Assembly: GCF_046119375.1 (NCBI RefSeq)
Contig: NW_027362768.1
Coordinates: forward strand, 363,010,001-363,074,000
Reading direction: 5' to 3'
DNA length: 64,000 nucleotides
DNA from: Phyllobates terribilis
Lineage: Eukaryota
Shown here: positions 1 to 64,000 of the stretch, one piece after another
Numbering within the stretch: position 1 is the first letter of the stretch
Layout: every line of letters begins with the position of its first letter
Notes under the pieces: model-generated
The model's input: only the letters and a program-made list of their open reading frames with translations
Told to the model about the DNA's origin: nothing
Database searches by the model: none
Program-made: the position numbers and the translations under genes

Positions 1-79
1 GACTGAAACCGAATGCTGCTGGGGAGAATACAGTTAACTAGCTATTGAACTCGTTCTACGCCCGGGTCGCGAGCATTTT

Positions 80-1030
80 TATTGGTATATGGTCTCCCAT
101 GCTGGTATATGCTGCCCCCATCCTGGTATTTGTGCTGCCCCCATCCTGTCCCCACCATCCTATCCTGGTATGCATGGCACCCCTCACCCCCAATCCTGGT
201 ATGCGTGGCACCTCTCACCCCCAATCCTGGTATGCATGGCACCCCTCACCCCCAATCCTGGTATGCATGGCACCCCTCATCCCCAATCCTGGTATCCATG
301 GCACCCCTCACCCCCAATCCTGGTTTTGTGGTACCCCATCCCTATCCTGGTATGTATGGTATCCCTCATCCTGGTATGCATGGGCCCCTCACCCACATCC
401 TGGTATGCATGGCACCCCTCATCCCCATGCTGGTATGCATGGCACTCTTCATCCCTATCCTGGTATGCATGGGCCCCTCATCCCCAATCCTGGTATACAT
501 GGTACCCCTCGTCCCTATCCTGGTATGTATGGTACCCCTCATCCTGGTATGTATGGTACCCCGCATTCCTATCCTGGTATGTATGGTACCCCTCACCCCC
601 CAATCCTGGTATGCGTGGTCCCCTCACCCCCCAATCCTGGTATGCGTGGTCCCCTCACCCCCCAATCCTGGTATGCGTGGTCCCCCTCACCCCCCAATCC
701 TGGTATGCGTGGTCCCCCTCACCCCCCAATAATGGTATGCGTGGTCCCCCTCACCCCCCAATAATGGTATGCGTGGTCCCCCTCACCCCCCAATCCTGGT
801 ATGCGTGGTCCCCCTCACCCCCCAATCCTGGTATGCGTGGTACCCCTCACCCCGCAATCCTGGTATGTGTGGTACCCCTCACCCCCCAATCCCGGTATGT
901 GTGGTACCCCTCACCCCCCAATCCTGGTATGTGTGGTACCCCTCATCCTTGTATGCATGATCCCCTCACCCCACAATCCTGGTTTGTGTGGCCCACTCAC
1001 CCCCCAATCCTGGTATGTGTGGCCCCAGCA
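80..1030. repeat. Minisatellite, ~30-31 bp unit (CCCCAATCCTGGTATGCGTGGTCCCCCTCA-like)
   Basis: Tandem copies are directly visible. Units are more diverged at the left end. The array explains the overlapping repetitive ORFs 45-1208. Confidence 0.95.
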
Positions 1031-1034
1031 TCCC

Positions 1035-1617
1035 TTTCACACTGTACACACATACAAAAAAATAAACACTTATACTTACCTTTCTTCTCTGTGCTCCAGC
1101 GCTGCTGCGTCCTGTCGTGCCAGAGGCCGGGGGAGGAGTGCGGCGCCGGAGCACCGCGCTGTCCTGAGCCATTTTGCTGAAGACACACTGCAAATGTGTC
1201 TTCTGTAAAATGAAGCCGGATAGCGCTATGCACATGCGCCGATCCGACGCCTCACGCCTGCCCCGGTCTCCGGTGAAGAGAGGCGCCGCAGCAACGCTCC
1301 TCCCGGTCAGGTAAGTAAGGTGCCGGAGATCGTGGTATGCATTCAGTGTCTACGCATACCGCGATCTCCGGCGCTATACACTCTTCTTACCTGTAACGGC
1401 TAGATGCCTGCTTCTGTCTGGAGCCAGACTGCGCATCACGCATGCGCAGTCTATAGAGGCTTCAGACAGATATTCTTGCAGCGTTATATTATAGATTTTC
1501 TCCCTGCAGCTTTCTGCTAAGTGCAGGCGTCGGGCAGGTTGGTAACGCTATTAACCTGCAGATTAACCCCATATCTTCAGGTTAATAGCATTTTTGCTGG
1601 TGACAGGTTCTCTTTAA
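1035..1617. mobile_element. Non-autonomous T2/Kolobok-type MITE remnant with internal hairpins
   Basis: The right end TGACAGGTTCTCT-TTAA resembles T2-MITE termini. Internal palindromes are CCGGAGATCG..CGATCTCCGG and AGACTGCGCAT..ATGCGCAGTCT. The left end was not identified. Confidence 0.5.
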
Positions 1618-1624
1618 TATTTGG

Positions 1625-3014
<1,390 letters not shown>

Positions 3015-3479
3015 TAAATGAAGCAGAGAGCAGCAATTACTAATTGCACAATTATATCCGGAAGTAACGACGCTGCCGGCTCCGCATTTGGATAATTAAT
3101 AATTGATGACTCCCTCATATGTTGCGGTAGAGCCCCGGACACAACGTGCGTTTCATGTTGGCGTCTTTTGCGCTGTTTCTGTTATTATTATTCTGCTTTT
3201 TTCCTGGACACTTTTCTTGGCATAAATATATTAATTACTGCACTAATCCTGATTTTTAATCAGAGCATTTATTATCTCCATGGTTATTTCACTTTTTGCA
3301 ATGTGTTATATACAGTGTGTGTGTATATATATATAATTACACTGTATACACAGCTATATCTGCTATATACTTCTGCCCTGCTGTCCACCTGCACACATAA
3401 TACCCTTGCCCCATGATATCATGCTATGTCGGTAGATAAGCTCCCCTTGCAGTAATTCCCTCACTAGCAGACGTGTTTG

Positions 3480-3700
3480 CGTAGCAGGGGCGGTGACTGA
3501 GCTCCATTATCTCCTCTCAGCCTCCAGTGCTGCGCTCCCCCCAGCAGTTACTGTCCTGGCCGTCTCTTCTGCGCAGGCGCGGCGCCGCTCTGTTCCCAGC
3601 ACCTTGGAGAGCGGCCGTGGACTGCGCCCTCCGCCCGGCGGGGAAGGGATTGTCGTGTGTGAGCGCCCGGGGCGGGTGTCCAGCTGCCACTACAGAGGGG
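3480..3700. promoter_or_regulatory. CpG/GC-rich island-like segment, possible promoter
   Basis: Dense CpG, GC boxes (GGGGCGG, CCGCCC) and an NRF1-like TGCGCAGGCGC in an otherwise AT-richer context. Confidence 0.4.
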
Positions 3701-4049
3701 GGCAAGGCTGTGATGCCAGGAGGACCCCCCTAAGGCCCCCAATTCATCCCCTGCACCAGGGCAGCAGCCTCTGTGAACGGAGAGCAGCAGAGATCATCCT
3801 CTGATCACCCCCCATAGACTGCACAGGACACATCCACAGCTATGACAGCAGGAGGACCCCCATCATGCCCCCCAGTGTGGGCTCGTCACTGATCACAGGG
3901 CTGTGCCACCCACGCTGCCAGGCGTCCTCTACGCACAATAGGATCCGCGCAGAACAATAGCTGATCAATCACAGCCGACCTGATGACAGAGCCGAGAGGA
4001 CGGCGCCCCCTACTGAGCTAACACAAGGATGGTGAGACCCTCGTTATAC

Positions 4050-4848
4050 AGCGACGTGTGTGTGTGGACCCCGAGATGTGTGTATGGACCCCGAGATGTG
4101 TATATGGACCCCTGAGATGTGTGTATAGACCCCGAGATGTGTGCACGGACCCCCGAGACGTGCGTGTATAGACACCGAGATGTGTATATGGACCCCTGAG
4201 ATGTGTGTATAGACCCCCAGACGTGTGTATGGACCCCCAAGACGTGTGTATAGACCCCGAGATGTGTGTGTAGACCCCCTAGACTTGTGTATAGGCACCG
4301 AGATGTGTATATGGACCCCTGAGATGTGTGTATGGACCCCTGAGATGTGTGTATAGACCCCGAGACGTGTGTATGGACCCCCGAGACGTGTGTATAGACC
4401 CCGAGATGTGTGTATAGACACCCGAGACGTGTGTATAGACCCCCGAGACATGTGTATAGACAAAGATGTGTATATGGATCCCCGAGATGTGTATATGGAC
4501 CCCCGAGACGTGTGTATAGACCCCCGAGATGTGCGTACGGACCCCGTGATATGTGTGTAGACTCTGAGATGTGTGTATAGACCTCCGAGATGTGTATGGA
4601 CCCCCGAGACATGTGTATAGACCCCGAGATGTGTGTATGGACACCGAGATGTGTATATGGACCCCCGTGATATGTGTATAAACCCCTGAGACGTGTGTAT
4701 AGACACCGAGATGTGCATATGGACCCCTAGGATGTGTGTACAGACCCTCGAGATGTGTGTATGTACCTCAAGACATGTATATGGACCCCGAGACGTGTAT
4801 ATAGACCCCGAGATGTGCAGACCGAGATGTGTGTATAGACTGTAATAC

Positions 4849-4904
<56 letters not shown>

Positions 4905-4915
4905 CCCGAGATGTG
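4050..4915. repeat. Minisatellite, ~20-21 bp unit (CCCCGAGATGTGTGTATAGA), ending in a (GT)n(AT)n microsatellite at ~4850-4900
   Basis: Tandem copies are directly visible. Confidence 0.95.
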
Positions 4916-5554
4916 CAGGCCACGCACCTGACGGAGGCCGCATCCTTTAGATAGAAGTTGGATGACTATGGGTCTGATGATCCATCGTTCTGCTGATGCC
5001 GCCATTGGCTGCTAGAATTGTCCAGACTTGTTAGATTACAAGGAAAAATAATGTCCATGGAGGGGCCGAGGGAGGGCGGGGACAGATACTAGAGGGCCCC
5101 TATGCAGGAACTATATCAGGACCCCTCTGATCTGAAAGCTCATCATAAAGCCCCTCATTTCTTCTGTAACAGCCCACCAGTAATTGTCGGCTATGACGTT
5201 TCTTAGTTTGTGCCCTGAATAATAAGAAGCTGCTTTTCAGATGACGGTGGGGACAGAGAAATAAGCTGCTGCCCGGCCCCTCTGGTCACCGCTTATCTTT
5301 CTTGAGAACAAAAGGATTGGGAGATGAAACCCTCCGAGCATCTAATGTGCGTAGTGATGATGTTCAGGAAGAAGGGTCCCGCTGGTTTGGCCAACTTTGC
5401 TCTTGTGTGTGGACACCTTTAACAATCACTATAGTGTGACATCTGTGGGTGATGGGTCAGATCTTTATTGGAGCAGATTTAGAATATTATCACATATCAG
5501 TAACGATTGTAGCAATCACTGAAGAGTCTGCATGAAGGATGATGAAGAGCAGAG

Positions 5555-8500
5555 GATGGAGGACATTTTACCCAACATCACAGAGCAGAGGACATTGTAC
5601 CCGACATCACAGAGCAGAGGACGGAGGACATTGTACCCAACATCACAGAGCAGAGGACGGAGGACATTGTACCCAACATCACAGAGCAGAGAACGGAGGA
5701 AATTGTACCCAACATCACAGAGCAGAGGACGGAAGACATTGTACCCGACATCACAGAGCAGAGGACATTGTACCCAACATCACAGAGCAGTGGACGGAGG
5801 ACATTGTACCCAACATCACAGAGCAGTGGACGGAGGACATTGTACCCAACATCACAGAGCAGAGGACGGATGACATTGTACCCAGCATCACAGAGCAGAG
5901 GACATTGTACCCAACATCACAGAGCAGAGGACATTGTACCCAACATCATAGAGCAGTGGACGGAGGACATTGTACCCAACATCACAGAGCAGAGGACGGA
6001 TGACATTGTACCCAACATCACAGAGCAGAGGACATTGTACCCAACATCACAGAGCAGAGGACATTGTACCCAACATCATAGAGCAGAGGACGGAGGACAT
6101 TGTATCCAACATCACAGAGCAGAGGACGGAGGACATTGTACCCAACATCACAGAGCAGAGGACATTGTACCCAACATCACAGAGCAGAGAACGGAGGAAA
6201 TTGTACCCAACATCACAGAGCAGAGGACGGAGGAAATTGTACCCAACATCACAGAGCAGAGGACGGAGGAAATTGTACCCAACATCACAGAGCAGAGGAC
6301 GGAGGACATTGTACCCAACATCACAGAGCAGAGGACCGAGGACATTGTACCCAACATCACAGAGCAGAGGACGGAGGACATTGTACCCAACATCACAGAG
6401 CAGAGGACGGAGGACATTGTACCCAACATCACAGAGCAGAGGACATTGTACCCAACATCACAGAGCAGAGAACGGAGGAAATTGTACCCAACATCACAGA
6501 GCCGAGGATGGAGGAAATTGTATCCAACATCACAGAGCAGAGGACGGAGGACATTGTACCCAACATCACAGAGCAGAGGACATTGTACCCAACATCACAG
6601 AGCAGAGAATGGAGGAAATTGTACCCAACATCACAGAGCAGAGAACGGAGGAAATTGTACCCAACACCACAGAGCAGAGAACGGAGGAAATTGTACCCAA
6701 CATCACAGAGCAGAGGACGGAGGAAATTGTACCCAACGTCACAGAGCAGAGGACGGAGGACATTGTACCCAACATCACAGAGCAGAGGACGGAGGACATT
6801 GTACCCAACATCACAGAGCAGAGGACGGAGGACATTGTACCCAACATCACAGAGCAGAGGACATTGTACCCAACATCACAGAGCAGAGAACGGAGGAAAT
6901 TGTACCCAACATCACAGAGCAGAGGACATTGTACCCAACATCACAGAGCAGAGGACGGAGGACATTGTGTCCAACATCACAGAGTAGAGGACGGAGGACA
7001 TTGTACCTAACATCACAGAGCAGAGGACATTGTACCCAACATCACAGAGCAGAGAATGGAGGAAATTGTACCCAACATCACAGAGCAGAGGACGGAGGAA
7101 ATTGTACTCAACATCACAGAGCAGAGGACGGAGGACATTGTACCCAACATCACAGAGCAGAGGATGGAGGACATTGTACCCAACATCACAGAGCAGAGGA
7201 CGGAGGACATTGTACCCAACATCACAGAGCAGAGGACATTGTACCCAACATCACAGAGCAGAGAACGGAGGAAATTGTACCCAACATCACAGAACAGAGG
7301 ACGGAGGACATTGTATCCAACATCACAAAGCAGAATATAGAAGACATTGTACCCAACATCACAGAGCAGAGGACGGAGGACATTGTACCCAACATCACAG
7401 AACAGAGGACGGAGGACATTGTATCCAACATCACAAAGCAGAAGACAGAAGACATTGTAACCAACATCACAGAGCAGAGGGTGGAGGACATTGTACCCAA
7501 CATCACAGAACAGAAGACATTGTAACCAACATCACAGAGCAGAGGTTGGAGGACATTGTACCCAACATCACAGAGCAGGAGACAGAAGACATTGTAACCA
7601 ACATCACAGAGCAGAGGGTGGAGGACATTGTACCCAACATCACAGAGCAGAAGACAGAAGACATTGTAACCAACATCACAGAGCAGAGGGCGGAGGACAT
7701 TGTACCCAACATCACAGAGCAGAGGGCGGAGGACATTGTACCCAACATCACAGAGCAGAAGATGGATGACATTGTACCCAACATCACAGAGCAGAGGACA
7801 TTGTACCCAACATCACAGAGCAGAGGACGGAGGACATTGTACCCAACATCACAGAGCCGAAGACTGAGGACTTGTACCGGACATCACAGAGCAGAGGACA
7901 TTGTACCCAACATCACACAGCAGAGTACTGAGGACATTGTACCCGTCATCACAGAGCCGAGGACTGGGGACATTGTACCCGTCATCACAGAGCAGAGGAC
8001 TGAGGAGATTGTACCCAACATAACAAAGCAGAAGACTGAGGACATTGTACCCAACATCACAAAGCAGAAGATGGAGGACATTGTACCCATCTTCATAGAG
8101 CAGAGGACGGAGGAGATTGTACCCGACATCATAGAGCAGAGGACATTGTACCCGACATCATAGAGCAGAGGACATTGTACCGACATCACAGAGCTGAGGA
8201 CATTGTACCCGACATCACAGAGCAGAAGACTGAGGACATTGTACCCAACATCACAGAGCAGAGGACTGAGGACATTTTACCCAATATCACAGAGCAGAGG
8301 ACATTGTACCCGACATCACAGAGCTGAGGACATTGTACCCGACATCACAGAGCTGAGGACATTGTACCCGACATCACAGAGCAGAAGACTGAGGACATTG
8401 TACCCAACATCACAGAGCAGAAGACTGAGGACATTGTACCCGACATCACAGAGCAGAAGACTGAGGACATTGTACCCAACATCACAGAGCAGAGGACTGA

Positions 8501-8740
8501 GGAGATTGTACCCGACATCACAGAGCAGAGGACTGAGGACATTTTACCCAATATCACAGAGCAGAGGACATTGTACCCAACATCACAGAGCAGAGGACAT
8601 TGTACCCAACATCACAGAGCAGAGGACGGAGGAGATTGAACCCAACATCACAGAGCAGAGGACTGAGGACATTTTACCCAACATCACAGAGCAGAGGACT
8701 GAGGAAATTGTACCCAACATCACAGAGCAGAGGACGGAGG
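5555..8740. repeat. Minisatellite of interspersed 36-bp and 29-bp units (GGAGGACATTGTACCCAACATCACAGAGCAGAGGAC)
   Basis: Tandem copies are directly visible. The 29-mer is the 36-mer lacking 7 nt. The array produces the artefactual 150-585 aa ORFs. Confidence 0.97.
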
Positions 8741-9338
8741 ATGATGTAACAATCTGCGGAATGTTTACATAACGTTAAATAAGAAATTCTCCAGTATTAT
8801 AAATGGTGGGTGGGGCCCTGTAATAGATGTTTCAATAGGGGGCAGGGGATCTTAACATTATTCATCTTTGCTTATACCAAAACAATAGCTACTGGCAAAA
8901 AAGTGATAGTAACCAGGACGATAATGACTAAAGAAGTGAGCGGCGTTGGTCAGTCCAGGAGCGGGGGCAGGGCTTCAGATCACCCAAACACATTGCATGG
9001 AATAGTCTGAGAAGTCCGAAAAGAGGTGAAAGAGGGCGGCAAAAGCAGGTGCCAGGTGTTATCACTCTTAATATTATTTTGTTTTTTTCTTTGCTTTTGT
9101 CCTGATACATTTCTACTCAGATCTCGCTGGTCCAGTCACAATGGTGAATGTAGTGACCTGATAACAGCGTGTCTTGCTGATGTTTTTCGGACATATTCTC
9201 CCTCCACACTCACGTGCAGCCGTTTCCCATTCACAACCTCTCTTTCTATACAACCAAAGGTCCTAAGGCTGGAGCTTAAAGGGATTGTCCATTTTATCTT
9301 TAACAAATATGTTGGGGACTTTTGTGGTTTATTACATA

Positions 9339-11644
9339 CCGTGGGTACGGAAAGTATTCAGACCCGTTTACATTTTTCACTCTTTGTTTCATTGCAGCCA
9401 TTTGGTAAATTCTAAAAAGCAAATTTTTTCTCATTAATGTACACTCTGCACCCCATCTTGACTGAAAAAAAAAACAGAAATGTAGAAATTTTTGCAAATT
9501 TATTAAAAAAGAAAAACTGAAATATCACATGGTCATAAGTATTCAGACCCTTTGCTCAGTATTGAGTAGAAGCCCCCTTTTGAGCTAGTACAGCCATGAG
9601 TCTTCTTGGGAATGATGCAACAAGTTTTTCACACCTGGATTTGGGGATCCTCTGCCATTCTTCCTTGCAGATCCTCTCCAGTTCCATCAGGTTGGATGGT
9701 GAACGTTGGTGGACAGCCATTTTCAGGTCTCTCCAGAGATGTTCAATTGGGTTTAGGTCAGGGCTCTGGCTGGGCCAGTCAAGAATGGTCACAGAGTTGT
9801 TCTGAAGCCTCTCCTTTGTTATTTTAGCTGTGTGCTTAGGGTCATTGTCTTGTTGGAAGGTGAACCTTCGGCCAAGTCTGAGGTCCAGAGCACTCTAGAA
9901 AAGGTTTTCATCCAGGATATCTCTGTACTTGGCCGCATTCATGTTTCCTTCAATTGCAACCAGTCGTCCTGTACCTGCAGCTGAAAAACACCCCCATAGC
10001 ATGACGCTGCCACCACCATGTTTCACTGTTGGGATTGTATTGGGCAGGTGATGAGCAGTGCCTGTTTTTTTCCACACATACCGCTTAGAATTATCACCAA
10101 AAAGTTCTATCTTCGCCTCATCAGACCAGAGGATCTTATTTATCATAGTCTGGGAGTCCTTCATGTGTTTTTGAGCAAACTCTATGTTGGCTTTCATATG
10201 CCTTGAATCAGAGAATCATAGAATCATAGAATGGTAGAGTTGGAAGGGACCTCCTGGGTCATCTGGTCCAACCCCCTGCTCAAAGCAGGATTCACTAAAT
10301 CATCTCAGACAGATGTCTGTCCAGCCTCTGTTTGAAGACGTCCATTGAAGGGGAACTCACCACCTCTCGTGGCAGCCTGTTCCACTCATTAATCACCCTA
10401 ACTGTCAAAAAGTTTTTTCTAATATCTAATCTGTGTCTCCTCCCATTTAGTTTCATCCCATTGCTTCTAGTCTTTCCTTGTGAAAATGAGAATAAAGATG
10501 ATCCTTCTACAATGTGACAGCCCTTGACATATTTGTAGACAGCTATTAAGTCTCCTCTCAGTCTTCTTTTTTGCAAGCTAAACATTCCCAAATCCTGCAA
10601 CCGTTCCTCATAGGACATGGTTTGCAGACCAGTCACCATTCTGGTCGCTCTTCTCTGAACTTGCTCCAGTTTGTCGATGTCTTTTTTAAAATGTGGTGCC
10701 CAAAACTGTACACAGTATTCCAGATGAGGTCTGACCAAAGAGGAGTAAAGACCGATAATGACTTCACGTGATCTAGACTGTATGCTTCTGTTAATACATC
10801 CCAGAATTGTATTTGCCTTTTTTGCTGCTGCATCACATTGTTGACTCATGTTCAGTCTATGATCAGTTCAGTCTTGCACTGAGGACAGGCTTCCGTCGGG
10901 CCACTCTGCCATAGAGGCCCGACTGGTGGAGGGCTGCAGTGATAGTTGACTTTGTGGAACTTTCTCCCATCTCCCTATTGCATCTCTGGAGCTCAACCAC
11001 AGTGATCTTGGGGTTCTTCTTTACCTCTCTCACCAAGGCCCTTCTCCCAAGATTGCTCAATTTGGCTGGACGGCCAGGTCTAGGAAGACTTCTGGTGGTC
11101 CCAAACTTCTTCCATTTAAGGATTATGGAGGCCGCTGTGCTCTTAGGAACCTTGAGTAAAGCAGAAATTCTTTTGTAACCTTGGCCAGATCTGTGCCTTG
11201 CCACAATTCTGTCTCTGAGCTCCTTGGGCGGTTCCTTTGAGCTCATGATTCTCATTTGGTCTGACATGCACTGTGAGCTGTGAGGTCTTATATAGACAGG
11301 TGTGTGCCTTTCCAAATCATGTCCTATCAGTTTAATTAAACACAGCTGGACTCCAATGAGGGAGTAAAACCATCTCAAGGAGGATCACAAGGAAATGGAC
11401 AGCATGTGACTTAAATATGAGTGTCTAAGCATAGGGTCTGAATACTTATGACCATGTGATATTTCAGTTTTTCTTTTTTAATAAACTTGCAAAAATGTCT
11501 ACATTTCTGTTTTCTTTCAGTCAAGATGGGGTGCAGAGTGTACTTTAATGAGAAAAAAATGAACTTTTTAGAATTTACCAAATGGCTGCAATGAAACAAA
11601 CAGTGTAAAATTTAAAGGGGTCTGAATACTTTCCGTATCCACTG
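9339..11644 (-). mobile_element. Tc1-family transposon (family A, IR/DR type), interrupted by a CR1 insertion
   Basis: TIRs C(C/A)GTGGGTACGGAAAGTATTCAGACCC at both ends with flanking TA. Transposase pieces: 10863-11378, 9895-10197 and 9556-9792 ([11 protein letters not shown]). Confidence 0.95.
10206..10870 (-). mobile_element. 5'-truncated CR1 LINE (3' end of ORF2 plus (ATTCTATG)n tail)
   Basis: ORF 10295-10849 is the CR1 RT C-terminus (LVRPHLEYCVQFWAP...RNFLTVRVINEWNRLP). The tail reads AGAATCATAGAATCATAGAAT on the + strand. A near-TSD GCCTTG/GTCTTG lies at 10200-10205 and 10871-10876. Confidence 0.95.
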
Positions 11645-11874
11645 TAAGTTAAAAAAAAAGGTTCTATGAAACCACCAACCCAAGCCACGTGTCATCAGAA
11701 AATGACTTATATTATTTATATCTATATTAAAAAAAATGAAAAATAAAGAAAGAAAGCTTCAAGTTAGACTGTTACTTACCGCTCTTTCCAGCTGCAACAG
11801 ACTGGCTCTGACCCCATTTGATTGTATATAAGTATTTTTTGAGCATGCTATGTTCCAGGCACAGATTATTGTTA

Positions 11875-12190
11875 AGGGAAGGGAGGAGGTGAGCTGTGAC
11901 ATCACTGTAGTGAATGGTGGATTCTGTCTTGTCTAATGTATACAGAGGTGTTATCAGTCATTGTACAGGAGGAGGAGGTGAGCTGTGATATCACCTATTG
12001 TGAATGGTGGATCCTGTGTTATCTACTGTATATAGAAGTGTTATCAGTCATTGTACAGGAGGAGGAGGAGGTGAGCTGTGCTATCGCCTATTGTGAATGG
12101 TGGATCCTGTGTTATCTACTGTATGTGGAGGTGTTATCAGTCATTGTGCATGAGGAGGAGATGATATCACAGCTCACCTCCTTCCCCTCC
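11875..12190. repeat. ~90-bp tandem repeat, about 3 copies (GGAGGAGGTGAGCTGTGATATCACC...)
   Basis: The unit recurs near 11882, 11970 and 12064. Confidence 0.8.
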
Positions 12191-12468
12191 CTGCAGATTG
12201 ACCTCTACATAGGTTACAGAGCATGCTCACTACACTCTAACAGTCATCTATTTGTTCCGTTCCCTTGATCCATGAGGCCGCTCCCTTAATAATGTACAAG
12301 AAATAGATTTTAAAAAATCTACAATGGGAAAATAAAAATAGATTGAGAAAAATAATTTGCAAATGATTCTCAGTAAAGCATAAAATATAGTTGATACAAT
12401 TAATAACTCACGTGTATAATGTAATACTATTTATTCTCGTAGATTTTGCTGGATGAAGACCTTGTCCC

Positions 12469-15400
12469 ATGAGACTGATGGGTTTCTACATAAGCTCCTT
12501 GTCCAGAAGTCCCTGCACCAAGACGCAGGTGCGACACTACCAGGTGGCCCCGAGCTACAATTACAAATGGACGGACATCCACTATGAAGCCAGCAGGGGC
12601 AACGTGGAGAAGCTGCGGGGGCTACTGACCACCTCAGGTTGGGCAAAAAAAATTAGCGGAAAGGGACAGCCAATCATGTGACAGCATTAAATTTTAAAAA
12701 TAAGAGCTGGGATCTGATTGGTCGCTGTGAGGTCCTGCTTTACTTTTCCTTCGCCCCCCACCCTCACCATTACCCCCAGGTTAGTTCTTCAGTGTCTCTT
12801 TTATGTTGTAGACAAAGAGTTGGTGGATCGGAAAGACTATTATGGGAAGACACCCCTATATTGGGCAGCTTATAAAGGGCAAAGGATTTCGATGGAGTTA
12901 CTGCTGCAACATGGGGCCAATGTCAACAGTTGTTGTAAGCACGGCGGGACCCCCTTACATGCGGCCATTGGATTGTTTCCAGACTGTGCCCTCTTGCTAA
13001 TTCAGGTGAGAAACTATTCCCCCATGACACTCCCACACAGTACGACACCCCTACAGTGCCCCCCACAGTACGATGCATATAGTGGGCTATGGATATAAAA
13101 CAGATCCTTAATATTGTCTTAGGCACTTGCCTCTAAATTTATCCAGCACTTAAACCTTTAAAGAGGACCTGTCACTCAGTTTTTTTACAGTGAGTTAAAT
13201 ATCTTGTAAAAATCCCTGAGTTCCCCCGATTCTGCCACTGTTTTCCGTTTTGTTCTGCGTCGCTCCATTGCAGAGATATTCACATTTGTTACTTTTGTAG
13301 CGCAGCATGTGAAATCTCTGCTTGCAGTCCAACTGGGCGTTTCTTCAGAGACTTCTCTGGGGGCGCGCGCTTTCACCCCTCCTTCTCAGACGCTGCCAAT
13401 CATAGCTCAGACTCAGATGTTGCTGAGCTGTGATTAGCAGCGTCTGGAAGGGAGGCGTGATAGCGCACACCCTCAGAGAAGTCTCTGAAGAAATGCCCAG
13501 TTGGACTACAAGCAGAGATTTCACATGCTGCGCTCCAGAAGCAACAAATGTGAATATCTCTGCAATGGAGCGACACAGCACAAAACGGAAAAGAACGACA
13601 GAATCGGGAGCGCAGGAATATTTACAAAATATTAACCTCTAATTTTCTGACAATTAAAGAGGACCAGGCACCTTCTCAAAAAAATGTTGTCCAGTAATGT
13701 CACGTTATGATCAGCGATTTCTGTTTATTTGCACAGCATGGCGCCGATGTCAATCTGCAGGACAACTGGGGAGTGACACCCATGTACCTGGCGGCATGCA
13801 GCGGGCAGCTGGAGTGTATTCGGCTCCTGGTGCAGGCAGGCGCTGACATCACATATAAGAACAAGGTAAGTGGATCATATAATATTATATTATAGATACA
13901 TGTGTGGCAGGACTGTATTATAGCAGGTAGAAGGATATTGGGGAAAGTAAATCGAGGGGGCGGCGTTTATTATCCTCATCTATTAGCAACTGCTCAGTGA
14001 CTTCAAAGAACAGAACAGTCAATGCAGCTCTGGAGTATAATACTGGATGTAACTCAGGATCAGTAATGTATGTACACAGTGACTGCACCAGCAGAATAGT
14101 GAGTGCAGCTCTGGAGTATAATACAGGATGTAACTCAGGATCAGTAATGCAATGTATGTACACAGTGACTGCACCAGCAGAATAGTGAGTGCAGCTCTGG
14201 AGTATAATACAGGATGTAACTCAGGATCAGTAATGTAATGTATGTACACAGTGACTGCACCAGCAGAATAGTGAGTGCAGCTCTGGAGTATAATACAGGA
14301 TGTACAGTGGGTACGGAAAGTATTCAGACCCCTTTACATTTTTCACTCTTTCTTTCATTGCAGCCATTTGGTAAATTCTAAAAAGTTCATTTTTTTCTCA
14401 TTAAAGTACACTCTGCACCCCATCTTGACTGAAAAATTTTTTTGTAAATGTATTAAAAAAGAAAAACTGAAATATCACATGGTCATAAGTATTCAGACCC
14501 TATGCTTAGACACTCGTATTTAAGTCACATGCTGTCCATTTCCTTGTGATCCTCCTTGAGATGGTTCTACTCCTTCATTGGAGTCCAGCTGTGTTTAATT
14601 AAACTGATAGGACTTGATTTGGAAAGGCACACACTTGTCTATATAAGACCTCACAGCTCACAGTGCATGTCAGACCAAATGAGAATCATGAGCTCAAAGG
14701 AACTTCCCAAGGAGCTCAGAGACAGAATTGTGGCAAGGCACAGATCTGGCCAAGGTTACAAAAGAATTTCTGCTTTACTCAAGGTTCCTAAGAGCACAGT
14801 GGCCTCCATAATCCTTAAATGGAAGAAGTTTGGGACCACCAGAAGTCTTCCTAGACCTGGCCGTTCAGCCAAACTGAGCAATTGTGGGAGAAGAGCCTTG
14901 GTGAGACAGGTAAAGAAGAACCCCAAGATCACTGTGGCTGAGCTTCAGAGATGCAGTAGGGAGATGGGAGAAAGTTTCACAAAGTCAACTATCACTGCAG
15001 CCCTCCACCAGTCGGGCCTTTATGGCCGAGTGGCCCGATGGAAGCCTCTCTTCAGTGCAAAACATATGAAAACCCGCATAGAGTTTGCTCAAAAACACAT
15101 GAAGGACTCCCAGACTATGAGAAATAAGATTCTCTGGTTTGATGAGATGAAGATAGAACTTTTTGGTGATAATTCTAAGTGGTATATGTGGAGAAAACCA
15201 GGCACTGCTCATCACCTGCCCAATACAATCCCAACAGTGAAACATGGTGGTGGCAGCATCATGCTATTGGGGTGTTTTTCAGCTGCAGGGACAGAACGAC
15301 TGGTTGCAATTGAAGGAAACATGAATGCAGCCAAGTACAGAGATATCCTGGATGAAAACCTTTTCTAGAGTGCTCTGGACCTCAGACTTGGCCGAAGGTT

Positions 15401-16219
15401 CACCTTCCAACAAGACAATGACCCTAAGCACACAGCTAAAATAACAAAGGAGAGGCTTCAGAACAACTCTGTGACCATTCTTGACTGGCCCAGCCAGAGC
15501 CCTGACCTAAACCCAATTGAGCATCTCTGGAGAGACCTGAAAATGGCTGTCCACCATCCAACCTGACGGAACTGGAGAGGATCTGCAAGGAAGAATGGCA
15601 GAGGATCCCCAAATCCAGGTGTGAAAAACTTGTTGCATCATTCCCAAGAAGACTCATGGCTGTACTAGCTCAAAAGGGGGCTTCTACTCAATACTGAGCT
15701 AAGGGTCTGAATACTTATGACCATGTGATATTTCAGTTTTTCTTTTTTAATAAATTTGCAAAAATTTCTACATTTCTGTTATTTTTCAGACAAGATGGGG
15801 TGCAGAGTGTACTTTAATGAGAAAAAAATGAACTTTTTAGAATTTACCAAATGGCTGCAATGAAACAGAGTGAAACATTTAAAGGGGTCTGAATACTTTC
15901 CGTACCCACTGTAAGTCAGGATCAGTACATGATAAATAATTTATTTTTTAAGTGGATTTTGTGTTACTCTAAGAAACTATTTTCCGTTTTACCCTAGAAA
16001 ACCGGCCTGCCTCCCAAGCGCCTTGCTTCCCAGGTTGGATTCATTGCCTGGATTGAGTCCTTCTCTCATCAGCCTCGCTCATTAAAACACCTGAGCCGTC
16101 TGCGAATACGATCCAGTCTGGGGCCCCAGCGCCTCCGAGCAGTGAGGACCTTTAACTTGCCACAATCACTGAAGTGCTATCTTATGTTGGAGGACCTGGT
16201 CCTGCAGGAGCCGGTGTGA
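12469..16219 (+). CDS. Ankyrin repeat and SOCS box (ASB-type) protein, 237 aa, 4 coding exons
   Basis: Exons 12469-12637, 12812-13005, 13737-13865 and 15998-16219 have GT-AG junctions and consistent phases (1,0,0). Ankyrin repeats: [33 protein letters not shown]-terminal SOCS box: [13 protein letters not shown]...LPQSLKCYL. An in-frame TGA at 12454 precedes the ATG. The paralog number is not assignable. Confidence 0.9.
13158..13640. mobile_element. T2-type MITE forming a long inverted repeat (~210-bp arms) in ASB intron 2
   Basis: Left end TTAA-AGAGGACCTGTCAC. 13195-13405 is the approximate reverse complement of 13425-13640 (for example CAGAGATATTCACATTTG / CAAATGTGAATATCTCTG). Confidence 0.75.
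14003..14304. repeat. ~80-bp tandem repeat (GCAGCTCTGGAGTATAATACAGGATGTAACTCAGGATCAGTA...), about 3.5 copies
   Basis: Directly visible. The last unit is split by the Tc1 insertion and resumes at ~15914. Confidence 0.9.
14305..15911 (+). mobile_element. Near full-length, defective Tc1-family transposon (family A) in ASB intron 3
   Basis: TIR CAGTGGGTACGGAAAGTATTCAGACCCC with TA TSD at 14303-14304 and 15912-15913. Transposase ORF 14556-15368 ends at a premature TAG, and there is a small deletion near 15555. Confidence 0.95.
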
Positions 16220-16869
16220 CATTTGCGGTGTTGTTGTGCGTTATCTCGTGTCCTTGCTCTTCTCCGTTCAGTGGAAAAGTCCTTTCTTGTATCCATTAGT
16301 GGTGAAGTGTCCACAGGCGACACGACAGTGGGGAACAAAGACTCTAAACTCTCGATCTTCGTCAGCTTCCATTTCTTACAGCACCGCGAGTCGGACCCGT
16401 ACGGATAGAAAGTATTTTTTCTTTACTTTATAACATTAATTGTGGCCAATTTGGCAAAAACATCAGATAAAATGTGTCCTGGGGCAGAGAGGTGTCGGGC
16501 GACCATTGTCCCGTTATTATACAAATGCTCCTCTAATGCGATTTCAGGCACAAATGGGCTGAGAATTGAGGCTTTTATTGAGGGGTAATGAACATTTTTG
16601 GATCCGTGAGGTTTGGGAAGGGCAACTATTTTAGCAAAATAGCCCCAAATACGGTAAATAAAAATCCATGTGACTAAACTCCATCAATTATGATCCCAGA
16701 ATAAAAGAGTTTTGAATAAAAACAATTAAATGACAAAATATAACATTCTCATCACAAATGAGGCACGATCAATACTATTATTATTTTATTTTTATTTTTT
16801 TTTAAATAAACATTTTTTTTTATAAATAACTCAGGTTTTCATTTTGGTTTGTGATGATGTCACTATTGC

Positions 16870-17200
16870 AGGAATGATGATGTCATCTGTTATCCTACGG
16901 ATAAGTGATACGTGGCTGATCACTGGGGGTCCGACCATTGGAACCCCCACCAATCCCGAGACTGAGCCTTGTCTGTATGCTGCTCGGATCTTGTGTTGTG
17001 GCTGCAGCGGTGACGTCTTGTTGACAGCGCACATCACCGCTGCAGCCAGTCACTGAACGCCACCGAGCTACTACTATATCACTGCTGCAGCCACAACACC
17101 GAGATCCGAGCAGCAGCGAGGAGCCAGCGCTGGACCCCAAAGACGACGAGTATCTGCTCTGCTAGTTGTATTAGGTATTTTAGAATATTTGAGGTTCACT
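16870..17200. mobile_element. MITE-like element with central inverted repeat
   Basis: TGCTGCTCGGATCTTGTGTTGTGGCTGCAGCGGTGA (~16978-17013) pairs with ~17078-17114. The left part shares the TCC..GGATAAGTGATA...GGGGGTC motif with elements at ~38650-38940 and ~55080-55490. Confidence 0.55.
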
Positions 17201-17464
17201 TTCTTGAAAATGGAAAACCCCATTAATGCCATGTGGACCCTTGGCCGAAAGTTTGCATCAAGGCTCAGGAACTGCAAGTTACAGGATTGACACGGCTCCT
17301 TCACCGGACCACCAATGTCGTCATAGCCTGATGCATAGGATTAGGTCGCCTTGGGCAGCAACTACTGCAAAATTAACAGCATAAATCTACATGAAAAGTT
17401 GCAAATTTTCTTTATGGTTTTGGATAGATTTATTGTATCCTTCTCCCGAGATGTTCTAAAAATC

Positions 17465-18585
17465 TGCATTGTATCAGTTGTTGCATTGTAGCATAGTTGC
17501 ATTGTATCAGTTGTTGCAGTGTAACATAGTTGCATTGTACCAGTTGTTGCAGTGTAACTTAGTTGCATTGTACCAGTTGTTGCAGTGAAACATAGTTGCA
17601 TTGTACCCGTTGTTGAGTTGTAACGTTGTTGCATTGTAACATAGTTGCATTATACCAGTTTTTGCAGTGTGACATAGTTGCATTGTACCAGTTGTTGCAG
17701 TGAAACATAGTTGCATTGTCACATAGTTCTGTTGTATCAGTTGTGTTGTAACGTTGTTGCATTGTAGCGTAGTTGCATTGTACCAGTTGTTGCAGTGTAA
17801 CATAGTTGCATTGTACCAGTTGTTGCAGTGTAACATAGTTGCATTATACCAGTTGTTGCAGTGAAACATAGTTGCATTGTACCAGTTGTTGCATTGTAAC
17901 ATAGTTGCATTATACCAGTTTTTGCAGTGTAACATAGTTGCATTGTACCAGTTGTTGCATTGTACCAGTTGTTGCATTGTGACAGTTGTTGCACTGTGCC
18001 AGTTGTTGCATTGTGCCAGTTGTTGCACTGTACCAGTTGTTGTATTGTAACATAGTTGCATTGTATGAGCTGTTGCATTGTACGAGTTGTTGCATTGTGC
18101 CAGTTGTTGCATTCTGCCAGTTGTTGCATTGTACCAGTTGTTGCATTGTACCAGTTGTTGCATTGTGACAGTTGTTGCACTGTGCCAGTTGTTGCATTGT
18201 GCCAGTTGTTGCACTGTACCAGTTGTTGCATTGTAACATAGTTGCATTGTACGAGTTGATGCATTGTGCCAGTTGTTGCATTGTGCCAGTTGTTGCACTG
18301 TACCAGTTGTTGCATTGTAACATAGTTGCAGTGTACGAGTTGTTGAAGTGTACGAGTTGTTGTATTGTACCAGTTTTTGCATTGTGCCAGTTGCTGCATT
18401 GTACCAGTTGTTGCATTGTGCCAGTTGTTGCATTGTGCCAGTTGTTGCAGTGTACCAGTTGTTATATTGTACCAGTTGTTGCATTGTAACATAGTTGCAT
18501 TATACCAATGGTGGCACTGTACCAGTTGTTGCATTGTACCAGTTGTTGCATTGTACAAGTTCTTACATTGTAACATAGTTGCACA
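17465..18585. repeat. Minisatellite, 16-17 bp units (TTGCATTGTACCAGTTG / GTTGCATTGTAACATA)
   Basis: Tandem copies are directly visible. Confidence 0.95.
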
Positions 18586-19425
18586 GACTTTCCCAGTCTC
18601 CATGTTGGGAGCACAATCCTTAGTCTTCTTGCTGTGTCAAAGTGTTGCAATGTTTTGACATCAGTAGTTTGGGACTGACTGTGTTATTAGGTTCTCTGGA
18701 GAAAGGATATTTATACAGATGAGAAATATCCAAGGCAACAGCATCTCTAGAGATCAATCCTCACTTATGGGTCCATTAAAGCAGTCAGCAGTAGATGCAC
18801 CTGAGCACTTGTCAATGAGAGCAAAGGAGGCGATAAGCGTGCAACTAGGACACATGCATAAAATAGGCGGGCAAAGAAAAAGAGGGCATCGTGCATGGGT
18901 GACCTGCATCTGCAGAGTCATAAATGTTTTGCATTTAATCTTTAATAAGGTCGTCCAGCTTTTTTAAATGCATTTTGGGCTAAGAATCATTTTTTGCAAT
19001 TGAGTTTCTTCAAAAATTTTGCACCGTTTGGCTTTTCCTGCACATTCAACTTTCATATCGTCAAATCAGATGAGAGGAGCTCAGAAAAAAAGACAAAAGC
19101 GAGACCATCAGAAGGAAGTCACTGATGGATTCTCAGTTAACTTATTCTGCAGCCAGTAAATGACAGTGCAACACAGAGACTGTACAGGGGGCAAACGCTG
19201 CCAAATATTTAATTATAGAACTGATTTTTATCCAAATATTAAAAATAATAGTTTCTAAAAGGTGAACAACCCCTTTTAACGCTGGCTTTGAATTTACTGT
19301 CTATGGGGAACCGGATTATCATAGATTGTGCTGCAATAGTAAAGATATCCCACTTTAATTTTTAGTATACTGTATCTGAGAGTTGGAAAAAAAATTCTGA
19401 AAAAGACGCGTACTAAAAGAAGTTG

Positions 19426-21434
19426 TGTAACATACCTGGCGGCATCCTTGCATAGTGGTCCACCTCCCACTGTGCAAGAGCGCGCACTTGATTTCCAGTC
19501 CAGACTGCCACTCTGGCTTCTTTCCATACTGTCTGCTTTGCTCTGCTCTGTCTGCTTAGGGCGACGCCTGCCGAACTTCCTGTTTCTTGTAGCTGCTGCA
19601 AACACACCCCTAATGCATCATCAGCCTATTGCTGTCTGTCACCTGGTATTTAAACTAGCTCCTCCTTGGAATCCTTGCCTGAGCATCTTGTTGTCAGTTG
19701 GCTTCTAGTCACTGATGTGCCAGGTCCTGTCTATGTTTCCTGCCTTGCGGTATCAGTTCCCGTGTCTGAACTGTGTCCTGTCTGTGTACTCTAGCCAGCT
19801 GTCTTTCTGCCTCTTCTGGAGGCTGTATTTCGAGGCCCGTGTGAACACGCTCTTAGCCTGTTCCTTCCGCCCTCTAGGGGCCACATACCTAGATCTGTTG
19901 TCTGTGTCTTTTCCCAGTGTCTGTTCCTGCCCTAACCATCTTCCAGCCTGTTTCCCGTTTCTCTCTACGCCCATATCTTCCCTTTTTCTGCAGAGTCTGA
20001 ACTCGTACCTAACTCCTGCTCGTTGTCACTGTACTTCCGTTTGTGAGTTTGTGGTCCACTCGCTACTTCACTTCAAGTACCCTGTGGGTATCTGGTTCTG
20101 CCTTTCCCTTCCTGTCTGTTCCGTGTGAACAGAGCCCTGTCCCCTCTGCCCTGCCTTGCTCACCGCTCCGGCGGTTTCTGCCCGCTCTGCCTTGTTCACC
20201 GCTCCGGCTTTCCTTGCCTGCTCTGCCTTGCTCACCGCTCCGGCGGTTCTTGCCTGCTCTGCCTTGCTCACCGCTCCGGTGGTTCTTGCCTGCTCTGACC
20301 CTTTGCTCACTGCTCCGGCAGTCTCGCTCTGCTCTGACCCTTTGCTCACTGCTCCGGCAGTCTCACTCTGCTCTGACCCTTTGCTCACTGCTCTGGCAGT
20401 CTCGCTCTGCTCTGACCCTTTGCTCTCTGATCCGGCAGTCTCGCTCTGCTCTGACCCTTTGCTCACTGCTCCGGCAGTCTCGCTCTGCTCTGACCCTTTG
20501 CTCACTGGTCCGGCAGTCTCGCTCTGCTCTGACCCTTTGCTCACTGCTCCGGCAGTCTCGCTCTGCTCTGACCCTTTGCTCACTGCTCCGGCAGTCTGGC
20601 TCTGCTCTGACCCTTTGCTCACTGCTCCGGCAGTCTCGCTCTGCTCTGACCCTTTGCTCACTGCTCCGGAAGTCTCGCTCTGCTCTGACCCTTTGCTCAC
20701 TGCTCCGGCAGTCTCGCTCTGCCCTGACCCTTTGCTCACTGCTCCGGCAGTCCCGTCCTGCTCCACTCTTGCTCACCGCTCCAAGCGGCCTCGTCCTGCT
20801 CTACTCTTGCTCACCACTCCAGGCGGCCTCGCCCTGCTCTACTCTTGCTCACCGCTCCAGGCGGCCTCGTCCTTCTCTACTCTTGCTCACCGCTCCAGGC
20901 AGCCTCGTCCTGCTCTACTCTTGCTCACCGCTCCAGACGGCCTCGTCCTGCTCTACTCTTGCTCACCGCTCCAGGCGGTGTCGTCCTGCTCTACTCTTGC
21001 TCACCGCTCCAGGCGGTTTCGTCTCGCTCTGCTCTTGCTCGCCGCTTCAGGCATCTGCGGTTCTGTTCCTGAGTCCCAGTCTGTACTAGGACCTATGCAC
21101 TCTGTGCTCCAACCTGTCGTACCTGTCAGTACCTCCCTGTTTGCATACCAGTCGTGCTTGCCAGCATCCACCCGTCTGTGTGCCAGCCTAACTTGCCTGT
21201 TCCTGTATTCCCCGGTGTGGGTCAACAGCCGTGTCCGGGGTCTGACCTGGAGTAGCACCTGGTCCCTCTGCTCGGTTCCTCCTTGGTGCACTGGCGTCGT
21301 ATGCCGTCGTGCGACCCTGGTCGGATCGGGTGAATACTTAGTTACGCCCCTCCAGGCATTCACTCTCCGGTACGGTCCAGTGGAATCACTACATATACAC
21401 GCACACGCCAGTCAGTCCGGGCGCGTGCATTACA
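19426..21434. mobile_element. Solo LTR (~2.0 kb, probably Gypsy/Ty3-type) with internal tandem arrays
   Basis: Termini TGTAAC...ATTACA with a perfect 5-bp TSD AGTTG (19421-19425 and 21435-21439). No internal gag/pol. Related 36-, 39- and 38-bp tandem units occupy ~20140-21050. Confidence 0.85.
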
Positions 21435-21924
21435 AGTTGTCACCTCCCTTATCCCCAAAAATAAGGCAAAATAAAGAAAATATGAAATCGGAGTCTGATG
21501 GGAGGAGGGATCCGTATGTCCTAACAGGGCTCTTCAAAAATAGCAGATGGAAGAATCAGACGTGATAACATCCCTGGTATTCGCTACATTGTTGCAAAAT
21601 TAAAAACCCTACTGTATACATGTACTGTATACCTGCATGCACTGGTCGTCCTGTACAAGGGGCTTTTCTGTATAAGGTCACATACACTATTGCTTCCCTG
21701 CTACTTATAGCTGATCATGGGGGTCTCCTATCTGTATCCGCTCCCCCCTCCAGTATATTCCAGGTGGGCAATGAAAAATAGTGGTTGCAGCAAAAGAAAA
21801 ATCAATTATTAAATAACTGCACCATAGGAAAATACTATTACTAATATAGACCTGTGATAGTTCTGGGGTCCTTTTGGAGATTTTGCACTAGGGGCCACTG
21901 CTGGATTTGCAATTTATTCATACA

Positions 21925-21925
21925 C

Positions 21926-21963
<38 letters not shown>
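21925..21963. repeat. (TA)n microsatellite
   Basis: Directly visible. Confidence 0.95.
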
Positions 21964-21966
<3 letters not shown>

Positions 21967-23934
21967 TATATGTATCATACTGATTTGATGTTAATGATAC
22001 GCGGTTGTTTATCAATGTAAGGTGAGGGTCCGAGCAGCCGATTATAGAAAGCAGCGACTATTATTAGCTGCGGGAGGGTAAAGGTTAGCGGAGGGGCAGC
22101 TGGCGGGGAAGGAAATACCCGGGACCGCAGCCTGTACTTAGCACGGATCTGCAGGGAGAGATCTGATATCACACGTCCTGGAGGTCCATAGATACAACAT
22201 GGGAATAAAGTAGGAAAGAGACCCCCAGATAGCAGGTGACGGACCCCAGCTCTGGATCTGACTTTCAGTATATAGACAACGCAGCGGGGTCAGATCCGGG
22301 CGATGCCTAATATTACTGACACACTAGTGGATGAGAGCGGCACACAGTCCTCTGGGCGTAGACCACGCCGCTGCTATGGGCCCTGGGAGAGAGAGGGGCC
22401 CAGGTTTCACTGGCCACATGCCCTTTGCTTAGAAAGTAAGGAACTGACCCCAGACTAATAGAAAGGGGCAACAAACATCGGGCTCAGGGGTTCAAAACCT
22501 GGCCTCATCAAAGAGGGATGAGATTCCTATGGCGCCCCCTCTCTTCTGTCACCGGTAATAATTGTAATATCTTCTGGCAGTGACTGAAAATAGGGGGTCG
22601 TCCTGAGGGTCAGGGGGGCAGGGGGTGACTCTGGATTCTTGGCACCAGACCTCACAACATTTAATTGGCCAACAGAGACAGAAAAGGGCCCCCTGTGCAA
22701 GACCAGTATATGGGCCCTTTGCAGTCCAGTAGTTCTGCTATGACATAAGCCTCTTGCTGCTTTGGAGGTGGTAGTGGCCCCCTTACTTCTTGGGCCCCTA
22801 TGCAGCTGCACCACTGATATGTCCGCCCCTGGTACTACTGCCCCATGTACCTGCAGAGCCTACAGCACCGCTAGAGAAGGGGCAGTATGGACCCAGGTCT
22901 TCCAGAAACTGATATCACTTTGTGAATGGAGAGAATCTGACCGCTCGGACCCCCTCTAATCCTGAGAATGAAGGGGGGCCTAGCAGGTTTAGCGTGACGT
23001 CCAATTCTCTGTATTATTTTTTTCTGCAGTGAATGAAGTTGTAGTAGGTCCTTGCACAGACAAGTGAATAGGGCTCTTCTGTGTAAGAAAGAAAAACAGA
23101 GAAGAGGACATAGCACTAAAACAGCTCTGCCCTCCTTCATTCATAGCATTACTGGGGGTCCCAGAAGTCATCATTTTATAAGATGGGAAAACCCCTTTAA
23201 GAATGTAAGTAAAACCAGTGCGTCTGATCCAATGGAGACCTAATTGCCCTGAGCATGTAGATGAATCAGATTATTCACCTTTCATCATATCCTCAGCTGA
23301 CTGCCGCTCGTTGCCCTGAGCCATCAGCCTAATATGAGCCGAGCCTGGAAATAACTCCAGGAGCATCTGTGCGGTAAGAACCAGAGCCAGGACACTCCGA
23401 CATGACAGCCACATTACCAAACCCATCCATCACACAGCGAGGGTCACACCTGGATGCCAAAATCTAGATTGCATAAAGGTTAGAAGATTCAAAATGCCAA
23501 TTGTCGAATGGGGCAAGGATAGCATGGGACCACACCCAAGAAGAGAGGTCCCATGTCCTCCATGGGAATGGCATTATAGTATACATGAGTAACCACTGCT
23601 CCATACACATCTATGAGGGAGGAGTGGTAAGTGGTCACTTAGGGTTTTGGAGGTGGCAGTGGAGGGAGTGTGATGTGTTCCCATTGTGGTTCCTTAAAAG
23701 GGTTATCTATAGAATTGCACTTATTCTTTATGTGCAGATTAGGTGACAAATCAGTGGGGTTTCGAGTGCAGAGAGACTGCAGTGCGTATGTGTGACCTCA
23801 GCTCCCATAGAGGTGAACAGAGCAGAGCGCACACATGAGCACATGGACACATGACCCCTAGTGATCATACTGTACATTTTTTACTAATCCAACAAAAAAG
23901 TGAATAACACCTTTAAAGAACCTGAGATGGAACA

Positions 23935-25760
23935 TATCATGGTGCCAGAGCGTGTCTCCTTACATGAGGGTTACATCTTGCACCCTTCATGGTGTGGAGC
24001 ATGTCTCCTTACGTGAGGGTTACATCTTGCACCCTTCATGGTGCGGAGCATGTCTCCTTACATGAGGGTTACATCTTGCACATTTCATGGTGCGGAGCAT
24101 GTCTCCTTACATGAGGGTTACATCTTGCACCCTTCATGGTGCGGAGCATGTCTCCTTACATGAGGGTTACATTTTGCACCCTTCATGGTGCGGAGCATGT
24201 CTCCTTACGTGAGGGTTACATCTTGCACCCTTCATGGTGCCAGAGCATGTCTCCTTACGTGAGGGTTACATCTTGCACCCTTCATGGTGTGGAGCATGTC
24301 TCCTTACGTGAGGGTTACATCTTGCACCCTTCATGGTGCGGAGCATGTCTCCTTACGTGAGGGTTACATCTTGCACCCTTCATGGTGCGGAGCATGTCTC
24401 CTTACATGAGGGTTACATCTTGCACTCTTCATGGTGCCAGAGCATGTCTCCTTACGTGAGGGTTACATCTTGCACCCTTCATGGTGCGGAGCATGTCTCC
24501 TTACGTGAGGGTTACATCTTGCACCCTTCATGGTGCGGAGCATGTCTCCTTACGTGAGAGTTACATCTTGCACCCTTCATGGTGCCAGAGCATGTCTCCT
24601 TACGTGAGGGTTACATCTTGCACCCTTCATGGTGCAGAGCATGTCTCCTTACATGAGGGTTACATTTTGCACCCTTCATGGTGCGGAGCATGTCTCCTTA
24701 CATGAGGGTTACATTTTGCACCATTCATGGTGCGGAGCATGTCTCCTTACGTGAGAGTTAAATCTTGCACCCTTCATGGTGCGGAGCATGTCTCCTTACA
24801 TGAGGGTTACATCTTGCACCCTTCATGGTGCGGAGCACGTCTCCTTACATGAGGGTTACATTTTGCACCCTTCATGGTGCGGAGCATGTCTCCTTACATG
24901 AGGGTTACATCTTGCACTCTTCATTGTGCGGAGCATGTCTCCTTACATGAGGGTTACATCTTGCACCCTTCATGGTGTGGAGCATGTCTCCTTACGTGAG
25001 GGTTACATCTTGCACCCTTCATGGTGCGGGAGTGTGTCTCCTTACATGAGGGTTACATCTTGCACATTTCATGGTGCGGAGCATGTCTCCTTACATGAGG
25101 GTTACATTTTGCACCCTTCATGGTGCGGAGCATGTCTCCTTACATGAGGGTTACATCTTGCACCCTTTATGGTGTGGAGCATGTCTCCTTACGTGAGGGT
25201 TACATCTTGCACCCTTCATGGTGTGGAGCATGTCTCCTTACATGAGGGTTACATCTTGCACCCTTCATGGTGCCAGAGCATGTCTCCTTACATGAGGGTT
25301 ACATCTTGCACCCTTCATGGTGCGGAGCATGTCTCCTTACATGAGAGTTACATTTTGCACCCTTCATGGTGCGGAGCATGTCTCCTTACATGAGAGTTAC
25401 ATCTTGCACCCTTCATGGTGCGGAGCATGTCTCCTTACATGAGGGTTACATTTTGCACCCTTCATGGTGCGGAGTATGTCTCCTTACATGAGGGTTACAT
25501 TTTGCACCCTTCATGGTGCGGAGCATGTCTCCTTACATGAGGGTTACATCTTGCACCCTTCATGGTGCCGGAGTGTGTCTCCTTTACATGAGGGTTACAT
25601 CTTGCACCCTTCATGGTGCAGAGCATGTCTCCTTACATGAGGGTTACATTTTGCACCCTTCATGGTGCCGGAGTGTGTCTCCTTACATGAGAGTTACATC
25701 TTGCACCCTTCATGGTGCGGAGCATGTCTCCTTACATGAGGGTTACATCTTGCACCCTCT
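23935..25760. repeat. Satellite-like array, 49-50 bp unit (GGAGCATGTCTCCTTACATGAGGGTTACATCTTGCACCCTTCATGGTGC), about 37 copies
   Basis: Head-to-tail units with no spacers. Confidence 0.97.
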
Positions 25761-26066
25761 TTTGTGCAGGGTGACCCAAAGATAAGTAGCGATTGCGGTC
25801 CCACCTTTGCCCCAAGGGGGGCCCATAATGTCCCTTTCCTCCAGATGGAGAACATTCTAAGATAGTTGGAGGATCTCTAGGACAAGTCACGGTTTTTACT
25901 GGACTGTTTCTCTTAGTGTACTGATCTGTTGCACACATGGTGGCACATTTGCTGCGCGGCACTGACATTGGCATCATTTACCAGCAGGGCTCATTGTGTT
26001 CCATTTTTGGCTATCACATGGATATATATATATAAATGTATGTGCTAAATGTGTCCCTGTCCTCAC

Positions 26067-27203
26067 CTTCCCGACACAAGGGGTGTGCGGTGGAAGAATG
26101 CCCGAGCCCACGTCCTAGTGAACGTCACTGGCTCGGCTCCAACTTGCTTTACTGACACTTTCCTGCGCTGACAACTAATGACTAGATCTTCCATAGCGCT
26201 TGACTTCTGAATATCTTCAATCATTGGTTCTTCGAAGGTCAATGGATAAACCAGGCTTAGTCTCCTCACTGTACACTCTAGACCAGCAGCTGCAATACCT
26301 GTGTGTATGGAGGACACGCCACCATTGCATTTGGAGTAACCTTGAGACAATTATAGCAAGGTGCCCAAAATTCCCTGCAATATGAAAGGATCTACATGGT
26401 TTTCCCCACAAACAGCGCCACTCTTGTCTACATGCCATGGATGGTATTGCAGCTCAATCTCAATTAAAATAAGCACTCAGATTCCAACTTCAACCAGATG
26501 TTTCAAAGGCAGGTAATGGGGTCATACTGCCGCTCTCCCCACTAAATGCCTTCCACCCTTATCTTGACCTCACATCATGAGAATGCAAGAAGGAACGCTT
26601 CTTGGGAGCAGAAAAGGACCAAAATGCCTCTAAAATGTCTGGGAATGTGTAACAAAAAAAATAAATACGAACTGGCAGAGTTCATTCTAAAATATGGATG
26701 AGCTGCAATACCAGATACAGTCAGTGGCCTTGGGTGGCGCTATTTCTTGGAGAAAAAAAAAAGCAGAAAGTAATTTTTTTAAGACTCTACTTTAACCCCT
26801 TTAACACCGTACACTCCAATAAGGCTAATACATTTTAATGGGGTGTGATATCATCAGCAGACCCATAAATCTGTGTATTACAAATAAAAGCAGTTCTAGG
26901 GAAATGGGACTAGCCCCATATGAAAGGGTTAAACAGGTGCAATCATAGGAGGACAGTAACCTGATCGTTCCCCAGCTGTCCCAGTTTTATGACCCCCCCC
27001 CTCCCTTCCCAGTTTTCCCACCAATGGACGATCTAAAGGACCAAACATGATTTGAATCTGATCCCACCTTCTCTTTCCTCACCACATTCCTCCCCGGCTT
27101 TGGAGGAAATCTCTGTCACTAGCCTTTGGTGAACTCCGTGGTCTCTTAATTCCGGCTTTGCCTTTGCTCCTAAAATCCTGGGTCTATTCTCTGCTCCGAG
27201 ACG
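26067..27203 (-). CDS. Two candidate coding exons of an unidentified minus-strand gene
   Basis: Exon 27203-27068 (TTTTATTTTGCAG|...GAAG|GTGGGA; RLGAENRPRI...GEERE) and exon 26298-26067 (CATACACACAG|...GGAAG|GTGAGG; GIAAAGLECTV...HRTPLVSG). Both are stop-free and phase-compatible (1-1). I recognise no domain. Confidence 0.45.
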
Positions 27204-27442
27204 CTGCAAAATAAAAGTAGAAGACGCCAAAAAACAAAAAGGAAACTTCCTACCGGAGCTGCGGAGCTGGGCCTCATACTCATCACCTGCTAATTGTGAG
27301 TCATGAAGAACTGTCATAGGGTTTCTCAGTGGCTGCCCCATAATAGAGGGTTATTAACAAGATGTATTTGTTTTTTTCCAGTGTGGGGGCTTAATGTCTC
27401 AGTTTTGCAACAGTGGTATAAAAAGATCTCTGCTAAATATAA

Positions 27443-29074
27443 CAGTGGGTACAGAAAGTATTCAGACCCCTTTAAATTTTTCACTCTTTGTTTCATTGCA
27501 GCCATTTGGTAAATTCTAAACAGTTCATTTTTTTCTCATTAAAGTACACTCTGCACCCCATCTTGACTGAAAAAAAACAGAAATGTAGAAATTTTTGCAA
27601 ATTTATTAAAAAAGAAAAACTGAAATATCACATGGTCATAAGTATTCAGACCCTTTGCTCAGACACTCATATTTAAGTCACATGTTGTCCATTTCCTTGT
27701 GATCCTCCTTGAGATGGTTATACTCCTTCATTTGAGTCCAGTTGTGTTTAATTAAACTGATAGGACTTGATTTGGAAAGGCACACACCTGTCTATATAAG
27801 ACCTCACAGCTCACAGTGCATGTCAGACCAAATGAGAATCATGAGCTCAAAGGAACTGCCCAAGGAGCTCAGAGACAGAATTGTGGCAAGGCACAGATCT
27901 GGCCAAGGTTACAAAAGAATTTCTGCATTACTCAAAGTTCCTAAGAGCACAGTGGCCTCCATAATCCTTAAATGGAAGAAGTTTGGGACCACCAGAAGTC
28001 TTCCTAGACCTGGCCGCCCAGCCAAACTGAGCAATCGTGGGAGAAGTGCCTTGGTGAGAGAGGTAAAGAAGAACCCCAAGATCACTGTGGCTGAGCTACA
28101 GAGATGCAGTAAGGAGATGGGAGAAAGTTCCACAAAGTCAACTATCACTGCAGCCCTCCACCAGTCGGGCCTCTATGGCAGAGTGGCCTGATGGAAGCCT
28201 CTCCTCAGTGCAAGACATATGAAAGCCAACATAGAGTTTGCTCAAAAACACATGAAGGACTCCCAGACTATGAGAAATAAGATTCTCTGGTCTGATGAGA
28301 CGAAGATAGAACTTTTTGGTGATAATTCTAAGCGGTATGTGTGGAGAAAACCAGGCACTGCTCATCACCTGCCCAATACAATCCCAACAGTGAAACATGG
28401 TGGTGGCAGCATCATGCTATGGGGGTGTTTTTCAGCTGCAGGGACAGGACGACTGGTTGCAATTGAAGGAAACATGAATGCGGCCAAGTACAGAGATATC
28501 CTGGATAAAAACCTCTTCCAGAGTGCTCAGGACCTCAGACTTGGCTGAAGGTTCACCTTCCAATTAGACAATGACCCTAAGCACACAGCTAAAATAACAA
28601 AGGAGTGGCTTCAGAACAACTCTGTGACCATTCTTGACTGGTCCAGCCAGAGCCCTGACCCAAACCCAATTGAGCATCTCTGGAGAGACCTGAAAATGGC
28701 TGTCCACCAACGTTCACCATCCAACCTGACGGAACTGGAGAGGATCTGCGAGGAAGAATGGCAGAGGATCCCCAAATCCAGGTGTGAAAAACTTGTTGAA
28801 TCATTCCCAAGAAGACTCATGGCTGTACTAGCTCAAAAGGGGGCTTCTACTCAATACTGAGCAAAGGGTCTGAATACTTATGACCATGTGATATTTCAGT
28901 TTTTCTTTTTTAATAAATTTGCAAAAATTTCTACATTTGTTTTTTTTCAGTCAAGATGGGGTGCAGAGTGTACTTTACTGAGAAAAAAATGAACTTTTTA
29001 GAATTTACCAAATGGCTGCAATGAAACAAAGAGTGAAAAATGTAAAGGGGTCTGAATACTTTCCGTACCCACTG
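27443..29074 (+). mobile_element. Near full-length, defective Tc1-family transposon (family A)
   Basis: TIRs at both ends. The transposase is broken by stops at ~28189 and ~28546 (ORFs 27742-28191, 28219-28548, 28624-28860). Confidence 0.95.
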
Positions 29075-32002
29075 TATATATTATCTTACATTTTTTATTT
29101 ATGCATTCACTGTGCTGTGGAATCCGAGCTATGGATGTGTATATGTATATCCCACCCATCTTTTAACACTTCGCCATTTTTAGGTCGAATATTCTCTTCT
29201 GAAAAGCCTTACTCCATTTTAAATAATAAAATTCTAAACTTCCTGCAGTCACCCCTAGAGGGAGCTCAGAAGCTTACTGCATACAGCTTTATTATTGGGT
29301 TCTATACGCAAACAGTATTCAGTAAGCTCCCCCTAGTGGTGACTACAGGCAGCTAGAATTTTAGTTTGTACAGGGAGCTCAGCTACAAACAGAGTTATAA
29401 ATTAATAAATTAGCTTTTTTGATTGAATGCACTTTTTAAAAAAAAAAAGAAACAAAAATAACTCCTATGCTCCGGAGTGCGCCTTTAACAATATGATCAC
29501 ATCACATATTTAAAGGGGAGCTTCAGGAATCGGCTTTGATGCTCCAGGCATTTAGTAAATAAAGTTTCTTAGAATTTTCTAGAATCAATTAACATTTGCC
29601 GTTTGTTGGGTTACATGGGAGAAATACGTATCCGCCAAGTGCCAAATTCTGAACTGTCACCAGCAAACATCAATTACTGGCAAAACGGAGAGAAGGCGTG
29701 CAAAGAGCCAATGTCAACACGTCAGTGTCACTTAAAGAAACAGTGAATGTCTTCCGACCCCATAAAGGTGCTAGAGGCAGACAGAGATGAGCGTCTGCCG
29801 CACACTGACTTTTATAGATCGCCAAACTTATCCTCATGGTCATGTAAAGAATTCACTGATATGTTTTATATAGTTCCAAAACTTTTTTGCACTTGAAAAA
29901 GTTCATAAATTGTCATGATTTTCAGTATGTTGGCTACGCAGCTCTCAATGCCAAGCAGCAGCTGCAAAAGCAAATCAAATTTTAGGTTGTGCAAAAAAAA
30001 AGTTAAAACGTGAACAAAACAATAACTAATAAGGTTAGAATAAAAAGTATTCAGAAGGACCAGCAGCAACTGGCAGAGCGGCTCATCTCTCTTTCCCAGC
30101 TTAAGTCAATTTTTGGGGGGTTGTTTAAGCATTTTTTTTTTTTAAAACCAGCATGGTCTAGGAATGTTTTTTTTTTGTTCTAGAATTTTTACCAAAAAGC
30201 TTCCTCATTATTGGATTGGTAAAATTGCAAAATGCTTTTAAAGACAAGCAACTTCATCTCTCAATCCTCAAGAATAGAGGTATTTTTAATTTTTTCAGTT
30301 TGCCATACCTTGCCTAGGTTGTCGGCCACCGCTGCATCTAATCAGAGGTGGTCGGTTTCCTAAGCAAAGAGCGCAGGCCGGATTGCAGGACGCAGCCAAC
30401 TTTAGGTCTCTGCTCTCCTCCGAGTTGCCCCAAGGGGGCTGCGAAATCCCCACCTATGATTTGCCCTAGGGAGAGATCGTCAATGTACAGTCCGGAGAAC
30501 CTTTAAATCATCTTGTATCATTAATTAAGTGGATGTCACACAGCGCGAGAGTCACTGGGGAGTCAGATGTTCTCGTCTGTCAATGTAACCCTATCCCGCG
30601 GCCTCTAAGCCTTGGCGCACACTTGTATTATACGAGGCCGATTTACATCATAGGTGGATTTGCAAGATACTAGACGGCCGCGCTGATCTGTCTGGATTAC
30701 TTGTAATATTCACTGATTAACCCAGGAAAACGTGGGCAGCTTTAAGTCATTTAAAGATAATACCGCAATCTGCGCTGTCCTGTCTGCCAACATATGGATA
30801 GAGATTTAAAGGGACACTCCGACTATGCCTCGTAATGATGCACCACAGTTTCCCTATATTTATACCCCCATATTCCCCCATCCATTCAGAATCAAGTAAC
30901 TCATGGGAATAAGTATTTAAATGTTTTGATAATCTCCTTTTATTAGCTGATTACCCTAAAGATAAGCTCATGAGTGTACTATGACTCTGGTAGCAGATGT
31001 TCACTATTGCTGCAGCACCCCCTGAGGAAAAATGAGGTATTACACAATCTCCATAAAAATAAATAATACATAAATGTTTTGAGTCCTCCAGACATAGAAA
31101 TGCTCCTTATATCCAATGAAGAACAGGAAGGAAAGAGGGTCAGGAGCTCAGGGGCAGCAAAGAGGGTCCTGACCATCCATGTTAACAACCTCAGGAAGTG
31201 CAACTCTGGAGCACAAACTGCTGCTTTAAGAGGTGAAATACTGTGCAGGGTAAGAGAAGATACTGGAATACATGTAAAACGACATCATTTAGGCAGATAT
31301 GTCTAGTAAGAATCTGTTTTCCTAGTTTAGACCTTGACCCCTTTATTAGAATTGGAGGGTCCCCCAATGATCCTGATAATGGATCCCCAGCAATCAACTG
31401 TGAGAGAACTCATTAGTAAGTGTTCAATATCCCTGCAGCACCCCCGCAGGGAAGATAAAGCATTGCATGGTGCCTATTGAGATGAATATAATGTATGGAC
31501 ATGTGGGGTCCTCCAAAGTCAGAATCTGGAAAAATTTGCCTAATATTGGACCTAAAAATGGGTTTTATAAATGGCACAGCCCCCTTAGTGGACAGAGGTC
31601 ATCATGGACGTGTGGGCGCTGCCACGTGTGTCTCTATAAGTCCTGATACCCAGTCGACGCTTCTCTTTCTACTTTACAATTGCATTTTGCTGAGAGCAGA
31701 AGGGGCACGTGGATCAGGCTGGCATCGCTGCCCGTCCATTAGCGCTGTCCTTACAGTAACATCTGAGCTCCTCGATGCCAGAATGAAATGCCAGAGCCCG
31801 GAACAGTCTTGGCAGTTTTGTGAGTTGACTTGGACCTAAGAAGAGGGTGAAAGGGTCCTCGAGGACAGCGGGAGGGCAGCTGCCGGCCGTGATGGTGAAG
31901 CTGAGATTATCACATGAGATATATATAATCTATGTATGTATACGGTAATCCGCTGCCTGTGATCACATTTCAGGGCAAGTTCCCGCATTAAGACAAAAAG
32001 CA

Positions 32003-45006
<13,004 letters not shown>

Positions 45007-45094
45007 TCGGATTCCTGCTGTTTCGTCACTTTGTTGCTCTTTTTATAATTTTTTTTTATTGTTATGACGTCAGAAATCACTACAAAGAAACATT

Positions 45095-45100
45095 AATAAA
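45095..45100 (+). terminator. Candidate polyadenylation signal of the SRPK gene
   Basis: AATAAA about 90 nt after the stop codon. Confidence 0.55.
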
Positions 45101-45419
45101 ATGTTCTGTGTAAAGACCCCGATATTTATCCTCCTGATTATAAGGGGGGTTACACACGCCCGACCCGACATGGTCTGAGAACTGACCATTATTTTCTATA
45201 TGGACGTGTGAACAGCCCCATAGACTATAATGGGTACCGGATCTATCCATGGAAAACACCAACGTGAAAAACAGGAGTCTGAACGCGGCCAAGCAGAAAA
45301 AGTCTATTAACGTGACACTTAAGTTCCAGGACAAATCTGCCTGATATAAAAATACAGACGAGGTATTAGTTATTCTGATATTATTTGTATATCTTTTAAT
45401 AATTATTTATTATTATTAC

Positions 45420-45481
45420 TGATAATAATAATGATAATAATAACATCAACAACAATAATAATAATAATAATAATAATAATA
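45420..45481. repeat. (AAT)n microsatellite, interrupted
   Basis: Directly visible. Confidence 0.9.
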
Positions 45482-45519
45482 TTACTCTTCGCCCTTGTGG
45501 CCACTGGTAGATTTATACT

Positions 45520-45711
45520 GCACTTCCTGGAGGTGTCATACTCGCCGCCGGCCGCAAGATGGCGCGCGTTCATAAGCAGGAAACTACTCTATGTTCGTCC
45601 GCTTCCTTTAGCGTTTCCGGTCACATGGTCCTGCTGGCTGAGGAGGAGGAGCGGGCACCGGTTGCGGCGGGAGTATTCTGGGGCTGAGAGGACGTTTATT
45701 TTTGGCTGGAG
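45520..45711 (+). promoter_or_regulatory. Housekeeping-type CpG promoter and probable non-coding first exon of the UBA-PTH2 gene
   Basis: ETS-like CACTTCCTG (45521), YY1-like AAGATGGCG (45556-45564) and TTTCCGGTCACATG (ETS + E-box), followed by donor GAG|GTGAGA at 45712. The first PTH2 coding exon is preceded by an acceptor, so an upstream exon is required. Confidence 0.55.
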
Positions 45712-46094
45712 GTGAGAACCTGGCGCTCAGGGGACGTGTGATGCCGGTGTGTGCGGGCTGAGCTGTGGCCGCCGGGTCTGTATGTGCAGGGGCCATTCAT
45801 ATCAGGGCGTAACCCTTCATTTGTACGATCTCCATGGTAACGGGGGGGGGGTCCATGCTGAGCTCTTAGCGACCATAGTTCTATCCCTTGACAACCCTAC
45901 TTTTTTTTTCTCCCATCTTTCTGAACAAGTCAGGTAGGACGGCGAGGGTAATCCTTCCCGCCATGGGCATTTTTTGCTCTTGTGTCTTTAGGGAGCTCCA
46001 CACCCCTAATAGACCTGCACCTGTGACTTCTGTATTCCAGTGTGTCGCCCCTCCCTTCTTTTATGACACCCCCCCCCTCTTTGCGTCGGCTGAC

Positions 46095-49000
46095 CCCCCC
46101 CCCCGCCCCGCCCTTTGCCTAGTGAGACGACCCCCCCCGCCCTTTGCCTAGTGAGACGACCCCCCCCGCCCTTTGCCTAGTGAGACGACCCCCCCCCCGC
46201 CCTTTGCCTAGTGAGACGACCCCCCCCCGCCCTTTGCCTAGTGAGACGACCCCCCCCCCGCCCTTTGCCTAGTGAGACGACCCGCCCTTTGCCTAGTGAG
46301 ACGACCGCCCCCCCGCCCTTTGCCTAGTGAGACGACCCCCCCCCCGCCCTTTGCCTAGTGAGACGACCCCCCCCCGCACTTTGCCTAGTGAGACGACCCC
46401 CCCCCGCCCTTTGCCTAGTGAGACGACCCCCCCCGCCCTTTGCCTAGTGAGACGACCCCCCCCGCCCTTTGCCTAGTGAGACGACCCCCCCCGCCCTTTG
46501 CCTAGTGAGACGACCCCCCCCCCGCCCTTTGCCTAGTGAGACGACCCCCCCCGCCCTTTGCCTAGTGAGACGACCCCCCCCGCCCTTTGCCTAGTGAGAC
46601 GACCCCCCCCCGCCCTTTGCCTAGTGAGACGACCCCCCCCGCCCTTTGCCTAGTGAGACGACCCCCCCCGCCCTTTGCCTAGTGAGACGACCCCCCCCGC
46701 CCTTTGCCTAGTGAGACGACCCCCCCCCGCCCTTTGCCTAGTGAGACGACCCCCCCCCCCGCCCCTTTGCCTAGTGAGACGACCCCCCCCCCCGCCCTTT
46801 GCCTAGTGAGACGACCCCCCCCCCCGCCCTTTGCCTAGTGAGACGACCCCCCCCCCGCCCTTTGCCTAGTGAGACGACCCCGCCCTTTGCCTAGTGAGAC
46901 GACCCCCCCCGCCCTTTGCCTAGTGAGACGACCCCCCCCCGCCCTTTGCCTAGTGAGACGACCCCCCCGCCCTTTGCCTAGTGAGACGACCCCCCCCGCC
47001 CTTTGCCTAGTGAGACGACCCCCCCCGCCCTTTGCCTAGTGAGACGACCCCCCCCGCCCTTTGCCTAGTGAGACGACCCCCCCCGCCCTTTGCCTAGTGA
47101 GACGACCCCCCCGCCCTTTGCCTAGTGAGACGACCCCCCCGCCCTTTGCCTAGTGAGACGACCCCCCCCCGCCCTTTGCCTAGTGAGACGACCCCCCCCG
47201 CCCTTTGCCTAGTGAGACGACCCCCCCCGCCCTTTGCCTAGTGAGACGACCCCCCCCCCGCCCTTTGCCTAGTGAGACGACCCCCCCCCGCCCTTTGCTT
47301 AGTGAGACAACACCCCCCCCGCCCTTTGCTTAGTGAGACGACCCCGCCCTTTGCTTAGTGAGACGACCCACCCCCCGCCCTTTGCTTAGTGAGACGACCC
47401 ACCCCCCCGCCCTTTGCTTAGTGAGACGACCCCCCCCGCCCTTTGCTTAGTGAGACGACCCCCCCCCCCGCCCTTTGCTTAGTGAGACGACCCCCCCCGC
47501 CCTTTGCCTAGTGAGACGACCCCCCCCCGCCCTTTGCCTAGTGAGACGACCCCCCCCGCCCTTTGCCTAGTGAGACGACCCCCCCCCGCCCTTTGCCTAG
47601 TGAGACGACCCCCCCCGCCCTTTGCCTAGTGAGACGACCCCCCCCCGCCCTTTGCCTAGTGAGGCGACCCCCCCCGCCCTTTGCCTAGTGAGACGACCCC
47701 CCCCGCCCTTTGCCTAGTGAGACGACCCCCCCCCCCGCCCTTTGCCTAGTGAGACGACCCCCCCCCCCGCCCTTTGCCTAGTGAGACGACCCCCCCCCGC
47801 CCTTTGCCTAGTGAGACGACCCCCCCCGCCCTTTGCCTAGTGAGACGACCCCCCCGCCCTTTGCCTAGTGAGACGACCCCCCCCGCCCTTTGCCTAGTGA
47901 GACGACCCCCCCCCCGCCCTTTGCCTAGTGAGACGACCCCCCGCCCTTTGCTTAGTGAGACGACCCCCCCCGCCCTTTGCTTAGTGAGACGACCCCCCCC
48001 GCCCTTTGCTTAGTGAGACGACCCCCCCCCCGCCCTTTGCTTAGTGAGACGACCCCCCCCCCCGCCCTTTGCTTAGTGAGACGACCCCCCCCGCCCTTTG
48101 CTTAGTGAGACGACCCCCCCCCGCCCTTTGCTTAGTGAGACGACCCCCCCCGCCCTTTGCCTAGTGAGACGACCCCCCCGCCCTTTGCCTAGTGAGACGA
48201 CCCCCCCCGCCCTTTGCTTAGCCCCGCCCTTTGCTTAGTGAGACGACCCCCCCCCGCCCTTTGCTTAGTGAGACGACCCCCCCCCGCCCTTTGCTTAGTG
48301 AGACGACCCCCCCCCGCCCTTTGCTTAGTGAGACGACCCCCCCCGCCCTTTGCTTAGTGAGACGACCCCCCCCCCCCCGCCCTTTGCTTAGTGAGACGAC
48401 CCCCCCCCCGCCCTTTGCTTAGTGAGACGACCCCCCCCCCGCCCTTTGCTTAGTGAGACGACCCCCCCCCCGCCCTTTGCTTAGTGAGACGACCCCCCCC
48501 CGCCCTTTGCTTAGTGAGACGACCCCCCCCCCGCCCTTTGCTTAGTGAGACGACCCCCCCCGCCCTTTGCCTAGTGAGACGACCCCCCCCCGCCCTTTGC
48601 CTAGTGAGACGACCCCCCCCCGCCCTTTGCTTAGTGAGACGACCCCCCCCGCCCTTTGCCTAGTGAGACGACCCCCCCCCCGCCCTTTGCCTAGTGAGAC
48701 GACCCCCCCCCCCGCCCTTTGCCTAGTGAGACGACCCCCCCCCCGCCCTTTGCCTAGTGAGACGACCCCCCCCCCTGCCCTTTGCCTAGTGAGACGACCC
48801 CCCCCCCGCCCTTTGCTTAGTGAGACGACCCCCCCCCGCCCTTTGCTTAGTGAGACGACCCCCCCCCCGCCCTTTGCTTAGTGAGACGACCCCCCCCCGC
48901 CCTTTGCTTAGTGAGACGACCCCCCCCCCGCCCTTTGCTTAGTGAGACGACCCCCCCCGCCCTTTGCTTAGAGACGACCCCCCCCCGCCCTTTGCTTAGT

Positions 49001-52000
49001 GAGACGACCCCCCCCGCCCTTTGCTTAGTGAGACGACCCCCCCCGCCCTTTGCTTAGTGAGACGACCCCCCCCCGCCCTTTGCTTAGTGAGACGACCCCC
49101 CCCCGCCCTTTGCTTAGTGAGACGACCCCCCCCCGCCCTTTGCTTAGTGAGACGACCCCCCCCCGCCCTTTGCTTAGTGAGACGACCCCCCCCCGCCCTT
49201 TGCTTAGTGAGATGACCCCCCCCCCGCCCTTTGCTTAGTGAGACGACCCCCCCCGCCCTTTGCCTAGTGAGACGACCCCCCCCGCCCTTTGCCTAGTGAG
49301 ACGACCCCCCCCGCCCTTTGCTTAGTGAGACGACCCCCCCCGCCCTTTGCTTAGTGAGACGACCCCCCCCGCCCTTTGCCTAGTGAGACGACCCCGCCCC
49401 CGCCCTTTGCCTAGTGAGACGACCCCCCCCCGCCCTTTGCCTAGTGAGACGACCCCCCCCCCGCCCTTTGCCTAGTGAGACGACCCCCCCCGCCCTTTGC
49501 CTAGTGAGACGACCCCCCCCCGCCCTTTGCCTAGTGAGACGACCCCCCCCGCCCTTTGCCTAGTGAGACGACCCCCCCCCCGCCCTTTGCCTAGTGAGAC
49601 GACCCCCCCCCGCCCTTTGCCTAGTGAGACGACCCCCCCCCCGCCCTTTGCCTAGTGAGACGACCCCCCCCCCCGCCCTTTGCCTAGTGAGACGACCCCC
49701 CCCCCGCCCTTTGCCTAGTGAGACGACCCCCCCTGCCCTTTGCCTAGTGAGACAACCCCGCCCTTTGCTTAGTGAGACGACACCCCCGCCCCCGCCCTTT
49801 GCTTAGTGAGACGACACCCCCGCCCTTTGCTTAGTGAGACGACACCCCCGCCCCCGTCCTTTGCTTAGTGAGACGACACCCCCGCCCCCGCCCTTTGCTT
49901 AGTGAGACGACCCCGCCCTTTGCTTAGTGAGACGACCCCGCCCTTTGCTTAGTGAGACGACGACCCCGCCCTTTGCTTAGTGAGACGACCCCGCCCTTTG
50001 CTTGGTGAGACGACACCCCCCCCCCGCCCTTTGCTTAGTGAGACGACCCCGCCCTTTGCTTGGTGAGACGACACCCCCCCGCCCTTTGCTTAGTGAGACG
50101 ATCCCCCAACCCCCCGCCCTTTGCTTAGTGAGACGATCCCCCAACCCCCCGCCCTTTGCTTAGTGAGACGACCCCCCCCCCCGCCCTTTGCCTAGTGAGA
50201 CGACCCCCCCCGCCCTTTGCTTAGTGAGACGACCACCCCCCCCCCCGCCCTTTGCTTAGTGAGACGACCCCCCCCCCGCCCTTTGCTTAGTGAGACGACC
50301 CCCCCCCGCCCTTTGCTTAGTGAGACGACCCCCCCGCCCTTTGCTTAGTGAGACGACCCCCCCCCGCCCTTTGCTTAGTGAGACGACCCCCCCCCCGCCC
50401 TTTGCTTAGTGAGACGACCCCCCCCCCCGCCCTTTGCTTAGTGAGACGACCCCCCCCCCCGCCCTTTGCTTAGTGAGACGACCCCCCCCGCCCTTTGCTT
50501 AGTGAGACGACCCCCCCCGCCCTTTGCTTAGTGAGACGACCCCCCCCCCGCCCTTTGCTTAGTGAGACGACCCCCCCCGCCCTTTGCCTAGTGAGACGAC
50601 CCCCCCGCCCTTTGCCTAGTGAGACGACCCCCCCCCCGCCCTTTGCTTAGTGAGACGACCCCCCCCGCCCTTTGCTTAGTGAGACGACCCCCCCCGCCCT
50701 TTGCTTAGTGAGACGACCCCCCCCCCCGCCCTTTGCTTAGTGAGACGACCCCCCCCGCCCTTTGCTTAGTGAGACGACCCCCCCCCGCCCTTTGCTTAGT
50801 GAGACGACCCCCCCCCGCCCTTTGCTTAGTGAGACGACCCCCCCCGCCCTTTGCTTAGTGAGACGACCCCCCCCGCCCTTTGCCTAGTGAGACGACCCCC
50901 CCCCCCGCCCTTTGCCTAGTGAGACGACCCCCCCGCCCTTTGCTTAGTGAGACGACCCCCCCCGCCCTTTGCCTAGTGAGACGACCCCCCCCCGCCCTTT
51001 GCCTAGTGAGACGACCCCCCCCCCCGCCCTTTGCCTAGTGAGACGACCCCCCCCCCCGCCCTTTGCCTAGTGAGACGACCCCCCCCCCGCCCTTTGCTTA
51101 GTGAGACGCCCCCCCCGCCATTTGGTTAGTGAGACGACCCCCCCCCCGCCCTTTGCTTAGTGAGACGACCCCCCCCCCCGCCCTTTGCTTAGTGAGACGA
51201 CCCCCCCCCGCCCTTTGCTTAGTGAGACGACCCCCCCCCCGCCCTTTGCTTAGTGAGACGACCCCCCCCGCCCTTTGCTTAGTGAGACGACCCCGCCCTT
51301 TGCTTAGTGAGACGACCCCCCCCCCCGCCCTTTGCTTAGTGAGACGACCCCCCCCCGCCCTTTGCTTAGTGAGACATCCCCCCCCCGCCCTTTGCTTAGT
51401 GAGACGACCCCCCCCCCGCCCTTTGCTTAGTGAGACGACCCCCCCCCCGCCCTTTGCCTAGTGAGACGACCCCCCCCCGCCCTTTGCCTAGTGAGACGAC
51501 CCCCCCCGCCCTTTGCCTAGTGAGACGACCCCCCCCGCCCTTTGCTTAGTGAGACGACCCCCCCCGCCCTTTGCTTAGTGAGACGACCCCCCCCCCCCGC
51601 CCTTTGCTTAGTGAGACGACCCCCCCCCGCCCTTTGCTTAGTGAGACGACCCCCCCCGCCCTTTGCCTAGTGAGACGACCCCCCCCCCCCCCGCCCCCGC
51701 CCTTTGCCTAGTGAGACGACCCCCCCCCCGCCCTTTGCCTAGTGAGACGACCCCCCCCCGCCCTTTGCCTAGTGAGACGACCACCCCCCCGCCCTTTGCC
51801 TAGTGAGACGACCCCCCCCCGCCCTTTGCCTAGTGAGACGACCCCCCCCCGCCCTTTGCCTAGTGAGACGACCACCCCCCCGCCCTTTGCCTAGTGAGAC
51901 GACCACCCCCCCCCGCCCTTTGCCTAGTGAGACGACCCCCCCCCCGCCCTTTGCCTAGTGAGACGACCCCCCCCCCGCCCTTTGCCTAGTGAGACGACCC

Positions 52001-52725
52001 CGCCCCCCGCCCTTTGCCTAGTGAGACGACCCCGCCCCCCGCCCTTTGCCTAGTGAGACGACCCCCCCCCCGCCCTTTGCCTAGTGAGACGACCCCCCCC
52101 GCCCTTTGCCTAGTGAGACGACCCCCCCCCGCCCTTTGCCTAGTGAGACGACCCCCCCCGCCCTTTGCCTAGTGAGACACCCCCCACCGCCCTTTGCCTA
52201 GTGAGACGACCCCGCCCTTTGCTTAGTGAGACGACACCCCCGCCCCCGCCCTTTGCTTAGTGAGACGACACCCCCGCCCTTTGCTTAGTGAGACGACACC
52301 CCCGCCCTTTGCTTAGTGAGACTACACCCCCCCCGCCCTTTGCTTAGTGAGACGACCCCGCCCTTTGCTTAGTGAGACGACCCCGCCCTTTGCTTAGTGA
52401 GACGACGACCCCGCCCTTTGCTTAGTGAGACGACCCCGCCCTTTGCTTGGTGAGACGACACCCCCCCCCCCCCCCCCCCGCCCTTTGCTTAGTGAGACGA
52501 CCCCGCCCTTTGCTTGGTGAGACGACACCCCCCCGCCCTTTGCTTAGTGAGACGATCCCCCAACCCCCCGCCCTTTGCTTAGTGAGACGATCCCCCAACC
52601 CCCCGCCCTTTGCTTAGTGAGACGACCCCCCCCCCCCCCCCGCCCTTTGCTTAGTGAGACGACCCCGCCCTTTGCTTGGTGAGACGACACCACCCCCCCC
52701 CCCCGCCCTTTGCTTAGTGAGACAC
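46095..52725. repeat. 6.6-kb C-rich/G-rich satellite, unit ~26-35 bp: GCCCTTTGC(C/T)TAGTGAGACGA(C)n
   Basis: Roughly 200+ head-to-tail units with a variable poly-C tract. Confidence 0.98.
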
Positions 52726-53130
52726 ACGCCTCCCCCCCCACGCGGACTCTTTGGGTCGGCCGACGCCTCCCCCCTTTTGTGTCCCATTAGCTCACTGCTC
52801 AGCTGCACATGCACCCAATCACCACCGGGGGCGTCGTGGGTTTTTACTTGCCCCAATCCAGAATGAAAGGTGCAACACAGCAGCGTCAGCTCTGGGTAAA
52901 AAGCACAAATCTCCAAAATAATCCACAATGTACATCCCCCTGTAATAATAAATATATATATATATGTTAATGTCGATCTACGACCACGGTGTTCGTTATT
53001 TGAAGCTTTTTACATTAATAATGGTGATTGCGGAGATCGCAGGACGTGAACTTGCCGCCGTGATCTGGATTTCATCGTCGTCTTTTGAGAATAAGCTGGA
53101 AATAAATGAAGGCGTCTTTCCTTTAGGATA

Positions 53131-56100
53131 ATGGAGACTTGTGAGCAGGAAGCGTCTGACGGAGGCCAGGAAGGCGCGGAGGTGAACGCTCAGTATTTAC
53201 AGCAGCTCAAGGACCTGGCGATTCCTGAAGACGAGGCCAAGAAGGTAAAAGGAGAGAGGAGATGTAAGGTGGAGCCATAGGGGAGCAGAAAGGCCTGGCA
53301 GCGCTGTAATGGGGGCACCGTGGGGCTTTACTGCGCATTATTTACTTGTCCATATCCACACTGCCTTCCATCCAGTGCCGGATTATAGACATGTTCCTCC
53401 TCTTAGACTCTTTTGCTGGAGGCCCGCTGCAGGTGAAGTAGAGTTTCAGGGGCCGGATACCGGCCATAAATCTCCTGACCCCAAACAGCATTCTGAGGGG
53501 CATTTCTGAGGGTGTTGAGTTCAGGTCCGGAGACGCTCCGGTGCCCCAGAAATCCCAGACATGTGAACGCTGCCTTACTTTGCACGTGCCAGATACTGCT
53601 GGGAAACCAGGAGGGTGTGACTCCTCGAGTCCAGGACCCGCCCACATGACTGTTCACAGGTAGTGCGCACGGTGCTGTGTGACGCATCGTCAGCGGTTCG
53701 GGGCTTCGTGTGTGATGACCGCTTCCATTTAGTTTTTTTATTTTCATTATCACATCCTTAAATATTATATTCAGTGGGTATGTAGCCACTGAGGACAGCA
53801 TGGACGCCATTAAAGGTCCCCGTCGTGGATCCGCTTTCCTGGGTACGGACAGAGTCGGCGTATCACTGGGTACATTTACATTTTAGGGCCCGAGCAGCCA
53901 TATTGGAAGTCGCTCAGCTTTGCAGTAGGACCGCGATCATGTTTTTTTTCCCCTCGATTCTTACAGGCGCTTATTCTGACTGGGAACGTATCGGCCGAAG
54001 AAGCTGCAATATTTTACTTCGACAGCTTAGAAAACCAGAATCCAGTAAGTGGCCTCTGAATAATGAGTTAAAGTGATTTTCCACAGCTTTAACTTTCATA
54101 GCCGTGTGATTGATGTGGGAGCATGATGTCCGAGCCGCGCCGATCATCAGAATGAAGGGGCTGCAGGACTGGAAACAGCGGCACTTATGTCTCACGAGTA
54201 AGACTCATCTGCAGTACCAGATGCAACCACACATGGCGCCGTGTCTGTGAGCTGACATAAAACCTTTAATAGTCGATGTCACCAGGGTCGGACTGGGGCA
54301 CCGGGACACCGGAGAATTCTCCGGTGGGCCCGGGTCCTCAGCTGGCCCCTGAGCAGGACACATGGGGCCCCTGGTTAACATGGCTGCCGGTGCTCCACAC
54401 TGCAGGAGGGCCCTTGCAGTGCGGCTGATGAGGGCAATCTGAATCTAGCCTGCTTCTCGGACCCCCAGGCTCCGGGGGGCCCATGGCCAGATTGCCCTCA
54501 TATTGTGTGATGGGCAGGGAGCGATCCCTCCGCTGCCGACAGGAGGAAAATGGCAGCGGAGCTGGAGGAATCCGGTGTCCTCACCTCTGCTTCCTGCCTG
54601 CCGCTTCCTCCCCGACACAGGCGCGCGCTGCTCGATGACGTCACCATGCAGCGCGAACCTGTGTTAGGGAGAAAGATGCCAGGCAAGAAGCGGAGGACGA
54701 TTCTTTGGGGGAACGTGTTGAGAGTAAGTGTTTTTTAGATAATTTTTTTTTTTTTTTTTTTTTTTTTACCGACTGAAGATGGGGAGAAATGGGGGGAGAT
54801 GAGGGAGAGCAATGGTGATGGTGGGGGGAGATATGACATGGCACTGGTGACGGAGGAGGTGGGGGAGATATGGCAATGATGACGAATTATTTGGACTCTA
54901 TATGCTGTTAATATCTGGTCTGGTCACGGTGTGGTGGTATTTCTCCCTTGTATGTGGTACTATTGGTGTTGGTATAGTGGATTGTGCTGTGTATGGCGGT
55001 CATTTGTTCTCTCTGATATTAATTAGAAGATTCTTTATTTCCATTAGTGATTAATACTTGGAACAAGATGCACTTACAGGGGTTCTCTGGGGAAAACAAG
55101 TAATCACCTCTCCACAGGATAAGTGATAAATTATTGATTAGTGGGGGTCTGACTGCTGGGACCCGCACTGATTGGTAGAATGTGGAGCTTTTCTCCCCAT
55201 TAGACTGGAGCTCATGTGCGACTTGACCACTGATCCATTCATTCCCTCACTGGCTGTTCTTGTTTTTTTCTGGAAGCCCCAAAGAGAATGAATAGAGCTG
55301 TGATCAGACGTCCCACCTGCCGCTGCTTTTAAAATGGGGATAAGTGTCCTGCCAGGGATAAAACTTCCCCATTCTTCCGATAAATGCGTTTTCCAATGTT
55401 CGGTCCCAAACGATCAATAAGTGATCACCGATCCTGTGGATTCCATGGATCGGTGATAACTCGTTTTAACCAAAGAACCGCTTTAATGCAAACTACCGTA
55501 ATTCTACATCCCAGTTATGGTGGTGCACAGTATATGTGCAGGAGCCGCCTGTGATTTACAGCCGACGCTCCACTATAACGGGGATATCGGCTAACAGTTA
55601 TTTGCATATAGATGTAGGGTGGGCCCCGAGGATCAATTCCTCCTGTGGGCCCCAGACACCCCAGTCAGACACTGGATGTCACTGAATGTGCAGCGCTCCA
55701 TTTATTTCCAATATTTATAATTGGGCTCTGATTGTTGTTTAGGACACGGATGACGACGACACTTACTTCAAGATGGTGTTTGTGGTGAACACGGATCTGT
55801 CTATGGGAGTAGGGAAGGTAAGAACTCATTACCCCGACAGAGACACTACTATAATATTCCTTAAAGGTATATTCCCATCTGGTGCATTTATGCCATAGAT
55901 GTGTAGTAGATGAGGATCCCAGCTGTGACGTCAGATAAATGAGAATTCTGACACGCTGCCCGGGCACCATTGGTGGGACTATACAATTATAGCATACCCC
56001 GTGGATATGCTAGTTGTACAAAATGGGAAATACCTCTTTAAATCAGATTGCAAATCCTACGATCTGTGCACACAAAGCTCTTTTGGCACATTCCCTTTAT

Positions 56101-58389
56101 GGAGGCTTTTTTGGTCCTTATAAGACCCTCACACTCATGTATTGTATGCAGCGATGTAGATTTATCCCTGGCCCAGGTGTATGTCCATACAACCTTCATG
56201 GATACATCTACAGCCTTGCCGGGTGCAGCGATGCCTGAGCGGCGGCTCCCCCTCGCTCTGCCGGCAGAGTATGTGACGTGTATAGAGCATTTGTTAGATC
56301 GGCCATTAATCCGTCCCGCTCTCCTCAGATTGCCGCACAGGTGGGACACGGTGCCGTCGGCTTATATCAGCTCATGTTAAAGGACTCCAAGACCAAGGAG
56401 ATGGTGGAGAAATGGGAAGAATACGGGTAAGTCTGGACGGGATTCATGTTCTCGTGGCTCAAGAGGGATGTAGTTATAGAGGTAGGAATCCTTTCCGTAT
56501 GATTTTGGAGCTTTCATTTTGTTTTGTTTTTTCCTACCCTTCCTCCAAGAGTCATGATCTTTTTTTTTTTTTTTTTTTTACCCATCTACATAGCTTTTTG
56601 CAGTACGAGTTTTGAGTTTATATAGGAAAATTATGTCCTGAAAAAATAGCAACAAAAATTCTAAATGCAAGTGAATTCTTGGAGGGGGTAAAAAAAAAAA
56701 ACAACCCGCAATTCCACCATTAGTTTTTTGGGGTTTTGTTTTTATAGCATTGAGTTCCTGGTCAGCACGATTAGTGATGATAAAAAAATAAATCAGAAGT
56801 TAATTGGGGTTTGTGTCGTAATTTTCAGACTTTTTATTTTCCTGACTATGGAGCATGTGAGGACTTGTTCTTTGTGCAGTGAGCTGACACTTTTATCAAT
56901 GTAGAGTTAGGCTATGTGCCCACGATGCAGAAATGCTCCGGATTTTTCCTGAGCGTTTCTGAATCTCCCTGGCAGAAAAAAAACGCATGCGGATTGTACA
57001 TGCGGATTGTACATGCGGATTGTACATGTGTTTTTCCTGCCAGGGACATGCGGATGTGAAGCGTTCTTCACATGCATTTCCGCATGCGGGTTGACAAGCG
57101 CTTTCCAAGCGATTTTAGCTTCACTTGGAAAGTGCTTGACAACTTGGTCACACTATATAAATCCATGCAACCGGCATGGATTTATATAGTGTGACCGTAA
57201 AAGAATGGTAAAAAATACAAAATAAATATACTTACCTTCTGATGGCCCCCGGTCTCCCCGGCGGTCTAAAAGGACCTGCCATGACGTCATTTAGTCATGT
57301 GACGGGTCACGCGACCGTCGACGTCAGCGATCGCGTGACCCGTCACATGACTAAATGACATCATAGCAGGTCCTTTTAGACCATCGTGAGCTGCCAGCAA
57401 GCCAGGACGGATCGGATAAGGACACCAGGGGCCATCAGAAGGATGAGTATAATGAATATTTTTTTATTTCATTCTTTTTTTTTTTTTACATGTTCTATGG
57501 TACCTGGGTCCGGAGGAGAGTCTCCTCTTCTCCAAACCCGGGTACCTTCCGCACATTAAACCGCATGATATCCGCATGTGCACATGTAGTGATGCGGATG
57601 TCATGCGCTCCAATGCAAGTCAATGGCGGCAAAAATGACGCGATTCTGCAAAATAATTGGTAGTGCTGCGGATTTTTCCGCAGCGGAAATTTCCGCAGCA
57701 TGTGCACAGCACATGCAGATTATCATTGGGGGACATGGCAGACCTTCTACCAAGCGTTTTGTAAGCGTTTCTGCAGCCGAATTGCCGCTGCGGAAACACT
57801 TAAAAAACGCATAGTGGGCACACAGCCTTAATACAGGATGTAACTCAGGATCAGTAATGTATGTACACAGTGACTGCACCAGCAGAATTGTGAGTGCTGC
57901 TCTGGAGTATAATACAGGAGGTAACTCAGGATCAGTACAGGATCAGTAATGTATGTACATAGTGACTGCACCAGCAAAATAGTGAGTGCAGCTCTGGAGG
58001 ATAATACAGGATGTAACTCAGGATCAGTAATGTATCAATGGCTGCAGAGCTGTAAATCCTCCTTCCCTCTTTTTCTTTTGTTCCTTATTTTTGCTGTTTT
58101 TTCTCTGCAGAGCTAAGAAGGTGGTCCTCCAGGGCTCCAGCACTGCTCACCTTATGGAGTTACAAGCCTTGGCATTAAGCATGGACATCCCCTCGTACCT
58201 AGTGCAGGATGCCGGCAGGACCCAGGTATGACATTCAGCACCTTAGACTTCAGTAAGGCCTGGACTGTTAAGACATCTGACGTCCTGTTTTGTCTTCAGA
58301 TCGCAGTCGGGTCACGCACTGTCCTCGCCATCATGGGTGAAGAAGAAATGGTGAATAAAGTGACGGGAAAGCTGAAACTGCTGAACTGA
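53131..58389 (+). CDS. PTH2-family peptidyl-tRNA hydrolase with N-terminal UBA-like domain, 189 aa, 6 coding exons
   Basis: Exons 53131-53244, 53967-54044, 55743-55817, 56329-56426, 58111-58225 and 58300-58389 sum to 570 nt, all GT-AG, phases 0,0,0,2,0. PTH2 motifs: [26 protein letters not shown], W...GAKKVVL, LVQDAGRTQI, TVLAI..KLKLL. N-terminus LQQLKDLAIPEDEAKKALILTGNVSAEEAAIFY is UBA-like. Confidence 0.92.
54283..55674. mobile_element. Non-autonomous hAT element with a nested T2-type MITE (~55075-55490)
   Basis: Imperfect TIR CAGGGTCGGACTGGGG / CCCCAGTCAGACACTG and a perfect 8-bp TSD GATGTCAC (54275-54282 and 55675-55682). Confidence 0.85.
56910..57827. mobile_element. PIF/Harbinger-type MITE
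   Basis: TIR GGCTATGTGCCCAC / GTGGGCACACAGCC with TTA TSD (56907-56909 and 57828-57830) and a central 28-bp perfect inverted repeat. Confidence 0.85.
57831..58035. repeat. ~80-bp tandem repeat (same family as 14003-14304), about 2.5 copies, in PTH2 intron
   Basis: ATACAGGATGTAACTCAGGATCAGTAATGTATGTACACAGTGACTGCACCAGCAG units. Confidence 0.9.
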
Positions 58390-59213
58390 GGGGAGAGCAA
58401 GGCGAGCCGAAGGCATCTACCTGGAGAAGATGGAGGGACAGCTGATGAGACATCCCAGACGCGTCCTCCAGAGTGGGAGAAGAATACAGGACATGAGTGA
58501 ATCGTGCTCCAGAGCCATTGCCAATCAATGAGGAAAGAGACGCAGAGTCTTATTACATAATGCAAACTATGGTGGTGATAGAAGTAGGTACCTAGAGCCG
58601 CTGGCATCAGTCGGCGCCAGGATCCTGCCCCACCCGTGTACATTGTGCTGCCATCTTGTGATCTAGATCTCCATTCGCTGTATGACAACGACATCTCTTG
58701 CATGCAGAACCGCTGATCCCAAACCGTTTGCATCACTGAAATGGCTGATAACGGGGAACACTAGACTGGATTCAATCGCCCTGCTGCCACGCGTTCCCCC
58801 TGTGCTTCTGCCATAAAGGAACGTGGAGGCGAGCGGATTCCCCTTGATAGTGTCCTCAAGTGTCAGAGTGATCATCATTAGGGATCAGTGATAATTCGGG
58901 GGATGTGAAAGAGACATGTAGGTATTTTAGTTAGTTACATCTTAAAAGAACGCTTCGCTGGTAACATCTACAGCGCGGCCACTTCCATTATTAGGGATCT
59001 TTTTTTTTTTCTTGTATTGATAAAGTATTACAATATGATGCGAATAGATGTCACTGATATATTAAATATTACCATAGAATTATGGCGGAGGTGATCGTCC
59101 ATCGTCATCCGTCAGTGAATCCACGGCTCTGATTCATGACCACTGACTGGTGGAGATGATCGATAATCCTTGTGATGTCTGGACTACTGAGCGACTCTGA
59201 GACAGCTGCTTAC

Positions 59214-62200
59214 CAATGGTTAGTATCCTCAAAATGGTACAAACTGGGAACCAGCGTCAGGTTAGAGAGGGCTCGAGACTTAGAGATGCATGAGGGGGAG
59301 TGACAGCTAGCTAGCTGTGATAGAAAGGTGTCCGACCATCGCGGCATTAACGAAAGCGTCTACCACGGGTGGGTGCTCCTCAGATCTGGACCACTGAACG
59401 ATGGAAGATATTTTCTTTTCCGTTGGGAAGAAGACGAGCCGGCGGAGGCTGGTGATGGTGCGGAGCCCTGCTGGAAAACCTTGTGGATGAGACATGTCCC
59501 ACCTACCTCCACGGCAGCGGGATTCCCTAATGGCAGCGCCGCCCTGCAGGAACATCACAAAGAGAAAGTGATCTCTCCAAATTCCCAGATCTCGATCTGA
59601 TTGATCATCTGTGAGATGTGCTGGAAAACTAGTCCGATCCTTGGAGGCCGCACCGTACAGGACATGAAGGATCGGCTGCTGTTCAGAGATCGTGCGGGGT
59701 CCAGGCAGCAGTGGGACAGAGTTAAAAGGGTTTTCCAGTAACAAGCAGCTGGTCCTCTCCTTCCCTGGGCTCTGCATCTTTGCAGCTGACTGTGTATCAG
59801 ATGCAGCAGTGATGTCACATCAACAGCGCTGCAGGCGATCACTGATGTAGACAGCACGAGCTGTTTATATACTGCAGCGCTGCTGATGTGATGTCACTGC
59901 TGTACACAATCACCAGAGTTTGGTATTTTTTTTTTTTTTTTTTACCATAGCAAGTATAAAAAAAATTTTTTTACAAAAAAAAAAAAAAAATTTGTGGTAA
60001 AATGGAGACTTGCAGGGGGTCTAAATGTTTTGGCTGATTTACAGGGGTTTTTGCAGTCTATCAGGGCTCTTCCATGGAAACTTGGACTCTGTTGTCACTG
60101 AATCTTTTTTTTGGGCTGTTAAATAGGTCAGTTTTTCAAACAGAAGAGGCTTCGGGAAACGCTCATGTTCTCTGTAGTCTTTCGTCAGCATTTTTTGTTT
60201 TTATTTCAGCAGATTTTTACTTTTTTTAAATAACGAAGAAAACACTGTGGGGTAAGTATGATAATAGGGCTAGTAGGTGGGGATTTCTTGGCGTCCAGGG
60301 CACGCCAAGCTTAGCAGAAATCATTTAATAAAAATACGATTACAAAGAAACCAGACTGCTAATATGAGCCATACAGGTAAGTATACATTCACATTTCTAT
60401 CACTTGTATGCCCATATTAGCGGTGTGAAAAGTCTCAGGGGCTAACAGATTCCCTTTGAACAAAAGGAATTTTTTTGCAATTTCTTTTTTTTTTTTAGAG
60501 CAGAAAATGCCGCAGTGTGAACATATCCTTACATGTAAGACTCTTTGCAGCCACTAGGGGCATTTGTAGACTATATACAGGTGCATCTCATAAATTAACT
60601 TTTTGATGATATTCTAATTTTATTTCAGTTCTTCAATACAAAAAGTGAAACTCATATTATATAGAGTCATTACACACAGAGTGATCTATTTCAAGTGTTT
60701 ATTTCTGTTAATACTGAGGATTATGGCTTACAGCCAATGAAAAACAAGTCATAAATTAACTTTTTGATGATATTCTAATTTAGTGAGATGCACCTGTATA
60801 GCTGTCTATGGCTCCGGCTGCAGGGCTCTTTATACACAGCTTATATGCAGATGTAGCAGTGTTGATCCAAACTAAAGATAACGTTTATTAAAGTTATGAC
60901 CTAAAGATGAGCTCCTACCCTGGTGTTGGTGCCAGCGATGATGACACTTCTGAGGCACAGACGTTGGGTACTCACCTGCAGGAGTCCTGACATCTGCAGA
61001 TTGGGGAACACGTCCGACTGTAACACACTGGCTTTATTGTACGTGATCCTCATGTGGAATATCTTCATCCGTTCACTATGAGATCAATTGCAATTAAATT
61101 AAATTGTCCTTTTGAGTAAATAGACTTTTATCTCATTGGTCTGTCTGATTATTTCTGCAAATGGCTGCGAAAAGAAGACACTTCTTGAAAACATACCCAG
61201 CTGTACAAAGTACAGCAGGTCAAGAGGACCCATCACTCGCCTTAAATGTTTTTGTTTTTTTCACCTGGTATAAATGCCGCTGTTCTCCTGAATCCGGCAA
61301 TGTTTTTATTTTGTTCCTGCGCCTTTCTGTTCCTGAGATATGGCCCTATTTGCCCTGTACGCGAGTCTACTTTTGTTAGCCAAGTAGGTGTAGTCCTCAG
61401 TTCTTCAGTGGGCGGGTGCGTGGGGATCACACCCAGTTGTCCAAAGAGGCTAGCTTTATAGAGATGGCCATATCTCGGGAACGGAGAGGCGCACAAGTAA
61501 AAGAAAAACATCGCCGGATTCAGAAGAACAGCGGCATTTATACCAGGGGAAAATAATTACATACTTATGGGGAGTGACAGGTCATATCTTCTGCTTTGTG
61601 TGTGCTAGATTATCACTGCAGGCCCTTGATTTTGGGACTGGTTCCAAGAGATCAACATATCCTGGCCCTACGCCATCACTTTACAAGACGAGAATACCCC
61701 TTTTAAGTAAAAACGTGGCTGCAGATTACTGCCCCAACCAGGCCTCTTGCCTGAGAAGCCTGCACCTCTGGGTTCAGGCAGGGAATTTGGGGCTACTTTC
61801 TGCCCAGGAGTCATCTCCTGCCCCCCCTGGAGTCTGCAACAAGGAAGTTCAAGGACTGAAAGTCAGCGGAAACCCGACCGGTTACTGGTTTTTCCACTAC
61901 GTCACAATGTTACAGTCCCATCAACCTCAGCAAATCTGACATTGTCTTTGCCCTCACCTCCTGAATTTCCAGTGAAACTTTGCTTTATGTAATTGCAAAT
62001 GGCTTAAAACACAGAAGACCGGTTTCATATGGCAGCAACAGAACTGAATGCGAGGTCTCGAGACCCAGCTCCTCTGCAAAGGTGAAGCGATCCAACATGG
62101 AGGAAGATGAGATCCGTTCTGCGCAAAAGGTTTAAATGAAAAATTCTGTTTTCACCTCCCACACACATTTTACATCCACTAGGGTTTATTTCCTTATACA

Positions 62201-63174
62201 AAGGGCTTGAACATGATAAAATGTGACCCTGTTTTCTGCCTGTAATAACTTTGTGTAGCAAAGTACTTTGCAAAAATGTAATATGGACCTGAATAGGTCC
62301 AAAGGAAAAAGCCCAGGTGCTCTAAGCATATTGGCTAGAATTGGTTCCAGTACTGTCCAAAAACAGTTACAGCTAAACAAACCCATAGAAATAGCAGTAG
62401 TGAAGGGGAGGGGGGGTGGATAGGGAAGAGTATCTATAGTCTCGGGGAGGGCAGAGAAAACTGGCTATAGATAAGGAAGAAAGCACATGGTGAGGAAATA
62501 AGTGCAGGATAGAAGCTGTGCTGATTAGTGTTGAGTGCAAGTGCTTGCTACTCGAGCTTGCATCGGGTGTTCGAGTGACATGCTTGAGTCCCCGCCTCGC
62601 ATGTTTCACGGCTCTTAGCCAAAAACCCATTGTTTGGCAGGCAATCCCAGCATGTTTCTTTTTTAGGCTGTCTAACAGCCGCAAAACATGCGGGGCAGGG
62701 ACTCGAGCATCCGATGCAAACTCACTTGCGTGCAACACTAGTGCTGATATATGAGTTAATGTAGACAGCTGCACATACTGCCTATATTACTGGGAGAGAC
62801 AATCCCACAAGAGAAAAGTCTAAAACTGCATATCAGGGCGTCAGCAAATGAGAGATGGAAGATTACAGACAAAAACGTACCCACTGACATCTAAAATGCA
62901 TTTATTTTGTGTCAAATCTATCGGCGCCTTGTGTAGATATCGGTTCTTTTTCCTGGCTGTTGTGCACACGCTGACCACCAGAAGGCGCTCTCACCTTCAG
63001 CAGAGATTTGCTGAGGTTTTTTTTTTTTTGCCTTCTTCCTGATCTTCAGTGTTTCTGTCACAAGACTATGAGGTCATTGTGGAATTACAGGAGGAGGGTC
63101 ACTGGTAACGCACCTACCGCAGGCGAGAGCTTCATACATTCCTTCCAGAACACTTTTCTCTTGTAACTTCAGTC
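59214..63174 (-). CDS. Candidate coding exons of an unidentified minus-strand gene convergent with UBA-PTH2
   Basis: Stop-free segments with consensus splice sites: 63174-63118 (GLKLQEKSVLEGMYEALAC), a segment ending at donor GAG|GTGAGG 61958, 61075-60976 (ERMKIFHMRITYNKASVLQSDVFPNLQMSGLLQ|GTGAGT) and 59314-59214 (LASCHSPSC...EDTNH|GTAAGC). The last three are phase-compatible. The full chain is not resolved. Confidence 0.4.
59550..59720 (+). mobile_element. Old degenerate Tc1 transposase fragment
   Basis: CCAAATTCCCAGATCTCGATCTGATTGATCATCTGTGAGATGTGCTGG resembles the [16 protein letters not shown]-encoding segment. Confidence 0.6.
60578..60796. mobile_element. 219-bp non-autonomous Tc1/mariner MITE
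   Basis: TIR CAGGTGCATCTCA..AAATTA with TA TSD on both sides. Confidence 0.85.
61260..61550. mobile_element. Palindromic MITE remnant
   Basis: GGTATAAATGCCGCTGTTCT..TGAATCCGGC (~61267) pairs with GCCGGATTCA..AGAACAGCGGCATTTATACC (~61513-61544). Confidence 0.7.
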
Positions 63175-64000
63175 CTAATGTGAATGGACACAAACGCCAG
63201 CATAGGGAATGCAATCAACGCTGCATAAAAACACCAATGTTAGGAAAGGAAACCTACTAATAAAATATTCCCTTATCCCGTCGCTGCATTCCCCAACACC
63301 TGTGCGGACGGGAATGCTTCCACATGGATGTAATATGTATATTCCAGCTGTACCGATGCTGGAGGATGGATATTAAACAGCAACTGGATCATTAAAATCC
63401 TCTTTTAACTTGAAAGGTCTATATGAATGTACAAAGGCCACGTCCACAGCAGCACGCAGATTGCAGCACGCCTGCATTCCTTTCTATTTAAGGATGACTC
63501 TGCAGAACCTTTGGCTTACACAGCTGCGTGTAAAAGGGGGTCTTATATCAGCCACCGCTTCCTAAATAAGTTTGTGCCTCGTAAATAAATAAATGATGGA
63601 TAACCCCTTTAAGCAGTAGTGGTCAACCCGATATAATGAAGGGGCTTTAGGGCTTGTGCAGACGACCGTCTTATCGGTCCAAGTACAATCCAACAAAACA
63701 TAGGATCGCACTCAGACCAATGTTATTCTATGGGGAAGTACACATGTCCTTTATTTATAAATATTTATTTATTTATAAAAATGCTGCATTCCCCAGCTTG
63801 ATCCAATATTCATGCAAGTCAATGAGTCTGTGGAAACCATCAGACTTGCACTCGGATGACGTCTGAGTTCAGTCCGATTTCCGCACATTCATGGGATGGA
63901 GACATTTTTTTCTCCATCTTTTACTTATCCAAGACAATCTGGTCAAAGTCTCGTTTGCATAACTGACCCAGTTCTCTCGGATAAGAGAATCATCGGCTGT

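Follow-up and report, generated by a model that had tools for sequence, protein, structure and literature searches.

The canonical eukaryotic relatives of the protein considered here are PTH2-type peptidyl-tRNA hydrolases such as mammalian PTRH2/Bit1 and yeast Pth2. Cytosolic peptidyl-tRNAs are cleared by yeast Pth2 (PMC9718836). This enzyme also interacts with Rad23 and Dsk2 through their UBL domains (PMC4092868, citing Ishii 2006); the link between yeast Pth2 and UBL–UBA shuttle proteins, which the original prediction for this locus had named, is thus documented. A literature search on the UBA–PTH2 architecture and on the names of its orthologues found no functional study, of binding or of activity, for any member.

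Here, we describe a gene from the frog Phyllobates terribilis, located in the window, i.e., the whole 64,000-nucleotide stretch of DNA that was analysed. The gene is almost certainly the frog member of a conserved metazoan PTRH2 paralogue, which combines a UBA domain, a linker and a complete PTH2 domain. The best explanation of the locus as a whole, to which we assign a probability of about 0.55, is an expressed, soluble UBA–PTH2 paralogue that is a predicted hydrolase tethered through its UBA domain.

Gene model and transcripts

The gene comprises six coding exons within positions 53131–58389 of the window, all with GT–AG boundaries, and its CDS of 570 nt encodes 189 aa (Table 1). All five introns are reproduced in spliced RNA contigs of 1.1–2.3 kb, which were obtained from four public runs belonging to two studies. 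These contigs show 0 mismatches to the genome in exons 1–5 (in any run) and in the coding part of the last exon. The 3′ UTR, which runs past 58700 in the RNA contigs, differs from the genome at three positions in two runs. At the other end, the contigs reach 3–116 nt upstream of the acceptor near 53125, through which the transcripts enter, so that one or more 5′ UTR exons must be situated farther upstream; no position for such an exon could be assigned from the RNA contigs. The UBA–PTH2 gene in the window is thus an intact, spliced and expressed frog gene. The order of the SRPK-like and UBA–PTH2 genes is also seen in a turtle, in which the NCBI models even fuse both genes.

Table 1. Features of the UBA–PTH2 locus (window coordinates)
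Feature	Position	Strand	Content
SRPK-like kinase exons	33311–38618	+	upstream of the UBA–PTH2 gene, same strand
C-rich minisatellite	46101–52743	.	unit ~29–30 nt, ~218 copies; between the SRPK-like and UBA–PTH2 genes
Exon 1	53125–53244 (coding 53131–53244, ATG at 53131)	+	residues 1–38: acidic tail, UBA helix 1, LAI loop, start of helix 2
Exon 2	53967–54044	+	residues 39–64: remainder of UBA helix 2, helix 3, start of linker
Exon 3	55743–55817	+	residues 65–89: acidic DTDDDD linker, PTH2 strand 1 to the invariant GK
Exon 4	56329–56426	+	PTH2 profile positions 18–46; invariant Q93 and H96
Exon 5	58111–58225	+	PTH2 profile positions 50–86; KKVV, QDAGRTQ (invariant D155, G157, T159)
Exon 6, coding part	58300–58389	+	PTH2 C-terminus, TGA stop included

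Domains of the encoded protein

Two stretches derived from the window were used as queries, i.e., the N-terminal 70 aa for Pfam and the 119-aa PTH2 domain for the orthologue search, and the later analyses were performed on P0001, an NCBI-annotated protein of the frog Anomaloglossus baeobatrachus that is 98% identical (185 of 189 residues, 97.9%) and is a close orthologue. The Pfam model PF22562 (UBA_7) recognises the N-terminal 70 aa (E = 1.1e-7; 32.1 bits, cut-off 27), placing the domain at residues 19–61. No UBA match was obtained by Pfam on single exons, among which the domain is divided into pieces of 38 and 26 aa. The classical UBA model PF00627 scores 16.2 bits on the window protein, below its threshold of 22.4, and is passed at E ≤ 0.001 by 61 of 150 PTH2 representatives. 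An AlphaFold2 model (mean pLDDT 86.6) shows helices at residues 20–28, 33–42 and 48–62 with pLDDT 93–96, a disordered linker at 63–68 and the alpha/beta fold of PTH2. When a family profile of the N-terminal domain was compared with solved UBA domains, the best matches were USP13 (E = 2.8e-15) and USP5 (1e-14), and UBXN1, UBASH3A/B, HUWE1 and Ddi1 were also matched. A Foldseek search with a 70-residue UBA-only model returned UBA domains almost exclusively among its top matches with E-values that are not significant (best 0.2, none ≤ 0.001), and its ranking alone was therefore used, alongside the profile search. The UBA of Ddi1, likewise with a weak E-value, superposes on this model at an rmsd of 1.2 Å over 40 columns. 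By the Pfam match, the AlphaFold2 model and the family profile, residues 19–61 are confirmed as a three-helix UBA-like domain.

The M/L-G-F/Y consensus of the loop between helices 1 and 2 is not kept in the window protein, which reads L-A-I. The loop glycine is present in mollusc, arthropod, shark and reptile orthologues; its position is occupied by D in teleost and most amphibian proteins, and by A in the window protein. Most amphibian and teleost orthologues have LDI as the complete loop, those of invertebrates, sharks and reptiles have (M/L)G(F/I/V), and the window protein shares LAI with a few other taxa. The hydrophobic flanks of the loop are kept from sponges to frogs, with L29 nearly invariant and residue 31 being I, V or F. 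Without the glycine, binding might be weaker or directed to other partners. Ubiquitin binding is, moreover, lacking in many domains that have the UBA fold.

Residues 73–189 form a complete PTH2 domain. The pieces encoded by exons 3–6 are colinear on the Pfam PTH2 model (PF01981), covering positions 1–17, 18–46, 50–86 and 88–115 of 115, and the near-identical P0001 is already annotated with PF01981. Searches against solved structures matched 1q7s, 1wn2 and 1rlk with E = 1e-22 to 1e-18, the best being human Bit1 (1q7s, E = 1.2e-22). The residues K74, K89, H96, D155, G157 and T159 do not vary among 42 orthologues, and Q93 hardly does. The Q and H of the Q..H motif and the D, G and T of DAGRTQ are invariant in 150 diverse PTH2 representatives, and the window protein has all of them. 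No membrane anchor was found N-terminal to the PTH2 domain, where the maximum 19-residue hydropathy is 0.86, in contrast to 1.4–2.9 in most canonical PTH2 members; judged by its sequence, the product is a soluble protein. The architecture thus agrees with the original prediction, which had described a 189-aa product with an N-terminus rich in acidic residues, LAI where MGF is usual, DTDDDD, GK..AAQ..H, KKVV and QDAGRTQ (all present in the spliced CDS), and which had read it as a UBA-like three-helix segment (now above the UBA_7 threshold and modelled as a confident three-helix bundle) followed by a complete PTH2 domain (now with full profile coverage and all family-invariant residues retained), lacking a hydrophobic N-terminal anchor (as borne out by the hydropathy maximum).

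Relation to PTRH2 and possible function

More than 100 annotated orthologues with UBA_7 and PTH2 were found in sponge, molluscs, sharks, teleosts, amphibians, turtles and squamates, and the UBA–PTH2 proteins of other frogs are ~87% identical to the window protein. All matches are PTH2/PTRH2-type proteins with the DAGRTQ motif. Many of the orthologues are named "UBA_like_SF and PTH2 domain-containing protein" by NCBI, and others 'probable/putative peptidyl-tRNA hydrolase 2'. The orthologues listed in the search with the PTH2 domain include none from birds, crocodilians or mammals, which fits a loss there, and the gene seems to be absent from birds and mammals. Of the earlier expectations, the occurrence of the architecture in fish and invertebrates is borne out, and the suggested loss in mammals agrees with the matches listed, which include no bird or crocodilian orthologue either. 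However, the novelty had been overstated, since databases already annotate the family, with precisely these two domains, for well over 100 species, and the window copy is therefore an ordinary orthologue. As a sequence feature it is likewise ordinary; the interest lies in the biology of the paralogue.

The short exons alone would speak for a mis-predicted gene or a pseudogene assembled from chance ORFs. However, all five introns are spliced as modelled in the four runs from two studies, the frame is intact, and the protein is conserved both in the sister species, at the 98% identity given above, and across Metazoa; a gene-prediction artefact is ruled out by these observations, and we regard its probability as negligible. 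Plain orthology to mammalian PTRH2/Bit1, combined with divergence of the N-terminus, would be in line with human Bit1 as the best solved-structure match and with the NCBI label 'putative peptidyl-tRNA hydrolase 2', but this is hardly credible in view of the phylogeny. In a careful tree of 43 rows, into which known-organism rows were taken and from which unnamed and fragmentary rows were left out, 21 UBA-type and 22 anchored PTH2 domains are parted by one branch with 99/99 support. The representative matches listed reached down to 93 bits, and the vertebrate canonical PTRH2 proteins, which lie below, were gathered by a word search seeded with a choanoflagellate anchored PTH2. A quick tree of 150 rows was poorly resolved, with 89 SH-aLRT at the main split. 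A vertebrate clade joining UBA-type and anchored proteins was rejected by the AU test (p = 2e-5), a test weakened by the grouping having been picked after the tree was seen. In addition, the frog Engystomops pustulosus carries both a UBA-type protein (P0008) and one labelled 'PTRH2, mitochondrial' (P0345), and the window PTH2 domain is 44.9% identical to canonical frog PTRH2, below its 58–61% identity to the UBA-type domains of molluscs and scorpion. Because of the 99/99 split and the presence of both genes in one frog species, the window gene is, by phylogenetic inference, an ancient paralogue of PTRH2 and not an orthologue of mammalian PTRH2/Bit1. PTRH2 orthology is rejected by the tree, and the distinctness from the anchored PTRH2/Bit1 that had been proposed holds.

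For the UBA–PTH2 paralogue, a mechanism can be proposed in which the PTH2 domain would hydrolyse the ester bond of peptidyl-tRNAs released from, or exposed on, cytosolic ribosomes, like yeast Pth2. Canonical PTRH2/Pth2 is directed to mitochondria by a membrane anchor, and the UBA would take the place of this anchor in positioning the enzyme, which it would tether to partners marked with ubiquitin or a UBL. Candidate partners would be ubiquitylated nascent chain–tRNA conjugates, or UBL–UBA shuttle or proteasome factors. The original prediction had suggested recruitment to ubiquitinated peptidyl-tRNA or to products of stalled ribosomes. Such ubiquitin- or UBL-directed recruitment is a plausible proposal, with the LAI loop, in place of MGF, as a point against it; we give this tethering mechanism close to, but not quite, an even chance.

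Alternatively, the same enzyme may carry a UBA fold that is not a ubiquitin receptor but a generic interaction, dimerisation or stabilising module, which might bind a translation or ribosome-associated factor (cf. the UBA/TS-N of EF-Ts and NAC) or shield the protein from the proteasome, leaving a cytosolic housekeeping PTH2. The lost loop glycine (LAI or LDI), the sub-threshold PF00627 score and the NAC UBA among the structural neighbours (Foldseek, weak E-values) favour this possibility, as does the shielding of Rad23 and Dsk2 from degradation by their UBA domains (PMC4092868). However, the nearest profile relatives are the UBAs of the deubiquitinases USP13/USP5 and of other ubiquitin-system proteins (E to 1e-15), not those of NAC/EF-Ts, and in three of the 150 PTH2 representatives a second motif for binding ubiquitin, a UIM, is present as well; a non-receptor role is thus possible but rather doubtful. 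Still less likely, in our estimate, is a more far-reaching version of the tethered hydrolase, in which the paralogue would be a dedicated ubiquitin-coupled enzyme of ribosome-associated quality control that, in most animals, detaches ubiquitylated nascent chains from their tRNA, and which would have been lost independently in birds and mammals (perhaps also crocodilians), with other release factors substituting.

From sponges to reptiles, animals have kept a second, soluble PTH2 enzyme joined to a UBA. If this UBA binds ubiquitin, the tethered hydrolase would connect the marking by ubiquitin physically and directly with the hydrolysis of peptidyl-tRNA, which is testable in Xenopus or zebrafish. 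The apparent absence of the gene in the main mammalian models may account for its having been overlooked.

Comparison with known systems

The annotated UBA–PTH2 proteins, e.g., P0001 of Anomaloglossus baeobatrachus and P0034 of Xenopus laevis, resemble the window protein in length, in the PF22562 and PF01981 pair and in clade. Nothing substantial sets the window protein apart from them, its loop being LAI where amphibians and teleosts mostly have LDI. Mammalian PTRH2/Bit1 (PDB 1q7s) and yeast Pth2 have the catalytic fold and the invariant residues in common with the window protein, and their chemistry is presumably alike. However, both possess a hydrophobic N-terminal anchor, have no UBA and fall in a separate clade, whereas the window protein is the opposite in each respect; the PTH2 domains of canonical frog and bird PTRH2 are only ~45% identical to the window domain. 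Yeast Pth2 has its own connection with the ubiquitin system, as it binds UBLs (PMC4092868).

Of the solved UBAs, those of USP5/USP13 (PDB 3ihp, 2dag and 2lbc) match the window N-terminal domain best by profile, over all three helices. These UBAs have an MGF loop and reside within deubiquitinases, whereas the window UBA has LAI and precedes a tRNA hydrolase. Finally, ANKZF1/Vms1 and PTRH1, which act on peptidyl-tRNA as releasing enzymes in eukaryotic ribosome quality control, may overlap with the UBA–PTH2 protein in substrate class, namely peptidyl-tRNA arising outside regular termination, whereas their folds and domain sets are unrelated to it.

Gene structure and surroundings

The window sequence is vertebrate-like, with split genes, and the UBA-PTH2 gene was reconstructed as six coding exons with GT..AG borders at five of five introns. 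The 189-aa product has an acidic N-terminus, a helical segment with LAI, a DTDDDD linker, and the motifs GK..AAQ..H, KKVV and QDAGRTQ. An RNA-run search with this gene returned eight runs from one organism and two studies, holding ~22–24% of the sampled words, which is the share expected for exons and UTRs alone. Four of the eight runs were aligned to window 52900–58700, each giving one contig of 1.1–2.3 kb from which all five modelled introns are spliced out exactly. There are no mismatches in exons 1–5 in any of the four runs, and three 3′ UTR positions, past the stop codon, differ in two of them. That these public runs are RNA is only a guess, though it is difficult to see what else would give joins lacking the introns, with GT..AG ends, in two independent studies. 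The reconstructed product agrees in detail with the protein and motifs described in the original prediction.

In the contigs, 3–116 extra bases that are absent from window 52900–53124 are joined to the first coding exon through an AG acceptor near 53125. Thus, at least one untranslated exon lies upstream of 52900, and the gene has a short non-coding first exon there.

Within intron 4 (56780–58137), contig depth reaches 10^4 to 10^5, versus a few hundred to ~2,000 on the exons, and the contigs show many loose ends and internal joints, indicating a highly repeated, highly transcribed interspersed repeat within the intron.

Coordinates of the UBA-PTH2 coding exons and neighbouring features
Feature	Window position	Strand	Remarks
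SRPK-like kinase exons	33311–38618	+	upstream of UBA-PTH2 gene, same strand
C-rich minisatellite	46101–52743	strong C-over-G skew on +	6.6 kb, ~218 copies, 29–30-nt unit
Coding exon 1 (start)	53131–53244	+	reconstruction, GT..AG introns
Coding exon 2	53967–54044	+	reconstruction, GT..AG introns
Coding exon 3	55743–55817	+	reconstruction, GT..AG introns
Coding exon 4	56329–56426	+	reconstruction, GT..AG introns
Coding exon 5	58111–58225	+	reconstruction, GT..AG introns
Coding exon 6	58300–58389	+	reconstruction, GT..AG introns

In the turtle Emydura macquarii, three NCBI models (P0122, P0273 and P0274; 360–444 aa) fuse SRPK-like exons to UBA-PTH2 exons, and they match the window colinearly at 33311–38618 and 53964–58386 (+), so turtle and frog share this gene order. 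The frog contigs, which extend at most 116 nt 5′ of the first coding exon, show no sign of such a fusion. Most of the interval between the two genes is occupied by the minisatellite (68% GC), which has a C-rich unit (C-run, GCCCTTTGCCTAGTGAGACGA); the UBA-PTH2 promoter or the 5′ UTR exon could be located within this minisatellite or next to it.

Domains and predicted structure

The exon pieces match the whole Pfam PTH2 profile colinearly (positions 1–17, 18–46, 50–86 and 88–115 of 115), and the residues Q, H, D, G and T of Q..H and DAGRTQ, invariant in 150 diverse PTH2 representatives, are all kept, as are the nearly invariant lysines, in agreement with the complete domain claimed earlier. The match of the catalytic domain to human Bit1/PTRH2 (1q7s) has E=1.2e-22, and its matches to archaeal Pth2 structures are a little weaker.

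Joined across the exons, the first 70 residues match PF22562 UBA_7 at residues 19–61 (32.1 bits vs. a cut-off of 27, E=1.1e-7), while the classical PF00627 stays below threshold (16.2 vs. 22.4 bits). An AlphaFold2 model was built from 42 aligned orthologues, with the Anomaloglossus baeobatrachus protein (P0001), 98% identical to the window protein, as the lead sequence. With a mean pLDDT of 86.6, it predicts UBA helices at 20–28, 33–42 and 48–62 (pLDDT 93–96), a disordered acidic linker at 63–68 and then the PTH2 alpha/beta fold. Against solved structures, the N-terminal profile matched the UBA domains of USP13 (E=2.8e-15) and USP5 (1e-14), as well as those of UBXN1, UBASH3A/B, HUWE1, Ddi1 and UBAC1. 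Foldseek matches of the UBA-only model were almost exclusively UBA domains at the top, with weak E-values, as expected for ~45 ordered residues; the Ddi1 UBA superimposed at an rmsd of 1.2 Å over 40 columns.

UBA domains usually carry MGF where the window protein has LAI. The loop between helices 1 and 2 reads (M/L)GF in molluscs, MG(V/I) in arthropods, LG(I/V) in cartilaginous fishes, squamates and turtles, LDI in ray-finned fishes and most amphibians, and LAI in the coelacanth, a microhylid frog, Anomaloglossus and the window. The loop glycine is not conserved across the groups; all of them keep the hydrophobic positions on either side of it as well as those in helix 3. The UBA fold of the LAI form is a high-confidence prediction despite the loss of glycine.

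The lack of a hydrophobic anchor also held: N-terminal to the PTH2 domain no membrane anchor was found, with 19-residue hydropathy peaking at 0.86, and the region is acidic rather than basic, suggesting that neither an anchor nor a mitochondrial presequence is to be expected.

Taxonomic range and relation to PTRH2

Used as the query of a word search, the PTH2 domain gave 262 matches, of which the best 120 were listed. Closest among those listed is the Anomaloglossus "putative peptidyl-tRNA hydrolase 2" (189 aa, 185/189 identical, full length), followed by proteins of 178–207 aa already annotated with PF22562 and PF01981. These belong to many frogs, salamanders, caecilians, turtles and squamates; to coelacanth, bichir, gar, many teleosts, sharks, rays and a chimaera; and to a scorpion and molluscs, in line with the original prediction for some fish and invertebrates. 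Tuatara has a single entry, of 154 aa, for which PF01981 is the only annotated domain. Sauropsid and fish orthologues are 60–76% identical. Many orthologues are labelled "UBA_like_SF and PTH2 domain-containing protein" by NCBI, and an ESM Atlas look-up recovered the same pre-existing clusters; the novelty first claimed was therefore overstated, the family being already annotated and widely conserved.

No bird, crocodilian or mammal orthologue occurs in the best 120 of 262 matches (down to 56–61% identity), even though annotated proteomes from birds and mammals are numerous. The absence is good, if indirect, support for loss of the gene in mammals, as had been suspected, and likewise in the bird and crocodilian lineages.

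Searching 1.84 billion cluster representatives exhaustively by HMMER, with the PTH2 domain as query, gave 3467 matches. In the best 150, UBA_7 was found in 90, UBA in 61 and UIM also in three. UBA-type representatives with an organism name are all animals: the sponge Amphimedon, sea urchins, a starfish, a copepod, Artemia and nematodes, and the anchored, UBA-less ones looked up are from protists and fungi. Eight of the 150 also match COX16 and two Alg14. In one clade of long proteins (246–597 aa), a named nematode member combines a strongly hydrophobic N-terminus with a UBA. Such extra-domain or long representatives (P0176, P0178, P0166, P0203 and P0207 are among the proteins concerned) may genuinely unite several domains or may reflect merged gene models.

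Canonical animal PTRH2s were collected by a second word search, seeded by a choanoflagellate anchored PTH2. The frog Engystomops pustulosus holds both a "Peptidyl-tRNA hydrolase 2, mitochondrial" (P0345) and a UBA-type gene (P0008). In a careful maximum-likelihood tree of PTH2 domains from 43 proteins of known organism, with unnamed and fragmentary rows left out, a single branch (99/99 support) separates 21/21 UBA-type from 22/22 canonical proteins; the window sequence adjoins the Anomaloglossus protein, and the canonical frog gene clusters with bird PTRH2. A tree constrained to unite the UBA-type and the canonical proteins of vertebrates is worse by 68.9 log-likelihood units (AU p=2e-5), a test weakened by the grouping having been picked after the tree was seen. 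The PTH2 domain of canonical frog PTRH2 is 44.9% identical to the window's, whereas those of mussel, chiton and scorpion UBA-type proteins are 58–61% identical. The split, the AU test and the identities together indicate that the gene is an old paralogue of PTRH2, at least pan-metazoan. Orthology to a characterised mammalian gene is ruled out by the split, the identities and the two genes in one frog.

Possible role of the UBA domain

No experimental paper on any UBA-PTH2 member was found in the literature searched, and the earlier idea of recruitment by ubiquitin is reasonable but unproven. In yeast, the peptidyl-tRNAs of destabilised cytosolic ribosomes are substrates that Pth2 hydrolyses, and without it D/E-run reporters turn lethal (PMC9718836). 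The yeast enzyme is also a binding partner of the Rad23 and Dsk2 UBL domains, and polyubiquitinated proteins co-purify with it, according to a passage of PMC4092868 citing Ishii et al. 2006. The catalytic domain of the UBA-type protein would carry out the same reaction as Pth2. Its UBA might be a module for non-ubiquitin interaction or for stability, the main rival explanation and the less likely one. The nearest relatives of the window UBA are held by deubiquitinases and other ubiquitin-system proteins, which favours tethering of the hydrolase to ubiquitin- or UBL-marked partners (probability roughly 0.45–0.5). Compared with the membrane-anchored PTRH2/Bit1 and yeast Pth2, the UBA-type paralogue has a UBA domain in place of the anchor.
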